Positions 1-64,000 of a DNA stretch of 64,000 nucleotides are shown here, in pieces. The notes under the pieces were generated by a model. It had not been told where the DNA came from and ran no database searches. It saw only the letters and a program-made list of their open reading frames with translations. A program made the position numbers and the translations under genes. The stretch comes from a virus: positions 91,271 through 155,270 of the IMG/VR virus record IMGVR_UViG_3300020183_000008, one strand, 5' to 3'. Positions within the stretch are counted from its first letter, which is position 1; the number at the start of each line of letters is the position of its first letter.

Positions 1-716
1 AAAATACCTGAATCTTCATCGTGCCGAGAAAATGCATAAGCCGTGGGATAAGCCATCGACCCTTGAGCAAACACGGTAGATGAATCAGTCACACCATCAG
101 GGTGCGCTCCGAAATTGACCCCCTGAACTGTGCGAATTCTGTACTGAAGCTGAACACGCGAAGTTGTAGATGTGCCGATAGGAGAAAAATAAATATCATC
201 TTCGAGGGGTGTGATGCCACTCTGTACATTACCATAAGGATAAATTGTGTTCGTGCTAGGTTTACCTTGAGAAACTAAGGGTTCTAACTGCATGTACCAC
301 AATTCGAGAATAACCAAATCTTGCCGAGCACCCGTGCCTGGAGCAGGTGGTAAGGTGATCACTAATTTCGAGGGATCATTGGTATTTGTCCCACCAATCT
401 CAACAAAGTCACCGAGAAGATTGAACCTAAAAGGTTTATCCAAACTATTTTTAACGATGAATGTATTAGGTGTATTTGTAAAGTTCACCCCGTACTGCTC
501 ACCACTTTGGTCATAGCCAACACTAAAAGGATTATTAGCTGGTAGGAACCCTGAAGGGTAAATAGAACTAAATGCATCTCTCGAAAGAGATGATGAGAGG
601 TCCCCGAGGAAATTCAGTTCTGAGTCGAGCGGTGGTTTACTCGGTTTGAATATAACACTCCGATAGCTCGAATCGCCTTTTTCAAGTGTTCTTGTTGTTC
701 CGTTGTAGTTTCTCAT
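1..716 (-). CDS. Tail/baseplate-associated structural protein (3'-truncated by window edge), paralog of 716..4147
   Basis: Not in the ORF track. ATG at 716 overlaps the upstream TGA. Translates MRNYNGTTRTLEKGDSSYRSVIFKPSKPPLDSELN...RQDLVILELW...RVQLQYRIRTVQGVNF...VFAQG, colinear with the N-terminal domain of 716..4147. Confidence 0.7.
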   Translation of the reverse strand, partial: MRNYNGTTRTLEKGDSSYRSVIFKPSKPPLDSELNFLGDLSSSLSRDAFSSIYPSGFLPANNPFSVGYDQSGEQYGVNFTNTPNTFIVKNSLDKPFRFNLLGDFVEIGGTNTNDPSKLVITLPPAPGTGARQDLVILELWYMQLEPLVSQGKPSTNTIYPYGNVQSGITPLEDDIYFSPIGTSTTSRVQLQYRIRTVQGVNFGAHPDGVTDSSTVFAQGSMAYPTAYAFSRHDEDSGI

Positions 717-3700
717 CAATCAACCTTCGTTCTGACTTTGATAATACGATCAGTTGGATAAAAGAGTTCAGCCGCACCTAAAATTCGGTTCGCTTCATTC
801 TTCTGCCCTGTAGTCGATACAACCACCGCATTGTTGTTAATTATTAGGGAATTAGCTTTACCTTGTTTTAATAAATTAAATTCAGGGGTTGAAACCCACT
901 CTGCGGATGCAGTGGATGTCAGGGTGAATAACAACAATTCGTTTTTGTAAATCCCGCGACCTACTGCGATGCCATAAACTATGTTCATAGTATTTTGACC
1001 TGTGCGGTACATGATCTTCACTTCAGAAGACACAGCAGGTGCGTTTTTCAAAATGATCGTGTTATCCCTACCTCTAATTTCATCAATACTCTCAGGATCT
1101 AATTCTACCCCATCAACAAATACTTTAAGGTCGGGCATGTATATTTCATAGCAATCAGTGATATTTGTTCCTGAAAAAGCTGTTTTCAAATTCAAAAAGC
1201 TATCACTCTGAACAGTATGAACAGTGTACCAAGTCGTTGTCCCGAAAGGTCTGATTTTCATCCCAGGTACAAGAACTCGCGTGAAAAAACTACCGACCCC
1301 ATTCACGGTTCTTTGTCCATTTTGAAAAGTAGCCACTTCATCAGGAATAAAAAGTCTACTTAGACAATAAGTACCGTAAATGTTCAGTATAGGCTCGCGA
1401 GTAGTAAATATCTTATTTGTCCCTGTGGTCTGAACGCTAAGATCCTCTTCGATCAGATCTGAAAATTTTCCACCTTGAATACTTATTTTCGGTGAAATTA
1501 AAGCTAAACCACGTCTTGGATAATTAGGAGATGAAGAACTTGAAATCTTTTTGAAAACAAGACGGTCACCTTCCTCCAAGGGTTTAGTTTCGGGAAAATA
1601 AGAAAACGTGTAGTGAAATTTATTGGTAGCACCTTTGTTTTCGACAGCGAAAGATGACACGTTTCTACTTGTGAATTCATAATCGTAGTCGGTGGAATTG
1701 ATTGGAAGGCGTATTGTTTTTCCAACCTCGTGGTCGTTTCGAACAACACCCCCTGTGCCATTCGATGTTACGATCACATCATTTGATAAATACACCAAGT
1801 CAGCTTCCAACTCTTCATCATCAGATAAGGTATTCGAAAGACCTTGGTAAGGAATTGATGAATAAAGAATTGAGTAAAGGTCTGTGCCTAAAGGAGCGTA
1901 ACTGCCTAGAACAGGAATTCGAACGGTCTTTCCTGCGGGAGGGGCAGTTAGAAAACTAACCGTTAAACTTATTGTATTTAAACCTGTGATAGTATCGATT
2001 TCTAACCAGGCACCATCTGTAGTCAAAGAATCAGAAATGAAACAACCATACTTATAGGTGTTTGGTGTATCCTGATAACCAGCCAAGGCGTATACATACT
2101 CCATCCTGTTACCAGTCGAGGTCGCTTGCCTGATTGTGTAGTTTTTTTGATCAGCTACGGTGGTGATAGTCAAATAAGTCGTTCGGACAAAGTTTACCAA
2201 ACCTCTATTTGGTGTGATGACCTCACAGCCCGTACCACCTAGCAACAGAGTAATTTTTATTACATCCGTGCTCGCCGGAAAGTAGGATGCGAAATTCACC
2301 TCGTAACTACCATCTGATTTTCTGGTTATTTTTGCATTTTGACCGAAGCCGAGAGGCAAATCAGCAGCGGTGTCAGCCTTCTGTACTCGCATGACAGTCA
2401 ACACAGCCATGTTATCGATGGTAGCAGGGACGGTCACTTTTGAAGTCCCGTTACCTACAGTATGCCAAACCCGTTCTACCAAACCACCTTTAATATCTTC
2501 TCTTGCTGTAGTCGGATTGATGAAATTAGAGGCAGGTCGAATGAAAGCACTGTCCAAGTATCCGTTAATGGTTCTTGTTACAGCGAGATTTCTGATTTTT
2601 TGATCCCGAGACCATAAGACTTCTTTTGAGGTCAAATCATCACGAACAGAATAAAAATCCGTAGGTAAATAGGATAGACCAGAACCCGCAGGTAACACTA
2701 AATCATACTCAACAAGAAGGGGTTTGCCTAGAATATCGTTGTTGTTAAGTGGTTTAAACGTAACTTTATTTTTCTTTAGCCTATCCCCAAGATTAACCCA
2801 ACCAGAAATGCCCACCGATGTGTCAGCCGATATTTCCGAACCCGTCGTAGCGTTGGTTACTTTAGGAATCTTCTTTAACCCGATGAAGGGGTTGTAATCT
2901 TGGTAGTCATCTGAGTCAGCACTCGTATAAAAAACAGGAGGTTCAATCTCTAACCTACCGTTCACTAAACTACCCGCTGTAATGTACTGAACTACACGCT
3001 CAGTCATTTCGTTATCAGTGAAGGATCTACGAATTCCATTTGGTTTTCGTAGCATATTGTCCGCAATACCTGATCTTTCAGTTGTGGAAATACCATCGAC
3101 CTGAAGATTTTTTGCGGAAAATAATTCAGATGTGCCACCAAGAGAAAGACGATTAGGTAACCCATCCAAGATATCTCTTAGAGATTTGTCAGCGAGTGAG
3201 GGGTAATTTATATTGAAGTCGACCACATGACGAAGGTCCTCAATTTCATGGTCTGCGATTTCATCTACGAAAAGACCATCAGGACGATCGCTTACAAGGT
3301 CTTCAATTTTTTTATTTCCACCGTTCAAATTTGTTGAACTGTACGCTAAACGATTTCTACGGTGAATCGCACAAACAGGTAATGCATAGACATACCCATC
3401 AACGGTACCTAATGCACTCGTATCTGTATTTGTGCCACCTCCAGCAATAAAATGACCTTGAGGTGTTTTAACAAAATTTTTACCGATGATAGGACTTGTT
3501 TTTGCTCCTTGCGCAAAAACAGCGGGATGGTCTACACCTTCTCGAAATGATAGAAAATCCACACCTTCGACTACACGGTAACGATACTTGATTTGAGTAC
3601 GTTTCGTCGTTTCGCGACCGATGTTAGAATCAACTAAATCATTTGCGATCGGAGTACCTGCGTACTGCGAGTTTCCATATTTTGGAATGTAGGAATCACT

Positions 3701-4147
3701 TGAAATAACCTCTTCCCACACCTCAAGGAAAACCAAATCTTCTCGACTGCCGATGGATGGACCATCACCGATGATGAAGAAACTTGAGTTCTCATCACCA
3801 TTGCCCAACATCTGCCAAACATTCTGCGTCGCATTAGCTTGGAACTGATTAGTTCCCCCGCCAACGTGAAACACATGCCCGTTTATCAACACAGTAGGGT
3901 TAGGAATGGAAATCGTATGTTTCCACACATTCGTTCCACTCGAAGGACGACCTGTAATTGGACCTTTGATAACGAAACCACTCGTCGTTATCGCGGATAC
4001 CAAGTTTCGGAGATTTTCCACACCGATCGCCTGAACAAGGTTCCACTCACTGTCGAGAGGAGGACGAAGAGGTTGAAAAACGACTCCTGTAAAGGATCTG
4101 TCTTCCGCTGGAAGCACTCTACTGGTTTTGTTTCCTAAATTCCTCAA
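716..4147 (-). CDS. Large virion structural protein (baseplate/tail-fibre attachment; DUF6519-like N-terminus)
   Basis: 1143 aa, Thr/Ser/Gly-rich beta composition. N-terminal PPLDSEWN and DLVFLEVW motifs shared with 1..716 and 34027..35280. Confidence 0.6.
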   Translation of the reverse strand: MRNLGNKTSRVLPAEDRSFTGVVFQPLRPPLDSEWNLVQAIGVENLRNLVSAITTSGFVIKGPITGRPSSGTNVWKHTISIPNPTVLINGHVFHVGGGTNQFQANATQNVWQMLGNGDENSSFFIIGDGPSIGSREDLVFLEVWEEVISSDSYIPKYGNSQYAGTPIANDLVDSNIGRETTKRTQIKYRYRVVEGVDFLSFREGVDHPAVFAQGAKTSPIIGKNFVKTPQGHFIAGGGTNTDTSALGTVDGYVYALPVCAIHRRNRLAYSSTNLNGGNKKIEDLVSDRPDGLFVDEIADHEIEDLRHVVDFNINYPSLADKSLRDILDGLPNRLSLGGTSELFSAKNLQVDGISTTERSGIADNMLRKPNGIRRSFTDNEMTERVVQYITAGSLVNGRLEIEPPVFYTSADSDDYQDYNPFIGLKKIPKVTNATTGSEISADTSVGISGWVNLGDRLKKNKVTFKPLNNNDILGKPLLVEYDLVLPAGSGLSYLPTDFYSVRDDLTSKEVLWSRDQKIRNLAVTRTINGYLDSAFIRPASNFINPTTAREDIKGGLVERVWHTVGNGTSKVTVPATIDNMAVLTVMRVQKADTAADLPLGFGQNAKITRKSDGSYEVNFASYFPASTDVIKITLLLGGTGCEVITPNRGLVNFVRTTYLTITTVADQKNYTIRQATSTGNRMEYVYALAGYQDTPNTYKYGCFISDSLTTDGAWLEIDTITGLNTISLTVSFLTAPPAGKTVRIPVLGSYAPLGTDLYSILYSSIPYQGLSNTLSDDEELEADLVYLSNDVIVTSNGTGGVVRNDHEVGKTIRLPINSTDYDYEFTSRNVSSFAVENKGATNKFHYTFSYFPETKPLEEGDRLVFKKISSSSSPNYPRRGLALISPKISIQGGKFSDLIEEDLSVQTTGTNKIFTTREPILNIYGTYCLSRLFIPDEVATFQNGQRTVNGVGSFFTRVLVPGMKIRPFGTTTWYTVHTVQSDSFLNLKTAFSGTNITDCYEIYMPDLKVFVDGVELDPESIDEIRGRDNTIILKNAPAVSSEVKIMYRTGQNTMNIVYGIAVGRGIYKNELLLFTLTSTASAEWVSTPEFNLLKQGKANSLIINNNAVVVSTTGQKNEANRILGAAELFYPTDRIIKVRTKVD

Positions 4148-4247
4148 ACTCTTTCTCCCTTTACACTCTTACGCGATGCAATTATCAAAACTTTACGAGT
4201 TCAGGATTTCTGATCAACTAAGCATAGTTCTTAGAATTATTGCTTAA

Positions 4248-4526
4248 TTAGCAGAACACAGCTCCCGAATACCTTCCGTTCGATATATAAAGCGTAACTC
4301 CATAAAGGGTGAAATCCATTTTTTGCACACACTCAGGGCAAAGAAAAGCATCGAAATGCTCGAAGTCCCCAACGATGCCTTCACCGATAGGATCTCCATC
4401 TTTATAGACGTTCCCAACAACACCTAACCCCAAAGTATGTACTTCCACATCACCTTGGTAGGAGCATCTTGAGCACGACCATCCCTTACACACAAATACA
4501 CTTGTTTTTATCTTCGGAAGTTCCAT
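4248..4526 (-). CDS. Small zinc-ribbon-like hypothetical protein
   Basis: 92 aa with CSRC and CPEC pairs. Confidence 0.55.
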   Translation of the reverse strand: MELPKIKTSVFVCKGWSCSRCSYQGDVEVHTLGLGVVGNVYKDGDPIGEGIVGDFEHFDAFLCPECVQKMDFTLYGVTLYISNGRYSGAVFC

Positions 4527-4602
4527 CCTAAGATGATAGCAAATTTAATACAAACACAATTCTCATTTCAAAAACATCCACAAAGATGTCTGAAATAAAT
4601 TT

Positions 4603-4729
4603 ATGCTCATAAGAAACTACTCACTCTGGTCGCTCATATCAGAGAATTTCGACTCACCTCGTATCCCTTTTGGAGCTTGGCATCGAGTCTACAGTTAAGA
4701 GGGTTTTCTAGCTTCAGGAGCTCAAGCAT
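4603..4729 (-). ncRNA. Possible structured RNA domain (third of cluster)
   Basis: Minus-strand helices by eye: AUGCUU(4729-4724)/GAGCAU(4608-4603) enclosing GACUC/GAGUC and CUCUG/CAGAG; no ORF. Confidence 0.3.
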
Positions 4730-4750
4730 CCTGTCCTAACTGTTTGTTTT

Positions 4751-4807
4751 TACTGTTTCTTATAGATGTTTTTCTTCTTTTCCTATTTCAGTTTTTTGTC
4801 TTTGTTT
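4751..4807. repeat. Partial third copy of the 94-bp direct repeat at 5732/5906
   Basis: TACTGTTTCTTATAGATGTTTTTCTTCT..CCTATT.CAGTTTTTTGTCTTTGTTT, two mismatches to the other copies. Confidence 0.9.
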
Positions 4808-4822
4808 TTTTTCGAACTTTCG

Positions 4823-5054
4823 GGGCTTCACTTTTCATCGTGTCCGTCCAACCACGAGGCTTTCACCTCGATTCTCCGAGCATCTCGACGAGCTTTCATT
4901 TCTAAAAGCGGGGCGAGTGTCTTCTCTGGTCCATCCGTTTCACAGGTAACTTCTTGGGTCGTCGACCCTTGTCGCTACGAGCTACCCACCGCAGACACCC
5001 AACTTAAACTATCGTTCGGTGACGCTACAGGAGATGATGTTATCGGCTGTGCCC
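4823..5054 (-). ncRNA. Predicted ~230-nt structured non-coding RNA of unknown class
   Basis: Seven nested helices (several with G-U pairs, favouring the minus strand) plus a CGAGGU-GAAA-GCCUCG GNRA hairpin; GC-richer than flanks. Confidence 0.6.
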
Positions 5055-5061
5055 TGACCTA

Positions 5062-5627
5062 GTTCAGATGATGCTGTAAAGATTGCACAGGGATGAAATA
5101 GTTCACCCCTTCGAACCAACAGCCTATGCTCCCACAAGACTGACCTACATGAAGACCATTACTTCAGAAAGTGATGGTAGTGAACATCACCCATTTCCAT
5201 AAACCTTTTGCCCTTAACTTCTCAGGTAAACAGTAGCGGAATTCAATCCATTCCCATAAACCTAGATACGCTTCTATGAAGACCATCAATCAAGAAGGTA
5301 ACAGTAGCGGAATTCAACCCATTCCCATAAACCTTTCCCACCAACTTCTCCAAGATAAACAGTAGCGGAATTCAATCCATTCCCATAAACCCTAGATACG
5401 CTCCTACGAAGACCATTAAAGACAAGAAGGTAACAGTAGCGGAATTCAATCCATTCCCATGAACCTTTGACTTAACTTCTCTGAAGGATTGCAGTAGCGG
5501 AATTCAATCCATTCCCACAAACCTTAGATACGCTTCTGCAAGTGTTACTTGCTTACAGAATGAACTCTGTCTTTCGGTAAACTAACTATCAAGAATAGAT
5601 ACCTGTTCACACATTGTTCATCTGAAC
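5062..5627 (-). ncRNA. Predicted ~566-nt ncRNA enclosing a repeat array
   Basis: Predicted +1 near 5627 begins GUUCAGAUGA, perfectly complementary to UCAUCUGAAC at 5071-5062. Further nested helices ACAGG/CCUGU, AUAGUU/AACUAU, CGAA/UUCG. Confidence 0.6.
5175..5523. repeat. CRISPR-like array of 32-bp repeats with alternating related spacers
   Basis: CAGTAGCGGAATTCAATCCATTCCCATAAACC at 5231, 5302, 5360, 5434, 5492 (0-1 mismatch), plus a degenerate copy at 5175-5205; spacers 25/39/26/42/26 bp. Confidence 0.95.
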
Positions 5628-5633
5628 GATTAC

Positions 5634-5663
5634 ATAATAGACAGACAATTTCGGCGGAGTCAA
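5634..5663 (-). promoter_or_regulatory. Sigma70-type promoter reading into the repeat array, containing the TCCGCCGAAAT box
   Basis: Minus strand TTGACT-18 nt-TATTAT. Confidence 0.65.
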
Positions 5664-5731
5664 TAACTCATCTAAGATTTTCAAAATAAATATACTTGAC
5701 TACTTTTGATGCATTTAATCGAGGGCAGTCT

Positions 5732-5999
5732 TACTGTTTCTTATAGATGTTTTTCTTCTCTTCCTATTACAGTTTTTTGTCTTTGTTTCAAAGAAACAAA
5801 GTAAGAGGGTAAGATCTATATCTATTTATATTTATATTTATAATGATCTAAAATATAGCATTTTATGTTTGATTACTTTTATAGCACTATGACATGATAG
5901 ATACCTACTGTTTCTTATAGATGTTTTTCTTCTCTTCCTATTACAGTTTTTTGTCTTTGTTTCAAAGAAACAAAGTAAGAGGGTAAGATCTATATCTAT
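5732..5999. repeat. Two identical 94-bp direct repeats (5732-5825, 5906-5999) flanking an AT-rich spacer
   Basis: Direct comparison; each copy contains the inverted repeat CTTTGTTTC-AAA-GAAACAAAG. Confidence 0.95.
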
Positions 6000-6044
6000 A
6001 AATATTGAGTAAAGGATAGTTCATAGGAGAAGAGAAGAGGATAG

Positions 6045-6092
6045 GGATACCTCATAGGATACCTCATAGGATACCTCATAGGATACCTCATA
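6045..6092. repeat. 4 x 12-bp tandem repeat GGATACCTCATA (iteron-like)
   Basis: Four exact copies, with degenerate copies near 6014 and 6101. Confidence 0.95.
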
Positions 6093-6161
6093 GAAGAGAA
6101 GAGTAGCTCATAGGGTGAGATAAATCGTTCATCCTTTTCAACCTACGGATGGGGGTGAAAG

Positions 6162-6704
6162 GTGAGTGCTTTAAAGGCAGAACTCAAAAGAGTTGTGAAA
6201 TTCGCTGAAAGCCTAGGACTCAAGGTGCATTTCATAGATGCGTATAAGCGCGATTACCACGGTTGTTATATGCACCCTGAGAAATTCGAACCTGGCATAA
6301 TCGAAGTTTGTAAAACCAGAAGAACCACCATCACTTTTCAAATCATCACCTTGCTTCATGAGATAGGTCACCATCTTGACTTCATCGAATCAGGGAAGAT
6401 GCCAGATTCCTATAATCTCATCGATTCCGATGACTGTCCCGATTGGGCTAGGAAATCAATCTTTAAAGCGGAAAGGCGTGCCTGTAAGCACGCTGAAAAG
6501 CTGTACTGGACTTTGAGACTCCGAGTTCCTTTTTGGAAGGTCAAAATGGAATTGTCTTTGGATATTTTCCTGTACCGCATGTTCAAAAATACAGGGGACT
6601 ATCCAACCACGAAACAGTATGAAAGTTTTCGGCGGAATTGGAAAAAGAGGTTTAAGGAAAGATATTCAAAAGATACACCCCCAAGGAGTAAACTGATTGA
6701 TTGA
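6162..6704 (+). CDS. ImmA/IrrE-like zinc metallopeptidase domain protein
   Basis: TLLHEIGHH (HExxH) with downstream E (AERRA). Confidence 0.65.
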   Translation: MSALKAELKRVVKFAESLGLKVHFIDAYKRDYHGCYMHPEKFEPGIIEVCKTRRTTITFQIITLLHEIGHHLDFIESGKMPDSYNLIDSDDCPDWARKSIFKAERRACKHAEKLYWTLRLRVPFWKVKMELSLDIFLYRMFKNTGDYPTTKQYESFRRNWKKRFKERYSKDTPPRSKLID

Positions 6705-6729
6705 CTTTCCGCCGATTTGACCTTAGCCT
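6701..6729 (+). promoter_or_regulatory. Sigma70-type promoter with TCCGCCGA box, upstream of dksA/traR
   Basis: TTGACT-17 nt-TAGCCT; the spacer begins TTCCGCCGAT. Confidence 0.55.
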
Positions 6730-6748
6730 TTTTAAAAGAGGTACAATC

Positions 6749-7288
6749 ATGTCAAAGCGTGTGAGTAAGAGCAGTCTAAAAACTGTTTCTAAAAATTCTG
6801 TAAAAAAACCATCTCAAGCAAAACCATCCGTGAAGGGTTCATCTGCACATCTCAGCAGCCCTAAAAAGGTATCAAACAAGCCCAAGGGTGAGGTTAAAAA
6901 AACTTCGAAGGTGGTTTCCCCTGTCACAGACAAACAGGGGTATGTGCCAAAAGTAAAAGAATTAAAAAGTGAATTGAAACAACATCTGCTTAACGAAAAG
7001 GCTGATATTGAAAAAAGAATCTCCGCGATTCAATTCAGACCCTCTGAATCAACGGGTGATTTCGGGGATATTAGTTCAGCCCTCTCGGATGAGGGTCTTC
7101 TTTTGATCGAACGTGACCGGTTGATCGATCAGCTTGAAAAGGTTAAACAGGTTTTAAACAGACTAACGACAAACAAGTATTTTGCGAACTGCGATGATTG
7201 CGGGGAAGAGATCGAGTATAAACGTCTTATCTTCATCCCGACAGCTCGTCGTTGCGTTCATTGTCAACAAAACGCAGAGAGAAAATGA
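6749..7288 (+). CDS. DksA/TraR-family C4 zinc-finger transcription factor with Lys-rich N-terminal tail
   Basis: CDDCGEEIEYKRLIFIPTARRCVHCQ finger; coiled-coil tip DFGDIS (DxxD); SD GAGGT before ATG 6749. Confidence 0.9.
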   Translation: MSKRVSKSSLKTVSKNSVKKPSQAKPSVKGSSAHLSSPKKVSNKPKGEVKKTSKVVSPVTDKQGYVPKVKELKSELKQHLLNEKADIEKRISAIQFRPSESTGDFGDISSALSDEGLLLIERDRLIDQLEKVKQVLNRLTTNKYFANCDDCGEEIEYKRLIFIPTARRCVHCQQNAERK

Positions 7289-7926
7289 CGCCGATTCAAG
7301 CGATTTATGCAAGAATGCCTGTCAAACCCAAAAGTACATTACTTGTGGGTAATCGAAGCGCAGATGATTTCACAAAAACTTATTTTTCCGATGCAGATTC
7401 ACTTTACATCGATCACTTGACTAGCGAGAAAGCTGAAGAAATGATCTACTTCTCATCTTTAGCCCCTCGGGGAGATCGAAGAGTTGTGGTAGTCAATAAT
7501 CTTTGCCACTCCAGAAAAGACATTCAAGCGACTTTGCTCAAAGCGATCGAAGATTCCCCTGAACGTAGTTTTTGGGTTTTATCCGTAAAAAACCGTAACC
7601 GCATCTTGGAGCCTATCATCTCTCGATCATTTATCATGGATTGGGTTCAGTCATCCGCTGAAAACGCTCTTTTTACATCAGAACTCAAGCAACTAATTTC
7701 AAGTAAAAATTATCTTGACCTATTTAAACTTCATTTCAAAATATCTGAAATGGCTGGCAAAGATTTGGAACAAATTAAAAATTTACATCTATCTTGTTTA
7801 GCGGAATTGATGTTTTTAGTTCCCACTGAAACAGCTAAAAAAATTCAGCATTTAAGGCAAGAAATTATAGCTCAAAATAGGACTGAAGTGAGTTTCAAAT
7901 CAGCTTTGCTTGAGGTCTTGTCATGA
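7285..7926 (+). CDS. holB: DNA polymerase III delta'-like clamp-loader subunit (degenerate)
   Basis: QATLLKAIEDSP and RILEPIISRS match the delta' NALLKTLEEP and TIxSRC motifs; no intact Walker A. Confidence 0.7.
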   Translation: MTPIQAIYARMPVKPKSTLLVGNRSADDFTKTYFSDADSLYIDHLTSEKAEEMIYFSSLAPRGDRRVVVVNNLCHSRKDIQATLLKAIEDSPERSFWVLSVKNRNRILEPIISRSFIMDWVQSSAENALFTSELKQLISSKNYLDLFKLHFKISEMAGKDLEQIKNLHLSCLAELMFLVPTETAKKIQHLRQEIIAQNRTEVSFKSALLEVLS

Positions 7927-8885
7927 AAATAAACGATGCTCTTGGTAATATTCCTCAAGCATCGGTATTTCTAAGCTACGGTACAAATTTATTTGCAAAA
8001 TGGCAGTTAAGAAAAAAACTTGAAAAGATTCACAGTGCGCTTCCGCGCTCAGTAATTTTCGGAGATGATCCTAACTTATTCGAAAAGGCTGAATGTGGTG
8101 GTCTAATCCCTGAGCCAAAGTTGGTAATTATTGAAGATTTTTCAGAGATAAAAAATAAAAAATTATTTTTCGATCTCATCGAAAGATCGGCTGAAGGTTC
8201 TATTTTTTTACTTCAAAGCGCAAAAAAAGAAAAAATTGCAACAACTAAGAGCGTTGTAGAGATTGAATGCTCAGACTCGAAGCAAAACGAACGAGAATTT
8301 GTTCAGACAGTGAGAGACTGGTTAAAAAGTTCTAGTTTCACTTTAAATGACAACGCTTTGAAAAAAATCTTCTCTCTGACGAATGGGGATTTGTTCCACG
8401 CTTTCAACGAAATACAAAAGGTTGCAATTTACGCCCACGCTACAAATTCAGCTCACATTTCTTTAGATGAACTTCGTTGTTTGATGGGTCCTCGTTTTGA
8501 TACAGACCCTTTTGCCTTTTCAACTTTTTATCTGCAAAAAAATTCGAAAATGGCTCTTAACGAATTACACACTTGGAAAATCACTGATGTGCAGCTTCAG
8601 CTTCACAGCCAATTCAAAGCTATTGAAAAAGCCTTGCTCGCTTTGGTCTGTAAGAAAAAGAATATGAAAATAGAAAAAATCACAGCGGAAACAGGCATTC
8701 CTTTTTGGTATTTCAAATACTCCTTTCCCGAGATTGAATCAAAATGGTCGGAGAAAGAATTGATCGGTGCTCTCAAAGACTGTACCATCGCAATTCATAA
8801 ATCTAAAAAGATTGTGAATATTGCTGTACCGATAATGATGGAGAGCGTTCTGCGAAGATGTAAATTCGGCGGAACAGTGGAGTAA
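7923..8885 (+). CDS. holA: DNA polymerase III delta-like subunit
   Basis: 320 aa; NGDLFHAFNEIQKVAIY resembles HolA GxDLxxLxNELEKL; adjacent to the delta'-like gene. Confidence 0.7.
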   Translation: MKINDALGNIPQASVFLSYGTNLFAKWQLRKKLEKIHSALPRSVIFGDDPNLFEKAECGGLIPEPKLVIIEDFSEIKNKKLFFDLIERSAEGSIFLLQSAKKEKIATTKSVVEIECSDSKQNEREFVQTVRDWLKSSSFTLNDNALKKIFSLTNGDLFHAFNEIQKVAIYAHATNSAHISLDELRCLMGPRFDTDPFAFSTFYLQKNSKMALNELHTWKITDVQLQLHSQFKAIEKALLALVCKKKNMKIEKITAETGIPFWYFKYSFPEIESKWSEKELIGALKDCTIAIHKSKKIVNIAVPIMMESVLRRCKFGGTVE

Positions 8886-8888
8886 AAA

Positions 8889-9575
8889 ATGGAAATTTCT
8901 AAAGATTTTTTTGTAGGTGGGGGTTGGCACCCTTCAAATGACCTACTCGACTCCGACTTCCCTGAATGGTTTTATAAGGAAACAGTTTTTCAAACTGAAA
9001 AGAAAAAACAAGTTTATCTTGATGGGCATACTTTCAATTTGCCTTTAGAAAGTCATTCCTACGTTTTTCGATGGATCATGCCCCAAAAACCAAACATCTA
9101 TAAGCCTGATTGGGAAATCCCAAATGATTACAGGATGGCTTCTGTCCTAAGATTTACTGTAGGTGAGTGGTTTGGATTGACGGAACAAGACTTAAACGAA
9201 GTGCGCGAAGGTCGAGCTAACCTATCAAGAGATAAACTCGCGCACATTTCGAAAGTGCTTGAAAACTCGTTTCTGTTTAATGGGTTGAAAATACCCTACA
9301 TCGAAGTTCGGTGTGATTGGGTGTCAGACAAAGAACTACAAAATTTTATCGATTTCCATCAAGGGAAAACTGCTGAACAAGCGTTCTTAATTACAAAAAA
9401 CGTAAAAGAGTCACAAATTAAACAAAAACGTGAGTTATTACGAAGTGTCACAGACACCTTACGTTCCAAACCCAATTTCCTTTCAATTTTGAGGGATGTG
9501 GTGGGTGAAAAAATCTCGGTCGAAGATGCAGTCGAGATGACAGGTAACTCAGGTATTTTTCAAAAGGGTGTGTGA
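8889..9575 (+). CDS. Hypothetical protein
   Basis: 228-aa ORF coupled to its neighbours. Confidence 0.7.
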   Translation: MEISKDFFVGGGWHPSNDLLDSDFPEWFYKETVFQTEKKKQVYLDGHTFNLPLESHSYVFRWIMPQKPNIYKPDWEIPNDYRMASVLRFTVGEWFGLTEQDLNEVREGRANLSRDKLAHISKVLENSFLFNGLKIPYIEVRCDWVSDKELQNFIDFHQGKTAEQAFLITKNVKESQIKQKRELLRSVTDTLRSKPNFLSILRDVVGEKISVEDAVEMTGNSGIFQKGV

Positions 9576-11890
9576 TGCAGATTGTAAAACGTAATGGAAA
9601 AAAAGAAGACGTTAAGTTCGACAAAATCCTGCAACGAGTGAAAAATCTTTCGGATGGTTTGAAAGTTGAGCCTGTAGCTGTTTCTCAAAAAGTTGTAGCT
9701 GGTCTTGTTGATGGTATTTCATCGACCAAGATTGATGAGTTGTTGGCAGAAACCGCAGCCGTGCTCACAACCGAGCACCCTGACTACGCTTGTTTGGCTG
9801 CAAGAATTTCAGTATCCGCCTTACATAAGGTCACAGCTTCGTCGTTCTACCAAACGATGAAACAGCTTTATAAAGAAGGTGTCCTTTCAGATCAGTTCAT
9901 CGAATTTTTGCGCGGAAATGGGCAAAAGATTGATGCCATGCTCGATTATGAGCGTGACTTTAATTTTGAATACTTTGGTTACAAAACACTAGAAAAAGGC
10001 TACCTGCAAAAGATCAATGGGAAGATTGTTGAGAGACCTCAACATCTATTTATGCGCGTTGCCGTTGGTGTCGCCGGTTTGGGTGGTGGCACTCTGGATG
10101 ATGTGAAAGAACTGTACGAAATGATTTCGAACGGTTTGTACACTCACGCGACACCTACGCTGTTCAATGCGGGTACAAAAAGACCTCAACTTTCGAGTTG
10201 TTTCCTTACATCCATGAAATCTGACAGCATCGAAGGCATATATGACACTCTTAAAGAGTGCGCTTTAATTTCAAAAAATGCAGGTGGTATCGGTCTTCAT
10301 GTTCACAATATTCGTGCTACAGGCAGCCCTATCCGTGGAATCAACGGCACGAGCGATGGTATCATCCCGATGCTCAAAAACTTCAATGAGACTGCACGAT
10401 ATGTAAATCAAGGTGGTCGTCGTAAGGGATCATTTGCAATTTATCTCGAACCTTGGCACGCGGATGTCGAGGCTTACCTTGACCTAAAAAAGAATACAGG
10501 GAAAGAAGAAATGCGGGCGAGAGACCTCTATCTTGCTCTGTGGATTCCAGATCTTTTCATGAAGCGTGTCAGAGAAGATGGAAACTGGACTTTGATGTGC
10601 CCTGATGAATGCCCTAACTTGCCTGATGTTTGGGGTGATGAGTTTGAGAAACTCTACACCAAGTATGAATCTGAAAATCGCGGTCGCAAAACCATCAAAG
10701 CGCGAGAATTGATGGCGAAAATCATCGAAGCTCAGATTGAAACAGGTGTACCTTATATTTTGTTCAAAGATGCAGCGAACGCTAAGTCAAACCAACAAAA
10801 TCTTGGCACCATCAAGTCATCGAATTTGTGCTGCGAAATTATTGAATACTCAGATCCAACAGAAACCGCTGTTTGTAACTTGGCAAGCATCTGTTTGCCT
10901 AAGTTTGTCAAAAATGGGGCATTTGATCATGAGGCTCTCGGCAAAGTCGTGCGTGTTGCGACTCGGAATTTGAACCGTGTTATCGACATCAACTATTATC
11001 CGACACCCGCTACTAAAAAATCGAATGATAGGCATCGCCCGATTGGATTGGGTGTGCAAGGTCTGGCTGATGTTTTCTTTATGTTAGGTCTGCCATTCGA
11101 ATCTGTAAAAGCACAAGAGTTGAATCAGCAAATTGCTGAAACGATTTATTTTCACGCTGTCACTGAATCGGTTGAACTTGCGAAAGAACAGGGAGCCTAC
11201 GCGACCTTCCAAGGGTCACCTGCATCTCAAGGAAAACTTCAGTATCATCTTTGGGGTGTAACTCCCACGATGAAATACGACTGGAAAGGTCTTGAGAAAA
11301 ATGTTGTTGAATTTGGACTGAGAAACTCTCTCTTGGTCGCACCCATGCCTACAGCTTCAACCGCTTCTATTTTTGGCAACATCGAGTGTTTCGAAGCTAT
11401 TACCTCAAACCTCTATAAGAGAATGGTTTTGGCAGGGGAGTTTGTTCTGGTAAACAAATATCTTGTAGCCGACCTTGAAAAGCTGAATCTCTGGAACAAA
11501 GAGATGCGGGATCAAATCATCGCTGAAGGTGGTTCAATCGCAGGTGTCTTCGAAATCCCCGATGAAATCAAACAAGTGTATAAAACTGTTTGGGAAATTA
11601 AAAACCGAACAATCATCGACATGGCTGCGGCACGTGGTCCTTTTGTTTGCCAAAGTCAGTCTATGAATCTCTGGTTTGCAAAACCGACGTTTGGGGCAAT
11701 CAACTCCGCGTTGTTCTATTCATGGGAGCGTGGATTAAAGACAGGTAGCTACTATATCCGAACGAAACCCGCTCTTGAAGCAGTAAAAGTCACGACAAAC
11801 ACTAAAACAGATAAACCTGAATATACGGCTCAAGAAGCTATCGTATGTTCTCTCGACAACCCAGAAGACTGTGTTGCTTGCTCTTCATAA
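9572..11890 (+). CDS. nrdA: Ribonucleoside-diphosphate reductase class Ia alpha subunit with ATP cone
   Basis: IVKRNG ATP cone, ATPTLFNAG, QLSSCF, SNLCCEI, APMPTAST, KTGSYY, C-terminal CVAC. Confidence 0.98.
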   Translation: MMQIVKRNGKKEDVKFDKILQRVKNLSDGLKVEPVAVSQKVVAGLVDGISSTKIDELLAETAAVLTTEHPDYACLAARISVSALHKVTASSFYQTMKQLYKEGVLSDQFIEFLRGNGQKIDAMLDYERDFNFEYFGYKTLEKGYLQKINGKIVERPQHLFMRVAVGVAGLGGGTLDDVKELYEMISNGLYTHATPTLFNAGTKRPQLSSCFLTSMKSDSIEGIYDTLKECALISKNAGGIGLHVHNIRATGSPIRGINGTSDGIIPMLKNFNETARYVNQGGRRKGSFAIYLEPWHADVEAYLDLKKNTGKEEMRARDLYLALWIPDLFMKRVREDGNWTLMCPDECPNLPDVWGDEFEKLYTKYESENRGRKTIKARELMAKIIEAQIETGVPYILFKDAANAKSNQQNLGTIKSSNLCCEIIEYSDPTETAVCNLASICLPKFVKNGAFDHEALGKVVRVATRNLNRVIDINYYPTPATKKSNDRHRPIGLGVQGLADVFFMLGLPFESVKAQELNQQIAETIYFHAVTESVELAKEQGAYATFQGSPASQGKLQYHLWGVTPTMKYDWKGLEKNVVEFGLRNSLLVAPMPTASTASIFGNIECFEAITSNLYKRMVLAGEFVLVNKYLVADLEKLNLWNKEMRDQIIAEGGSIAGVFEIPDEIKQVYKTVWEIKNRTIIDMAAARGPFVCQSQSMNLWFAKPTFGAINSALFYSWERGLKTGSYYIRTKPALEAVKVTTNTKTDKPEYTAQEAIVCSLDNPEDCVACSS

Positions 11891-11898
11891 GGTGATTT

Positions 11899-12825
11899 AT
11901 GACAGATAATAGATATTCTATTTTTCCAATCAAGCATTCAAATTTGTGGGAAGCCTTCAAAGTTCATCAGCGTGCGATCTGGACTCTTGAAGAGCTAGAT
12001 TTTGCGAGAGACCTACAAGATCTTCCAAAACTCACAGCGGGTGAATTACATTTTGTTACTTGGGTGCTAGCATTTTTTGCTCAATCAGATGGAATTGTGA
12101 ATGAAAATTTGGCAATCCGTTTCTATAAAGATGTAGAAATTCCAGAAGCTCGCGCCTTCTACACAATGCAAATGCTCATCGAGACTGTACATGCTGAAAC
12201 GTATGGCAAGTTGATCGAGACTTATGTTTCTGACTCTCAAGAGCGGAATAAGTTGTTCAACGCGATCGAAAATATCCCAACTATCGCCGAAAAAGCGAAA
12301 TGGGCGATGAAGTGGATTGATTCACAAGAAAACTTTGCAAAACGATTAGTCGCATTCGCTGTTGTTGAAGGCATTTTTTTCAGTGGGAGTTTTTGCGCGA
12401 TTTTTTGGTTTAGAAAGCGGGGCTTACTTCCAGGTTTAGCGAGTGCCAACAATTTGATTGCTCGTGATGAAGGTTTGCATTGGGTTTTTGCAGCCGAACT
12501 TTTCAAAGAGATGGGCTTGAAACTAAGTGTTGAAGATTTCAGAACGATCGTGACCGAAGCGGTCGAAATCGAACGTCATTTCATCACCGATGCTTTGCCT
12601 GTCAGCCTGATTGGAATGAATGCAACTCTCATGGCACAATATATTGAGTACACAGCGGACAGATTGTGCGAAAAATTTGGTTACGAGAAAATTTACAAAG
12701 TAGAAAACCCATTTGATTTCATGGCTTTATCTGATTTAGAGCTTAAAGGTAATTTCTTCGAAGTGAGGACTACGGAGTACCAAAAGCCTTTATCGAGGTC
12801 TCTTGATTTCGACTCTGATTTTTAA
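11899..12825 (+). CDS. nrdB: Ribonucleoside-diphosphate reductase beta subunit
   Basis: FFAQSDGIVNENL, ETVHAETY (radical Tyr), VEGIFFSGSF, RDEGLH. Confidence 0.98.
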   Translation: MTDNRYSIFPIKHSNLWEAFKVHQRAIWTLEELDFARDLQDLPKLTAGELHFVTWVLAFFAQSDGIVNENLAIRFYKDVEIPEARAFYTMQMLIETVHAETYGKLIETYVSDSQERNKLFNAIENIPTIAEKAKWAMKWIDSQENFAKRLVAFAVVEGIFFSGSFCAIFWFRKRGLLPGLASANNLIARDEGLHWVFAAELFKEMGLKLSVEDFRTIVTEAVEIERHFITDALPVSLIGMNATLMAQYIEYTADRLCEKFGYEKIYKVENPFDFMALSDLELKGNFFEVRTTEYQKPLSRSLDFDSDF

Positions 12826-12840
12826 GTCGAGTTTAATTTT

Positions 12841-12873
12841 AGGGTGTTTTTCATCCTGAAAAACACCCTTTTT
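12841..12873 (+). terminator. Rho-independent terminator after nrdB
   Basis: AGGGTGTTTTTCA-TCC-TGAAAAACACCCT followed by a T run. Confidence 0.85.
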
Positions 12874-12886
12874 AATAGGTAATCTT

Positions 12887-13633
12887 ATGAAAAGTGCTGA
12901 GAACTACATAGAGATTCTGAGAAGGTATAACAGCTCTTACTACACTTCGAGAGAACCTGAAGTATCAGATCAAGAGTACAATGCTATCAAAAATGAATTT
13001 AGACAGCACTACCCAGACCACCCTTTTCTTCGCGGGGTAGGGGTCACATCAACCCAAACCGAGGCATCAACTTCGGTTTCTGCAAATCACTCCATCGCGA
13101 TGGTTTCTCTGAAATCTATTTCAGAAGAGGGTGAGTTTCGCTCTTGGGCGAACGATGTATCTAACGATGGGATTTTCTGTGTGTCGGAGAAAATCATAGG
13201 TCAGTCATTCAGTGTTTCTTATTTACAAGGGAAATTCTACCAAGCTATTACTAAAGGTGATGGTAAAACGGGTATCGATATTTCTAAAGATTTGCGACAA
13301 AAATTGCCATTTGGTTTGCCTGTATCGATATCAGTAGTCCTTCAAGGGGTCACTTCACCCCAAGGTCTTTATTTTTTTGATTTGCTTGGAAGTATGGTGT
13401 TTCATGTGGAACATCAAAAATTTGATTACATAAAAAACATTTTGAAACTACAGACTCCGTTTTACAAGAAAGCAGCGTTAGAGGAAGTTGTTTCTATTTA
13501 TAAGAGCTACAAAAAAAACAGACCCTCATTCTTGGATGGAATCATCATCACAGTCGATTCAAAGATACAGCAAGAAATGTTAGGTATTGATAAAGATCCA
13601 CCCGATTATAAAGTGAATTTTAAACTTAGCTAA
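12887..13633 (+). CDS. Truncated, degenerate NAD-dependent DNA ligase (domain Ia plus adenylation domain only)
   Basis: YY..EPEVSDQEYN, HSIAMVSL, EKIIG (for KxDG), AITKGDGKTGIDIS, LDGIII; no OB, HhH or BRCT domain. Confidence 0.8.
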   Translation: MKSAENYIEILRRYNSSYYTSREPEVSDQEYNAIKNEFRQHYPDHPFLRGVGVTSTQTEASTSVSANHSIAMVSLKSISEEGEFRSWANDVSNDGIFCVSEKIIGQSFSVSYLQGKFYQAITKGDGKTGIDISKDLRQKLPFGLPVSISVVLQGVTSPQGLYFFDLLGSMVFHVEHQKFDYIKNILKLQTPFYKKAALEEVVSIYKSYKKNRPSFLDGIIITVDSKIQQEMLGIDKDPPDYKVNFKLS

Positions 13634-13644
13634 TTTCGGCGGAT
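13634..13644. promoter_or_regulatory. TCCGCCGAAAT box (inverted) upstream of the recD-like gene
   Basis: Intergenic TTTCGGCGGA just before a TTGTTT -35-like hexamer. Confidence 0.5.
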
Positions 13645-13681
13645 ACTTGTTTATAAGAGCTTCATGTGAGATAAAAATTAC

Positions 13682-15337
13682 ATGAACGACATAGAAATTC
13701 ATGAAAAAGTCCAAGCAATTCTTCATGAGCATGGAAGTGAAAGCGACCGTGCTATTCTTAAATTTGAGCAGAACATAAGCACTTTTATAACGAATGTTTA
13801 CATCAATTACCCTTCAGGTCTGTCATGGAACGCTACCCATGCTTTGGGTCAAGAGTTTGCAAAATCGACTGAGGTAGAAGGGCATTTGCTTTTCTTTTTG
13901 AACAACAAAATCGCATCCGAAGGGCATACCTGCTACCCCTTGAGTTTGCTTTTCGGAGCCATGAAATACAACTTTCCGTATCTGAAAAACGAAAAAGTTG
14001 ATTTAGAGAATGCGCTTAGAAAACTTATAGACCTAGGGAAAGTTGTAATAAAAAACAAAACCGTGTGGATACAACATTCCTACTCCGATGAATCCAAAAT
14101 TCTCAGTGGTTTAAGAGATGTAGTGAGTCGACCTTCAGATGTAGAAGTTCCTTTGGATGCCTTCACAGCGGGTTTGACTGAAATGCAAGCATCGGTCATC
14201 CGCTCACTCAGTAAATCAAGAATGGTAATTTTGGATGGTTACCCTGGTACCGGAAAAACCTACTTGTCTGCGAAAATTTCTCAGGTTCTTGAAGCCGATG
14301 GATTTCAGGTAACTCTGCTTGCTCCAACGGGTCTCGCTGCAAAAAATCTAAAAGACCGCTGCAATAAACACGCATCAACCATCCATTCTTTTGTCCTATC
14401 TCAAAAAAATAAAGAAAAATCTTTGCAAGGTAGACACGCATTTCTCATCGATGAGTTTTCGATGGTTGACACGCGTATCTTCTCAGATTTTTTTGAAGTC
14501 ATACAAGATTGTGAACCGTTTTTAGTTCTTGTCGGTGATACGAATCAACTTCCATCTGTAGGTGGTGGAAACCTTCTTTCTGAAATCATATCTTTGAAAC
14601 AAATACTAAATTTCTCTTATACTCAGCTAACTGAAATCATTCGTCAAAAAACTGGTAGTGAGATTGCTCAAAATGCAGCTTTGATTAGGTCGGGTAAAAC
14701 AAATTTAATCAACGCTTCTGAATTTAAGTTTTACGAAATGAATGAACGAGAAATACCTAATTTGATTTTGAAGTCAGCGCAAAAACTGATGGCTGAGAAG
14801 AGAAATTTTGTAGTTCTATCACCTGTGAAAAAAGGCTCATGTGGTGTAGATTTTTTGAATATCAAGTTGAAAGAGATATTCAATCCACCTGCAATAGAAA
14901 AAAGAGAATTAAACTCTTGGCGTGAAGGTGATCGAATCCTGGTCAATAGAAACTTTTACGATTTAGGTTTGGTTAATGGTGATATCGGTCACATAAAAGA
15001 AATTCTAGCGAACAATAATATGATTATTTCGGTCGCAGGAAAAGAGTTTCAAATAAACAACGAAGTGATCGTAAATTTGAAATTATCCTACGCAATCACG
15101 GTTCATAAATCGCAAGGGTTGGAATTCGAGACAGTAATAATGCCTTTCGTAGATGCGTTTGGAACCATGTTAAAAAACAGGCTACTTTACACTGCTATCA
15201 CACGAGCTAAACAAAAATGTGTTGTATTTGGTTCATCTTCAGCATTGTCGAAAGCAATTCGAAACACCAAAGATCAAGATAGATTTACAGGACTGCGTTT
15301 GCTTGAGACTGGGAAGCCTTCGTGGAGTAAGACATGA
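13682..15337 (+). CDS. recD: RecD2-like SF1B helicase
   Basis: GYPGTGKT, LAPTGLAA, IDEFSM, VGDTNQLPSVGGG, YAITVHKSQGLEF, LYTAITRAK. Confidence 0.93.
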   Translation: MNDIEIHEKVQAILHEHGSESDRAILKFEQNISTFITNVYINYPSGLSWNATHALGQEFAKSTEVEGHLLFFLNNKIASEGHTCYPLSLLFGAMKYNFPYLKNEKVDLENALRKLIDLGKVVIKNKTVWIQHSYSDESKILSGLRDVVSRPSDVEVPLDAFTAGLTEMQASVIRSLSKSRMVILDGYPGTGKTYLSAKISQVLEADGFQVTLLAPTGLAAKNLKDRCNKHASTIHSFVLSQKNKEKSLQGRHAFLIDEFSMVDTRIFSDFFEVIQDCEPFLVLVGDTNQLPSVGGGNLLSEIISLKQILNFSYTQLTEIIRQKTGSEIAQNAALIRSGKTNLINASEFKFYEMNEREIPNLILKSAQKLMAEKRNFVVLSPVKKGSCGVDFLNIKLKEIFNPPAIEKRELNSWREGDRILVNRNFYDLGLVNGDIGHIKEILANNNMIISVAGKEFQINNEVIVNLKLSYAITVHKSQGLEFETVIMPFVDAFGTMLKNRLLYTAITRAKQKCVVFGSSSALSKAIRNTKDQDRFTGLRLLETGKPSWSKT

Positions 15338-15900
15338 ATGAAAGTCGAATGAATGAGATAATCTTAGATATAACAAAAATGCAGATTGATTTATCAGGGA
15401 ATCAAGCTGACATCACTCGTTATTATTTGACTCAAATTCTTGCAGTTGGGAATGCTCATCTGAACAGATGTTCTGAGTTTCTTAATGAAGCCGTAGATTC
15501 TATTCGAAAGCTAGAACCTGTTTTAGACAATTCTGAAGATCAGCTTTCTCTATCTGAAGATGACCTTTATTTAAACGACAATCAGGTTCAACAACTTTCG
15601 AGTCAAAGATTGAAAGATGCTTTTGTTCGACAAAAAACTAAAGATCTTCGTCACCGTGTTATTGAGTTAAGGTCTAAAAAGAAGAGCCTCACCAATTTAG
15701 TAAAGATTATTGAAAACCGTATGAAATCTATTCAGAACACGATTGTTTCTGTAAAGAAACAATTCGAAAGTACGATGATGACCGCGAAATATCTTAACTT
15801 TGATCCCACGGCAGTCGAAACACCGATAAATACAATTCATTCCGACCCTGCGCTCATCGATCCTATCGAGGATCCAGCTCTATCTGATTTGTTAGGCTAA
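15334..15900 (+). CDS. Coiled-coil hypothetical protein
   Basis: 188 aa, heptad-like; overlaps the recD stop. Confidence 0.7.
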   Translation: MNESRMNEIILDITKMQIDLSGNQADITRYYLTQILAVGNAHLNRCSEFLNEAVDSIRKLEPVLDNSEDQLSLSEDDLYLNDNQVQQLSSQRLKDAFVRQKTKDLRHRVIELRSKKKSLTNLVKIIENRMKSIQNTIVSVKKQFESTMMTAKYLNFDPTAVETPINTIHSDPALIDPIEDPALSDLLG

Positions 15901-15963
15901 TGACGTAATAAGTACAAGTGGTTCCGGTATTGACTATAATCAAGTAAGTAGAGGGAACCATAA

Positions 15964-16437
15964 ATGGAACTTACTAAGAAAAAAAAGGAAAAGAGGGCTG
16001 AAGGTGAGCACACCGAGGGTTACTTGCGAATCCTCGAAAGACGCAAACGTGAAGCTAGTTATAAATTGTATAAAAAGATGGAGATCGTAGACTTGCTTAC
16101 AGGAGTCTGTGATTTACCAAAAGCAAAAATTGGAAATGTTTTTGATGCTTTCTGTGATTTACTTGTGGAAATTTCACACACAGAAAGCATCATCCAATTT
16201 CCAAAATTCGGTCGAATCATCTTTGAACCTAAGTTTCAAAGACGCATTTTTAATCCAAAGCTAGATCGCACTGTTATTTACCAGAACCCTCGCATCACTC
16301 TTCGATTGTCAGCGAGGTTGAGAACTTTGCTTCGAAAGCAATTCCGGAGAAACTGTTATCAGCTCTATGAGTTGAACGGTTTAACTCCAAGTGTTTATGT
16401 TAGATCTGAAAGAAAAAAGAAGGGCGCTGATGAATAA
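15964..16437 (+). CDS. HU/IHF-family DNA-binding protein
   Basis: KKMEIVD...IQFPKFGRI...RRIFNPK follows the HU pattern. Confidence 0.8.
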   Translation: MELTKKKKEKRAEGEHTEGYLRILERRKREASYKLYKKMEIVDLLTGVCDLPKAKIGNVFDAFCDLLVEISHTESIIQFPKFGRIIFEPKFQRRIFNPKLDRTVIYQNPRITLRLSARLRTLLRKQFRRNCYQLYELNGLTPSVYVRSERKKKGADE

Positions 16438-18766
16438 AGATCAGATCAAGTTTGAAGAGGAATTGCCTTTGATGCCTATTAGGGATGTAGTCATGTTTCC
16501 GAACATGATTATACCTTTTTTCGTAGGCAGAGAAGAATCCATCCGTTCTATCAACTTCGCCTTGCAGCACACCCACCGAGTTGTGATTTGCGCGTCGCAA
16601 AAAGATATCTTGAATGATAAACCGTCTCCTTCAGACATCTATGAAATCGGTACTGCTTGTTTAATCGTCCGCACCAAAAATGTACCTGATGGACGGGTTA
16701 AAATTTTGGTTCAAGGGCTAGGTAAAGTAAAAATAACCGAGTTTGTGTCATCCAATCCTTATGTAGTTAAATATGAAAGGATAGATGAACCCGCCGATTC
16801 TCAAGAGGATCCTGAAACAATCGCTATCGTACAGCTCGTGAAAGATAACATCACTCAGCTTATCGATCTCGGGAAGTTTATTACTGCCGAGGCTCCAGCT
16901 ATCCTTGAAGAAACAGATGCAGGTAAACTTGCAGATTTACTTGCGGTAAATCTAACCCTCAAGGTCTCTGAAAGCTACGCTCTTCTTGAAGAAATTTCCC
17001 CTAAGAAACGACTAGATATCATTAACAAGCATCTTGTAGCTGATATTGAAATCCACAAAATTCAGCAAAAAATAAAAAACACTACAAAAGAAGAGATGAC
17101 TAAAACTCAACGCGAGTATTATTTGCGTGAGCAACTCCAATCTATTCGCAAAGAGCTAGGCGAAGTAGAAGACAAGGAAGGTTATTCGAAAAAAATCAAA
17201 GATGCGAAAATGCCTCCTGAAGCTGAAAAAGAAGCTCTGAAACAAGCTAAGAGGTTGGATTCTTTAAGCCCTGATTCTTCCGAAAGCGGCTTGATTAAAC
17301 ATTATCTTGATTGGATGGTCGAGGTTCCTTGGTCAATCTCTACTGAAGATGATACAAGCATTTTGCATAGCCGAGAAATCTTGAACGAAGACCATTTCGG
17401 TCTTGAAGATGTGAAAGAAAGAATTCTTGAATTCTTATCAGTAAGAAAACTTAAAGCTGATAGTAAAGGTCCTATCTTATGTTTTGTTGGACCCCCTGGT
17501 GTTGGTAAAACTAGCATCGGTCGATCTATCGCTAAATCTCTCGGACGCAAGTATATTCGCTGTTCTTTAGGTGGTGTCCGTGATGAGGCTGAAATTAGAG
17601 GTCATCGTCGAACCTATATTGGTTCCATGCCAGGAAAAATCATTCAAAGCCTAAAACAAGCAGGTAGCAATAACCCTGTTTTTATCTTGGATGAGATTGA
17701 TAAGATGGGGCGTGACTTTAGAGGTGATCCATCAGCGGCTTTGCTCGAAGTTCTTGACCCTGAGCAAAACAGAGAATTTAAAGACCATTATCTAAATGTA
17801 CCTTTTGATGTAAGCCAAGTTTTTTTCATCGCCACAGCAAACTCGTTGGATACGATTCCAGGACCTTTGCTAGACCGCATGGAAGTCATCAAGGTATCAG
17901 GTTATACTGATCGTGAAAAACTTGAAATCTGTAAACAATACCTTTTGCCTAAACAGCAAACAGAAAACGGTTTGAGCGATAAAGTTATTGAATTTACAGA
18001 ATCAGCGATTCAAAAGATTATTCGAGGTTATACGCGAGAAAACGGTTTGCGTAATCTTGAAAGGCTTGCCTCTAAAATTTATCGTAAAATTGCCCTGAAA
18101 GTCGCTGAAGATGGTGTTGATGGTAATTTCAAGATCGATGCTGAGGATATTCCGACCTACTTAGGTAGTGTGAAGTATCTCGATGATGACTTGGCTGAAA
18201 AAGATTTGGTAGGGGTTGTCACAGGTCTGGCTTGGACAAGCGTTGGTGGTGAAACTCTGGAAATGGAAGCTATTAAAGTTCCAGACACTACCTTCAACAT
18301 CAAGGTCACAGGTCAGCTTGGTAGCGTTATGAAAGAATCATCAGAGATATCTTTCAGTGTTGTCAAAAGCAAACTCTCTGAATTAGGTGTGAACATCGAG
18401 GATCACAAAAACACTTCCATCCACGTTCATGCCCTTGATGGAGCCGTGCCAAAAGATGGACCTTCGGCGGGAATCACGATGGCTGTCGCTATAGCGAGTG
18501 TCTTGTCTGATCGTCCGATCAGCAGGGATGTAGCCATGACGGGTGAGCTCTCGTTAACAGGAAGGGTTATGATCATCGGTGGGGTGAAGGAAAAACTAAT
18601 CGCCGCCGCAAGGAAAGGCTGCAAGAAAGTCCTCATCCCTAAAGATAACTTCAAAGACTTGGAAGATGTTCCCAAAGAGGTTCTCTCAGCTTTAGAGGTG
18701 GTTCCTGTGAGTACGATAGATGAAGTATTCAGCCACTCTCTGAGCAAAAAAAAGAAAAAGGGGTGA
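16430..18766 (+). CDS. lon: ATP-dependent protease Lon (LonA), full length
   Basis: LPLMPIRD N-domain, GPPGVGKTS, RGHRRTYIG, LDEIDK, PKDGPSAG (catalytic Ser), GGVKEK (catalytic Lys). Confidence 0.98.
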   Translation: MNKDQIKFEEELPLMPIRDVVMFPNMIIPFFVGREESIRSINFALQHTHRVVICASQKDILNDKPSPSDIYEIGTACLIVRTKNVPDGRVKILVQGLGKVKITEFVSSNPYVVKYERIDEPADSQEDPETIAIVQLVKDNITQLIDLGKFITAEAPAILEETDAGKLADLLAVNLTLKVSESYALLEEISPKKRLDIINKHLVADIEIHKIQQKIKNTTKEEMTKTQREYYLREQLQSIRKELGEVEDKEGYSKKIKDAKMPPEAEKEALKQAKRLDSLSPDSSESGLIKHYLDWMVEVPWSISTEDDTSILHSREILNEDHFGLEDVKERILEFLSVRKLKADSKGPILCFVGPPGVGKTSIGRSIAKSLGRKYIRCSLGGVRDEAEIRGHRRTYIGSMPGKIIQSLKQAGSNNPVFILDEIDKMGRDFRGDPSAALLEVLDPEQNREFKDHYLNVPFDVSQVFFIATANSLDTIPGPLLDRMEVIKVSGYTDREKLEICKQYLLPKQQTENGLSDKVIEFTESAIQKIIRGYTRENGLRNLERLASKIYRKIALKVAEDGVDGNFKIDAEDIPTYLGSVKYLDDDLAEKDLVGVVTGLAWTSVGGETLEMEAIKVPDTTFNIKVTGQLGSVMKESSEISFSVVKSKLSELGVNIEDHKNTSIHVHALDGAVPKDGPSAGITMAVAIASVLSDRPISRDVAMTGELSLTGRVMIIGGVKEKLIAAARKGCKKVLIPKDNFKDLEDVPKEVLSALEVVPVSTIDEVFSHSLSKKKKKG

Positions 18767-18769
18767 TTT

Positions 18770-19615
18770 GTGGCGGAGATTTACAGGGATAATGAAGGTG
18801 TAGTTCTCAAAAAACTCGGCAAACCTGTTCGCAGAACTATTGTGGACAAAAATACACGAGTTTCTGATGATTTTGACCTGACTACCCCTGAAGAAGAATC
18901 GACTCGACCTGTCGGCAAAAGGACTTTGATTGCAAACGAAGGTCCTTCCTCAGATGGAAAGATAGATTTCAAAGTTAATCCTGACTGTTTTGACTATCTT
19001 TTGCAGTACCACGAATCCTATAAACACCCTAATGATGCTGAAGGTTACAAGGCGACATCTGAAAAAGTCTGTAATAGTTTCAATAAAATTTTCAAAAGTC
19101 AGATGACTCCACCTGAACTAGCTTCTGAACTTAATTCGCGTCTTGGGGTATCTGTAGGTGGAACAACACCACCGACAGTCTTAGGGGCAGAAGCCATTAA
19201 AAATAGACAAGTCGGTCAGCGATTAAAGCCACAAGAAGAACCGAGGCAAGAGCAGCAAAAATCGGAATCTTCCGATGATATTCTTTTTACACCGTTGAAA
19301 GTCGAGCGGCTGAGTACCGTTTCGGGTGGTAAAGTTTTATTGTCAGGTGAACGCTATGAAATTTGTAAAATTTTGAATTGTCCCCATATCTGTGTTGTTT
19401 CTCGAAACAAAGGTAAGCTGACTCAAAACGGTCTGATGCACGCAGCTTGCTCGAATTCAGAGCAAGGGGAAATCGACAAAAAAACTTGCCCGCAAGAAGC
19501 ACCCCGAAACGACAAAGAAGAATTGGCTTATCAACTATTCTTTCAAACATTTGGTGATGAAATGAAAGCTCGAAAGATGCTTTTCATATCTAAAGAGGTA
19601 TTTTCACCAAAGTAA
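18770..19615 (+). CDS. Hypothetical protein with Cys/His-rich C-terminus
   Basis: 281-aa ORF, GTG start with SD. Confidence 0.7.
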   Translation: MAEIYRDNEGVVLKKLGKPVRRTIVDKNTRVSDDFDLTTPEEESTRPVGKRTLIANEGPSSDGKIDFKVNPDCFDYLLQYHESYKHPNDAEGYKATSEKVCNSFNKIFKSQMTPPELASELNSRLGVSVGGTTPPTVLGAEAIKNRQVGQRLKPQEEPRQEQQKSESSDDILFTPLKVERLSTVSGGKVLLSGERYEICKILNCPHICVVSRNKGKLTQNGLMHAACSNSEQGEIDKKTCPQEAPRNDKEELAYQLFFQTFGDEMKARKMLFISKEVFSPK

Positions 19616-19618
19616 CTT

Positions 19619-19675
19619 TCCGCCGAAATTTATTTTTGGTGAGGTATTGATTTTTCCGCCGAAATCACGGACGAT
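19619..19675 (+). promoter_or_regulatory. Promoter with two TCCGCCGAAAT boxes upstream of the SSB gene
   Basis: Boxes at 19619 and 19655; TTGATT(19647)-17 nt-GACGAT. Confidence 0.6.
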
Positions 19676-19786
19676 AAAAAAGGTAAGGGAATTGCCAAGG
19701 TCGAAGAGTGATGATCTTTGACTAAACTCACTATGACCAAGTGAGATTCCGACAAAGACTAACGGTCAAAAGTCAAGAGGTGAATC

Positions 19787-20446
19787 ATGTCATCATCAGT
19801 TCAGGAAATGTCGTTCGATGATAGCTCTCTAGCATCTGCACAGGTAGACCGCTTTAAGGGCACTAAAGATGTTACGGATCGTATCGCTTTTGTTCATCTG
19901 AACCCGCAGAAAAAACCGGTCATCAAATCAGCGAATGTGGTATACATCGAAGGTGCTGGTTACTGCATCGCAAATGAAGCGACTGAAAAATTGGGTTATA
20001 CGAGCGCATCTCAGCGGTTTGTGGCGATTATTGCGCACTATACAACTGATCGTCTCGGAAAGCTCAAAACCCCGTTCACGGAAAACAGCGTGAACTTGAA
20101 ATACTACATCTTCTCTAAGGCGAAGGCTGAACGCCTTAGTGCTATCAACTCCGAGTTCCCTCTTTCGGAACACGATCTTTTGGCAAAATGCACGGAAGCT
20201 ACTTACCAGAAGATTGACTTTACGCCTTGTAAAGAGGCTGCGTGGAAACTCAAGCCTGAGATCAAGAAATTGGTCGAGGAGCAAGTCGCTGTTCTTGCCA
20301 AGAACATGGACCGCGAGCTTGGGCGTACATGGACGGTTGAGGAGTTGAAAGCTAAGTTAGGACAAGCCTCGGAATCTGAAGAACCTGATTCTGCTTCAAC
20401 AGTTAATCAGAGTTCAGCAGCAGACGATATCCTAGCTTCCCTTTAA
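19787..20446 (+). CDS. Putative single-stranded DNA-binding protein (gp32-like)
   Basis: Position before ruvC/recA, own promoter and SD, acidic tail ending AADDILASL. Confidence 0.55.
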   Translation: MSSSVQEMSFDDSSLASAQVDRFKGTKDVTDRIAFVHLNPQKKPVIKSANVVYIEGAGYCIANEATEKLGYTSASQRFVAIIAHYTTDRLGKLKTPFTENSVNLKYYIFSKAKAERLSAINSEFPLSEHDLLAKCTEATYQKIDFTPCKEAAWKLKPEIKKLVEEQVAVLAKNMDRELGRTWTVEELKAKLGQASESEEPDSASTVNQSSAADDILASL

Positions 20447-20458
20447 ACCAAGGATGGG

Positions 20459-20486
20459 GATGGGTGCTCTGAAAGGAGCACCCATC
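20459..20486 (+). terminator. Strong GAAA-capped hairpin after the SSB gene (no U-tract; terminator or stabiliser)
   Basis: GATGGGTGCTCT-GAAA-GGAGCACCCATC. Confidence 0.6.
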
Positions 20487-20496
20487 AGGGGTTTTC

Positions 20497-21159
20497 ATGC
20501 GAGTTATTGGCGTTGACCCATCACTAACCAATCTTGGTTATTGTGTCTTAGATTCCAAAGATGGATTGCTTGAAAAAGGTAAATTTCAGACATCACCGGA
20601 AGATGGTCTGAACATACAGCGGTATTTCTTACAAGCGAAACGCATGTCTGAACTTATTCGCAAGTATGATATCAAGTATCTAGCATCCGAATCACCAATC
20701 ATGCGTGATTTTTCAACCGAAATATTGTTTGGATTACAAAGTTTTCTTCAAGGTGTTTATTGGGCTCACGGCTTGAAAGTTGTGTTTTTAGCACCAACTC
20801 AAGTGAAAAGTTACGCTTGCCCTAACACCAAAGGAAAAGTTTTCAAATCCGACATGGTAAAAGCCGCTCGGTTGGATCTAGGGATGGCTGATAATGCTCG
20901 CCTTGCTAACGATGTCGCTGATGCCTTCTGGATAAGTAAGATAGGATTTCGTTTTTGGTCTTACATGGAAGGTGAAATCAAAGAATCCGATTTAACCAAG
21001 AAGGAACATGACATGTTTCTTCAACAACATGAGTATACACGGGGTAAGAAAAAAGGTTTTGTCGAAAAGAAGGGGATTGTTTTCCGCCGAAATGAGATCT
21101 ACTATCTTTTCGATGAAATTCCCTACCCTGATGCAGACTTTCTAAGGAGAAACCGATGA
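20497..21159 (+). CDS. ruvC: RuvC-like Holliday junction resolvase
   Basis: MRVIGVDPSLTNLGY, ASESP, PTQVKSYA, NDVADA. Confidence 0.88.
   Translation: MRVIGVDPSLTNLGYCVLDSKDGLLEKGKFQTSPEDGLNIQRYFLQAKRMSELIRKYDIKYLASESPIMRDFSTEILFGLQSFLQGVYWAHGLKVVFLAPTQVKSYACPNTKGKVFKSDMVKAARLDLGMADNARLANDVADAFWISKIGFRFWSYMEGEIKESDLTKKEHDMFLQQHEYTRGKKKGFVEKKGIVFRRNEIYYLFDEIPYPDADFLRRNR
21077..21105 (+). promoter_or_regulatory. Internal promoter for recA with TCCGCCGAAAT box
   Basis: TTGTTT-[TCCGCCGAAATGAGATC, 17 nt]-TACTAT, about 50 nt upstream of the recA ATG. Confidence 0.65.
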
Positions 21160-22355
21160 GCAGCAAGAAAAAAGGCATGTCTGATGTTATTGCAGGTTTG
21201 ACCAAGGAATTTGGGTCAAGCGTATTGGTGGATTTTAACGAGAAACTTGATTTTATTTATACGGGTTCGATCATCCTGAATAAAATTTTGGGCATCCCTG
21301 GTTACCCAAAAAAAAGAATCTCAGAAATTTACGGACCTGAATCATCGGGTAAATCAACTTTGGCGATGATTGCAGCCGCAAACGTATTAAATGAAGGTGG
21401 CAACGTCGTTTATCTTGATTATGAAGGTTCTTTTGTAGTCGAGTATGCGCAGACGTTAGGATTCCCTGTAGATCTTATAAATGACCACGACCGTTTTATT
21501 CTTGTAAATCCGGAAGACCTTGAAAAAGGTTGGCAGGTGGTACGCACCCTTTTGGAAAGTGCTGCGAAGATTGACCTGATTATCATCGACTCTCTTGCTG
21601 CAATGACACCAAGGGCTTTGCTCGAAGGTGATCCAGAGAAAACTCCTCAAGTCGGTCTTCAGGCTCGTAAGATTGGAATGTTCCTCGCTGAAATCAGCAA
21701 AACCATTATCGATACCAACACTGCTTTGCTGATCGTGAATCAAATTCGTAACAGAATTAAATCGAGTCCTATGGACTTCGGACCCGACACTGACAGTCCA
21801 GGTGGAAGGGCTCTAAAATTTTATGCCACGCTGCGTCTTGAATTGTCCCCTGGACGCAAGGAATCGCGTGAGGCTATTAACCCTGTGACTGGTATTAAAG
21901 ATGATGTTCCTTTCGGGACTTTCGTCAATGCCGTGTGCCGTAAGAACAAGTTAGCTACTCCCTTCCGTAAGGGCTCGTTCTTCCTTGAATATGGAATCGG
22001 AGTGGATAATTTACGTAGTTTGGTTGACCTTGCGGAAAATCTTAAAATCATCACTCGCAAAGGTTCATACTACTTCCTCGATCCAAGTTTCCCTTTGGTC
22101 ATGGACAGCAATTTGATGGCAGGTGATGAACCTAAATTTCAAGGTTCAGAGAAGCTATACCAATACTTTGCGACTCACTCAGACATGCGTGAGAAACTAG
22201 CAGACCGCGTTCTGTTAGATCCAGATGAAAACGTGAAACGGGAGACGTTGGCTGAAGATAAAAAACACAGCTACACACAAGCTGAAGTCGCCCACGATCA
22301 AGAAAACGTAAAGTCTGTAAAACGTAAATCAAAAGATGCGGCTAAAGAAGCATGA
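21156..22355 (+). CDS. recA: RecA/UvsX recombinase
   Basis: EIYGPESSGKST, IIIDSLAAM, VGLQARK, NQIR, PGGRALKFYA, KNKLATPF. Confidence 0.97.
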   Translation: MSSKKKGMSDVIAGLTKEFGSSVLVDFNEKLDFIYTGSIILNKILGIPGYPKKRISEIYGPESSGKSTLAMIAAANVLNEGGNVVYLDYEGSFVVEYAQTLGFPVDLINDHDRFILVNPEDLEKGWQVVRTLLESAAKIDLIIIDSLAAMTPRALLEGDPEKTPQVGLQARKIGMFLAEISKTIIDTNTALLIVNQIRNRIKSSPMDFGPDTDSPGGRALKFYATLRLELSPGRKESREAINPVTGIKDDVPFGTFVNAVCRKNKLATPFRKGSFFLEYGIGVDNLRSLVDLAENLKIITRKGSYYFLDPSFPLVMDSNLMAGDEPKFQGSEKLYQYFATHSDMREKLADRVLLDPDENVKRETLAEDKKHSYTQAEVAHDQENVKSVKRKSKDAAKEA

Positions 22356-23632
22356 AAGATGTTTTAAAGGTAGAGTTGGAAAACATCCAAGCGGTGAAAA
22401 AAGCCTCGATTGAAATCGAAGGCTTCACCGCTGTGGTTGGGCGTAGTAACTCTGGTAAATCATCATTGATTCGAGGTATGCACGCAGCCTTAACAAATAA
22501 GAGCCCCAAAACTCTGTTTCGCACAGGTACAAACCAAAGCTCGGTAAAAATCGAGGATGTTGCTAAAAATATTTCCATCGAATGGAAAAAAGGCGACAAG
22601 ATAAACGCATACCTAATCAATGGCAAAGAATTTACCAAAGTTGGCAAAGATGTTCCAAAAGATGTAGAAGAATTTGGATTTAAAGATATCCGTGTAAATG
22701 ATGAACCTCTTGAAGTTCAATTTGCAAGGCAGCACGAATACATTTTCTTATTAAATAGATCCGGTGGGTTCATCGCTGATTTTATATCAAAAATCACCAA
22801 AGCTGATGTACTAACTGGTGCTGTGAAAGATTGCGAATCTGATATAAGAAAATGTAATGAAAATATTAAATCTTCTCAAAAAGAAAAGGATCGTTTAGAC
22901 CTACAACTCCAACGATTCATTTCTGTTGACAAGATAGATACTGATTTAGATGAAACAATCAAAGATATAAAAAAGTCAATAACTTTACATGAAGATGTAA
23001 TTTTCTTAGATGCATCCCTTCGATCTTTTGAAGATTTTCAAAACCAAATTAAAAAACTTAAAAATCTACCTGAAATTTTGTTTGTCGATTTTGACATCAA
23101 CGCTATTGAAAACATCGATTGCTATATTCAAGGTAGAGATGATTTGAAGGCTGAACTCTCTGTTCTGTCAAAAATACCTGATGTGCCAAAAGCTGAATTT
23201 AACCTTCAGTCGCTTCTCAGTATTGAGTCTTGGGTACTCGAAAGAGATATTCAAAAAAATAAATATGTACCGCTAAAAACTTTAAATGATTTTTCTGTTC
23301 CAAGTCTTGATTTTAAATTAGCAGATCTGGAATTGATCGAGATCACTTATAAATCTTTGAAATCAAGAATTCCGAATCTGCCTGATGTACCTGAATTAGA
23401 AACAGTCTCCGAAAAAATATCAGACATCAATAACATCGAGTTATTCAGAAAAGATTACACCTCAGTCGAAGCGGACATAATTTCTATCCAAAAACAGTTG
23501 AAAGATACATCAGACCAAATCAAAAACTTCTTTGATCAAAAGAAAAAGATGCAAAAAGATTTAGGTGACTGCCCAACCTGTGGAAGAGGTTTCGATGGTG
23601 AAGAAAAAGACTGTTCTACTCACAGTGGGTGA
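22352..23632 (+). CDS. SbcC/Rad50 N-terminal half (Walker A, coiled coil, zinc hook)
   Basis: VVGRSNSGKSS, Q-loop FARQ, ends at CPTC; no signature motif or Walker B. Confidence 0.85.
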   Translation: MKDVLKVELENIQAVKKASIEIEGFTAVVGRSNSGKSSLIRGMHAALTNKSPKTLFRTGTNQSSVKIEDVAKNISIEWKKGDKINAYLINGKEFTKVGKDVPKDVEEFGFKDIRVNDEPLEVQFARQHEYIFLLNRSGGFIADFISKITKADVLTGAVKDCESDIRKCNENIKSSQKEKDRLDLQLQRFISVDKIDTDLDETIKDIKKSITLHEDVIFLDASLRSFEDFQNQIKKLKNLPEILFVDFDINAIENIDCYIQGRDDLKAELSVLSKIPDVPKAEFNLQSLLSIESWVLERDIQKNKYVPLKTLNDFSVPSLDFKLADLELIEITYKSLKSRIPNLPDVPELETVSEKISDINNIELFRKDYTSVEADIISIQKQLKDTSDQIKNFFDQKKKMQKDLGDCPTCGRGFDGEEKDCSTHSG

Positions 23633-24557
23633 TGTTCATCTCGCAGATCGGACACCTGCATCCAGAAAAGATGATTACAAAGCAGAAACATTTAATGAAC
23701 TTAGAATGATAGCTAGGGTTGCAGCCAAGCAAAATGCATCGGCTGTGTTGTTTACTGGTGACATTTTCCACGAGAAAAGTGCCAAAATGAACAGCCATTC
23801 TCTTGTTCGAGAAGCCATGTCCGTTTTTTCTTCGTTTCCTTGCCCATGCTATTCTATCGTAGGAAATCACGACATCTCCTACAACCGTATGGAGACCCTT
23901 GAAAAACAACCCCTTGGTGTCTTATTTGAGAGCGGTGCTTTGAAAAGGCTAACTCGCGAGCAAATAGGTGAATTCGAGGTCGTCGGTGTCGATTTTGATG
24001 AAAATGTTACTTATGAAACTTTGAAACCCAAGAAAACAGACCCAGAGCGCAAGTTAGTTACGGTGTGTCATGTATACGCTGAACCCACGGAAAGAGATCT
24101 TTTCGGTGAACCCATTTATGGTTATGATAAAATATCTGAAAATACTGATGTGGATGTCTATGTTTTTGGTCATTACCACCACGACCAAGGTATTGTGAAA
24201 ATAGGTGATAAATCTTTTGTAAACATCGGAGCCCTATCGAGAGGATCTTTAAATAAAGAGAATCTAGATCGTGATGTGAAAATAGGAAAAATAAGCATCA
24301 CAAATGGAAAAGTTATTTGTGAAGAGATAAACCTTCCTGTTAAGTCCGGTGTTGAAATATTCGATGTCGAAAAGAAAAAATCCATAGAAGAAAAAGAGAA
24401 CGAAATAGAGCAATTCGTTTCTTCTCTAGGTAAAGCGAATTTATTCGAGTCTTTATCATCTTTAGAAAATACGATAAAATCTATGGAGCTTGAAAAGAAC
24501 GTAAAAAATCGCGTTGAGCAATACTTAAACAATCGCGGTGCAGGCATCAATTTATGA
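23595..24557 (+). CDS. sbcD: SbcD/Mre11 metallophosphoesterase nuclease
   Basis: GDVH, GDIF, GNHD, GHYH motifs. Confidence 0.9.
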   Translation: MVKKKTVLLTVGDVHLADRTPASRKDDYKAETFNELRMIARVAAKQNASAVLFTGDIFHEKSAKMNSHSLVREAMSVFSSFPCPCYSIVGNHDISYNRMETLEKQPLGVLFESGALKRLTREQIGEFEVVGVDFDENVTYETLKPKKTDPERKLVTVCHVYAEPTERDLFGEPIYGYDKISENTDVDVYVFGHYHHDQGIVKIGDKSFVNIGALSRGSLNKENLDRDVKIGKISITNGKVICEEINLPVKSGVEIFDVEKKKSIEEKENEIEQFVSSLGKANLFESLSSLENTIKSMELEKNVKNRVEQYLNNRGAGINL

Positions 24558-25375
24558 AAAAAATGTATCTCACTTATAGTCGTATGAAAGACTACAGTGA
24601 ATGCCCTAAACGCTACAAATTTAGGTACATTGATAAATTGAAAATACCTGAGGATCTGTACTACGCTTGCTCAGGAACGATCAAGCAAAAGATAGTTGAG
24701 CTACTGTATAATGAAGACTGGTTTTTTCGAGAACAACCTCAAATCATTAAAAACCACTTTAAAAAAAGCGTCCCTAATTTATTCAATGACTGGCTCAAAA
24801 GTGTTGAAAAAGAGGGGAATCATGTTGATTTTAAAAGATATGATAGAAGCCCTGATGCTTTGATATCTGAAATCACAAATGGTGTTGACCAAATATTTAA
24901 CATCATAAAATCAGCCAAACTTTTAGTATCTCCTGCGGAAAACAACCGATCAGAGGTTGATGGGGTATTCGAAGGGAAAAATTTTACTTTGAAAGGTCGT
25001 ATCGACCTTGTAATCGGCGACAGAAGAAACAGCCCTGTTATCATCGATGGGAAAGATACGATCCTAGAAAAAGGTGAAGATTACAACGATCCGGATCAAC
25101 TCTACGCGTATGCCTTGATGAACGAGTACCAATACGGTGTTTTACCAAGCAAATTAGGTTTCATGATGTTTCGGTTCAACAAAATGCGTTGGATCGACCC
25201 CAGAGTGGGATTAAAAACATTCGAAGAAAAAGCGGAAAAAATAGCCGAAAGGATGCTCAATAATGACTTTCAGGCTTCTGTAGGTGATGCTTGCTTGTGG
25301 TGTAAATTTAAGCCAAAATGTAAAGAATATCAAACTTGGATGTCATCACAAGGAATCAAAGAAGACACTTTATAA
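24554..25375 (+). CDS. PD-(D/E)XK nuclease (AddB/Cas4-like, Cys-ligated)
   Basis: ECPKRYK, GRIDL, IIDGK, QLYAY, CLWCKFKPKC. Confidence 0.85.
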   Translation: MKKMYLTYSRMKDYSECPKRYKFRYIDKLKIPEDLYYACSGTIKQKIVELLYNEDWFFREQPQIIKNHFKKSVPNLFNDWLKSVEKEGNHVDFKRYDRSPDALISEITNGVDQIFNIIKSAKLLVSPAENNRSEVDGVFEGKNFTLKGRIDLVIGDRRNSPVIIDGKDTILEKGEDYNDPDQLYAYALMNEYQYGVLPSKLGFMMFRFNKMRWIDPRVGLKTFEEKAEKIAERMLNNDFQASVGDACLWCKFKPKCKEYQTWMSSQGIKEDTL

Positions 25376-25384
25376 GGTGGAATT

Positions 25385-25672
25385 ATGCAGACTGTAAAAG
25401 AACTTTCCGAAAAATATCAAAGTCTATTGAAAAATATTGAACAAGCGAATGAAATGAAGGTTAGGCTTGAAGAGCGTAAAAAAGCGGCTGAAAAAAACCT
25501 TCGTGCTTTAGTTCAGAAAGTCACCGAAGCTGGATATGATATTAAGAATTTAGATAAGATTAGGGAAGAGAAAATCGCTGAATTAAAAAATCTAGTTGAA
25601 ACGAAAGAAAAAGAGATCACTGAAGTGATGTCCCGACTCAACTCGATCTCAGCGGAAACATCAGCGGAATGA
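25385..25672 (+). CDS. Short coiled-coil protein
   Basis: 95 aa, E/K/L-rich heptads. Confidence 0.75.
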   Translation: MQTVKELSEKYQSLLKNIEQANEMKVRLEERKKAAEKNLRALVQKVTEAGYDIKNLDKIREEKIAELKNLVETKEKEITEVMSRLNSISAETSAE

Positions 25673-25673
25673 G

Positions 25674-26336
25674 GTGAGTATGCTTGAGTCGTTGAAAATC
25701 AACCCATCGGAACTTTTGAAACAGACTCAAGATGCCAAGTTAGCCTTAGCTCGTATAAAAGGTGATAGGGATTCTATTCTTAGAAGACAAAATTTAGCTG
25801 AATCGGAAATCGAAACTCTCAAAAAAGAGCAGGTTGAATTATTAAAAGCCAAAGCAGTTTTGGATGACCTTGTAAAGAGTTTTATAGGTTTTCAGCTAGA
25901 ACGTATCAAAGAGTATGTCGGTTTCGGTCTGAAAACTGTAATACCCGACCAAGAGTTAGATTTTGAATGCGAGGTATCTACCAAGATGAACAAACCTTGG
26001 GTGGAATTCCTCACAATAAATTCTGATGGTATCTCAGCGAATGCCTTAGATGGTTTCGGCGGTTCAGTAGCTCAGATTGAGTCTCTGATTTTGAGAGTTC
26101 TCGCTATACTACAACTCAAACTATACCCTCTGATTGTATTGGACGAGAGTTTGAATGCGGTTAGCGAGGAATACCTTCCAAACCTTTCACATCTTTTGAG
26201 AGAATTATCAAAACAACTAGGTGTGAAAATTTTACTCGTGACCCATAATAAAGAGATCCTTTACTCAGCAACAAGAATATACAAGGCGAGTGAAAAACAC
26301 GGTAGTCTTCACATTGAAGAGGTACATGAAAGGTGA
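25674..26336 (+). CDS. SbcC/Rad50 C-terminal half (coiled coil, signature, Walker B, H-loop)
   Basis: GFGGS, LIVLDES, LLVTH. Confidence 0.85.
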   Translation: MSMLESLKINPSELLKQTQDAKLALARIKGDRDSILRRQNLAESEIETLKKEQVELLKAKAVLDDLVKSFIGFQLERIKEYVGFGLKTVIPDQELDFECEVSTKMNKPWVEFLTINSDGISANALDGFGGSVAQIESLILRVLAILQLKLYPLIVLDESLNAVSEEYLPNLSHLLRELSKQLGVKILLVTHNKEILYSATRIYKASEKHGSLHIEEVHER

Positions 26337-26779
26337 AAACACCATCGGAAATTTCATCAAAAATAAAACAGGTAAGATTTGAATACCTAAAAGCCGCTTA
26401 CCAAATTGAATTAACACGGCATCCTTGTAACTGTATTTACAACCGAAAGGTCACGCTTCACGGTGAAGGTGAAGTTGTGACTCGACTTTGTGGTTTTTAT
26501 TCTGATGATAAAAACTACATCGTTTGTGATACCGAGGATAGTGCTCGGAATTGCGATGCTTTCGTGTGCAAGAAATCTAAAAAGCAAGTTCGAGAGCAAC
26601 TTGAAAAAGACATGATTGAAAACTCGCACAAGTACCCTGAATTATTGGCTCTTGAGTGGGTTTTAGAAAAGAAAAGCCCTATATTTTTGATTACTAAATT
26701 TGATGTTATAGTGAGCGAAATTAAAAGGCTGTTCGTAAATACAAAAGCTAAAATTCAAAAATTCTGGAGAAAAAAATGA
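26333..26779 (+). CDS. Cys-rich hypothetical protein
   Basis: 148 aa, PCNC plus further Cys; coupled start/stop. Confidence 0.7.
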   Translation: MKTPSEISSKIKQVRFEYLKAAYQIELTRHPCNCIYNRKVTLHGEGEVVTRLCGFYSDDKNYIVCDTEDSARNCDAFVCKKSKKQVREQLEKDMIENSHKYPELLALEWVLEKKSPIFLITKFDVIVSEIKRLFVNTKAKIQKFWRKK

Positions 26780-27309
26780 ATCTAAATAGACAGCAAAGGC
26801 GGGCAGCTAACTCCAAAGGTGTTATGCCAAATTTTCAACCACCAGCCGATTTATCCTTGAAATTGGGTGGTATCGTTGAACAACTTCAAGCCTTGCATAA
26901 ACAAAACCTAAAAATAACTGAATTTAATCGCAAACTGTTCGGGAGTTTTACCAAGCTCAAAGAATCTCTCGAAAGAAAAGGTGTTATTACTCAACAAGAC
27001 TTTGATGAAGTCGAGTCTCTGTATTTGAACATGCTCCCTCGTCGAGAGGCTAAAATCAGAGAAATTAACGCTTCAGAAATGACAGATGACATGAAAATTA
27101 AATTCTGCATCGATGATTTTAATTCGCGTGTTCACGGTTACGATAAATACAACATCATTCCTGTTAGAGATTTGAATATTGCACCAGGTCTTGTGGTCGA
27201 ATATCTAACAACCAACGGGTACATCTCCGACAATTTAAAAGTAATGGCTGTGAGTATGGGTGTTCCTGAAATGATGATCTCTAGGAAAGAAGAAGCGCGA
27301 CAGACATGA
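26776..27309 (+). CDS. Hypothetical protein
   Basis: ATGA overlap; N-terminal NRQQRR. Confidence 0.7.
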   Translation: MNLNRQQRRAANSKGVMPNFQPPADLSLKLGGIVEQLQALHKQNLKITEFNRKLFGSFTKLKESLERKGVITQQDFDEVESLYLNMLPRREAKIREINASEMTDDMKIKFCIDDFNSRVHGYDKYNIIPVRDLNIAPGLVVEYLTTNGYISDNLKVMAVSMGVPEMMISRKEEARQT

Positions 27310-27539
27310 AATACAATTTGACGATCGTTGATAAAAACCCTGATATAAAAAATTTTATTTATGCTGGTGTTTCTGAATCTTGTTTATTGCAAGTGAAAGA
27401 AGATTTCAAAAACAAAAATCCAGTTCTTCATTTTAAGTACGATGAGGGTGAAGTTTTAGTATCGGTATCTGAAATTCACTCGTTGGTTATCTCTGACTAC
27501 TCAAATGATCTGGATGACACCTTGGAAGGCGAAATTTGA
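27306..27539 (+). CDS. Hypothetical protein
   Basis: Coupled ORF in operon. Confidence 0.65.
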   Translation: MKYNLTIVDKNPDIKNFIYAGVSESCLLQVKEDFKNKNPVLHFKYDEGEVLVSVSEIHSLVISDYSNDLDDTLEGEI

Positions 27540-27802
27540 TGGATATTTCCGCAATAAGAAACAGGGTGCTCGCTATTCAAGAAGACCTTCATTATTTCGA
27601 TGAAATCCTAAAAAGTAAAGCTAGGTATGAAGTTAATCTTTGGGGAATTCGCGAGCAGAAACAATTCCCTGATGAAAATATTGAAGAATTAAATCAAGCT
27701 GAAGTGGAGCTTTCTCGCAGAATTGCTAATTGTCAGTCTCTATTAGAGAAGACACGAGAAAAACTATTAAAAGCTCTTGGCGTGAGAAGTGAAAAAGGAT
27801 GA
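27536..27802 (+). CDS. Hypothetical coiled-coil protein
   Basis: Coupled ORF in operon. Confidence 0.65.
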   Translation: MMDISAIRNRVLAIQEDLHYFDEILKSKARYEVNLWGIREQKQFPDENIEELNQAEVELSRRIANCQSLLEKTREKLLKALGVRSEKG

Positions 27803-27992
27803 AGTGCTAAAATTTGTTGAGAAGTGTAAGCACTGTGAGAAATGTGCGAAACCCACCCTATTTCTTGAATACGATGGTTTAGTCATCTCTGGGTGTGATG
27901 ATCACATGGTCGAACTGGGTGAGTTGTTAAGAGAAACTGGGTATTATGACAAGTATCTTAATATTGACACAATACCAGAGTCGGATAACTGA
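27789..27992 (+). CDS. Small Cys/His (zinc-binding-like) protein
   Basis: CKHCEKC...CDDH. Confidence 0.6.
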   Translation: MKKDEVLKFVEKCKHCEKCAKPTLFLEYDGLVISGCDDHMVELGELLRETGYYDKYLNIDTIPESDN

Positions 27993-28001
27993 GGTGTCGT
28001 T

Positions 28002-28352
28002 TTGAAAATTTTGATCCTATCAAGAGATAAAATTAGTCAGAATCTATTCAGGTCTAGGATTAAAAATATTTCAAACTACCAATTAGTTGGAACGAACAGC
28101 AATCAAACCGCAGAAGACATCAAGCAAAGACTAGACTTAGCAAAAAACGATGTGATTTTTTTTCACGCACTTAAAAAATCTTTTTTTGTGACCGAACCTG
28201 ATTGGTTGCCCGAACCTGTAGCGGACTACCCGAAAATTCTATGGGGTCAGTGTGATTTGATACTGTACACAAAAACTCTGTTTCAGGGTGGTGGTTACGC
28301 GGTGTTGAAAGGTTCAATTCAGGAATCAGGTTTAGTCATCGAAGAAGAATGA
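28002..28352 (+). CDS. Hypothetical protein
   Basis: SD GAGGT before TTG start. Confidence 0.6.
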   Translation: MKILILSRDKISQNLFRSRIKNISNYQLVGTNSNQTAEDIKQRLDLAKNDVIFFHALKKSFFVTEPDWLPEPVADYPKILWGQCDLILYTKTLFQGGGYAVLKGSIQESGLVIEEE

Positions 28353-28573
28353 CTCAATACATCAAAATCAAAGACTTTTTAACAAATTACCCCTTTAGAC
28401 TTGACCTAGGCTTGCCTTCGAGCCATTCTAATCCCAATCTACGCACGGTTAAAATAAGCTGCAAGATCGAGCATTTATTTCAAATGTCTTATTCATTCAG
28501 CGTTGCAGAATCGAGACCTGTGAAAGGTAGGAAATGATCTTACCATATTACAGCATATTGAAAGGGGTAATGA

Positions 28574-29131
28574 ATGTTATTCGAAACTCAGGTCGATGTG
28601 ATTCTATTAAGAATGTCTGTGCTAAGAGATGAAGATGGGGATCCCGTTGTGGAAAGAGGTCGCCCCAAAACAGAAATTAAAGTGATGCTGTACGATACCG
28701 GTGATGGTTATATGTTACCAGGTAGCGCGATACCTGAAATCCCACCAGAGGAATGCGAAGGTTGTGACCCTTTTGATGACAATGCTCCGTGCGAAGCTGT
28801 AGCGATGGCTTTAGTCGAACAGTTGTCTGGTTTAAGTCCTCTCTACATTGAGGACAATGCTTTTCATCAGTTCACATGGAAAAATTGCACAGATTACAGC
28901 ACAAAACCAGTTTCAGGCAAGGCTGTTCTTTACTATTACGGATTTGTTCAAGAAGAAACCGAGAGTGAATATAGTGCCGTGGAAGCTGTGCTTGCTGAAA
29001 AAGGTTCATCGATCCGATTTTTTTCAGAAGATGAGTTGAAAAAACCTCATTTTCCTTGGTCGGGTGGTGACAAAGATGAAGAGACCATTCAAGAAATTCT
29101 AAGGTTATTCAAGCCTCATCTTGAACACTAG
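28574..29131 (+). CDS. Degenerate Nudix-fold protein
   Basis: VDVILL...YMLPGS...AVAMALVEQLSGLSPLYIE parallels NrtR/ADPRase-type Nudix layout but lacks the RE.xEE box. Confidence 0.45.
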   Translation: MLFETQVDVILLRMSVLRDEDGDPVVERGRPKTEIKVMLYDTGDGYMLPGSAIPEIPPEECEGCDPFDDNAPCEAVAMALVEQLSGLSPLYIEDNAFHQFTWKNCTDYSTKPVSGKAVLYYYGFVQEETESEYSAVEAVLAEKGSSIRFFSEDELKKPHFPWSGGDKDEETIQEILRLFKPHLEH

Positions 29132-29140
29132 GATCCTCTT

Positions 29141-29653
29141 GTGCCTAGCAAAAAAGAAATACACTACACAATTAGCCCTAAGAATGTCGATGAAATAGAC
29201 TTCAGGTCTATCATCGAAACTCTTGCAACACGTTTGCGAATGAAAAGAAACGGTGCTCTTGTATCTCTTTTGAGAAATACAGAATTCGATGGTCGATTTT
29301 TCCGTTTCATTTATTTTGAGGCTGATACTTGGAAGGTTTATGTTCTTTGTCCAAAATGTAGAGAGAAAAAACTAAAATTATACAAACTCGACGATGAATA
29401 TGCTTGCGAAACTTGTCATCACCTTTCTCGACCTACCCGAAGAAGCCCACCAAGAATATCGCAAATTTATTCTAAATATGTACGACCACTAAGACTTTTG
29501 AAAGAAATAGAATCAAAACTCTTGGATCCTCAAGTGGTTCTTAGTGACAGGCAGCGTTCGATACTTGAAAACAAAGCTGCAAAAATTAGAAAAACGATGC
29601 CTGAATACATTCAAGCGTTACGGGAAGAAATACTTGATAAATTAAGTGATTAA
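29141..29653 (+). CDS. Zinc-ribbon protein, possibly a regulator
   Basis: LCPKC...KLY...ACETCHHL; basic C-terminus. Confidence 0.65.
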   Translation: MPSKKEIHYTISPKNVDEIDFRSIIETLATRLRMKRNGALVSLLRNTEFDGRFFRFIYFEADTWKVYVLCPKCREKKLKLYKLDDEYACETCHHLSRPTRRSPPRISQIYSKYVRPLRLLKEIESKLLDPQVVLSDRQRSILENKAAKIRKTMPEYIQALREEILDKLSD

Positions 29654-29692
29654 ACAACTAATCTATAATTTTTATGGTTGCGTGAGAGGTGA

Positions 29693-29968
29693 ATGACCAT
29701 GAAAATAAAGCGAGTGGCTTACAAAGTCGCTGTGAAATATCTGAGCGAAATATCAGAAATGATTGATCCTTCAGACAGTTTAAAAAAAGATGAATCAGCG
29801 AAACCCTCTGATTTGATCATGCAAAAAGATAAGGTTCTATATCACCATCTCAAAGGTGGGGGTGATACAGAAGACTTTGAAAAAACTCCTCAGTTCGATA
29901 AAATCAATTACCTTGTTAGATACTACATCGATAATGAAGGAAAAAAACGCAAAAAGGATTCTTTCTGA
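29693..29968 (+). CDS. Small probable virion protein
   Basis: N-terminal KRVAYKVAVKYL motif shared with head-region proteins. Confidence 0.6.
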   Translation: MTMKIKRVAYKVAVKYLSEISEMIDPSDSLKKDESAKPSDLIMQKDKVLYHHLKGGGDTEDFEKTPQFDKINYLVRYYIDNEGKKRKKDSF

Positions 29969-30528
29969 TGGCTTTATCAAACCTCGCTATGCGCGATTAC
30001 ATCCACTTGAAAAAAGGTGATACGCTCACTTGTGTGGCTGATCAGCTATTGCTTGATCAAGGTTGGAAGGGTGGAACTTTTCTGTCCTTTGCAAACGCTC
30101 TTATCGTAGATGGTAAAGCTGTACCTACAGTAACAGTATCCGATGGTATTTATGGTGGACCTTTAGCTCTTTGGGGTAGCGATGAACCTGAAGACAGGCA
30201 GACATCCTACACTGAGCAATATAAGCGATACCGTTATGTGCAATGCACCTACGGTAATCAGATTTTCTTAACAAGAAATTTTGAGACCGTTTCTTTTTTT
30301 GAGCGAACAGGGTTATCTGTTTTAACAGACAAGTATGGGCAAACGCACTCAGCCTTGAACACCACATCTTACGATTTGGAATATAAAGCAGGGCAGCTTT
30401 TATACGTGTCTGATAGAGGTTACCTGACAGCCGAAAAAATATGCGAAGGGTCGGTTCAATGGGGTATCGTTTTCGCAGAGCCGAATGAAGAAAATTCATA
30501 TTTTCTAGGTGTGGCAAACACTAATTGA
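29968..30528 (+). CDS. Hypothetical protein, possibly capsid-cement-like
   Basis: C-terminal GQLLYVSDRGYLT...GIV resembles GEKLYSSQNGLLT...GIV of 48688..49218. Confidence 0.55.
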   Translation: MALSNLAMRDYIHLKKGDTLTCVADQLLLDQGWKGGTFLSFANALIVDGKAVPTVTVSDGIYGGPLALWGSDEPEDRQTSYTEQYKRYRYVQCTYGNQIFLTRNFETVSFFERTGLSVLTDKYGQTHSALNTTSYDLEYKAGQLLYVSDRGYLTAEKICEGSVQWGIVFAEPNEENSYFLGVANTN

Positions 30529-30551
30529 ACTTTCAGTGAAGAATCCTCAGA

Positions 30552-31892
30552 TTACGCCATTATGTCCTCAAAAGTCACCGTTCTCCCCTTCTCAGCAGGG
30601 TAATTTCGATCTGAGGGTTTTTCTGATGGTATCAGAGGTGATACCTGAGAGGGTCTTTCTGTTCTCGTATTGAACGGTGGTGCAGGTTCTAATGCTTTCA
30701 ATCCAACTTTATATGCGGTGTCTCCGAAATCTAATTGTTGGAGTTGGAACATCTGCTGAAAAATAGCCCCGCGTTGACCTACATAATTTATAGATCCAAC
30801 CGAAAACCTTTCACCTGTTGCTCGAACAACGATATCCCTTTTGTTGAGCATCGGAGAAGGTCCTGTCCACGAATCGAAGGTATAATTCACTCGGAGACCT
30901 ATCTCAGTCAATTCAATGTTTTTCTCAGCATCAGGTGGAGCTATGATAATCTCAAAAGGACCTTCGTAACCACCTACGATGTTAGTACCGAAACAGATGG
31001 GGCAATCATGTGGTGAGTTTTCGTGAGTTTCAGAATACTCAGCGCAATTTTGACCGTTCCATTTTCTAATATAAACCTGAACACGCTCACCGCTTTGCTC
31101 AAGTATCCAACGGTTTCTACGTATAGACTCTTTCCAGATCCAATCGGTTTTTTCTTGTTGGAACAAGGTAACTGCTTTACACGAATTCAACTCGGACTCT
31201 AGTATTTGACCTTCGGTATCAAGAGCTACCGTTGTCAGCTTATAGAATATGCGATTGTGCAGAGATGTTGAAACTTTATTCGAATTGACTTTGTAGCTGA
31301 TGGTCAAAGATCCTGAGATCGCAGTTGGTAGTCTTGGCGGTAAAACTTTTTGTGTTTGTGGATCCAAAATACCAGTGCTGATTAAGATAACATCACCTGT
31401 TCTAGGTTCAATTCGCAGAATCGGTACCTCTAGTAAACCTAAACCATCACCGTTATCGACTTTAACAATTACATCTCTAGTTGTAGCGTAGGGGGCATCC
31501 AAATTATCCGAAACGATTGGGTAGAAACGTGTTTTGAATCTCCATTCCCCTTGAGCATTTAAACCAGGGTCTAAATTCACAACGGACTCATCTTGAATGA
31601 CTGTGTTTGTAGTGTGGTCGCGGTAGACACCAACACCCAAAGGATCGCTGTTCAATTTTTGATATGGTCCTGCTTCAGAATCAAAACTGCGATAAATATT
31701 TACCCCGAGGATCGCACTGAAGATGGTGTTTTCAGGAATGAGTTTGGGGTCATCCCATCTAACATCGAGAACACCGTTGATATAAGGTGATAAAACAAAC
31801 ACATTCATAGGCGGCAAAGGGAGAGATGCGGAGGGCTTAGGCTCCGTTCTGTCAAATGGTTTGTTTGTCTTGTAGACCTCGTTGAATCGCAT
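30552..31892 (-). CDS. Probable neck/head-completion protein with FN3-like N-terminus
   Basis: VRWDDP...GVNIYRS FN3 pattern; GERVQVYIRK...CPICFGTNIVGGY. Confidence 0.5.
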   Translation of the reverse strand: MRFNEVYKTNKPFDRTEPKPSASLPLPPMNVFVLSPYINGVLDVRWDDPKLIPENTIFSAILGVNIYRSFDSEAGPYQKLNSDPLGVGVYRDHTTNTVIQDESVVNLDPGLNAQGEWRFKTRFYPIVSDNLDAPYATTRDVIVKVDNGDGLGLLEVPILRIEPRTGDVILISTGILDPQTQKVLPPRLPTAISGSLTISYKVNSNKVSTSLHNRIFYKLTTVALDTEGQILESELNSCKAVTLFQQEKTDWIWKESIRRNRWILEQSGERVQVYIRKWNGQNCAEYSETHENSPHDCPICFGTNIVGGYEGPFEIIIAPPDAEKNIELTEIGLRVNYTFDSWTGPSPMLNKRDIVVRATGERFSVGSINYVGQRGAIFQQMFQLQQLDFGDTAYKVGLKALEPAPPFNTRTERPSQVSPLIPSEKPSDRNYPAEKGRTVTFEDIMA

Positions 31893-32217
31893 TTAATTTC
31901 CTTGCAAGTTCTTCACACTCGTCAATTTTATTTGCTAAGTATTCAAAAACCGAATTCACTTCTTCCGGAGTAGCTTTACGGTTCAGCATCTCTTTTTCGT
32001 AAATTCTGTCTTTATAGAAAAATCCAATTTGCGAGTTAGCGCAAAGAAATGAAGAATTTTCTTCAAATTCGACTTTTTCTACGAAAAATCCACATGTCAA
32101 AGCAGAAAATTTATCTAAATCAACAATAACTTTGTCTTTTCCTTGTTGTCGGATAACTTGAGCCATCCAGAATACGAATGAGCTAATCGACATCAAAAGG
32201 TACGAGATGGTATTCAT
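31852..32217 (-). CDS. Hypothetical protein, possible N-terminal membrane anchor
   Basis: Hydrophobic first ~20 aa; coupled to uvrD. Confidence 0.6.
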   Translation of the reverse strand: MNTISYLLMSISSFVFWMAQVIRQQGKDKVIVDLDKFSALTCGFFVEKVEFEENSSFLCANSQIGFFYKDRIYEKEMLNRKATPEEVNSVFEYLANKIDECEELARKLNAIQRGLQDKQTI

Positions 32218-33923
32218 GAAGTTATGATATCCAAAAAAGTATTTTTTGCAGGTATACCTTTGAAAGTCGTTTTAGGAAAAGATATAAATAAACGTGTCCT
32301 AGCTCTGGTGATCGCAACGTAATACAAACGGAGTTCTTCCTCTTGGTCTACTCGATGAAACTCAAAGCGATCGTTTCTCAGAGATGGGAAAAGACCATCG
32401 TAAACCCCGATGATGAAAACATTGTCCCATTCAAGACCTTTGCTTGAATGAATTGTGGTGAGGGTGACACCTTCAGATGTTTTTTCATCGACCGAAAACA
32501 TGATATCAGTCACGAATTTTTCTAAATCTTTTTGAGATGATGCGTATTCAAGAAATCTTTCTACCGCAAGGTCTCTCGGTTGGTCTGGGTATTTTTCTTT
32601 CACGTAGGGAATGTAAAATTTCTTTACTTCTTTAAGAAAAGTGCTTGTATCCCTATCAGAAAAAACATTTTGCAATTCTTTAATTGCCTCGTTTTTTACA
32701 TTTTTAATTCCTGACTTAACGATTTCATCAGCAATTTGACTGCCTTTTACTTTTCCAATTTTCGGCAACATCCTAGCAATTCTAGTCCAAGCTATCGTAT
32801 CTTTTGGGTTTGCATAACATCTCAAAAAACAAATCACGTCTTGGATATGGTTTGCTGTAAGAAGGCTCTGTCCGCTCCAAACCGAAAAAGGGACTTGTTG
32901 AGATGTGAGTCTTAGCTGCATTTGCTGAGATGCGTGATGCGACCTATACAGGATCGCCATCGAATCCCAACTGTGACCTTCGCGACGCAATTCAGCCATT
33001 TTGTTGTAAACCCAAGCTGATTCATCACCGCTATTGTCAGGTCTAGCTACGATTATTTTCGGAGCATCAGGTTCATTCCGTATAGGTACAAGTTCTACCT
33101 TTTCGGTCGATGTGAGTTTCCGAACCACCAAATTTGCGACCCTACAGACCTCTTGAGTCGACCTGTAATTTACTGACAAAGGGTAGTCGATGCACCCCTC
33201 GTTCGACCAATCTTGGAATGACTCCAGCGATGCTCCGCGCCAACTATACAGACATTGCGCTGCATCACCGACAATAAAAAGATTGCGTTTAGGGTTTATC
33301 AAAGCCTTGGTAATCTCAGATTGAATAACCGAGTTATCCTGAGCTTCATCGACTAGAACTAATTCGAGATTTAACTTGATAACATCTTTGCGCAAAAGAA
33401 GTAAGAAGTCTTCAAGCAGGTCATCATAATCTTTTAGATTTTTATCAATTTTATACGCTTTAAATTCAGTAGCTAATTTGGCAAGATCAGGATCTTTTAT
33501 AGCCTCGTTCTTGTTTCTCGATGAACTAATCAGAGCTACCAACTCAGAATTTTTACCTTCCCAACCCATGCGTTCAGCTAATTCACCGACAACATCGTGA
33601 ACATCATTTTCAGACATCAGTGTATATTTAAATAATTTTTTCAGGTAATTGTGCGCAAAAGAGTGGAAGGTACCAGAGTAAACTTTTTCAGCGGAGTCAC
33701 CTATGATTTTTTTGAGTCGAGTTTTTAACTCAGACCCCGCTTTTTTGGTAAAAGTTAAAGCGACTATTTTCGATGGATTTACACCCCTTTTAATTTCGTA
33801 TGCTATTTTTGCAGTAAGCAAGGTTGTCTTACCTGACCCTGCTCCCGCAATAACGCGCACGACACCAGAAGGGGCTTTTACAGCCGCTAATTGTTGAGAA
33901 TTTAATTTTGAGAAAATACTCAT
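32214..33923 (-). CDS. uvrD: UvrD/PcrA/Rep SF1A helicase
   Basis: AGAGSGKT, LTFTKKA, VDEAQD, NYRS, TIHSSKGLEW, EELRLYYVAITRA. Confidence 0.96.
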   Translation of the reverse strand: MSIFSKLNSQQLAAVKAPSGVVRVIAGAGSGKTTLLTAKIAYEIKRGVNPSKIVALTFTKKAGSELKTRLKKIIGDSAEKVYSGTFHSFAHNYLKKLFKYTLMSENDVHDVVGELAERMGWEGKNSELVALISSSRNKNEAIKDPDLAKLATEFKAYKIDKNLKDYDDLLEDFLLLLRKDVIKLNLELVLVDEAQDNSVIQSEITKALINPKRNLFIVGDAAQCLYSWRGASLESFQDWSNEGCIDYPLSVNYRSTQEVCRVANLVVRKLTSTEKVELVPIRNEPDAPKIIVARPDNSGDESAWVYNKMAELRREGHSWDSMAILYRSHHASQQMQLRLTSQQVPFSVWSGQSLLTANHIQDVICFLRCYANPKDTIAWTRIARMLPKIGKVKGSQIADEIVKSGIKNVKNEAIKELQNVFSDRDTSTFLKEVKKFYIPYVKEKYPDQPRDLAVERFLEYASSQKDLEKFVTDIMFSVDEKTSEGVTLTTIHSSKGLEWDNVFIIGVYDGLFPSLRNDRFEFHRVDQEEELRLYYVAITRARTRLFISFPKTTFKGIPAKNTFLDIITS

Positions 33924-33966
33924 AGTCTTACTGTAATAATATGAAATAGTAGAAGTAGCAAATCCG

Positions 33967-33977
33967 ATTTCGGCGGA
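33967..33977 (-). promoter_or_regulatory. TCCGCCGAAAT box upstream of uvrD
   Basis: Exact box in the divergent intergenic region, just upstream of a TTGCTA -35-like hexamer on the minus strand. Confidence 0.55.
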
Positions 33978-34026
33978 ACCGATATTACTCTAATTTATAG
34001 ATTTCTCAGGTTCCAAAGGGGAAAAA

Positions 34027-35280
34027 ATGAGCGTATCAAGAGAATCATTTGACATATCAAAAGGCTACCTCGAAGTTCAGTTCAATCAGGATGTTCCTCT
34101 TTTGGACTCAGAACTGAATGAAGCGCAAAAGATTATCCGTTCTTCTATTGAAGATACTAGAAGAGCTGGGTTCGGTACAGCATACGCAGGTGATGAATGG
34201 CGTGTTGTCGTAAGCCCTGACACGAACAGTATTGTTGTAAAAAAAGGCACTTTTTTCCATAATGGCTACGCTGTCCGTTTGCTCCAAGATGTGACAATCG
34301 GATTTCTTACGACACCTGTGACAGATCGTGTCGATACAGTTTTCTGTGAATATTATTTTGGTACAGTTGATGCGACTCTCGATTCAGACATGCTTGATCC
34401 CGCTGTAGGGCTAGAAACATCACAGCGAATCAAACTCTTCTTTTCTATCCGCGTAGGTGAAGGTGTTGCTTTCCCTGTACCTCAAGGTAACAGGTTTTAT
34501 TTTCAGCTTGCAACACTAAGACGTGAAGCCGCAAATCCTAATATCACTGAATCTATGATTGTCGATGACCGATACAGAACAGTTCATACCTATGTTGTTA
34601 ATGGAGCTGAAGTGAAATCCGCAGGTGGACTTGCGGTTTCGGTGACATCAGGTCAAGTACGTGTAGCGGGAAACGATTACTTTGTAGAATCGAACCAACC
34701 TACGATTTCTCTGCCGGGAAATTCGACACGCTATCTCATAATGGCGGGTGAAACTATCTCTCAAGTCGCTCTATTACCTACTTCTTATCATGTGGTTCTT
34801 GCAAGAATCGTAACTGGAAGCTCAGGTATCAATATCATAGAAGATAACAGGGTGTTTCAACCTGTTATTTATGCTCAACCACGAGTGCAACCTGATGTGA
34901 TTGACCCGAACCCTGAGACAGGTGTCGATAAGCAAAGTTATATGGCAGGTGAAGCCGTTCAAAAATTTGGTTTGGTTTATCTGACATCTACATCAAATGT
35001 GGTTCGCAAGGCTTCAAATATTTCAAGCGCAACAGCTCCAGTTGTTGGATTGGCTCTAACTCCTCTCGCTGCAAATAACGAAGGTTCTTTCCTACGTCGA
35101 GGTCAAGTCTATAATCCTTCATGGAATTGGACTCTAGGACTTCCGATTTTTTTGGGATTAGATGGTAATATGACGCAAACACCACCTTCAGCGGATCTAA
35201 CAATTATACAAAAAGTAGCCATGCCCGTGACGCCATCAACGATTGAATTCAATCCTAGCTTTTTTACTGTGAGGAATTAA
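34027..35280 (+). CDS. DUF6519-like tail/baseplate attachment protein
   Basis: SRESFD..KGY.EVQFNQDVPLLDSELNEAQ; GLETSQRIK; C-terminal WNWTLGLPIFLG..G.MTQTPP module. Confidence 0.6.
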   Translation: MSVSRESFDISKGYLEVQFNQDVPLLDSELNEAQKIIRSSIEDTRRAGFGTAYAGDEWRVVVSPDTNSIVVKKGTFFHNGYAVRLLQDVTIGFLTTPVTDRVDTVFCEYYFGTVDATLDSDMLDPAVGLETSQRIKLFFSIRVGEGVAFPVPQGNRFYFQLATLRREAANPNITESMIVDDRYRTVHTYVVNGAEVKSAGGLAVSVTSGQVRVAGNDYFVESNQPTISLPGNSTRYLIMAGETISQVALLPTSYHVVLARIVTGSSGINIIEDNRVFQPVIYAQPRVQPDVIDPNPETGVDKQSYMAGEAVQKFGLVYLTSTSNVVRKASNISSATAPVVGLALTPLAANNEGSFLRRGQVYNPSWNWTLGLPIFLGLDGNMTQTPPSADLTIIQKVAMPVTPSTIEFNPSFFTVRN

Positions 35281-35283
35281 GAG

Positions 35284-38256
35284 ATGGCGCTAGAAAAATA
35301 TCTAGTCGTAAGACCGGATGGACAAGTCGAAAAATCTAAGTCAGTTGATAAAATTGATTCTAGGTCATCATCGTTTTTCGCAGCTACCCCTTCAGTTTCA
35401 CCATCTAAAGGGTTTACTATTCTTGGTGGCTACGCGGTAATCCTGAGAAATTTTGTGTCGATAAGCGATACAAACATTTCGATGGGTATCGGTGGTACTC
35501 ACGAAACTGAGTCGATTCCGGCTGGGTATTGGAATCAAGCGGCTTTCAGCGTGACTCAAAATGGAACAATCGTAAAGACCGAAGGTACACCCGCTGCAAC
35601 AAAAGAAGCTGTAGTGCCTCCTGTATTTCCTTTCGGGACGTTACCTATTTGTTTGGTGACTTATCAGGACAGTGGCTCTGGATCTGCGGGGACAATTAAC
35701 GATCTGAATCCGGCTGAGATTATCGATAGAAGACCGTTTTTTTACGGATCCTATAATCAGCCGCTCGACTATACCGATGCGATTTCAGATTTTAAGATTG
35801 ACCCTACATTTCCTGCAAGCACAGACTTGATCGTTCGATTCGGTCATATTTATTTTTCTAACGGTCAGCTTGTTGAACTACCTGAAACAGTGCTTCCACT
35901 CGGCACAGGTGGTACGTATGAAGTACCCGCGAGCCCCGCAAATCAGTTCCGCGTGGGGGTTATTTGCCTCACCCAATATAGCTCAATCGAAATAGTTTGG
36001 TCGGATCCGAATGCTGATGATATGGCACTGGTTAGACCGAATCTGCCCCGAGGAATCATTCCCCTCGCCGCTGTGACCGTTCGGGATAACGGTTCCGCAG
36101 TCGTCGGATCGATCCGCCCAATCAGCAATGAGAACATTTCAGATACCCGACCCTCGACTTCAGCTATGTTGGGTATTCTCAGAGCAGATGACCTGAATTA
36201 TGTAAAAGTTCAGTCGATGTTTCCCCCAGATAAAAGAATTACCATCAACGGGGGAATCATTTACCCATCAGCAGGACTTCTGATTGATTATGAAACTGAA
36301 ATCCTTGATTTCGGTACAGGGGTAAATCAGTTAACACCGCTGAGTAATGGTTACTGGAAACGCATTCTTATTTCATTAGATGCTGCTGGGAACACGCTTC
36401 TATTTTACTCCGCTGAAAGCAGTGACCGCGCTTCCCTAATCAACCCAATCATCCCTAAAAATGTCATACCTCTCGCGTACGTTGATGTTCAGGATGACTT
36501 TGCTGGGTTAGCCGGAAGTATCCGCCCAATCAAAAACGAGCATATTCGGGATATCCGTCCTTGGCTTGGTGCTTCTGGCAGTGGCGCAGGCGGTGTGACA
36601 CCCGCTTCATCCATTTATAGTGATTACCTTAACACATCATCTTGGGAACAAGGTTTTTATGAAGATTTCCAAGATGATGATTTGATCGATACAGATAATA
36701 CGACCGGTGATGTTGATGTTTTAGTTGACAATAATTGTACACTACAACCAGGTCAAAAAATCACAACTCTCGACATTTACGACAATTTCGCAGGTCTTGT
36801 ATCGATTGATCGTGGATTAGTTATTATTGATGCGGATAATGTGAATGACCTAAGCGTTGAACTAACGAATAACGGTGGTTTAGACTGGTTTACCGTTCAG
36901 GAAAAAGGTGTACTTGAATTTACGACGAGTGGTCTTGATTTAAGGCTCCGTCTCACGAATCAAGGTTCCTCCGATGTGGTTATCTCTAATTACGGTGTTT
37001 TTTACAACGATGATGAGATAAGTCCATCCTTTCTCTTTTCAAACGAGCGTCTTCCGTTGTTCCAGACTATTTTGGGGTCTGATCCTGAAGTCTCAGGTAC
37101 AACAGTTACTCTGAAGGATGGTCGGCAATACCCTATCGGTGAAAACGCACTGATGGTATTCAAAAATGGTTCCCTTCTTCCGAAGGATTCCACTCTCACC
37201 ATTTCCAATTCGTACAGAGAATCAAGCATGACATCGATTCAACTCCAAACGGGGTTGAATCCATCGGATCGCTTAGATTTAGTGATGCCTGCCGGTTACT
37301 TCGGTCAGACAGTGGCTCAATTTCAATCTACTCTAAGCGGTCTTGTATCTTCCAAGCATATTGTTGATGGTCTTGTCCGTACTCCATCTGAAGGTACAAG
37401 CCCTGATGTTCAAACATCTGTTAATAATGACTTAGACCCATCTGATGGTGGAAATATTCTGCTAGAGACACAGACTCATAATATTTCAACCGCAATTCTT
37501 ATTTCTAATAAGCCTACCTACATTTATGCTAAGTCACGTAAAGCGACTCTTCAGTGTTCATCTAGTTATTCATCATCAATTTTGAATATTCAAGATAACT
37601 CTGAATTTCAGTTGTCTAACGTAACTATTCGATCGGCTTCATACGCTTCATCAGCTAAAGGCATCAACTTATCAGGAACATCACCTGATGTTGTTATTTC
37701 AAATTGTGTGTTTGAAAATCTAGGAGTCGCAATCAATGTTGCATCCGGTTGTAACAGGCTTATCATCAGGGATTGCAAGTTTATAAATTGCGGAAAAGCT
37801 GTTGTCGGATCTTCAAGAGTACGGCTAGTGAACTGTGAATTAAATGGTTCAACTAACGGAACTGAGGGAGTTTTGTTTAGTGGTGAGTCAGTCATCAACA
37901 ACAATATCATCAAGAACTACTCGACCTTCGGTTTAAGAGCACAAGGTTCATCCGTTATTTCAGGTAACGCTGTATCCTTGTGTGGGGTTGGTATCCATTT
38001 GAATTCTAGCGCAGATGAAACCGTGGTTGCAGATAACATCGTTAAAAGTTGTACTACAGCGGTTCAGTCTGATGCCGATTCCAGTGTTATCAAAGCTAAT
38101 ATTTGTAAATCAAATTCAACTGGAATTATTCTCAATGGTATTGAAAACATACTTGAGTCTAATGTTGTAACTGACAATTCCGTGGATGGTATTGTGATTG
38201 GAGCCTCTGCCACAGGAAACGAAATTGGTAACAATGTTTTGGTGAGGAATCCATAA
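35284..38256 (+). CDS. Tail spike/fibre with three repeated N-terminal modules and C-terminal right-handed beta-helix
   Basis: 3 x [..IPLA.V.V.D...AGSIRPI.NE.I.D.RP]; C-terminal N/I/G-rich beta-helix rungs. Confidence 0.75.
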   Translation: MALEKYLVVRPDGQVEKSKSVDKIDSRSSSFFAATPSVSPSKGFTILGGYAVILRNFVSISDTNISMGIGGTHETESIPAGYWNQAAFSVTQNGTIVKTEGTPAATKEAVVPPVFPFGTLPICLVTYQDSGSGSAGTINDLNPAEIIDRRPFFYGSYNQPLDYTDAISDFKIDPTFPASTDLIVRFGHIYFSNGQLVELPETVLPLGTGGTYEVPASPANQFRVGVICLTQYSSIEIVWSDPNADDMALVRPNLPRGIIPLAAVTVRDNGSAVVGSIRPISNENISDTRPSTSAMLGILRADDLNYVKVQSMFPPDKRITINGGIIYPSAGLLIDYETEILDFGTGVNQLTPLSNGYWKRILISLDAAGNTLLFYSAESSDRASLINPIIPKNVIPLAYVDVQDDFAGLAGSIRPIKNEHIRDIRPWLGASGSGAGGVTPASSIYSDYLNTSSWEQGFYEDFQDDDLIDTDNTTGDVDVLVDNNCTLQPGQKITTLDIYDNFAGLVSIDRGLVIIDADNVNDLSVELTNNGGLDWFTVQEKGVLEFTTSGLDLRLRLTNQGSSDVVISNYGVFYNDDEISPSFLFSNERLPLFQTILGSDPEVSGTTVTLKDGRQYPIGENALMVFKNGSLLPKDSTLTISNSYRESSMTSIQLQTGLNPSDRLDLVMPAGYFGQTVAQFQSTLSGLVSSKHIVDGLVRTPSEGTSPDVQTSVNNDLDPSDGGNILLETQTHNISTAILISNKPTYIYAKSRKATLQCSSSYSSSILNIQDNSEFQLSNVTIRSASYASSAKGINLSGTSPDVVISNCVFENLGVAINVASGCNRLIIRDCKFINCGKAVVGSSRVRLVNCELNGSTNGTEGVLFSGESVINNNIIKNYSTFGLRAQGSSVISGNAVSLCGVGIHLNSSADETVVADNIVKSCTTAVQSDADSSVIKANICKSNSTGIILNGIENILESNVVTDNSVDGIVIGASATGNEIGNNVLVRNP

Positions 38257-39077
38257 TGTCGCTCGTTAAAATCAGCGGGATCAGAAAACTTAGAAAAATA
38301 CGCACACCTCGTGATGCTGACTTGGCAGGAGGGGTGTTCAATTTCAACTTGTATAACGGTTCCGATGGATCTGGACCTGGAAATAAAATTTTTCAAACAA
38401 GTAGAAATTTCGTCGTCGATGATAAGTCTTTGATGGTATTCAAAAACGGTGAGTACATGTATGAAGGTGTCGACTACCAAATCCTCGATGCTAGAACCAT
38501 ATTATTTACCGGAACCATCAACAGCTCAGATAAAATCGCTCTGATTGTAAACGGCGGTACTATTCTGAGGGATAACTCATCAACTAATACGTTTAATATC
38601 AATCAGCTTGCAGGAGACCTTTATAAAAATGGAACAGGGTATTTAACAAACGCAGGCAACAAATTTTTCGCTCCAAATTACAGTATTCAATCCTTAACAT
38701 CAACTGTTCATGCAGTTGTAGGCGCGAACGGTACTCATGACAACCTACAGTCTGCTATCAACGATGTTAGCGCAGGTTCGCGCATTCTTATCGATACAGG
38801 CACCTACACTTTATCATCGGCTGTGAATGTGAATAAACAAAACTTAACAATCGAGGGTGTTGGAAGAGGTGCTCTTCTCACAGGCTCAGGTGTTGGTTTG
38901 AATATTACAGCAGCAGGTGTCCTCGTTGAAAAAATAAAATTTCAAGGTTTTACGACAGCTCTCTACATTCGTTCAGAAAGCTGTATGATCAATAGAAATT
39001 GGTTCAGCGGAAATACTACAGATATTGACTATTCAACCGTTACAAAGATTGTAATGGAAGGAAACATTCAGGAGTGA
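38256..39077 (+). CDS. Short tail spike-like protein with beta-helix
   Basis: LMVFKNG module shared with the previous gene; HDNLQSAINDV..GSRILIDTGTY beta-helix cap. Confidence 0.7.
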   Translation: MSLVKISGIRKLRKIRTPRDADLAGGVFNFNLYNGSDGSGPGNKIFQTSRNFVVDDKSLMVFKNGEYMYEGVDYQILDARTILFTGTINSSDKIALIVNGGTILRDNSSTNTFNINQLAGDLYKNGTGYLTNAGNKFFAPNYSIQSLTSTVHAVVGANGTHDNLQSAINDVSAGSRILIDTGTYTLSSAVNVNKQNLTIEGVGRGALLTGSGVGLNITAAGVLVEKIKFQGFTTALYIRSESCMINRNWFSGNTTDIDYSTVTKIVMEGNIQE

Positions 39078-39086
39078 TTGTAAAGC

Positions 39087-40982
39087 ATGGCTAACATCGG
39101 TTTAAAACTAAAAGGAAACGCTGTTACCGAAGATGATAGCATACTATCGCTCCGGCTTCTTGAGCCTACATGTACGGAAACAGATACAGTTATCACTGTT
39201 AGGTCTGCTACTGCGGTAAAACAAAACGGTCAAACCGTAAAAGCATATACAGTCCCTAGAAAACCATCTGACTTCACAGGTGGATCTTTCGACTTCAGCA
39301 CTGTTTCATCAAGTATACCTGCAAATAATTTCTGCTACGCCTTAGTCACGATCAATTCAATCGACCAAATCGAAGTCGTGCTAGGTACCCCTGCTTTAAC
39401 TCTCGGTGCAGCCACTCTTCCAACGACCGCAAACTATCAAGTCGCCTTGGTCAAGTTGAAAAAAGGTGCTCTAAATCTCGATCCTATCACGAATACAGAC
39501 ATCACGGATCGTAGAGCAACCAACCAAATCAACGACCAACCTATTTTTTATGCGACAGGTGAAGAACTTGTATCAGAGCAGTACCTTGCTCAAATCGCTG
39601 ATAATTTCGTTGCTTTCCCTAACACCGATGATAGCTCTGTCGATTTCGGTACCAATAAAACATCTGTTAGTCAGTACGCCGCATCTAACTTGTTAACACT
39701 GAATTACAGCACAAGAACAGGTACAATTTCTGGTGATACAGAATTAGTTCTCTCATCCGCACCTAGTTTTTCAGTGCGTGTTGGCTGTTGGGTTCGATTA
39801 GGCTCTTCTTTTTCGAGAATCGTTACTGTTACGAATCAAACTACATTCACTTTAGCTACATCTCTCACGAACGGTTCCGGTACATTTATCATCTTGGAGC
39901 CTGTTTATACGAAAGATTTAGTGACAGAAGTTGGCAACGCGAGTCAACAAACTCGACTCTCAGATGTCTTCACCTCAAACGTAGATTCGGTTATTGTAGA
40001 CTACGATGACAGCTTATCTTTAGGTGATATTGATTGGGATGGTGGCACCCCGAACGTAGTTTGCTTGGTCTCAAATGGGAATGTGGATAATTTTATATCT
40101 GCTGTTCGACCTTCGACAAAGAACGGTTCCTTAGTTGAAACTTTCACTAACACGCCATCGAATAATCTTACTCTGGTATTCTTACCGAATATCACGACCG
40201 GTAACGGAACAGTAAATTTACTTTGGTATTCTTGCTTCCTATTTAAAGATCCTTTCATTTTCAACGGTGGTATTTTAAGCCAATCTTTTGGTTACACAAC
40301 ATCTGCCACGGGTCTAAACTGCGCCTTCAGTGTTGATAGCGGTAAAACGGTTATAACCATCACGAACAACTTCCCTAACTATGTCATGAATGTAAATTCA
40401 GGGACTCCGTTTGGTGACTTGATTGTTGAAGATTTTGGTATCGAGATACCTAGACGTACAGTAGGTGTCACCGATGACAACTTGCCTTATTACACCGAAA
40501 CAGCTTTCAACAAAATCACTCTTTGGGAAGACCTTAGCACTTCAACTCGTCAAATCACGATTAAACGTAGAACGGGAACACAGGATGTTTCATCTACGAA
40601 TAGTTTAAGGCTGAATGCTCAATATGAAGCTATTGTCGGGTCTTCTGCTAATGTGACAGCCGGAATCGCCACGCATTCCACTCTACAGTCTGCCATCGAT
40701 GCTCTAGCCTCAGGATCGCGGATACTTGTGCTTGCAGGTACCTACTCAGGTAACACCACTCTAAGTAAAAATGACATGACCATCGAAGGAAAAGGGAGAG
40801 CTACTATCCTCAGCGGAAACCTTACCATTTCAGGATCAGGTAATAATGTTTCCGGATTTAAGGTAGGCGGTGATCTAGTTTTGACAGGTAGTAATTACTG
40901 TTTTGTAAGATGTTGGCTTTCATCGACTTCAGTTTACACCCCAGGTGGAGCTGGTAATTCAGTCTCAAATATTCAAGAGTAA
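39087..40982 (+). CDS. Tail spike/fibre-like protein with C-terminal beta-helix
   Basis: N-terminal module ending ITNTDITDRR; HSTLQSAIDAL.SGSRILVLAGTY; ends NIQE like 38256..39077. Confidence 0.7.
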   Translation: MANIGLKLKGNAVTEDDSILSLRLLEPTCTETDTVITVRSATAVKQNGQTVKAYTVPRKPSDFTGGSFDFSTVSSSIPANNFCYALVTINSIDQIEVVLGTPALTLGAATLPTTANYQVALVKLKKGALNLDPITNTDITDRRATNQINDQPIFYATGEELVSEQYLAQIADNFVAFPNTDDSSVDFGTNKTSVSQYAASNLLTLNYSTRTGTISGDTELVLSSAPSFSVRVGCWVRLGSSFSRIVTVTNQTTFTLATSLTNGSGTFIILEPVYTKDLVTEVGNASQQTRLSDVFTSNVDSVIVDYDDSLSLGDIDWDGGTPNVVCLVSNGNVDNFISAVRPSTKNGSLVETFTNTPSNNLTLVFLPNITTGNGTVNLLWYSCFLFKDPFIFNGGILSQSFGYTTSATGLNCAFSVDSGKTVITITNNFPNYVMNVNSGTPFGDLIVEDFGIEIPRRTVGVTDDNLPYYTETAFNKITLWEDLSTSTRQITIKRRTGTQDVSSTNSLRLNAQYEAIVGSSANVTAGIATHSTLQSAIDALASGSRILVLAGTYSGNTTLSKNDMTIEGKGRATILSGNLTISGSGNNVSGFKVGGDLVLTGSNYCFVRCWLSSTSVYTPGGAGNSVSNIQE

Positions 40983-40986
40983 AATT

Positions 40987-41580
40987 ATGAAAAAGTATGC
41001 TAATCAAAGTCAATCGGATACTGATATTGAAAACAGAAAGTACGACACTACTTTTGAAAGACCTCCGCGCCATGACTTGAGAAGAGATCATGCACCCTTG
41101 CGTGATCCAGACCTACAGTCTGAAAAAATTCAGAAAAGAAAAGACTTGGGAGGTACATCCGTTTACCAACCAAAGAACAAAAGAGCCCAAGACAAAGGGC
41201 AACCGCAACAATTAAGATCTATTTCTGGTTTTGAGCCAAAGTTGGAAAATCTTCAAAGTTTAATTTCAATCGAAACAAAACTCGACATCTGTTTGAAATA
41301 TTTAAGTCAAGCGATGGGTGAATTTATCGCTCTTAAATCAGTGGATGTGAGCCACGATGGTAAATTAGGTGGAAAAGGTTTTGTTATGGAAATCCCAGAG
41401 ATGCGCGAACGGATGTACCATTGTGTCGAGTCCATCTCATCTCTTATTGATACTTTGTACGATGAAACGAGAGCTAAACATTGGGATTGCTTCAAACAAG
41501 AACAAAAATCTGATGAAAGCACAGAGAACCCTGAAGACAAAATAGCTTACCTTTTGCGTAAGGCTGTGACTAATACATGA
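40987..41580 (+). CDS. Hypothetical probable head protein
   Basis: ATG at 40987; in the head-gene block. Confidence 0.65.
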   Translation: MKKYANQSQSDTDIENRKYDTTFERPPRHDLRRDHAPLRDPDLQSEKIQKRKDLGGTSVYQPKNKRAQDKGQPQQLRSISGFEPKLENLQSLISIETKLDICLKYLSQAMGEFIALKSVDVSHDGKLGGKGFVMEIPEMRERMYHCVESISSLIDTLYDETRAKHWDCFKQEQKSDESTENPEDKIAYLLRKAVTNT

Positions 41581-42086
41581 TTGCTATACGAGTCGCTGAA
41601 CGATGGGTGGAGTTAGCCTATCCAAAAATAAATGTTGATGCCTACGTTAAAAAACTAAACGATGGTAGTTATCAAAGTTTATTTCAAAGCACTTACAATA
41701 AATTGCCTACGAAATGCAAGGAAATCCTTAGAGGTATCTCTGTACACTTATGCGGTGACCCGCTGATGAAGGCTGTAGTAGGACAAGATGGTGTTTTAGG
41801 CTTCTGTCGTCCTAAGGAAAAAAGAATCTTATACAACGTACAAAGATTCGAAGAGAGCCACAGAAAATCAGAAGATTTTGAATCTTTAGTTTACCATGAA
41901 ATAGCTCATTTTATGGTGCACCATTTTTCAGACAAAGAAAAAGCATTTTATTTTAAATTATTTGGAGTTGAGCCTGTCACATCAGGTGAACCTGAAGCTG
42001 ATGGGTTTGTAGCCTATATGAAAGGTCTCGCTCCGTATAAAGTCAACGAATTTTGGTCTTGGTGGGCTGTTCAAGGAATAAACTAA
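41577..42086 (+). CDS. HExxH metallopeptidase-like protein with N-terminal RVAERW motif
   Basis: VYHEIAHF...EPEADGF. Confidence 0.6.
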   Translation: MIAIRVAERWVELAYPKINVDAYVKKLNDGSYQSLFQSTYNKLPTKCKEILRGISVHLCGDPLMKAVVGQDGVLGFCRPKEKRILYNVQRFEESHRKSEDFESLVYHEIAHFMVHHFSDKEKAFYFKLFGVEPVTSGEPEADGFVAYMKGLAPYKVNEFWSWWAVQGIN

Positions 42087-42125
42087 CTTAGTATTTTATA
42101 GGTTTGTATAACCTAGGGGTCTATT

Positions 42126-42827
42126 ATGAGTAGAGACAGAATTGCTGAAAATATCTTGAAGAAAACTTTAGATGATAGGGTCATCTATAAAGAAACAGAA
42201 CCCACACAAGTGGATGGCAGTGAATATTTTCATAAAGGTCAAGTTCTTGATAGCGGTGACCAGAAATCTGTTCATCCTGAAACAGTAAAACCATCGCAGA
42301 TTTCAGAAGATCATCTTGAAGAGATTGCATCTGAAACGGTGAAAAATTTAGATAAACAAATGCTTGATTATAATCAAGAAGCGGCTGTTGAATCTGCTTT
42401 GGTTTTAACTATCCGCGATTTCATGGGTGGTTTGTACGATGGAAAAATCGATGCTGAAAACTATTTACAGTTAAAAGGTTTAGTAAAAAAGATGAAAAAG
42501 ATTGGAACTATCAGAACGGCTTCGTATTACACGAGCAAACTAGACAAGATCGCAAATGAAATTAGAGAAATGGTCGTCTCAGGTGAAATCAGCCCTGATT
42601 TGGGGTACGAACTTGAGCACGCACTTGATGAAGTCAGCGATGAAATCGAAAAAGATGTGACTGCATCGGTATTCGAAGATCATCAACTAAAAATTCTTAA
42701 AGATACTGTAAAAAACCCAAATAAATCACTTTTGGGCGGTCCTGATGCTGATGAAGCAAAAAAGATATTGAAGAAAAAATTCAAATTCACAGATAAACAG
42801 ATTTCGGATTTAGAAAATAAAAAATAA
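42126..42827 (+). CDS. Probable internal head protein
   Basis: Shares the RTASYYTSKLDKIANEIR module with the next gene. Confidence 0.65.
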   Translation: MSRDRIAENILKKTLDDRVIYKETEPTQVDGSEYFHKGQVLDSGDQKSVHPETVKPSQISEDHLEEIASETVKNLDKQMLDYNQEAAVESALVLTIRDFMGGLYDGKIDAENYLQLKGLVKKMKKIGTIRTASYYTSKLDKIANEIREMVVSGEISPDLGYELEHALDEVSDEIEKDVTASVFEDHQLKILKDTVKNPNKSLLGGPDADEAKKILKKKFKFTDKQISDLENKK

Positions 42828-42852
42828 ATTTATTGATTATAAGGAGGTATTT

Positions 42853-43197
42853 ATGAAAAGAACGGCTTCGTATTACACGAGTAAACTAGACAAGATTGCA
42901 AACGAAATCCGCGCTCTTGTAGTCGCAGGTGAGTTGAGTCCAGAGCAAGGTTATGAACTTGAATACTCACTCGATGAAATCAGCGATGATATTGAAAAAG
43001 AAGCATCTGCTCTCGAACATGAAGCTGATGAAGAATACATGGAAGGCTTCGGAAATGACCCAGCTACGATCGAAGCTGATAAAGATGAAGAATACATGGA
43101 AGAATTTTCCAACAAAGGTCAAAACGCATTCGAAGAAATGAAGAGTGCATCGAATAAACTTGATGCTCGTAAATTAGCTCAAAAGCGTAAGGCATAA
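42853..43197 (+). CDS. Acidic probable internal head protein
   Basis: Strong SD AAGGAGGT; duplicated module; internal EAD(E/K)DEEYME-like repeat. Confidence 0.7.
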   Translation: MKRTASYYTSKLDKIANEIRALVVAGELSPEQGYELEYSLDEISDDIEKEASALEHEADEEYMEGFGNDPATIEADKDEEYMEEFSNKGQNAFEEMKSASNKLDARKLAQKRKA

Positions 43198-43202
43198 TTG
43201 AT

Positions 43203-43910
43203 ATGGGTAAAATTGCAGGACAAAACAATAACATGGTAAATGCCACTGACTTTGCTGTCAGTGATGTGGTAAAAAGTGTTTCACAAGACCTCGCTGCAAA
43301 CCATGTTGGCGTTGTCACGCACATTTTACCCAAGTCAAATAAAGTTAACGTCCAATGGGCTTGGGGTAATAAATCAGAGTCTCCTGAGACTTTGATCAAG
43401 GTTCCAAAAGATTGGTACCCGCCAAGCGCCATAACCGATACATCATACTCAACTTGGGAAACAGACAAGAGCGAAAAGATGTTCGGTAAACTTCCGAGCA
43501 ACAGACGGGCATCTATCGCTTCAAAGATCGCTCTGCGTTTCACTGATAAAGAAGCTGCCGGACTCAAGTCTGAAAAATGGCTTGACCATAAATTTGAAAG
43601 TTCTTCGACGAAAACTCCTGAATTTAAACAATTCGCTAGAGACTTTTTATCCGACATCAAAAAAGTATGTGATGGGTATGAAATTGTTGAAAAGAGCGTT
43701 GGTCATTTTTATGTGAGCGGATTCTTGAAAAAAGAAGGTAAATACTTCTATTTCTCGATTTCCGATGTGCGCAGTTTTCCAGGTGAATGGTTCAACAATA
43801 TTCTTGTTCGCACTGCAAAAAATGAAAAAGACTATACAGGTGGTTCGAACAATTACGCAAAGCTCACAAATTTGAAAGATAAACTAGATTACCTTTTTAA
43901 GAGTGAATAA
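43203..43910 (+). CDS. Two-domain hypothetical protein
   Basis: Domains joined by RRASIASKIALRF. Confidence 0.7.
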   Translation: MGKIAGQNNNMVNATDFAVSDVVKSVSQDLAANHVGVVTHILPKSNKVNVQWAWGNKSESPETLIKVPKDWYPPSAITDTSYSTWETDKSEKMFGKLPSNRRASIASKIALRFTDKEAAGLKSEKWLDHKFESSSTKTPEFKQFARDFLSDIKKVCDGYEIVEKSVGHFYVSGFLKKEGKYFYFSISDVRSFPGEWFNNILVRTAKNEKDYTGGSNNYAKLTNLKDKLDYLFKSE

Positions 43911-44863
43911 TGAAATCAAAAACAGGTTTATACTGGTCTGGTAAAGGGCGTTTATTTCGTAAGCATAAAACTGATGCGGACACCCATTCATGCCCGAAGT
44001 GTAAATCTGTAATGGTAAAACGTATCTCTGATATTGATCTCATGGGTGATAGGAAATACGTTTGGGTTTGCTCTAACCCTGCCTGTTTATTCGTCGTTTC
44101 ATCAAACAAGATTGCGAATCTAGATCTTCAAAAAGTAAAAAAAGATTTGGGTGCAAGGGCTAATTCGACTTTGTACGCCATGACTGATGAAAATAACATT
44201 CTTCACATCACCGATTCTGATAAAAATATCTATGTAAATGCATCAGGTGAAATTTGGACAAGCGGTTCTGATAAATTTTATAAAACCGTTTCAAACGCAT
44301 CCAACGCTGTGCAAGAAGTGAGAAAACTTATGGCATCATCACGTATTTCTTTTGAGATTCTTGCTGAGGATGTTCTCAAAAACGGTGACCCTGTGCTTGC
44401 TGAACCTGTCTTCGAAGATTCACCTGAGCAAGTTGTAATCATCGAAGTTGGTGATGAGATTATTTCAGATTTGATGAACGAACCAGAAGTAGAAGAACTT
44501 TGCCCAGAAGACCAAGATGAAGTAGCTGTGATGGTTTTTGATGAAATACTTGCAGATAAAAATTCATCATATTTGAAAAAAATGTCAAAAAAATCATGCG
44601 ATTTTTTGAATGAAATTTTTGAAAATATGAAATTCACAGCTATTGGAAATAAAATTAAAGTATCTTTCGATGCAAAATTAGCATCTAGCAATTTATCTAA
44701 AAAAGAATTTCAAGATTTTTTGTTCTCTACCGTTAAGGATAGCGATTTATATTCAAAATTGAGCACAGTCGCTAATGAAGAGCGTTCAAAAACAGCTTCC
44801 GAGTTACCCAATTTTTTTAGAATTAGAGAAGTTATTCTTAAAGAGATTAAGGAGCAGCTATGA
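43910..44863 (+). CDS. Hypothetical protein with N-terminal zinc ribbon
   Basis: CPKC...CSNPAC. Confidence 0.7.
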   Translation: MKSKTGLYWSGKGRLFRKHKTDADTHSCPKCKSVMVKRISDIDLMGDRKYVWVCSNPACLFVVSSNKIANLDLQKVKKDLGARANSTLYAMTDENNILHITDSDKNIYVNASGEIWTSGSDKFYKTVSNASNAVQEVRKLMASSRISFEILAEDVLKNGDPVLAEPVFEDSPEQVVIIEVGDEIISDLMNEPEVEELCPEDQDEVAVMVFDEILADKNSSYLKKMSKKSCDFLNEIFENMKFTAIGNKIKVSFDAKLASSNLSKKEFQDFLFSTVKDSDLYSKLSTVANEERSKTASELPNFFRIREVILKEIKEQL

Positions 44864-45177
44864 AAAATTCTCGTATTGCAAATAACGTAGCTGCCCGATT
44901 TAAAAGAGCCTACTTAACTGTAAAGCTACCTATCAATTATGCCATAGTTGTAAATTGCAAGAAATTTCTCGAAGACAGGGACATCAGCGTAGATGATGAA
45001 ATTCTTGTTGAAATTTTATCCCGATACTTAGACTTGGTGATTTATGGTCTCTGCAACGGAAACACTCCATCTGAAGATGACCTTACGCAAGTCGCTACCG
45101 AAGTTGTCGATGAGTATAATGATGATGATTATCTCGATGATGATTTTCAAGATGACTTCGAAGAGGAAAGATTCTAA
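44860..45177 (+). CDS. Small acidic probable virion protein
   Basis: N-terminal SRIANNVAARFKRA. Confidence 0.7.
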   Translation: MKNSRIANNVAARFKRAYLTVKLPINYAIVVNCKKFLEDRDISVDDEILVEILSRYLDLVIYGLCNGNTPSEDDLTQVATEVVDEYNDDDYLDDDFQDDFEEERF

Positions 45178-46946
45178 TGGCATTTTTGAAGTATGCTGAT
45201 GCTATCGTAAATACACCTAAACTTGGTTCACATAAAGAGTGGAACAAGGTTCGTGTGGCATCTTCTGTGCCCTCTGTGCAGTCCGTTGCTGTAAATAATA
45301 TCTTGGCTGATTTTAGCCCTGATAAATATCTTTTAACTCACGCTACTATTGTTGCAAGCGTGGATGTCGAAAAAAACGATTATTATATCAAATCATGCTG
45401 TTCAAAATACGTTAACCAAAATGGTGATAGCTGGGAAAGAAAACTTCTTCTATCTACATTCCACACATTCATCGGTGCGCAAAATTACTTAGAGCACGTG
45501 CAAATACCGCACCTAAGTAAAGGCAGGATTATCGATGCAGTGGCTCGTTCAGTGAATGATGATGAATCTATTTACATAGACATTCTGGTCGCTACGAGTA
45601 AAGAGCACATTGATCTAGTAGAATCGATCGAAAATGGAACTTTAAATACCCTATCTATGGGGTGTTCAATTAAATTTTCTATTTGCTCAAAATGTGGGAA
45701 TCGAGCAGTTGATGAGACTCAGCTCTGTGACCATATCAAATACATGAAAAATCAATTTTTTGTAGATGAAGATGGTCAACAAAGAATTATCGCTGAACTT
45801 TGCGGTCACCGAGACGAGCCTGATTCAAATGTATTTATTGAAGCATCTTGGGTTGCGAACCCTGCCTTTAAGGGAGCTGTGTTGAGAAACATCATAGTCG
45901 CTAAAGATGATGCAGAAACGGCAAAAAAAATTGAAAAAGCATACATCTCTCGAAAAGCTGAATTCTCAAACATCGATGGGTTTTTAAAAGCGGCGTCAAT
46001 ATCACAAATCGATACGTTGATTTCAAAAATATCTAAAGCATTAAAAAACAAAAAAGCTGACGAAGATCCTCTTGGAGTGTTTGATGATGAAGACGAGGGT
46101 AAGCCTGCTGAAAATACTCAGGCGGAAGCAGATAAATTACAAAATGAATTAACGGATAGCTTAAAACAAGCACCACCTGCGGAAGCACCACCTGCGGAAG
46201 CACCACCTGCGGAAGCACCACCTGCGGAAGCACCACCTGCGGAACAGCCGCCTGCGGAACAGCCGCCTGCGGAACAGCCGCCTGCGGAACAGCCGCCTGC
46301 GGAACAGCCGCCTGCGGAACAGCCGCCTGCGGAACAGCCACCTGCGGAAGCACCACCTGCGGAAGCACCACCTGCGGAAGCACCACCTGCGGAAGCACCA
46401 CCTGCGGAAGCACCACAGGCGATGACTCCACAGGATGGGAGTCCTGCATCTTTAGAAGACTTGATCGATGATGTGAAAAAGAACATCCGCCAACAAATTA
46501 TGGATGAACTTTCAACCGAAGTTCAAAAAATGAACGCGCAAAATGATGATTACACCAGCCACCCTCAGAATTATCCACCGATGTCAAACAATGACAACTT
46601 GGTAAAAGCCTTTGTTAAAGAATATAAACCAAAAACAGGGTGGTCTTCTTCAAAATTAGCATCTGTTTGTAAAATGCTTGTTGCTCAAAACAATAAAGAA
46701 CCTTTGACCAAGTTTGCAAAAAATCGTCGTGATGCAATCGACTTTTTTGAATTTTTAGACAAATTTACAAGCAACGGTTTGTCCTCCATGCACTATAATT
46801 TATTGAGGCGTGCATCTTCCAAAGATTTTTCATCTCCTGATAATTTTTACTCTTATTTAAAAAAATCAGGGTTGGTTGATAACAACGTAATAAAAAAGAT
46901 TTTTGAAAGGGCTTCTCTGTTAAAGGTGCTTGATGACTATTCTTGA
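45177..46946 (+). CDS. Prohead (capsid maturation) protease with zinc finger and Pro-rich linker
   Basis: NQNGD, LEH...GRIIDA, TLSMGC (His/Ser residues of HK97/assemblin-type proteases), CSKC..CDH, EASWVANPA; upstream of scaffold and capsid genes. Confidence 0.75.
   Translation: MAFLKYADAIVNTPKLGSHKEWNKVRVASSVPSVQSVAVNNILADFSPDKYLLTHATIVASVDVEKNDYYIKSCCSKYVNQNGDSWERKLLLSTFHTFIGAQNYLEHVQIPHLSKGRIIDAVARSVNDDESIYIDILVATSKEHIDLVESIENGTLNTLSMGCSIKFSICSKCGNRAVDETQLCDHIKYMKNQFFVDEDGQQRIIAELCGHRDEPDSNVFIEASWVANPAFKGAVLRNIIVAKDDAETAKKIEKAYISRKAEFSNIDGFLKAASISQIDTLISKISKALKNKKADEDPLGVFDDEDEGKPAENTQAEADKLQNELTDSLKQAPPAEAPPAEAPPAEAPPAEAPPAEQPPAEQPPAEQPPAEQPPAEQPPAEQPPAEQPPAEAPPAEAPPAEAPPAEAPPAEAPQAMTPQDGSPASLEDLIDDVKKNIRQQIMDELSTEVQKMNAQNDDYTSHPQNYPPMSNNDNLVKAFVKEYKPKTGWSSSKLASVCKMLVAQNNKEPLTKFAKNRRDAIDFFEFLDKFTSNGLSSMHYNLLRRASSKDFSSPDNFYSYLKKSGLVDNNVIKKIFERASLLKVLDDYS
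46170..46409 (+). repeat. 16 x 15-bp coding minisatellite, (A/Q)PPAE
   Basis: 5 x GCACCACCTGCGGAA, 7 x CAGCC(G/A)CCTGCGGAA, 4 x GCACCACCTGCGGAA. Confidence 0.97.
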
Positions 46947-47154
46947 AGAAATTGAAAGCCTACTGTCAAAAGTAGCTTACAAACCCAGAATTCAAAGACA
47001 GCACAAGATTCGTGGTAAATCCCGCGTGGAAAGCAGGATGTACTATCGAAAACATAGATCGGCGATTAAGAAAAGGATGCACGTATATCGAAAGAGATAC
47101 AAAAATCTTTTGAAAGCTAGAAAAAGAAGACCATCGTATAGAAGGATTGGGTAG
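46933..47154 (+). CDS. Highly basic Arg/Lys/Tyr-rich small protein (putative DNA-condensing core protein)
   Basis: YYRKHRSAIKKRMHVYRKRYK...RKRR after an acidic leader ending in KVA. Confidence 0.65.
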   Translation: MTILEEIESLLSKVAYKPRIQRQHKIRGKSRVESRMYYRKHRSAIKKRMHVYRKRYKNLLKARKRRPSYRRIG

Positions 47155-47405
47155 TGTCGAAAGATCATATTTCAAGCATCGTATATCAGTTAGAAGAATG
47201 CTCAGATGACATACTTGATTCTGATATCTATACAGCATCGCGCTTGCGAAGAATCGCATCGAACATCGCTCTAGCTTTCGTGGACAATGATTTATTGATT
47301 TCACAGCTTGATGTGGATGATAAAACAAAAGCTAAAATTGCAGCTATGATAAAAGAAGCTGTCGAGAAGAGACAGAAAAAAAAGAAAAAAGAAATTAAAT
47401 ATTAA
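47154..47405 (+). CDS. Small probable head protein
   Basis: TASRLRRIASNIALAF motif. Confidence 0.65.
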   Translation: MSKDHISSIVYQLEECSDDILDSDIYTASRLRRIASNIALAFVDNDLLISQLDVDDKTKAKIAAMIKEAVEKRQKKKKKEIKY

Positions 47406-47445
47406 TTTTTTGGTTTTATCTGAAAGGTTTGATTACGGAGGAATT

Positions 47446-48669
47446 ATGAGAGATCGTTTGACAAGAAGAATTAAGAAAGCGGATCCTTTTACTCTTGGAC
47501 GGGAAAAAGCAGATGTTTACCCTGTCGAGAAGTATGAAAAAGGTGGTCCAAGTGAGTTCGGTGAAGATGTTTATGATAAAAATCTTTCCGAGGCTGATGA
47601 GCGTGAAGAAACAGGTCACGCGTCTGAATCATTCAAGAATTTTGGACCGAGTGTAAAAGAAGCGGCTATCAAGCAAGCTAAGGAAATCAAAGCTAAAGCG
47701 GTAAAATGCGTTCGCATCGCTGAAGCTATGCTTCCAGATGCTAAAGAAGAGGCTATCGAGGATCAAGGTCTTGATCTTATGGAACTTTCTGACCGTGCTA
47801 TCGAAGCTACTCTGAAGCGTCTCGCTGAAATTGAAGATGAGCAAGAAGAAGCACAGGAAAAAGAAGAAGAAGTTGTTAAGGAAGCACGCACTCTTCTCGC
47901 AAAAGTTCGCGGTTTGATCGCTGAACTCGAAGAAGAAGAAGAAGCCGCTGAAGAAGTAGAAGAAGATGAAGAAGCCGCTGAAGAAGATGAAGAAATGAGC
48001 GAAGCTGAAAAGAAGGCTTCCGTTCTCGTCAAGAAAGCGAAAGGCATCATCCTAGCTGCTGAAGCTGAAGAAGAACTCGGTGATGAAGAAGAAGCTGAAG
48101 AGCTCAAGAAAGCTGCACGCGCAGTTTTAGCTTCAGCGCGTCGCGTTCTCGCTGGGATGGAAGACCTTCCACCTGCTCTTCAAGAAAACGCTAAGAAGAT
48201 GAAAGAAGAAGGCGGACTCGAAGAAGAAGATGACCTTGAAGCTAAAAAAGAAGCTGCGATGCGTCATCTCGAAGCTGCTCGTAAGCTAATGGCTGAATGG
48301 GAAGCTGAGTGCGGTAAGGAAGAAGAGCCTGAAGCTGAAGTCGAAGCGAAGGAAGATGAAGAACCTGAAGCTATGGAAGAAGATCCAGAACTCGAAGACG
48401 AAGCTGAAGAAGAAGATCTCGATATGATCCCTTCTGAAAAAGATGAAGGTCTTGAAGAAATCTTCATGAATGAAGACATGAAGGAAGCTCAGGAAGCATA
48501 CGAAGCTGCGTTCGGTGAAGGCAAAGAAGATGAAGAAGCTCCTGTAAAAACTGCGTCTAAAAAAGGTGCTAAATCTCTAAAGGCAGGAATCAAAATTAGC
48601 TCTGTTTCTAATTCTGATTTGTCCAACCTTTGGGATGCTCCTCCAGACGTTTCTCATCTTTTCAAGTAA
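47446..48669 (+). CDS. Capsid scaffolding protein
   Basis: Very Glu/Ala-rich helical repeats; SD GGAGG; lies between the protease and capsid genes. Confidence 0.7.
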   Translation: MRDRLTRRIKKADPFTLGREKADVYPVEKYEKGGPSEFGEDVYDKNLSEADEREETGHASESFKNFGPSVKEAAIKQAKEIKAKAVKCVRIAEAMLPDAKEEAIEDQGLDLMELSDRAIEATLKRLAEIEDEQEEAQEKEEEVVKEARTLLAKVRGLIAELEEEEEAAEEVEEDEEAAEEDEEMSEAEKKASVLVKKAKGIILAAEAEEELGDEEEAEELKKAARAVLASARRVLAGMEDLPPALQENAKKMKEEGGLEEEDDLEAKKEAAMRHLEAARKLMAEWEAECGKEEEPEAEVEAKEDEEPEAMEEDPELEDEAEEEDLDMIPSEKDEGLEEIFMNEDMKEAQEAYEAAFGEGKEDEEAPVKTASKKGAKSLKAGIKISSVSNSDLSNLWDAPPDVSHLFK

Positions 48670-48687
48670 GAGACTTTAGGGGGAACC

Positions 48688-49218
48688 ATGTTAAACATCC
48701 TATATGTAGGTAAAAGAACAAGTTTAGGGAAGCTCACGAACCTTGCTTTCACGAAAAGCAACGCTAGTGGTAACGCTCAACTTGCAGCTAACCTTACGTT
48801 AGCACCCTATCGGGATGTTGCTGGAGTTCTCGGTGGCTCCGTTGCCGCTGCGGTCGGTTCCGATCTTATCGGACCTTCAGGTGCAGCAGCAGCGAGTGAC
48901 TCCGTTGTCGGTATTTTCATCAACAATGCAGCGGGTAACCCGTTTGAAAATTCTCCTGCTGCATCTTCTGGAATTGGTCCCTACGTTAGCGGGATGGGGA
49001 CTTTTGAAGTGGATATTTTCGAAACACACGATACTTCGGGAAATCCAATTCAGTTGCCTCAGGTTGGTGAAAAACTTTACTCATCCCAAAATGGTCTGCT
49101 TACTACAGTAAGAGGTCTCGCGGGTGGAACAGCACCATCAGGAGCAACAGTTATCGGCATCGTAACTGTAGCACCAAGCGGTAGCAATTTAATGATGCGA
49201 TTTGATATGCGGATTTAA
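48688..49218 (+). CDS. Capsid decoration/cement protein
   Basis: Small, Gly/Ala/Ser-rich; upstream of the major capsid gene. Confidence 0.6.
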   Translation: MLNILYVGKRTSLGKLTNLAFTKSNASGNAQLAANLTLAPYRDVAGVLGGSVAAAVGSDLIGPSGAAAASDSVVGIFINNAAGNPFENSPAASSGIGPYVSGMGTFEVDIFETHDTSGNPIQLPQVGEKLYSSQNGLLTTVRGLAGGTAPSGATVIGIVTVAPSGSNLMMRFDMRI

Positions 49219-49275
49219 TTTTATTCTTAATAAGCGAGTAATAAATCGCTCAAAGGAAAGGTTTAGGAGGAAATT

Positions 49276-49716
49276 ATGGCTCTTTTTGAAATTCTTCACG
49301 CGGTAAAGCGTCCTACGATTCTCAAGCTATCGGCTGGGGTCAGCAAAGACGCTGTTTTGGCAGGTAAACTCGCGGCTGTTAACAACTCGGGTGAACTTGA
49401 AATCGCTGGTAATAACAGCGCAGCAGTTGTTGGAGTCTTCCAGACTCAAGCATCTGTTCCTGCTTACGAATCAACCGGTCTTCTCAGTGCTCAGGTAAAC
49501 GGAGCAGTTGGAAGCGCGGGCGGCGGTAGCAAGGTTTCTCTCGTTGCAGGTGCAGGCGCAGTTATCAAGACAGATCAGGTTGCAGGAAGCCCTCTTGCAG
49601 GTGCTTTGCTTGGATCAGATGGTTCTGGTCTTTTCAAGGCTTACTCAAGTGGAACCGTCGCTGGCATCGTCCTCAAGGTCGAAGCTGATGGTTACGTTAT
49701 CCAGCTCCGTATCTAA
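49276..49716 (+). CDS. Second capsid decoration/cement protein
   Basis: Paralog-like to the previous gene (VVG(I/V)F, GIV, ends (M/L)RI); SD AGGAGG. Confidence 0.6.
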   Translation: MALFEILHAVKRPTILKLSAGVSKDAVLAGKLAAVNNSGELEIAGNNSAAVVGVFQTQASVPAYESTGLLSAQVNGAVGSAGGGSKVSLVAGAGAVIKTDQVAGSPLAGALLGSDGSGLFKAYSSGTVAGIVLKVEADGYVIQLRI

Positions 49717-49795
49717 TAAAAGATTGATATAAATTTAGAGTCAAGTGTTAGCGAGCAAGTGTCTCGTGAAAAACATAAAGGACTAAGGAGAAAAC

Positions 49796-50662
49796 ATGAA
49801 GGCATCTAACGAAACAAAGCAGAAGGTCATCTCTGACCTTATTAAGACAGCAGCAGGTCGCGCTAAACTCGCGGCTTCTATGGTTCAACCACTCCGTTTC
49901 CGTCGTGACTATACCTCGATCGGTCGTAAGACTTTCTTGGTTGAATCACTTCCTGATGGCGCGTTGCCAATCTATGACAAGGATCCTAAGGCTACAGCTT
50001 ATGTGATCGGTGAAGAAGGTGAAAACATTCTCGCTATCCAAAAGCCAAAGCGTGTAATTTTCCCATTGTTCGAAATCGCTTCGAATCCTGAAATCCCTCT
50101 TACTCAGATCAAAGAGCGTCGCTTCGACCTAATCGAACGTGCTCAAGATCTCGCTAAGTCTGAAATTCAGGCTGAAGAAGATGGTCGCGTATTTGAAATC
50201 CTCGACGCTATCGCTGGTGCAGCTACCGATGATGGTATCACTAACCCTGATATCCCTGTCGTTGCTCCTATCACCCCTAGCGTTCTCGCTGACAGCTACG
50301 CTGATGTTGAACGTCATGACCTTCGCGTCTCTAAGGTTTTTGCTAACGCAAAAGACTATAGCGATATTCGTAAATGGGGTCGCGACGTACTTGACATCGA
50401 AACTCAACAAACACTTCTCAAGACTGGATTGCTCGCGTACCTCTGGGGTGCACAAATCCTCGTCTCTCGTCGTGTTCCTGTGAACCATCTTTACACTTGC
50501 TGTGAAGCTGAAATGTTCGGCAGAATTCCTGTGCGTAGCGAATTGACTGTACTATCTGCTGATGATCCTAAGGCTCGTACTGTTGGATTCTCAATCTTCG
50601 AGAACATCGGAATCGGTGCGCATAACCCTGCGGGATTGTCGCGTCTTGTTGTAGCTCGTTAA
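49796..50662 (+). CDS. Major capsid protein (compact HK97-fold type)
   Basis: Last gene of the protease-scaffold-decoration run; strong SD and codon bias; followed by a terminator; GLLAYLWGAQILVS..VP and GFSIFENIGIGAHNP match HK97-type capsid C-termini. Confidence 0.85.
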   Translation: MKASNETKQKVISDLIKTAAGRAKLAASMVQPLRFRRDYTSIGRKTFLVESLPDGALPIYDKDPKATAYVIGEEGENILAIQKPKRVIFPLFEIASNPEIPLTQIKERRFDLIERAQDLAKSEIQAEEDGRVFEILDAIAGAATDDGITNPDIPVVAPITPSVLADSYADVERHDLRVSKVFANAKDYSDIRKWGRDVLDIETQQTLLKTGLLAYLWGAQILVSRRVPVNHLYTCCEAEMFGRIPVRSELTVLSADDPKARTVGFSIFENIGIGAHNPAGLSRLVVAR

Positions 50663-50685
50663 TTTCGCTTCTTTGATTCGGAATT

Positions 50686-50723
50686 AAAAAAGCCCTGACA
50701 GAGAGATCTGTCATGGCTTTTTT
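50686..50723. terminator. Bidirectional-type terminator after the capsid gene
   Basis: AAAAAAGCC-C-TGACAGA-GAGA-TCTGTCA-T-GGCTTTTTT. Confidence 0.85.
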
Positions 50724-50890
50724 GTTTGAAAAATATGCTTGCGCGTAGGTTAAGATTTGAGAATAAATCTCCAGTTACCTGAACCGTAAATAGGGTAGAT
50801 ACCCTCTGCTGCAAGTAGGGTTAGTGCAGAAATTTCTTTATCCCATTTTTGTGCAGATGACCCTAAAATATTTTCAGGTCGTTTGCGAGT

Positions 50891-51784
50891 TCATTTGGAT
50901 ACCAACCCAATTTTATACCTAAACTCGCCCAAGATGTTCGGTTCAACGAGTTTTTCAAACTTATAGGCATCCACACCTTGAAAGAATATCCGCGAGTCTC
51001 TCGTGTATGCCTTCATACCCCACCGTTCTTGAAACCATCTGATTATGATTTCTCTATCTTCATCATCATAAGCATCTGTCGAGAGACCTATGAGATTTTG
51101 AGTTTTGAACCCATCATCTTGAAACCAATATGTGAGTCCTCTGTCATCTAATTTCCTCAGGGCGTCTTCGCTCACATACTTAATTCGACCTCGATAAAAC
51201 ATGGGGTGGATGTCACTGAAGATTTTTGAATTCACTGTTTTGAAAGAAACAGATGTGTAGGTCTTATCGGCTTTCTTGTGGTACCGTTCATTGACCTTGA
51301 TTTCGTTTGAAGTCAGGTTTCTAAGAACTTGGAATTTATGTTCACAGTAGCTCTTCTGGGGCAAGCCGTGCTCAAACTTAATTCTCGCAGATCCGTGGTG
51401 TAGTTCTAAAAAAGCATCTCCGAAAAGGCTTCCATAAATGAGTTGTTCTTGAATCGGGTGGAGCCAATTCAAAGGCTCATTTCCACTCCAAAGGGTTTCG
51501 TGCGTCAGTTGATGTCGTATCAGAGCCTTGCTGACCGCGATGGTAGTTGTATTGGCTTGTTTTGCGATCTCTTCGATTGTTCTTTTTTTCTCGATGTATT
51601 CTTCAATCAGAAATCTTTTTGTGATGTTCACACCATCGTTACGCCTGAACACAACCTTTTGGTTCTTGAGCCACGCATAGATTGATGAGAATGAAGAATT
51701 GAGGCGTTGCGCTATTTCCGTGATGGGGGCACCTGACAGGTAGAGTTGAACCGCTTGCTCGTGTTTTTCAGGTAGTTTTCTCAT
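50891..51784 (-). CDS. Free-standing LAGLIDADG homing endonuclease with N-terminal HTH repeats
   Basis: QLIYGSLFGDA and GLTYWFQDDG double motifs; ITEIAQRLNSS and TIEEIAKQAN HTHs; likely start ATG 51784. Confidence 0.88.
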   Translation of the reverse strand: MRKLPEKHEQAVQLYLSGAPITEIAQRLNSSFSSIYAWLKNQKVVFRRNDGVNITKRFLIEEYIEKKRTIEEIAKQANTTTIAVSKALIRHQLTHETLWSGNEPLNWLHPIQEQLIYGSLFGDAFLELHHGSARIKFEHGLPQKSYCEHKFQVLRNLTSNEIKVNERYHKKADKTYTSVSFKTVNSKIFSDIHPMFYRGRIKYVSEDALRKLDDRGLTYWFQDDGFKTQNLIGLSTDAYDDEDREIIIRWFQERWGMKAYTRDSRIFFQGVDAYKFEKLVEPNILGEFRYKIGLVSK

Positions 51785-52652
51785 CAGGGTTTCTTTTTGG
51801 GTAGGGCTTAGTTTGATATTTTTTAAAAGTATTAAGTTCAGCCTGTTCTTTTTTATCTTTGCCAAGAACTAAGATGTATTTACCTTTCGGGTTGACTTTG
51901 ATTTTTTTAGATTCTTTTTTGATGTTTGATCCCCACTGATACCATGCTTTTTTGATAATATCTGGGATTTTGCTCAAGTCTTTAAATCCGTTTTCTTTAA
52001 TCCAACTTGGGTCGATGGTGATTCCAGTCTCTTTTGCCCATTTTTTAAGCGTTGATGTTCGTCTGAGAGTTTGTGGTGAGAAGGGTTCACCTTTTTTCAT
52101 GGCAGGGTGTACGAGCATTTCTTTTACACCGAAACCTGAGCCTAGGTATTCAAAGTTACAGGCTTGATAAATTGTACCGATTTCGTGCGCAGATGGGTCT
52201 GCATAAGCGACAAACATTCTTTTCTCGGTATTGCTCACCATCCATCGACACGAGTGCATGATCAAGCGGCTTGCTAAGTTTTTAGGAGTCCACGAAGCAC
52301 AGGCACCTCGTTGGATGAGAGCCTCATATTTTCTTGTGTTGGAACCGAGTATTTTGGAATAGCTGTTTGGTTCATTGATAAGGACGACACCACCGAGGAC
52401 ACCGTTGTAACGGGCTGTGAATACCCATTTAGGGCTAACTCCCGTGGTACCAAGCCATTCATAGGTCTTGATGAAGTGGGTGATCTCTTTGCTCATGGGT
52501 TCTAAACTGAGGGTAAAATCAGTAGCTTTGAGGGAAGAGTGGTCGAAGGGCAAGGTTTTAAGATCAGATTCGAAGAGGTTTTCTCTGATAATCCTCTGGT
52601 GGCTTTTCATACCTTGACTTTTTTCTTTAGGTTTTGATAGGTGTATAGACAT
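51768..52652 (-). CDS. Mom-family (GNAT) DNA base-modification protein
   Basis: TPKNLASRLIMHS...FVAYADPSAHEIGTIYQACNFEYLG matches the Mom-like pattern (S/A)YAD...GTIYQA.N(W/F).Y.G. Confidence 0.78.
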   Translation of the reverse strand: MSIHLSKPKEKSQGMKSHQRIIRENLFESDLKTLPFDHSSLKATDFTLSLEPMSKEITHFIKTYEWLGTTGVSPKWVFTARYNGVLGGVVLINEPNSYSKILGSNTRKYEALIQRGACASWTPKNLASRLIMHSCRWMVSNTEKRMFVAYADPSAHEIGTIYQACNFEYLGSGFGVKEMLVHPAMKKGEPFSPQTLRRTSTLKKWAKETGITIDPSWIKENGFKDLSKIPDIIKKAWYQWGSNIKKESKKIKVNPKGKYILVLGKDKKEQAELNTFKKYQTKPYPKRNPDEKTT

Positions 52653-52935
52653 GAATCAGACTTTCACATTCAAAGTGACCCCTTTGTTCCGCGAGACAGT
52701 GGAATCCTCTTTATGTTATGTGAAGAATGTTAATTTATCAAGAGAATTTGATCTTAGTCAAAGTGAAGTGTCATTGACGAGTCGGCAAGTCTCTTTGATC
52801 CTAGAGGGTTTGCAACCAGTTATTGAGTACCACAATAATCATGAGATGTGGGAGAAGGCTGATGCCTTCAAAGAAATTCAAACTTATCTGATTTTAGAAT
52901 CTAAGAATCAGTATTTCGGGGATGTGGCGAAATAG
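52651..52935 (+). CDS. Hypothetical protein (3' end overlaps tRNA)
   Basis: 94-aa ORF with AGGTG SD. Confidence 0.5.
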   Translation: MNQTFTFKVTPLFRETVESSLCYVKNVNLSREFDLSQSEVSLTSRQVSLILEGLQPVIEYHNNHEMWEKADAFKEIQTYLILESKNQYFGDVAK

Positions 52936-53004
52936 GTAGACGCATCGGACTTAAAATCCGGTGGGAGTAATCTCGTGCCAGTTCGAGTCTGGTCATCCCT
53001 ACCA
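52918..53004 (+). tRNA. trnL: tRNA-Leu(TAA)
   Basis: Acceptor GGGGATG/CATCCCT-A-CCA, anticodon arm TCGGA-CTTAAAA-TCCGG, long variable arm, T-loop TTCGAGT. Confidence 0.96.
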
Positions 53005-53005
53005 T

Positions 53006-53401
53006 TTATTTCTTTATGTATTTTTGTGCGAGTTCGGGTCTGTTTGAGTAATAACTTTCATTTCTCAAACCTGCGGAAATACAGCCACAAGATTTAGATT
53101 TCCCAGAAATCAATGAAGATGATCGCACTGAAACTTTCGACCCGCAAAAACACTTGCATAACCATCTGTAGTTACCTGAGCTATCTTTCCCCTCTGATTT
53201 TTCTACGACAAGAAAACCAAATTTATCACATGTGTGTATCTTGGCTCGTGATCTCAGGTGGTTTGTTTTCAAACACCCACAAGATTTACTGTTATAGAAT
53301 TGCTTGATTGTTTTTTGTAATTTTTTTCCGCAGTCGCACAAACATATAACAGTATCACCATCTCTTTTTACTACATTAAGTAATCCGTTTTTGTTTTTCA
53401 T
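53006..53401 (-). CDS. Tandem CxCxCG...SCGC zinc-module protein (type found in HNH/AP2 homing endonucleases), no nuclease domain
   Basis: CLCDCGK..SKSCGC and WLCKCFCG..SKSCGC. Confidence 0.75.
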   Translation of the reverse strand: MKNKNGLLNVVKRDGDTVICLCDCGKKLQKTIKQFYNSKSCGCLKTNHLRSRAKIHTCDKFGFLVVEKSEGKDSSGNYRWLCKCFCGSKVSVRSSSLISGKSKSCGCISAGLRNESYYSNRPELAQKYIKK

Positions 53402-53458
53402 GGATTAGAGTCACCTCTCTGTTTGTTCTCTAATAAAAATAATATTAAAAGGTGCTTG

Positions 53459-53773
53459 ATGGCTGAAAATTTAGATAAATTATTCAAAGATATGAAGGGT
53501 GGTGAATGGCAACCACTTTACTTATTTAAACCTGCTACGGTTCGGGAACTTTTTTTAATTGTTTCAGACCTTCAGGAAGAGCTATCTGTTTTGGATTACC
53601 CAGCTATTAAAAAATTTCAGGCACTTTTAGAGTTACATGTTACAAAAGCGCATTTATACAAAAACCGTAATCAAGTTGAGTTCGTATTGAATGTTACGAA
53701 TGCGATTTTGAATGTGAATGATATTTTAGATTGGTTGTACAAAAATCGTAAATCTCACAAGGAGGGGTTATGA
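53459..53773 (+). CDS. Hypothetical protein
   Basis: AAGGTG SD before ATG 53459. Confidence 0.65.
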   Translation: MAENLDKLFKDMKGGEWQPLYLFKPATVRELFLIVSDLQEELSVLDYPAIKKFQALLELHVTKAHLYKNRNQVEFVLNVTNAILNVNDILDWLYKNRKSHKEGL

Positions 53774-54039
53774 AACGTATTACGCATACAGGTGAAGTTA
53801 CTTTGGCGTTAGGTGGTTTTAAAGTAGGTGATTTTGAATCATCTGTTTATCTTGGAGACATCGGTCGCCGTAACGGTCTCGGCGGTGGTGGTTCTATTTA
53901 TCAGCTTGGTCAAGATCAATATCTTGCTTCCGGTGACTATGTAGATTTGGTTGCAACTGGAGATGTGCTTCTTTCTATTGAGAAAGGTGTCATCGCTAAA
54001 CTTGTATCCATCGGTCTTCTCGAAGTCACTGATGTTTAA
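53770..54039 (+). CDS. Small probable structural protein
   Basis: Strong SD AAGGAGG; followed by a terminator. Confidence 0.7.
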   Translation: MKRITHTGEVTLALGGFKVGDFESSVYLGDIGRRNGLGGGGSIYQLGQDQYLASGDYVDLVATGDVLLSIEKGVIAKLVSIGLLEVTDV

Positions 54040-54045
54040 TCTTTG

Positions 54046-54073
54046 AGGGTCGTCTTCGGACGACCCTTTTTTT
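54046..54073 (+). terminator. Rho-independent terminator with cUUCGg loop
   Basis: AGGGTCGTC-TTCG-GACGACCCT followed by T6. Confidence 0.92.
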
Positions 54074-54086
54074 ACTCAGGTATAAT

Positions 54087-54341
54087 ATGGATCAACAACG
54101 CGACCAAAGAGAGCATCGCACCTCAGATTTATACTTTGGTGCATATTTGATGACAGCGGGCTGCACTTTGAAAAAAACTGAGCGCGTTATGAGCCGAATT
54201 TTTTTCATTTTCGATTATACACCTTTGTTGGAAGAGCTGAAAATTCAGTATTTCAATGGTGAGGCGAAAGTGAAAGCTCAGGCTTATGCGGCTCAAATAA
54301 AGAATTTAAAAAGTCTGACTCATCAAATTCTCGCTAGTTGA
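54087..54341 (+). CDS. DUF5659-like small protein
   Basis: TSDLYFGAYL..G...RIFFIF pattern. Confidence 0.55.
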   Translation: MDQQRDQREHRTSDLYFGAYLMTAGCTLKKTERVMSRIFFIFDYTPLLEELKIQYFNGEAKVKAQAYAAQIKNLKSLTHQILAS

Positions 54342-54386
54342 TCTGTAAAAAGCTAATTATTTTTTGATCCGTGGGAGACATCAAAA

Positions 54387-55298
54387 ATGAGTTTTTTACT
54401 AGGGTCAAACGCTGATTTTTTATTTCCAGTCGTCGCACCTGTTTCAGTATCTTCTGTGTCTGTTTTGACGGTGCAAGATTTGACGCCCGCTTCAATAGTG
54501 AGTGGTAAGCGGGAGCCTTTTTTAGGGCTTGCAGGATCAAGTTTAGTTCTGGAAGTTCCAACAGCCGATACAGATTTGTTTCAATCTAGGTTGGTTTCTG
54601 TTACACAGAAATTAGATTCTGATTTAGGAGCATCTGATGATGACTATCAATCGACTGTCATCGTTTCAGGTGGTTCTTTGCAAACCAGATTTCACGTTCT
54701 TTTGCAGAAACTAGACAATGACACAGGCGTGACGGATGATGATTACTATTCAAGCCTATCGTATTCATCAAGCGGATATTTCCAATCAAACTTTAATGAT
54801 TTGATGGATAAACTAGATGCGGACACGCATTTGGCATCAGCCGACTACGGTACATTAAAAATATCAGAGTTACAGACCATCACAGTTAATTTCGACAAGG
54901 ACTTAAACTACGCAAGTGAAATTGCAGGTGTGATTTCTCAGGCAGTTGGTTCATCGGGAAATATTGAAGTTTCCTCTCGTAATGGTTTCGTTTTAATCAA
55001 TTCGCTAGTTAAAGGTTCAGATTCAACCATCAGCGTGAAAAACACGAATCAGTCTCTCGGTTTAACGGTTACGGATGCGTTTGGAACAGACCATAATTTA
55101 TTATCTGTGAGCGCAGATATTAGTGTTGTGATGGTTTCTCCGACCTTGGCTGCGGTGAGCGTATATCTGGACAGAAACGTGTTCGTTTTGAATAAGCCTT
55201 ACTTCATCGTATTGAGCGATGGTGGTTCTCAGCAGATTGAGAGAGTCAGTATCATTCGTCAAAACTTAGCAAGTGCAAATTTTGTGGCGGGTGTATGA
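54387..55298 (+). CDS. Probable structural protein with 3 internal KLD.D.G..D.DY repeats
   Basis: QKLDSDLGASDDDY, QKLDNDTGVTDDDY, DKLDADTHLASADY. Confidence 0.6.
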   Translation: MSFLLGSNADFLFPVVAPVSVSSVSVLTVQDLTPASIVSGKREPFLGLAGSSLVLEVPTADTDLFQSRLVSVTQKLDSDLGASDDDYQSTVIVSGGSLQTRFHVLLQKLDNDTGVTDDDYYSSLSYSSSGYFQSNFNDLMDKLDADTHLASADYGTLKISELQTITVNFDKDLNYASEIAGVISQAVGSSGNIEVSSRNGFVLINSLVKGSDSTISVKNTNQSLGLTVTDAFGTDHNLLSVSADISVVMVSPTLAAVSVYLDRNVFVLNKPYFIVLSDGGSQQIERVSIIRQNLASANFVAGV

Positions 55299-56527
55299 TA
55301 GCGATAGAAAGAGGTCAGCAACTCACTAAAAACGATCTTCAGGTTTACGTCAGAGATGATGCGAACAATTTGGTCGACCCTTTTTCTATTACTTATGCGA
55401 TTTATGACAGGACGGGATCAAAACCTGTTTTAGTCGGAAATCGACTTGACCAACAGCCTGCCAGAGAATCCGTAGGCTTTTATTGGGCTAACATCCGAAT
55501 AGAAGATGCTGATAATCTCGGTGAATTCGAAATCGAATGGGCTATTCGGATTAACGAGAACTCTGTAAAAGAGTGTGTGAGGCAAAGGTTCTCTATCGTA
55601 AAGAAAAGCGATCCTTTGAGAATGCTTTCCAACACGGGTGGTGTAGCCTACTACCCCAATCAATTTCTCGGTCCAAACGAGCTATACATTCAAGTTTTAA
55701 ACGAAAGAAATAACCCTTTCGACCCATCAGAAATCACATACGCTATTTTCGACAGAACTACAGGATTAGACATCCTTGTAGGTTCACCTGCGCAAACTCC
55801 GACTCGAACATCGTGTGGAAGGTATCACGCGAATTTTCAAATCCCCGTAAACGCAAATCAAGGGGATTGGATTATTCGTTGGAATTTCAAGGATGATGCA
55901 ACGGACAGTGAGCGAAATGTTGTACAAGAGTTTGCTGTGGTCCATCCATCTACTGTTGTTTCTAGCCCTTATAAAGAACGCGAACGGGACTTTTTAAGAA
56001 GGTTGCGTTTTCTTCTTAGAGACAACAACCCAGATAGAAATTATAAATTTGTGCCTCCTGAAAGTGAAAGGGTCATACAAAACTTCACCGAGACCTTTGG
56101 GTTTATTTGGACTGATGAAGAGTTGTATGAATATCTTTTGCTTGCTGTAGATGCAGTGAACAACTACCCACCTTTAGAAGATCACTCTCTACCGAGCGCC
56201 CCATCCCATTTGGCGGCTCTTATCGTTCTCAAGGCAGCTTCGTTTGCTTTATCCGCTCTAGCGATAAATTGGGTGCATGATGAATTCGATTATTCAATCG
56301 GTGGTGTGTCTTTAAATATTGATAAATCATCTAAATATCAGGGTTTGTCTGAAAAGTTCGAATCTGAATATCAGACCCAATTAGAGCGTTACAAAGATTT
56401 TGGAGTCAAGATTATTATGGGTATTCAGCAACCACGTTACGGTATTGGTATCGCTTCGGCTTTAGGACCGTATAGTGGTCGCGGTGTTCAAAATAGAAGA
56501 AACTTCATAGGTAGTTATAGAATTTAA
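55295..56527 (+). CDS. Probable head-tail adaptor/neck protein with two N-terminal Ig-like repeats
   Basis: Duplicated DP..ITYAI(Y/F)DRT...G.Y.AN..I...G...I.W; C-terminal LRFLLRD..WTDEEL..DYSIGGVSL adaptor-like domain. Confidence 0.55.
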   Translation: MIAIERGQQLTKNDLQVYVRDDANNLVDPFSITYAIYDRTGSKPVLVGNRLDQQPARESVGFYWANIRIEDADNLGEFEIEWAIRINENSVKECVRQRFSIVKKSDPLRMLSNTGGVAYYPNQFLGPNELYIQVLNERNNPFDPSEITYAIFDRTTGLDILVGSPAQTPTRTSCGRYHANFQIPVNANQGDWIIRWNFKDDATDSERNVVQEFAVVHPSTVVSSPYKERERDFLRRLRFLLRDNNPDRNYKFVPPESERVIQNFTETFGFIWTDEELYEYLLLAVDAVNNYPPLEDHSLPSAPSHLAALIVLKAASFALSALAINWVHDEFDYSIGGVSLNIDKSSKYQGLSEKFESEYQTQLERYKDFGVKIIMGIQQPRYGIGIASALGPYSGRGVQNRRNFIGSYRI

Positions 56528-56553
56528 AACCCCATGCGGGGAGGGGATAAGCC

Positions 56554-57024
56554 GTGTCATTTTCAACTGTATTATCTTCATTGAAACCTCAAGCAAAAGC
56601 TGTAGGTGTCTCTGAGGAATCTTTTTTTCTACATCAACTCCATAAGGTGGCAGCGGGCAGTGATCCTACTTTGCTACAAAATCTTGTAAATTATGCTAAT
56701 TCCTTAGGTATGGTTGCAACAGCAGCTATCGTCAATGACTTGCTTCAAAGTGCAACAAAAATTGCCCAAGCCGCTGTGGATATGAAGAGCGGATATCTGA
56801 CTGTTACAGGGTCGGACAATATCATCGTCCCTATTGGTTTTTTGGTTGATGAATATTTTGTGAATTTTATTTCTCCATCAAACCCATCATACATTACATG
56901 TTCACCTAATGTTTCTGACTCTGTTTCAGGGGAACTTTTGGTGCATAGTAGTCACGCACACAATTTTAAGATTACTTGGAATGTAGCGGGTACGAGAACT
57001 ATAAAATGGTTAGTAAAACAGTAA
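56554..57024 (+). CDS. Hypothetical protein
   Basis: GTG start with GGAGG SD. Confidence 0.65.
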   Translation: MSFSTVLSSLKPQAKAVGVSEESFFLHQLHKVAAGSDPTLLQNLVNYANSLGMVATAAIVNDLLQSATKIAQAAVDMKSGYLTVTGSDNIIVPIGFLVDEYFVNFISPSNPSYITCSPNVSDSVSGELLVHSSHAHNFKITWNVAGTRTIKWLVKQ

Positions 57025-57037
57025 AAAGAGACTTTAT

Positions 57038-58339
57038 ATGGAAAGATACGCGGTCTCCTCTGGAAACCGAATTACTGCTATTTTAACATCCAAACCTTTA
57101 GGTCGTGATTTCGTTGTCGTTCCGAAATCACTTTCATCCGTAACTGATACGGAAATCATCTCTAATTACTTCATTCAAAATCAAACCATCGAAAAATTAA
57201 ATGCGTGTAAAAAACCGTCTAAGATTGCGGTAATATCGAATTGGAATGTGAATTGCGGTATCGCTACTTACACAGGTTATTTAGTACAGTCTTTAAAAAA
57301 AATAACACCATCTGTGAAAATTTTTGCTGAAATAGCTGAAGGTGTACCATTTGAGAACGATGTTGTTAGATGTTGGGATAGGAAGGGTGACTACGGAAAA
57401 ATTCTAGGTGAGATTGAAAAATATAACCCTGACCTGATCATCATACAACATGAATTTGGTTTGTTTCATAAAGTTAATTTGTGGCAAACACTTCTGAGTC
57501 AATTATCCCGTTGGCGCGTGGTAACGACCTTCCATACGGTTTTGGAACATAGAGTTCCGAACTCGGATGCAAGTTTGGATTATAGAGCGCGTTCTTTCGC
57601 TGAAACGGCGTGTCTTGAAATTATAGTTCATCAAAAGAAAGCGAGAGAAACTCTTCGCGACCGTGGTTTTTCTGGTCGTGTCCATTATATACCTCACGGT
57701 TGTTTTGAACCGAATCGAGAGAAGCGACTACAACCCCAGAAATATGGAATGTATACTGACCATTCCATGTTTCAATACGGTTTTGGGGGTAGGCATAAGG
57801 GTTGGGAATTCGCGATTGATACTGTAGAAATTCTAAAGTCTAAATATCCCGAGATTCTTTATCTTGGTGTATTTAACATTCCTGTTGGAGGTGAAACTCA
57901 TACTCACCTCTATCACTTAGAATTGTTAGACTTGATAAAAAAGAAGGGTCTAACTGAGAATGTTTCGATCATCAGAGGTTTTCAATCTGAGATGATGATC
58001 AGGAATATACTCTCGGGTGTAAAAGTCGGTTTTTTCCCTTACCAGAGCCCTAAGAATTGGTTCAGTTGGGGTGCATCAGGGGCAGTGCAGATGCCTTTAT
58101 CGATGGGTCTACCTTTAGTGTTAGGCGATTTCTCTCAATTTGAAGAGTACCGAGGAAAAATACCTCTTGTGAAGACCCCAGAGGAAGCGGCTACTGAAAT
58201 TGATCACCTGTTTTCAGACCAAAATTACTGGAGTCAAATGTCTGAAAAATCTTTTAAAATTTCAGCGGAAAGAACTTGGACTAAAGTAGCCGAGTGGTAT
58301 TTGACTTGTACTTCTGAACAGGACTTTGATGCACTATGA
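57038..58339 (+). CDS. GT-B fold glycosyltransferase (GT4-like)
   Basis: CGIATYT, IIQHEFGLF, TTFHTV, IPHG, FGGRHKG, FPY...SGAV. Confidence 0.88.
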   Translation: MERYAVSSGNRITAILTSKPLGRDFVVVPKSLSSVTDTEIISNYFIQNQTIEKLNACKKPSKIAVISNWNVNCGIATYTGYLVQSLKKITPSVKIFAEIAEGVPFENDVVRCWDRKGDYGKILGEIEKYNPDLIIIQHEFGLFHKVNLWQTLLSQLSRWRVVTTFHTVLEHRVPNSDASLDYRARSFAETACLEIIVHQKKARETLRDRGFSGRVHYIPHGCFEPNREKRLQPQKYGMYTDHSMFQYGFGGRHKGWEFAIDTVEILKSKYPEILYLGVFNIPVGGETHTHLYHLELLDLIKKKGLTENVSIIRGFQSEMMIRNILSGVKVGFFPYQSPKNWFSWGASGAVQMPLSMGLPLVLGDFSQFEEYRGKIPLVKTPEEAATEIDHLFSDQNYWSQMSEKSFKISAERTWTKVAEWYLTCTSEQDFDAL

Positions 58340-59256
58340 AAATAAATTTCATCGGTTGGTATGGTAAAAATAACTTAGGTGATGATTCTTTTCAGTCAGT
58401 TTTTTCTCAGGCTTTTTACGGGCATGACTTAATTTTTTCTGAAAAGCCTGATCTAAGTGCCGATGCTTTTATTCTCGGCGGTGGTGGTGTTATTGATTAT
58501 GGTTATTTCGAGGGTTTAGAGAACCTTGGTAGCCGACCTTTGTACGCTGTCGGGGTTGATATACCGCTATCAGGTCCGCGTTACGGTGACCTGATCATGA
58601 AGTTTCCTTTTCGCAAGATTTACATTCGTTCGAAGGAATACTGTTGGTTAGCGCGTGCTCAGGGTCTATCGAATGTCGTGTACATGCCAGACATCGCTTT
58701 CTATTTGGAGCCGCCTGTTAAATCTAAATTCAACTTTCCGCCGAAATTGGGTGTGTCCTTGATGAACCATCTACTTCAAGATGAAGAACACCTACAAGAT
58801 CATATCGCCCGAGTTTTAGAAGTTAGAAAAGATACTTTTGACATCAGTTTTCTTATTTTTAAAGAATCTGATGAAATTATGGTTTCAAAAATATTGTCTA
58901 AGTGCTCGATACCTTGTCAAATTGTCAAACCTAAAACACCCGAAGAAATGCTCAAAGTTATATCAAACCTCGATGTTCTTTTAACTATGAGATTTCACGG
59001 GGCTATTTTCGCAAATATATGCAAGGTACCTTTTGTAAGTTTGAGCGACACCGGTAAGCACTCGATTTTCTGTGAACAAGAAAATTTACACAGTTCCTTT
59101 TTAGATATCAGGGATCTAAATCCATATAAACTTTTTGTAAGTTTAGAACGCATGTATGAAACGAAATCGCGAGGGACTCCAGAAATAAATAGAAAAGCAG
59201 TCGTTTTTACTTTATCTGAAATCAGAAAAGAGCTAGAATCATCTGACTTCTCCTAA
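58336..59256 (+). CDS. Polysaccharide pyruvyl transferase family protein
   Basis: GWYGKNNLGDD, LGGGG, PDIAF, MRFHGAI. Confidence 0.88.
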   Translation: MKINFIGWYGKNNLGDDSFQSVFSQAFYGHDLIFSEKPDLSADAFILGGGGVIDYGYFEGLENLGSRPLYAVGVDIPLSGPRYGDLIMKFPFRKIYIRSKEYCWLARAQGLSNVVYMPDIAFYLEPPVKSKFNFPPKLGVSLMNHLLQDEEHLQDHIARVLEVRKDTFDISFLIFKESDEIMVSKILSKCSIPCQIVKPKTPEEMLKVISNLDVLLTMRFHGAIFANICKVPFVSLSDTGKHSIFCEQENLHSSFLDIRDLNPYKLFVSLERMYETKSRGTPEINRKAVVFTLSEIRKELESSDFS

Positions 59257-59269
59257 AGGATAATCAGGT

Positions 59270-60403
59270 ATGACAGATGCTCTAATCGTGTACGATGGAT
59301 ATGGTGATTCAGGTGCCTTTGAAGAATTGTCAAATGAACTCAAATCTTCTGGATTGATGTTTGATACTATTACACATCTTGGTGAATACGACGATTGGAA
59401 AAAAGGTTTAAAAAATCCAAACACTCCTGTTCTTTTTTATCGAAACGAATTCATAAGAATAAAAAGTCCAAAAGAGTATTTGGACTATCACAGGCAGAAT
59501 CCAAATTCTCCTTTTACAACGGATACGAGTTGGGGTTTCTATCAACCAGTTTCTTTGAATCCATCCCATGTGCAAATAAAAGATGGTTTTAAACCGTATT
59601 CGGATAACTTTTTTAGCCTGTTGTACAGGTCATCTGATTACGTTTTAACCATCGCAAAACCACAGTATGAGCAAGTTCCGATTTTCGTTTTAGCTCACAA
59701 TAGACCTGAGTATCTTAAATTAACTTTGAATTCATTGCTGTATTCGACAGAAGATTTGGAAAATAGAAAAATCGTAGTCATTTTGAATGACGCAACGACT
59801 GAAGTGAGAAACCTGTGTTTTTCGTACTTAGACCGAGACCTTGAATTCTTAGAAATTTCGCCGAACGCGAAATTCGCAGCTTTGAACGTAGCTCTTCAGG
59901 TGTATAAGCCTAAAAAGTTTATTTACTGTGAGGATGATGTCATTTTCCCTGAGACGACGCGCAATTATTTTCCTCAGTGGGTCACCCAGTTTGCAAGTCG
60001 ACTTCATCAATTTGATATGGTTGCATGGCACTACGGTGTTGAGAATGTGAACGTGATCTATGGATTACAGAGATTGAATCTAAATGATCACAGTCGTTGG
60101 CTGCATGTCGATGAACATCCAGGTCTGACGATCGGAGGTCAGTGTTTCTGTACGACTTACGATTATTATTCAAAAGTGGCAACCAAAGAGAACGACTGGA
60201 CACCGACGGATAAGTTATTATTCCAAGGAAAATCATACTCCCCTTCATTAAGACTCTACCATTTAGGGGCAAACCACAGGATGGATTATCCGAATAAAAT
60301 TATAGATGGTAGTACATTTCGGGTAACATCGGATCGCTATACAGCAAAAAAGCTATTAACAGGGGAGAGATTTTCTGTTCACTTGGCTGACATAAAAAAC
60401 TGA
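59270..60403 (+). CDS. GT-A fold glycosyltransferase (GT2-like)
   Basis: IFVLAHNRPEYLKLTLNSL, ILND, CEDD (DxD-like), YHLG. Confidence 0.75.
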   Translation: MTDALIVYDGYGDSGAFEELSNELKSSGLMFDTITHLGEYDDWKKGLKNPNTPVLFYRNEFIRIKSPKEYLDYHRQNPNSPFTTDTSWGFYQPVSLNPSHVQIKDGFKPYSDNFFSLLYRSSDYVLTIAKPQYEQVPIFVLAHNRPEYLKLTLNSLLYSTEDLENRKIVVILNDATTEVRNLCFSYLDRDLEFLEISPNAKFAALNVALQVYKPKKFIYCEDDVIFPETTRNYFPQWVTQFASRLHQFDMVAWHYGVENVNVIYGLQRLNLNDHSRWLHVDEHPGLTIGGQCFCTTYDYYSKVATKENDWTPTDKLLFQGKSYSPSLRLYHLGANHRMDYPNKIIDGSTFRVTSDRYTAKKLLTGERFSVHLADIKN

Positions 60404-60440
60404 TGCTATTTTTTTCCGAATTGTTTTTCTAATTCTTTTC

Positions 60441-60642
60441 TCATTTTTGGAATTTCTGGGAATTCCGCTTCGCTTGGTTGGTCTGAAAGGTTGAAGCTTC
60501 CAGTAAGTAGTCAGAAATTCGCTTCAAACCTCTGGGCGGGATGCTCTCTCCGATCATTTCCCGAATATTTTTTATCGCGGAGCGGTTTTCTATCTGCCCG
60601 CTCCCACACAAAGTCAAAGTCTGCTACCGTATGCAAAATGCA
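60441..60642 (-). pseudogene. Frameshifted C-terminal remnant of a C5-cytosine DNA methyltransferase
   Basis: CILHTVADFDFVWERADRKPLRDK, then a frameshift in an A6 run, then NIREMIGESIPPRGLKRISDYLL, resembling motifs IX-X (IG(N/E)(A/S)(V/I)PP). Confidence 0.5.
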
Positions 60643-60722
60643 TCCTATTCCCTGATCCTAATTTCTTTATTAGAATCAAGACACAACAAACTATAATACT
60701 ATTTCAGCAAGGAGGCTGATTT

Positions 60723-61568
60723 ATGACAGCAAGCACTAATCGAGAATATATCGCAACAAAAACTTTTTTTGCTGGTGAAATCAACTTAAAAATCAACGAA
60801 CAGGAGAGAATCAAGTTCGATGGTTTCAAGGCTTTGATCCGAGGGCAAGAATATAAATGCAGCACTTTGATGGCTGCCGTCAGAGCGGGTCTCTTGATGT
60901 TAGCTCAAACAGATGCATCTGGAAAGAGCATCGAACATGTAGAAGAATCAGCGGAAAATAGAGCCAAGAGGATGAAGGAAGAGCGTCTCCGCGCTATCAA
61001 CGGTGCGAAAGGAAACGGTGAGATCCTCGAAGAGATTGCGGTGAAGCCATCCAAGGTGGTAAAGCGTGATGGCACTCCGGTTGCCCAAGCTGCGGTTGTT
61101 GAAATCGCTGAAGTTAAGCATCCGAAAAAAGAAAAACGAGCCGTTGTACAAGAAAACGAAGGTAAAGAAGTAGCTAAGGTCACCAAAGCTAAATCAGGTT
61201 TGGAAGAAGACACATCGAAATCTTTTTATGAAGCCATGTTAGATGGGGATAAAAAGAAACTAGAAATTGCAAAAGACCAATTTGCAAGAAAAGTCATCAA
61301 AAAATCTAGTCAAGATGATGCGGTAGAAGTGAAGAAGTTGGTCGAGTCAGTAGGGGAAGCATCTGAGATCACTCCAAAAAAAGATCCGTTAAAAAGTTGG
61401 AAGTCCTTTACAGTAAAAAAGAAAGAGGCTTTCATCAAAAAAGCGACCGATATTTCCCTAATCAAAAGAATTATTGACAGTGAGGGTGGAAATCTTCGCC
61501 GAAAAGCTGAAGAAAGATTAGCGGAAGTAGATCATGCCAAAGCCAAAGATGTGGGACAACATCCATGA
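60723..61568 (+). CDS. Lys/Glu-rich hypothetical protein
   Basis: Strong SD AAGGAGG; TATAAT upstream. Confidence 0.75.
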   Translation: MTASTNREYIATKTFFAGEINLKINEQERIKFDGFKALIRGQEYKCSTLMAAVRAGLLMLAQTDASGKSIEHVEESAENRAKRMKEERLRAINGAKGNGEILEEIAVKPSKVVKRDGTPVAQAAVVEIAEVKHPKKEKRAVVQENEGKEVAKVTKAKSGLEEDTSKSFYEAMLDGDKKKLEIAKDQFARKVIKKSSQDDAVEVKKLVESVGEASEITPKKDPLKSWKSFTVKKKEAFIKKATDISLIKRIIDSEGGNLRRKAEERLAEVDHAKAKDVGQHP

Positions 61569-62373
61569 TTTTACATCCCCAGAGGACTTACCGAAATCTG
61601 GTGATGTAGTTTTACAGCCTGTGGAAGACCACGCTTTTGCTGTACCTGAAATGGTGCGCACGGAGTTTGGTCTTCTCCCTGCTGAATATATGAGAAGGTT
61701 GGATCAAAGAGATCCTGAAACGGAACAGCAGTTACCGAGAATCACATCCGTGCCTACGAGGTCTGCTTTTTTGTCGGATCAGAGTCCAAACCCTGATGCG
61801 ACAAACGATTACATCGAGAATAGAGATCTTGATGTTAATAATCCTTCTGCTCATGTTGAGATTCCAAATTTACCAGACCCATACATTGAAAAAATTGCAA
61901 GAAGGGTTGTTTCAGGTTGGATGCTTGAAAACCATCCTTATGAAATTGAATTAGATCAAACCAAGGTTGCAGTCAGTCTCCTTGATCTTATCAAAAGCAC
62001 CTCAGCATTTTCGAAGAAAAATGAACCGAAATGTTCTCCTAGAATCACTCGAAAAAACGGGAAACTAAATCGGTACGATTTCAACGTCATTTGTGGTGAG
62101 GATTATTCAGATCCAAACGGTCACACAGTTAAATTCAAATTTTTACCGCAAGGAAATACAAAATACGCTTGGAAAACAAGAGTTTTAGTCAGTTGCTCCT
62201 GTGAATTTTGGCGTTATTACGGGTGTGATTGGAACTCAAAAAGGAAGGATTACCAAGAACGCCAGATGTCAAATGGTGCTGCACCCACAGTGCGAGGAAA
62301 AACTCATCTAATCTGTAAGCATGTAGCTGCGTGTGTGCCGAAGGTTAGACTTTTCGTTTTGAGGCGAAAATGA
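61534..62373 (+). CDS. SWIM zinc-finger protein
   Basis: VSCSCEFW...LICKHVAA; internal EKIARRVVSGW motif. Confidence 0.75.
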   Translation: MPKPKMWDNIHDFTSPEDLPKSGDVVLQPVEDHAFAVPEMVRTEFGLLPAEYMRRLDQRDPETEQQLPRITSVPTRSAFLSDQSPNPDATNDYIENRDLDVNNPSAHVEIPNLPDPYIEKIARRVVSGWMLENHPYEIELDQTKVAVSLLDLIKSTSAFSKKNEPKCSPRITRKNGKLNRYDFNVICGEDYSDPNGHTVKFKFLPQGNTKYAWKTRVLVSCSCEFWRYYGCDWNSKRKDYQERQMSNGAAPTVRGKTHLICKHVAACVPKVRLFVLRRK

Positions 62374-62663
62374 AAGAATTAAAAGGGTTGTTCTCTGAAT
62401 TATTTTCCAATCAACTTGAGTTGGTTCAGGATTATTGGGATGGTACTGAACTCATCGATGATGAAACAATCAAAAAAGCACTAAGATATAACTGTATGGA
62501 AATGGCTCGTAATTTAAAAGATATGCTCGAACACTTTCGTGACCTAGATGGGGAGTCTGACATCGTTGATGACATGGAAGATAACTTAGATGGTTTACAC
62601 GACCAGTTAATGGGCGGACCTGGTGATAACCTGTTAATTAAAAAGGAAGACTATGATTCCTAA
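62370..62663 (+). CDS. Acidic hypothetical protein
   Basis: Coupled ORF. Confidence 0.65.
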   Translation: MKELKGLFSELFSNQLELVQDYWDGTELIDDETIKKALRYNCMEMARNLKDMLEHFRDLDGESDIVDDMEDNLDGLHDQLMGGPGDNLLIKKEDYDS

Positions 62664-63279
62664 TGTAAACGTCTGGTCTGTGGACTCAGATTACATCATC
62701 TTGGTTTGGAAGGTTAAAGAGAGGGACACTTTTAAGTCCTACAACCTTTACGGTTGCACCACTTCAGGTGGATCATATAGCCTTGTTGAGGGATCTATCC
62801 CAAACGTAGCTAACCCCATGTCTCCCGGTTCAGTCTTAGTAAAAATATCGAGGTCCGCTTTAAGTTTAGCGGCAGATGCACCTTATTTTTTCAAGATTAC
62901 ATCTGTAGATATGAGCGATTCTGAATCAGATATTGATGATTCTGAGTTTATTTCTGTTGATGCTTTGGATGATGTTTTTAGAAATCGTTGGGCTGATGAC
63001 AATTCACCTGTCTATAAAAGTGCGACTTTATCTTTGGCGCATTCAGCTACAAATGTAGAGTACGACATCGTTCAGCTTTTAGGTCGGCAAGCGAATTGTC
63101 TACGGATTGAAACAACTAAAAATGTAAGCGTTCGTATCAATTCTACCAACAATGATGCCATCCTAATTACAGATGCGCATCCGTTTTTACCTGACCGAGG
63201 CGCAATCTTAGCTAGTAAATTGTTTTTCACTACGGTGAGCGAGAACGCGACTGTAAATGTTTTTGTATCTGGTAACTAA
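62653..63279 (+). CDS. FN3/Ig-like domain virion protein
   Basis: ILVWK...SYNLY...YFFKITSVD..ESD. Confidence 0.65.
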   Translation: MIPNVNVWSVDSDYIILVWKVKERDTFKSYNLYGCTTSGGSYSLVEGSIPNVANPMSPGSVLVKISRSALSLAADAPYFFKITSVDMSDSESDIDDSEFISVDALDDVFRNRWADDNSPVYKSATLSLAHSATNVEYDIVQLLGRQANCLRIETTKNVSVRINSTNNDAILITDAHPFLPDRGAILASKLFFTTVSENATVNVFVSGN

Positions 63280-63296
63280 TTCAAGGAGGATTTCGT

Positions 63297-63545
63297 ATGA
63301 ATAAACTTAGCGCACTAGCTCAAGAAATTGAAAAAATTGCTTATGAACTCGATGTATTTGGTGTTCAGAAAGAAGCGGCACAACCTCGACTTTATGAATA
63401 CGAATACGAAGGTATGAAGTTTTACATGGAAGAAAAGAAGCCACAAGGTGTTCGCCTTCCCGCAGGTAAGGCTTTATTTACAAAGAAATTTTACCCAGTT
63501 TCTGGCGCACTTGCAAAAGACCTCAAAGAAGATTCGGATGAATAA
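63297..63545 (+). CDS. Small probable head protein
   Basis: SD AAGGAGG; LAQEIEKIAYEL...QKEAA. Confidence 0.7.
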   Translation: MNKLSALAQEIEKIAYELDVFGVQKEAAQPRLYEYEYEGMKFYMEEKKPQGVRLPAGKALFTKKFYPVSGALAKDLKEDSDE

Positions 63546-64000
63546 ATTTTTTGGTATATCCAAAAAAGAAATACGAAGTCTTTTTTTGGATACACCTGAG
63601 AATAAAAAATCATCGTTTTTAAAAGAATTGATGGATTTTTCTAAAAAATACATCAGTGACCACGATGTTTATTCTTATGTTAAAAATTTTGATGATGGTA
63701 TCAGTTTTGAAAAAGCTAAAAAAGAAATTTTGAAAAGCCAAGAAGAAGCAAAACAATTCTTGGAAAGTTTGCCACCACAAGAAATCCCAAAAAAGGAAAT
63801 CATCGTGAGAAGAAAACAAAGTCTTGTAGAACTTGCAAAAAAGATCGAAAAAGTAGCTTATGAGCTAAATGTTTTTGGTGTTCAGAAAGAAGCGGCACAA
63901 CCTCGACTTTATGAATACGAATACGAAGGTATGAAGTTTTACATGGAAGAAAAGAAGCCACAAGGTGTTCGCCTTCCCGCAGGTAAGGCTTTATTTACAA
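63538..64000 (+). CDS. Partial CDS whose C-terminal part duplicates 63297..63545
   Basis: ATG 63538 open to the window end; 63874-64000 identical to 63357-63483. Confidence 0.7.
   Translation, partial: MNKFFGISKKEIRSLFLDTPENKKSSFLKELMDFSKKYISDHDVYSYVKNFDDGISFEKAKKEILKSQEEAKQFLESLPPQEIPKKEIIVRRKQSLVELAKKIEKVAYELNVFGVQKEAAQPRLYEYEYEGMKFYMEEKKPQGVRLPAGKALFT

Follow-up and report, generated by a model that had tools for sequence, protein, structure and literature searches.

A structured RNA domain, conserved within a single clade of freshwater huge phages and apparently undescribed

Ornate orphan RNAs of phages and bacteria, such as GOLLD, ROOL, OLE and raiA, are multi-domain molecules of several hundred nucleotides that combine GNRA loops, invariant junctions and variable peripheral hairpins. 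Large structured RNAs that are supported by covariation and lack an assigned class are rare, and they have repeatedly opened new biochemistry. To our knowledge, huge phages are uncultivated and their noncoding RNAs are almost wholly undescribed. The general properties of GOLLD, ROOL, OLE and raiA that are used for comparison here were taken partly from a preprint (bioRxiv 10.1101/2024.12.08.627333).

The DNA analysed, referred to below as the window, was a stretch of 64 kb forming the end of a 155-kb IMG/VR virus record. The origin from a huge phage was deduced from the fact that a record of this length was judged only 35% complete. The public runs containing the stretch were all lake-water DNA metagenomes, with no RNA run among those listed, and the contigs of four such runs were fragmented and identical, showing no variants and no joints. 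It was concluded that positions 4823-5054 of the minus strand form the middle domain of a noncoding RNA that is conserved and built from several domains. The domain was located in a 1.6-kb noncoding spacer (4527-6161) dividing two gene groups. The leftward genes filled about 40 kb to the left of the spacer and started with a small zinc-ribbon gene, followed by two giant proteins of about 1150 aa that were paralogs with 27% identity. No Pfam or PHROG matches were obtained for either giant protein, and for the one next to the spacer, of 1143 aa, a protein atlas gave only a weak lead, to DUF4815-like phage proteins (0.88). The rightward genes, extending over at least 25 kb to the right, encoded a zincin-like protein, a DksA-type zinc-finger protein, a clamp loader and a ribonucleotide reductase.

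Relatives were reached through homologs of the neighbouring 1143-aa gene (64-78% identity), which were encoded on long contigs that shared the gene order of the window and had a spacer of 1.3-1.9 kb. Each of the five readable spacers (L003, L007, L009, L012 and L004) contained a clear homolog of 217-266 nt, and the core, the linker and the 3' domain could be aligned with these five homologs. The resulting six sequences formed two subclades, one consisting of the window, L003 and L007, and the other of L009, L012 and L004. In a sister clade (L010, L014 and G001), whose neighbour gene was 47% identical, the operon was kept without the core. Neither nhmmer nor a covariance model of domain II revealed a copy of the core in this clade, elsewhere in the window or in G001, a complete 356-kb genome of the clade that has terminal repeats; the same model scored 77-123 bits on all six sequences and gave nothing else significant. 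The equivalent place in the sister clade was occupied by a 115-aa gene that had no family and no homolog in the phage of the window. A terminal segment of much higher G+C content (0.52-0.54 versus about 0.33-0.40) and strong GC skew was also noted in the contig G000 (1-20000, outside the window) and in G001 (350001-355874).

Further searches were performed outside these contigs and within the record itself. No second copy of the RNA was detected by BLAST within the 155-kb contig, and neither the spacer nor 20 kb of sequence had a BLAST match in a phage collection. Scans of IMG/VR, JGI metagenomes and GTDB genomes with exact patterns returned nothing or chance matches in coding sequence. The matches L005, L006, L011 and L013 were rejected as chance ones of this kind, and the last of them, in an Oligoflexus MAG, was no evidence on the host. 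A protein-guided scan of IMG/VR found nothing with a single-sequence query and, with an alignment query, only the RNA-less sister clade.

The initial annotation had proposed a novel noncoding structured RNA on the minus strand, and this was borne out by the homologs and by the covariance scans, in which neither the locus in the window nor the five homologs matched an Rfam family. The sole gathering-level hit of Rfam 15 in the 64-kb window was a tRNA at 52918-53001, while permissive scans of the locus, of the core alone and of the five homologous loci gave noise or nothing. No covariance-model score in Rfam 15 came near the threshold for RNase P, tmRNA, SRP, group I and II introns, riboswitches and self-cleaving ribozymes, or for GOLLD, ROOL, OLE, HEARO and raiA. 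The 6S models gave no hit at E values up to 10 with either the 266-nt core alone or the homologs, no tmRNA was reported by ARAGORN, and a description of this RNA was not found in the literature searched. A sponge of the CsrB/Rsm type was considered as well. It was not supported, since GGA motifs were not enriched: GGA and AGGA counts were equal to those of dinucleotide shuffles in four of the six transcripts, and the other two were marginal (p about 0.03).

When folded alone, the sequence was no better than chance. The minus-strand minimum free energy was -74.1 kcal/mol versus -68.4 +/- 4.7 kcal/mol for the shuffles (z = -1.22), and 21 of 200 shuffles were as good. The z value of the plus strand was 0.03. 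In an evaluation of given structures, the exact nested structure of the initial annotation had an energy of -41.6 kcal/mol, the helices of the comparative model described below -54.6 kcal/mol, and the minimum free energy structure -76.3 kcal/mol. G-U pairs had been said to favour the minus strand; two of them were indeed invariant in all six sequences, and many further G-U cells were present. The invariant G-U pairs and the plus-strand z value together point to an RNA on the minus strand. An overlapping plus-strand ORF of 98 aa was of low complexity and had no family match. Because indels of 35 and 49 nt were present among the homologs, no reading frame was conserved.

The structure was evaluated on the six sequences. 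RNAalifold applied to a plain MAFFT alignment predicted 47 pairs, 18 of them with compensatory changes. The comparative model was built helix by helix in a manual register and was then counted on a MAFFT alignment made without structure (A3). In this alignment 88.2% of cells were paired, as against 37-52% with the partners slid by 1-3 columns, and compensatory changes affecting both sides were recorded in 20 of the 45 model pairs versus 3-6 pairs in the slid controls. The observed covariation score was reached by none of 500 shuffles. When domain II was taken alone in a model-fitted alignment, 85% of cells were paired versus 39-48% in the controls; this realignment left the register of arms H5 and H6 unfixed, so the manual register was relied on. 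The six sequences belong to two subclades only, and many of the compensatory changes are therefore single events between the subclades. Based on all comparisons, we consider it very probable that the stretch is a conserved structured RNA.

The core folded into five arms (Table 1). Compensatory pairs made up three of six in the closing stem of H2 and five of six in its inner stem, as counted in the manual register. The base of H3 was formed by G-U, C-G and U-A pairs that were invariant in the six sequences, while its four-pair extension and inner hairpin (4968-4956) occurred in this phage only, the tip being a 35-nt insertion. Four of five pairs in H5 and three of seven in H5b were compensatory; H5 reached 8 bp in L009 and L012, and H5b was capped by a GNRA loop in all six sequences (GAAA here, GGAA in the relatives). 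The pairs of H6 were invariant and its loop was variable, the stem being lengthened to 10 bp in L007. One compensatory pair, C-G to U-A, was recorded in H7, which was longer in L009, L012 and L004. Lineage-specific insertions were confined to hairpin tips or junctions, as in H3 of this phage (35 nt), past the junction strand in L004 (49 nt) and in the longer H6 of L007. Insertions so placed, with the stems kept, correspond to the usual behaviour of structured RNAs.

The initial annotation had arranged the stretch as seven nested helices in a long bulged rod. All the complementary segments that it quoted were found on the minus strand at the positions given, and its GAAA-capped side hairpin (4870-4855) was confirmed across the homologs as arm H6. 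However, the fold was not conserved as a nested rod. On alignment A3 the rod had 76.5% of cells paired and a covariation score of 0.188. Its helix 3 (5036-5031/4886-4881) was 70% paired and its helix 4 (AGCG/CGCU) 38%, and neither was conserved; helix 5 (5000-4993/4922-4915) was 65% paired and was kept only in the three closest sequences. Helices 6 and 7 (4986-4980/4951-4945 and the inner GGGUC/GACCC) were placed mostly inside the 35-nt insertion unique to this phage, and the inner three pairs of helix 6 were the only part matching a conserved arm. The two outermost helices did not vary in five of six sequences and were disrupted in L004, and therefore provided no covariation for or against them. 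The substitutions among the homologs disrupted helices 3 and 4 of the rod, while the five branched arms covaried or were kept. Since the rod was not conserved, the proposal of a 6S-like decoy that had been derived from it was not supported. The stretch thus serves as a cautionary case, in which a convincing single-sequence rod was largely wrong and the claim of a novel structured RNA underneath it was right.

Additional long-range contacts were proposed for the core. The nearly invariant strands around 5045-5033 and 4943-4927 contained one varying position each, and the changes at these positions were complementary: a lone A-U in three sequences was swapped for U-A in the other three, between two otherwise invariant blocks. 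This swap supports a candidate 4-bp helix, LR2, that would enclose H2 and H3 in a three-way junction. Another candidate helix, LR, in which four pairs were kept in all six sequences, a compensatory fifth pair was found in L012 and 93% of cells were paired, would close H5 and H6 into a second three-way junction. Because the thermodynamic pair probability of both was low (0.00-0.08), LR and LR2 were treated as candidates, with one covarying pair behind each. LR competed with the second helix of the rod (CAGCC/GGUUG), which lost three of its five pairs in L004. The outermost GGGC/GCCC stem may close the whole core; its predicted probability was high in five sequences, it showed no covariation and it was broken in L004.

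The 8-bp helix 5 of the rod was a separate case. It was complementary in the window, L003 and L007 (with one mismatch), included two compensatory changes, and was absent from L009, L012 and L004. This helix excluded H2 and H5, both of which were supported in all six sequences, and the energy model favoured it in the window and L003 with pair probabilities of 0.85 and 0.65, respectively. It is possibly a coincidence or an alternative conformer. As it was both kept and energetically favoured, the native fold in this phage could differ from the conserved one or switch between the two.

A sigma-70-like promoter was located upstream of the core and was kept in all five relatives, matching the consensus at 10 of 12 positions in the window and in L003. 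A 10-nt box overlapped the -35 element (window 5650-5662) and recurred in inverted form 60-95 nt further upstream in L009, L012 and L003, which makes it a candidate operator. The first transcribed bases were predicted to close a 5' domain. The closing duplex had an energy of -20.4 kcal/mol in the window, as compared with -9.9 +/- 2.7 kcal/mol for the shuffles, and of -15.7 and -18.6 kcal/mol in L003 and L007; 0.3-1.3% of shuffles were as good in these three sequences. In the other subclade the duplex was weaker, with -15.5 kcal/mol in L012 (5% of shuffles) and values within the shuffle range in L004 and L009.

The 5' domain of this phage carried a repeat array that looked like a CRISPR, its spacers alternating between two types. 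The array was absent from all five relatives, which kept the flanking RNA domains. Because of its insertion into the 5' domain, the distance from the -10 box to the core was 573 nt here versus 123-166 nt in the relatives, and the transcript was about 1020 nt long (1023 nt, counted from the promoter through the 3' domain, versus 561-609 nt in the relatives). Being absent in relatives and placed inside the 5' domain, the array was interpreted as a recent phage-specific tandem amplification rather than a partner RNA. A CRISPR array with a tracrRNA-like partner was rejected, as the relatives kept the RNA without the array and the neighbouring proteins had no Cas-family matches in Pfam or PHROGs. 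Co-transcription of the stretch with the array, as put forward in the initial annotation, was found to be very probable, given one conserved promoter upstream of both and no intrinsic terminator between the array and the core in a terminator scan. The suggestion that a separate RNA began 8 nt past the array RNA was not upheld, since in the five relatives without the array the 5' domain ran straight into the core.

Downstream of the core, an A-rich purine linker contained a partial copy of a direct repeat that was also present upstream of the promoter (5732-5832 and 5906-6006). Such purine-rich direct repeats bracketed the promoter and the RNA in every relative (about 241-300 and 812-870 in L012), and in the RNA-less sister clade they bracketed a short AT-rich spacer (4797-4868 and 5136-5208 in L014). 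The copies were near-identical within one genome and differed between genomes. Their pattern suggests concerted evolution or a shared role at the DNA level. Four exact 12-bp tandem units (window 6045-6092) were observed beside an AT-rich tract, in the interval separating the full copies of the repeat, and no other occurrence of this unit in the 155-kb contig was found by BLAST.

The 3' domain was conserved and had compensatory changes in 16 of its 33 predicted pairs; the same six-base motif was present in two of its loops. A weak hairpin with a short U run could be the 3' end of the RNA in this phage, and it was below the threshold of the terminator scan and not conserved in relatives. In L003 a tandem duplication of its own, with a unit of ~45 nt, was noted between the 3' domain and the 92-aa gene (about 3500-3590) and is a further expansion of the transcript confined to one lineage. 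In all clades (window, L002, L003, L004, L008, L009, L012, L010 and L014), a -10-like hexamer was present six to seven bases ahead of the start codon of the 92-aa gene, and no Shine-Dalgarno sequence was found before the gene in the sequences compared. The gene may be expressed as a leaderless message. Since the hexamer was present in every clade, the RNA-less one included, the downstream genes appeared to be independent of the promoter of the RNA.

Table 1. Positions of the RNA, its domains and neighbouring genes in the window, and of the core homologs in the contigs of the relatives
Feature	Position	Strand or direction	Remarks
Sigma-70-like promoter	5634..5663	-	-35 5663-5658, 18-nt spacer, -10 5639-5634; kept in 5/5 relatives
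5' domain	5062..5627	-	closed by first transcribed bases 5627-5618 pairing with 5071-5062
Repeat array	5164-5526	-	inserted in 5' domain, this phage only
Core domain (4823-5054 and a few flanking bases)	4818..5061	-	branched fold with five arms, conserved
Arm H2	4989..5030	-	closing stem 5030-5025/4994-4989; inner stem 5021-5014/5003-4996
Arm H3	4945..4986	-	conserved base 4982-4980/4951-4949
Junction strand	4927..4943	-	nearly invariant; 4935-4932/5039-5036 (candidate LR2); 4931-4927/4854-4850 (candidate LR)
Arm H5 with hairpin H5b	4884..4917	-	H5 4917-4914/4887-4884; H5b 4909-4903/4898-4892
Arm H6	4855..4870	-	GAAA-capped side hairpin of the initial annotation; 29/30 cells paired
Arm H7	4829..4842	-	short hairpin; 18/18 cells paired
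A-rich purine linker	4751..4817	-	57-nt partial copy of direct repeat, 96% identity over 57 nt
3' domain	4608..4745	-	three-hairpin fold and 21-nt invariant block, conserved
Weak hairpin with short U run	4570..4590	-	candidate 3' end of the transcript here; below terminator-scan threshold
-10-like hexamer	4533-4538 (element 4524..4538)	-	six bases ahead of ATG 4526, start of the 92-aa gene
92-aa zinc-ribbon ORF	4248-4526	leftward	first gene beyond the spacer
Giant protein, 1143 aa	716-4147	leftward	
Giant protein, paralog	3-719	leftward	
Core homolog in L003	3030-3247		
Core homolog in L007	2106-2333		
Core homolog in L009	2189-2405		
Core homolog in L012	588-804		
Core homolog in L004	279-544		

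We proposed that a conserved branched multi-domain RNA is made by the host polymerase as a stable, factor-binding molecule. The full statement is regarded as evenly balanced between right and wrong, and confidence in the mode of action itself is low. The conserved sigma-70-like promoter would be used by the host RNA polymerase to produce the stable RNA. Its core folds into the branched arms H2, H3, H5/H5b, H6 and H7 with nearly invariant unpaired strands at the junctions. LR2 and LR would probably organise these arms into two adjacent three-way junctions, and the conserved junctions could bind a factor such as a protein, a ligand or another RNA. The molecule would then act as a ribonucleoprotein scaffold or decoy rather than as the leader of a message. 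Several findings favour a stable independent RNA. Its 5' end is locked in a helix, its domains are closed and modular with lineage-specific expansions, it has its own promoter with a repeated box overlapping the -35 element, and the 92-aa gene has its own -10-like element.

The main rival is a cis-acting structured leader, which we regard as possible though rather doubtful. According to it, the transcript would be a 5' untranslated region that regulates the ~40-kb leftward block in cis. Conceivable means include termination resistance conferred on the polymerase, stabilisation of the message and riboswitch-like sensing of a ligand. In every homolog the RNA was on the same strand as the leftward block and directly upstream of it. 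It leads a run of about 40 kb of genes that share its orientation. The terminator scan found no intrinsic terminator between the RNA and the 92-aa gene, and in L009, L012 and L004 the 3' domain abutted the gene, ending about 40 nt before it. The invariant junction nucleotides are, in addition, typical of aptamers. Against a leader of this kind are the -10-like element that the 92-aa gene keeps beside its start codon in all clades and the sister clade, which keeps the operon without the core; further, a 520-nt array insertion was tolerated and no expression platform could be defined. A transcript associated with an origin of replication, whose RNA-DNA hybrid at the purine-rich linker would persist and prime replication in the manner of ColE1 RNA II or the T4 origin transcripts, is considerably less probable than a leader. 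Such a role would agree with the purine-rich transcript, with a locus placed where the coding strand switches and where the cumulative GC skew of the 155-kb contig is lowest (window 5770), with the adjoining AT-rich DNA, 12-bp iterons and direct repeats, and with the clamp-loader and ribonucleotide-reductase genes on the other side. Yet the skew of the complete 356-kb G001 followed gene orientation, with no genome-wide V and only a local minimum at the homologous spacer, so that divergent transcription accounts for the skew minimum; moreover, the iterons and the AT-rich tract were upstream of the promoter and not downstream of it.

The 6S-like decoy of the initial annotation, in which a long bulged rod would mimic an open promoter and act on RNA polymerase, is highly improbable. 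The size of about 230 nt is suitable, and for this phage and L003 the energy model did yield a central helix resembling a rod, but the rod lost its helices 3 and 4 among the homologs and its helix 5 in half of them, the conserved fold was branched, and the 6S models remained silent even at the permissive E values. It is equally improbable that the stretch has no function as an RNA and that its conservation is due to DNA-level signals or recent common descent, the helices having arisen by chance. The single-sequence z of only -1.2 and the small number of sequences would fit such a reading, against which there are many compensatory changes, the tolerance of G-U pairs on one strand only, the far lower values of the slid controls and the hairpin tips, which varied in length while the stems were kept.

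Apart from the stable factor-binding RNA that we prefer, it was tentatively considered that the whole ~600-nt transcript could be a large structured phage RNA of a new class, active in its own right, which is possible and on balance unlikely. Such an RNA might sense a ligand or a protein as a switch, act as a ribozyme or assemble itself into an RNA particle. It would be made early by means of the host polymerase, and growth by added modules would be tolerated, the tandem hairpin array of this phage being an example. The competing helix kept in the closest relatives might then represent the other state of a switch between conformations. With its defined promoter, clear domain boundaries, six natural variants and natural sites of insertion, the locus lends itself to direct synthesis and probing of the RNA. 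In any case, the structured RNA domain is real and conserved, apparently undescribed, and carried by one clade of freshwater huge phages.

The RNA was also compared with described systems. It resembles 6S RNA in its similar size and strong sigma-70-type promoter, the control of phage or host polymerase being a plausible common theme; unlike 6S RNA, its conserved fold is branched and not a rod with a central bubble, and no 6S model matched it. Like the processive-antitermination leaders HK022 put and EAR, it is structured, closely follows a promoter and precedes a long operon, and the two candidate adjacent three-way junctions with invariant junction bases are reminiscent of tandem-aptamer riboswitches such as that for glycine. 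In contrast to these elements, the RNA is much longer and has no sequence or model similarity to them, no terminator or expression platform was identified at the locus, and a promoter element separate from that of the RNA seems to serve the downstream gene.

Similarly to ColE1 RNA II and the T4 origin transcripts, a long structured transcript here runs into a purine-rich tract at a strand switch beside replication genes. It differs from them in that the GC skew is explained by transcription and the origin is a candidate only. Unlike the ornate RNAs, the RNA is found at a fixed strand-switch locus and not near tRNAs, has no covariance-model match and is known so far from one narrow phage clade. 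It is nevertheless like them in being a multi-domain noncoding molecule of several hundred nucleotides with GNRA loops, invariant junctions and variable peripheral hairpins, and in being carried by phages from lake metagenomes.

What the first reader, a model, noticed from the sequence alone, without database searches (positions are those of the whole stretch)
5062..5663. Promoter-driven ~566-nt RNA whose ends pair and enclose a CRISPR-like array with alternating A/B spacers
Seen: a minus-strand TTGACT-18-TATTAT promoter predicts +1 near 5627. The first 10 nt pair perfectly with 5071-5062, followed by nested helices 5606-5602/5091-5087, 5589-5584/5103-5098 and 5576-5573/5115-5112. Inside lie five near-identical 32-nt repeats (as RNA, GGUUUAUGGGAAUGGAUUGAAUUCCGCUACUG, hairpin GGAAU-GGAUUGA-AUUCC) and a degenerate sixth at the promoter-distal end, the same polarity as CRISPR arrays. 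The spacers are not unique. They alternate between a 25-26-nt family (core AGAAGUU) and a 39-42-nt family (UUACCUUCUUG..UGGUCUUC..AGCGUAUCUA), giving a 129-132-nt dimer unit. No ORF spans the array and no cas operon is in the window. Inference: a multivalent protein-binding RNA. Options are a CsrA/RsmA sponge (AUGGA enters the hairpin loop in four of five repeats), a CRISPR-repeat-mimic anti-CRISPR RNA, or the precursor of an unknown processed small-RNA system.
Basis: partly seen in the sequence, partly recalled or inferred. Interest (0 to 1): 0.88.

Follow-up and report, generated by a model that had tools for sequence, protein, structure and literature searches.

The report
Hairpin array inside a phage RNA
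The CRISPR-looking array is real, but it is six copies of a roughly 50-nt hairpin that one lake jumbo phage has amplified inside the closed outer domain of a conserved, undescribed folded RNA, most likely to display many identical binding sites for a partner that is still unknown.

Summary
There are five 94-100% identical 32-nt repeats plus a degenerate sixth, two alternating linker families, a sigma-70-like promoter, no ORF, and a 10-bp helix joining the RNA's first bases to 5071-5062.

Five related phage contigs (64-69% identity in the neighbouring 1143-aa protein where measured) carry the same RNA gene. They share the promoter position, the enclosing helix P1, a second 4-bp helix P2 and a 210-240-nt 3' core. 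P1 and P2 covary in all six sequences. The core has 53 pairs, 91.5% paired, 14 with compensatory changes. None of the five has the array: P2 encloses 80-87 nt in four of them (L185, scored by eye, looks similar) and 481 nt here.

So the array is a lineage-specific threefold amplification of a ~130-nt unit inside a peripheral domain of a structured RNA that matches no Rfam family. It is not a CRISPR array.

Each repeat caps a hairpin with G-U pairs that only the minus strand can form, and every substitution at a paired position keeps its pair. Repeats stay 94-100% alike while co-duplicated linkers fall to 58-83%, so the repeat itself is under selection.

I read it as a multivalent RNA display or decoy. 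The partner (CsrA, Cas6, ToxN-like or other) is untested. This scan noted the array before only on this same genome, not on other DNA.

The parts
5634..5663 (-). Promoter: -35 TTGACT (5663-5658), 18-nt spacer, -10 TATTAT (5639-5634)
   Evidence: A -10 box lies 6 nt before P1 in the four relatives scored (L003, L005, L087, L004; sequences) and, by eye, in L185.
5618..5627 (-). P1 5' strand GUUCAGAUGA; predicted +1 at G5627
   Evidence: 10/10 pairs, probability 0.84-1.0. Compensatory changes in L003, L005, L087, L004 and L185 (by eye).
5610..5613 (-). P2 5' strand UGUG
   Evidence: Pairs with CAUA 5128-5125. The helix is UGUG/CACA, CGUG/CACG, UGCG/CGCA and CUAG/CUAG in relatives. It is supported by comparison only; its ensemble probability here is 0.00.
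5524..5609 (-). Native 5' part of the P2-enclosed domain; ends in a partial B-type copy (AGAAGCGUAUCUA)
5492..5523 (-). Repeat R1 (A6 to G, compensated by U to C in the first linker base)
5466..5491 (-). Linker A1 (26 nt)
5434..5465 (-). Repeat R2
5392..5433 (-). Linker B1 (42 nt)
5360..5391 (-). Repeat R3
5334..5359 (-). Linker A2 (26 nt)
5302..5333 (-). Repeat R4 (A to G turns an A-U pair into G-U)
5263..5301 (-). Linker B2 (39 nt)
5231..5262 (-). Repeat R5
5206..5230 (-). Linker A3 (25 nt)
5174..5205 (-). Degenerate repeat R6; keeps all 11 consensus pairs through five pair-preserving changes
   Evidence: 56.5 bits with model R1.
5129..5173 (-). Partial B-type copy (UAAUGGUCUUCAUGUAGG) and native 3' part of the domain
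5125..5128 (-). P2 3' strand CAUA
5072..5124 (-). Enlarged hairpin between P2 and P1 (6-18 nt in four relatives, longer in L185)
5062..5071 (-). P1 3' strand UCAUCUGAAC
4817..5054 (-). Conserved 3' core of the same RNA
   Evidence: Alignment A5; 53 pairs, 91.5% paired, 14 pairs with compensatory changes, covariation above all 500 shuffles; single copy in the contig, 191 bits.
4566..4745 (-). Second conserved structured block and a hairpin plus U5; probable 3' end of the transcript (inferred)
   Evidence: 29 pairs, 9 compensatory. The hairpin ACAUC/GAUGU followed by UUUUU was read.

Best explanation
The array is a recent, lineage-specific tandem amplification. A ~130-nt unit, made of two hairpin modules joined by an A linker and followed by a B linker, is present three times. 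It sits inside the peripheral domain closed by helices P1 and P2 of a conserved structured non-coding RNA found in one clade of lake jumbo phages.

The RNA is made from the minus strand, starting at about G5627, and runs through a 238-nt core to at least 4817, probably to about 4566. The RNA matches no described family.

In the transcript, each 32-nt repeat with its flanks folds into a ~50-nt imperfect hairpin. The lower stem comes from the linker ends. The middle stem is AUGG/CUGU. The top stem is UGGA/UCCG with loop UUGAAU, or alternatively GGAAU/AUUCC.

The result is six near-identical hairpins strung on a stably closed scaffold. The sequence of the hairpin is held by selection. The most likely working principle is therefore a multivalent display or decoy that binds several copies of one sequence-specific factor, phage or host.

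Shown: the anatomy, the strand, the conserved scaffold, the absence of the array in relatives, and the selective pattern. Inferred: transcription itself, the binding, and the identity of the partner.
For: 1. The same RNA gene occurs in L003, L005, L004, L087 and L185, with the -10 box 6 nt before P1.
2. P1 and P2 keep pairing through compensatory changes in the five sequences scored; L185 was read by eye. P1 probability is about 0.99 here.
3. The 3' core has 53 pairs, 91.5% paired, 14 with changes on both sides. 0/500 shuffles reach the covariation score, and the slid controls pair only 35-49%.
4. P2 encloses 80-87 nt in the four relatives scored and 481 nt here. The hairpin model R1 finds nothing in relatives' loci.
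5. The consensus fold of the six modules has 11 pairs with none broken in any copy. It has three G-U or U-G columns, which would be A-C mismatches on the plus strand. One pair shows a double change, A-U to G-C, in module 1. Five pair-preserving changes occur in the degenerate copy.
6. The minus strand folds at -166.5 kcal/mol against -109.6 for the plus strand.
7. Repeats are 94-100% identical, while A linkers are 61-70% and B linkers 58-83%.
8. The array is identical in independent lake samples.
Against: There are no expression data; no RNA run was listed.

Only six family members are known, and none of the closest relatives (78% protein identity) could be read across this region, because their contigs end just short of it.

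The fold z-score of the P1-enclosed domain is modest at -1.75.

Even-numbered modules fold ambiguously in the ensemble.

Most pair-preserving changes are transitions at G-U pairs, which preserve pairing by default, so the statistical weight is moderate.

No candidate binding protein was identified.

The surrounding intergenic region is rich in other lineage-specific tandem DNA repeats, so amplification here may be mechanistically easy and partly neutral.
Confidence: 0.55

Rival explanations
1. Neutral expansion segment. Replication slippage or unequal recombination tripled a piece of a tolerant peripheral domain, and the copies have no function of their own.
For: Relatives work without it. The same RNA in this phage has other enlargements, in the core and in the hairpin between P2 and P1. 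The intergenic region carries several other lineage-specific tandem repeats. The edge copy R6 is decaying.
Against: The two repeats inside a unit, and all units, stay 94-100% identical, while linkers duplicated with them have diverged to 58-83%. Whole-unit homogenisation would have kept the linkers alike too. Substitutions avoid breaking pairs.
Confidence: 0.18
2. The repeats act as double-stranded DNA: binding sites for a replication initiator, a partition or packaging protein, or a regulator, next to a putative origin.
For: The array lies 100-500 bp from an AT-rich stretch (23-27% G+C) with 12-bp tandem boxes. The cumulative GC skew turns there and transcription diverges there. Each repeat holds a 5-bp inverted repeat around GAATTC. 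Relatives have other tandem boxes in this region.
Against: The repeats sit inside the P1/P2-closed domain of a transcribed structured RNA. The fold shared by all six copies needs G-U pairs possible only in minus-strand RNA, and changes preserve those pairs. Spacing alternates between 56-58 and 71-74 bp, which is not helically phased. No initiator-like gene was identified beside it.
Confidence: 0.12
3. CRISPR-repeat mimic (Racr or crRNA-like RNA) that soaks up a host Cas6 or effector.
For: The repeat is 32 nt with a stem-loop. The first repeat lies 104 nt after the predicted start, within the 250 bp used to pick Racr candidates (PMC10651486). The degenerate copy is promoter-distal. From memory only: on the plus strand the layout is 7 nt, a 17-nt stem-loop and CAUAAACC, which recalls the type I-E handle.
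Against: Linkers are two homologous alternating families, not unique spacers. There is no linker match elsewhere in the contig beyond the array itself. No similar repeat occurs in 72,556 plasmids or 50,697 phage records. No Cas6 or Cas6e is present in the contig. The I-E-like layout is on the strand opposite to the conserved RNA, and no plus-strand promoter-like site precedes it. Described Racrs are solitary repeat units, not parts of a larger folded RNA.
Confidence: 0.07
4. CsrA/RsmA sponge in the manner of CsrB/RsmZ.
For: Each repeat has two GGA triplets. In the alternative fold GGAAU/AUUCC the loop starts with GGA preceded by AU, which is A-N-GGA (probability 0.25-0.40 in modules 2 and 4).
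Against: In the fold supported by all six copies the GGAs lie in stems or an internal loop. There is no match to any Csr/Rsm RNA family even at E up to 10. No CsrA is found in the contig. The host is unknown.
Confidence: 0.04
5. Mimic of a type III antitoxin RNA (pseudo-ToxI-like), amplified under selection to neutralise a host abortive-infection RNase.
For: There is a documented precedent: a phage non-coding repeat expanded from 1.5 to 4.5-5.5 copies and thereby escaped ToxIN (PMC3475682). The copy number is similar, and the array is lineage-specific.
Against: ToxI-type repeats are contiguous 36-nt units without linkers and form pseudoknots. Here the units are hairpins separated by 25-42-nt linkers. 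No ToxN match was found in the contig, but that search rang in no control genome either.
Confidence: 0.04

Closest known systems
CsrB/RsmY/RsmZ-type protein-sponge RNAs
   Same: One non-coding transcript carries many copies of a short hairpin motif. Copy number varies between lineages. It works by multivalent sequestration.
   Different: No family match was found. The GGA triplets are not in loops in the best-supported fold. Here the hairpins are near-identical 50-nt modules embedded in a larger conserved scaffold with a separate 238-nt core. The partner is unknown.
Phage pseudo-ToxI repeats / type III antitoxin RNA arrays (PMC3475682)
   Same: A phage-encoded tandem RNA repeat whose copy number expands in one lineage, reaching 4.5-5.5 copies. 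It acts as a decoy for a host protein.
   Different: ToxI units are contiguous 36-nt pseudoknots processed by ToxN. Here the units are hairpins with alternating linkers inside a closed domain, and no toxin partner is known.
RNA anti-CRISPRs (Racr) / viral solitary repeat units (PMC10651486)
   Same: A CRISPR-repeat-sized stem-loop element just downstream of a promoter in a phage, with no cas genes beside it.
   Different: Racrs are defined by likeness to a real CRISPR repeat, and none was found here. Racrs are solitary small RNAs, not six copies inside a ~0.8-1-kb structured RNA.
Expansion segments and variable peripheral domains of large structured RNAs (rRNA, RNase P RNA, group I/II introns)
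   Same: A conserved core is combined with a helix-closed peripheral domain whose length differs several-fold between relatives. Insertions keep the closing helices intact.
   Different: Expansion segments are not usually arrays of near-identical units under sequence selection.
CRISPR array
   Same: 32-nt direct repeats with a hairpin, regular spacing, and a degenerate promoter-distal repeat.
   Different: The linkers are two alternating homologous families of two lengths. There are no cas genes. The array is enclosed in a folded RNA that relatives carry without repeats.

Membership tests
CRISPR array | Near-identical direct repeats of 23-47 nt | tested here: met
   Five 32-nt repeats, 94-100% identical.
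CRISPR array | Unique spacers of roughly constant length | tested here: not met
   Two alternating homologous families, 25-26 nt and 39-42 nt.
CRISPR array | Associated cas genes, or at least a Cas6-type processing enzyme | tested here: inconclusive
   No Cas6 or Cas6e match in the 155-kb contig, and none among the neighbouring genes. The contig is only about 35% of the genome.
Racr / solitary repeat unit | Sequence and fold similar to a genuine CRISPR repeat of the host's system | tested here: inconclusive
   No similar repeat in the plasmid or phage collections. No CRISPR repeat database or host genome was available.
Racr / solitary repeat unit | Promoter within 250 bp upstream | tested here: met
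   R1 begins 104 nt after the predicted +1.
CsrB/Rsm sponge RNAs | Match to a Csr/Rsm RNA family model | tested here: not met
   No Rfam match at the gathering score or at E up to 10.
CsrB/Rsm sponge RNAs | Many GGA motifs presented in hairpin loops | tested here: inconclusive
   There are two GGA per repeat. They are paired or in an internal loop in the consensus fold, and in the loop only in the alternative fold, which has probability 0.25-0.40 in two modules.
Type III antitoxin RNA (ToxI-like) | Contiguous tandem repeats of about 34-40 nt next to a ToxN-type toxin gene | tested here: not met
   The repeats are separated by 25-42-nt linkers. There is no ToxN match, though that search had no positive control.
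Iterons / origin or centromere repeats | Duplex DNA repeats, helically phased, bound by an initiator or partition protein | tested here: inconclusive
   Spacing of 56-58 and 71-74 bp is not phased. Pair-preserving changes and G-U pairs point to RNA. Protein binding is not testable here.
Any Rfam family (whole RNA) | Covariance-model match | tested here: not met
   Only a tRNA at 52918-53001 passes in the window. Nothing credible was found in 4100-6300 at E up to 10.
The new RNA family defined here (P1, P2, 3' core) | -10 box 6 nt before P1; P1 and P2 enclosing a variable domain; 3' core matching model R2 | tested here: met
   (191 bits).

The most novel reading that the evidence does not exclude
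A previously undescribed family of jumbo-phage RNAs uses a stable core plus a helix-closed 'display' domain. In one lineage the phage has amplified a specific hairpin in that domain six-fold, as an evolvable RNA decoy against a host RNA-binding defence or regulatory protein. This would be a natural scaffolded sponge, distinct from CsrB, ToxI and Racr.
Probability: 0.3. Interest if true: 0.8.

Novelty: new variant of a known kind. Interest (0 to 1): 0.6.

Why it matters
This turns a puzzling 'CRISPR array with repeated spacers' into a defined object with two parts. The first is a new, covariation-supported structured RNA family in large lake phages. The second is a clean natural experiment, with the same scaffold seen with and without a six-hairpin array.

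If the hairpin binds a host factor, this would be a second documented route, after pseudo-ToxI, by which phages tune RNA decoy dosage through repeat amplification. The array-less relatives would serve as built-in controls.

It is also a caution for CRISPR and Racr detectors. Repeat length, hairpin and regular spacing are all met here without any CRISPR relationship being shown.

Tried and rejected
- Exact and gapped searches for the repeat in IMG/VR and JGI metagenomes found nothing.
- blastn of the whole region against phage records found nothing.
- The 3'-core motif scans returned one true new member among the fetched hits (L087). All other fetched hits of the 103 metagenome, 70 genome-contig and 39 IMG/VR stretches were chance: they failed the second-motif check or the core model R2. 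The genome-contig hits were not screened.
- Relatives of neighbouring proteins in IMG/VR: none.
- Sequencing runs: no RNA holder listed.
- Logan contigs of four lake runs break at the repeats and show no variants or joints, so nothing was learnt about copy-number variation.
- The closest relatives (78% identity) could not be read across the region. One contig ends 187 nt before the 92-aa gene and the other had no DNA served. P0005 and P0010 also had no DNA served.
- More distant relatives (46-47% identity) have no large intergenic region at this place.
- Local alignment of the array unit to relatives' variable domains is not significant. An 'AUGGGAA' likeness between the repeat and the conserved junction before P2 is therefore too short to count.
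- The 98-aa plus-strand ORF 4766-5062 has a low-complexity translation, no family match, and overlaps the covarying core, so I reject it as a gene.
- tRNA or tmRNA likeness of the modules: none by ARAGORN.
- REP/BIME-type dispersed element: rejected, because the repeat is confined to this locus.
- The 1143-aa neighbour gave only a weak DUF4815 lead and no PDB match.

Full report
**What is there.** The window is the right-hand 64 kb of a 155-kb IMG/VR virus contig. CheckV estimates it as 35% complete, which suggests a very large (jumbo) phage.

Positions 4527-6161 form a 1.6-kb gene-free gap between two blocks:
- A leftward block: a 92-aa zinc-ribbon-like gene, then two paralogous ~1150-aa genes.
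- A rightward block: DksA-type zinc finger, clamp-loader-like protein and ribonucleotide reductase.

On the minus strand I confirm five 32-nt repeats, 30-32/32 identical to each other, plus a degenerate sixth. They are separated alternately by 25-26-nt 'A' and 39-42-nt 'B' linkers. Partial B copies lie at both ends, so the structure is three ~130-nt units. The repeat exists nowhere else in the contig. No ORF over 42 aa crosses the array. The whole intergenic region is identical in contigs from two other lake samples, so it is not an assembly artefact.

**The key result: relatives.** The neighbouring 1143-aa protein has relatives at 64-78% identity in public assemblies. Readable contigs with the syntenic gap (L003, L004, L005, L185), plus one contig found by a motif scan (L087), all carry the following in the orientation of the window's minus strand:
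- A -10 box with a variable -35.
- Exactly 6 nt later in the four scored (L185 by eye), a 10-11-nt segment.
- About 100 nt downstream, the complement of that segment.
- The motif UAGG.
- A strongly conserved 210-240-nt block.

Its sequence differs between phages while pairing is kept. For example, the window has GUUCAGAUGA/UCAUCUGAAC and L003 has GUUUACAGGA/UCUUGUAAAC.

A second 4-bp helix, P2, covaries as well: UGUG/CAUA here, and UGUG/CACA, CGUG/CACG, UGCG/CGCA and CUAG/CUAG in relatives.

For the 3' core (window 5054-4817), the consensus structure has 53 pairs and 91.5% of cells paired. Fourteen pairs have changes on both sides. The covariation score is above all 500 shuffles, and when the 3' partners are slid by 1-3 columns pairing falls to 35-49%. 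Many pairs are G-U, so the strand is the minus strand.

Rfam has no match for any part of it, at gathering scores or at E up to 10. The core is single-copy in the contig. Further motif scans of IMG/VR gave no other members. Contigs of more distant relatives of the neighbouring protein (46-47% identity) have no large intergenic gap at this place, although both contigs end within ~1.2 kb upstream.

**Where the array sits.** In the four relatives scored, P2 encloses 80-87 nt, which fold into three small hairpins. L185, read by eye, looks similar. In the window P2 encloses 481 nt. A covariance model of the repeat module finds only the six copies in this phage and nothing in relatives' loci. No significant similarity links the array unit to the relatives' variable domain.

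The array is thus a lineage-specific amplification inside a helix-closed peripheral domain. P1 and P2 were kept intact around it.

**RNA level or DNA level.** Aligning the six modules gives a consensus hairpin of 11 pairs with none broken in any copy:
- Lower stem: AGG/CCU, extended by copy-specific pairing of the linker ends.
- Middle stem: AUGG/CUGU.
- Top stem: UGGA/UCCG, with loop UUGAAU.

Three columns are G-U or U-G, which would be A-C mismatches on the other strand or in a DNA cruciform.

The few substitutions are all pair-preserving:
- An A-U to G-C double change in module 1, involving the first linker base.
- A-U to G-U in module 4.
- Five changes in the decayed sixth copy.

Most of these are transitions at wobble pairs, so the statistical weight is moderate rather than strong.

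In the ensemble of the 811-nt RNA, P1 has probability about 0.99. Odd modules adopt this fold at 0.72-1.0. The minus strand folds much better than the plus strand, at -166.5 against -109.6 kcal/mol. The z-score against shuffles is only -1.75.

**Selection.** Repeats are 94-100% identical. The A linkers between them are 61-70% alike and the B linkers 58-83%. Linkers were duplicated together with the repeats, and the two repeats within a unit are flanked by unrelated linkers. Whole-unit homogenisation therefore cannot explain the pattern. The 32-nt element itself, loops included, is under sequence constraint. That is what one expects of a site read by a sequence-specific partner.

**Mechanism proposed.** A stable scaffold (P1, P2 and the core) displays six copies of one hairpin and acts as a multivalent binding platform or decoy. 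The partner is not identified.

The GGA triplets are not in loops in the best-supported fold, no Csr/Rsm family matches, and there is no CsrA in the contig.
- A CRISPR-repeat mimic is not supported. No similar repeat occurs in the plasmid or phage collections, no Cas6 is present, and the linkers are not spacers. It is not excluded, because no CRISPR repeat database or host genome was at hand.
- From memory only, the plus-strand layout ending in CAUAAACC recalls type I-E repeats, and a minus-strand stretch recalls the Cas12a handle without its second arm. These are leads, not tests, and the first is on the wrong strand.
- The best functional precedent for a phage amplifying an RNA repeat is pseudo-ToxI, which expanded from 1.5 to 4.5-5.5 copies to escape ToxIN (PMC3475682). 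The unit architecture differs here.

**Rivals.**
- A neutral expansion is plausible mechanistically, since this region is full of lineage-specific tandem repeats. It does not explain the contrast between repeats and linkers.
- A duplex-DNA role, as iterons or a centromere next to the AT-rich, skew-switching region at 5700-6100, is not excluded. It is disfavoured by the location inside a folded RNA, by the strand-specific pair conservation and by the unphased spacing.

**Limits.** No expression data are available, as no RNA run was listed. Only six family members are known. The two closest relatives could not be read across the region. The host is unknown.

**Verdict.** However, it belongs to a larger conserved RNA and is a private amplification in one phage species. 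It is a new variant of the known kind 'repeat-bearing sponge or decoy RNA', carried on a new RNA family. Interest is 0.6.

Noticed in passing
window 4566-4745 (minus strand); L003 4322-4480; L087 628-790: There is a second conserved structured block downstream of the 3' core on the same strand, with 29 consensus pairs, 9 of them with compensatory changes. It ends in a covarying hairpin. A U-tract follows only in L087. In the window a further hairpin plus U5 lies at 4590-4566. This is probably the 3' part of the same ~1-kb transcript.
   Followed up: partly
window 4751-4807, 5732-5832, 5906-6006; L003 3718-3770 and 4261-4313; L185 ~245-297 and ~808-868: The promoter and RNA gene are bracketed by 53-101-nt direct repeats in the window, L003 and L185, and similar purine-rich sequence follows the RNA in L005 and L087. 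The repeat sequence differs between phages, but measured copies within a phage are 96-98% alike. In the window the repeat is confined to this locus. Its function is unknown; it could be an insulating terminator, a recombination site or a regulator site.
   Followed up: partly
window 6045-6093; L087 1-100; L003 3799-3830 and 4502-4574; L006 1-180: Other lineage-specific tandem boxes lie in the same intergenic region: 12 nt x 4 here, 28 nt x 4 in L087 and 16 nt x 2 in L003. A shared 24-28-nt box family lies between the second RNA block and the 92-aa gene in L003, L087 and L006. The AT-rich stretch at 5700-6000 coincides with the turn of cumulative GC skew, which is origin-like.
   Followed up: no
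window 716-4147 (-) and 3-719 (-, continues off the window): The 1143-aa protein and the following ~1168-aa protein are paralogues (27% identity over 70%). They are conserved as a pair in all relatives, with no Pfam, PHROG or PDB match and only a weak language-model lead to DUF4815 phage proteins.
   Followed up: partly
window 4248-4526 (-): A 92-aa protein with two CxxC pairs (zinc-ribbon-like) is conserved directly downstream of the RNA region in all relatives. It has no family match.
   Followed up: no
L002 1-190 and L006 1-280: Contigs of two relatives end within 190-280 nt upstream of the 92-aa gene. This fits assemblies breaking in repeat-rich sequence at this locus.
   Followed up: no
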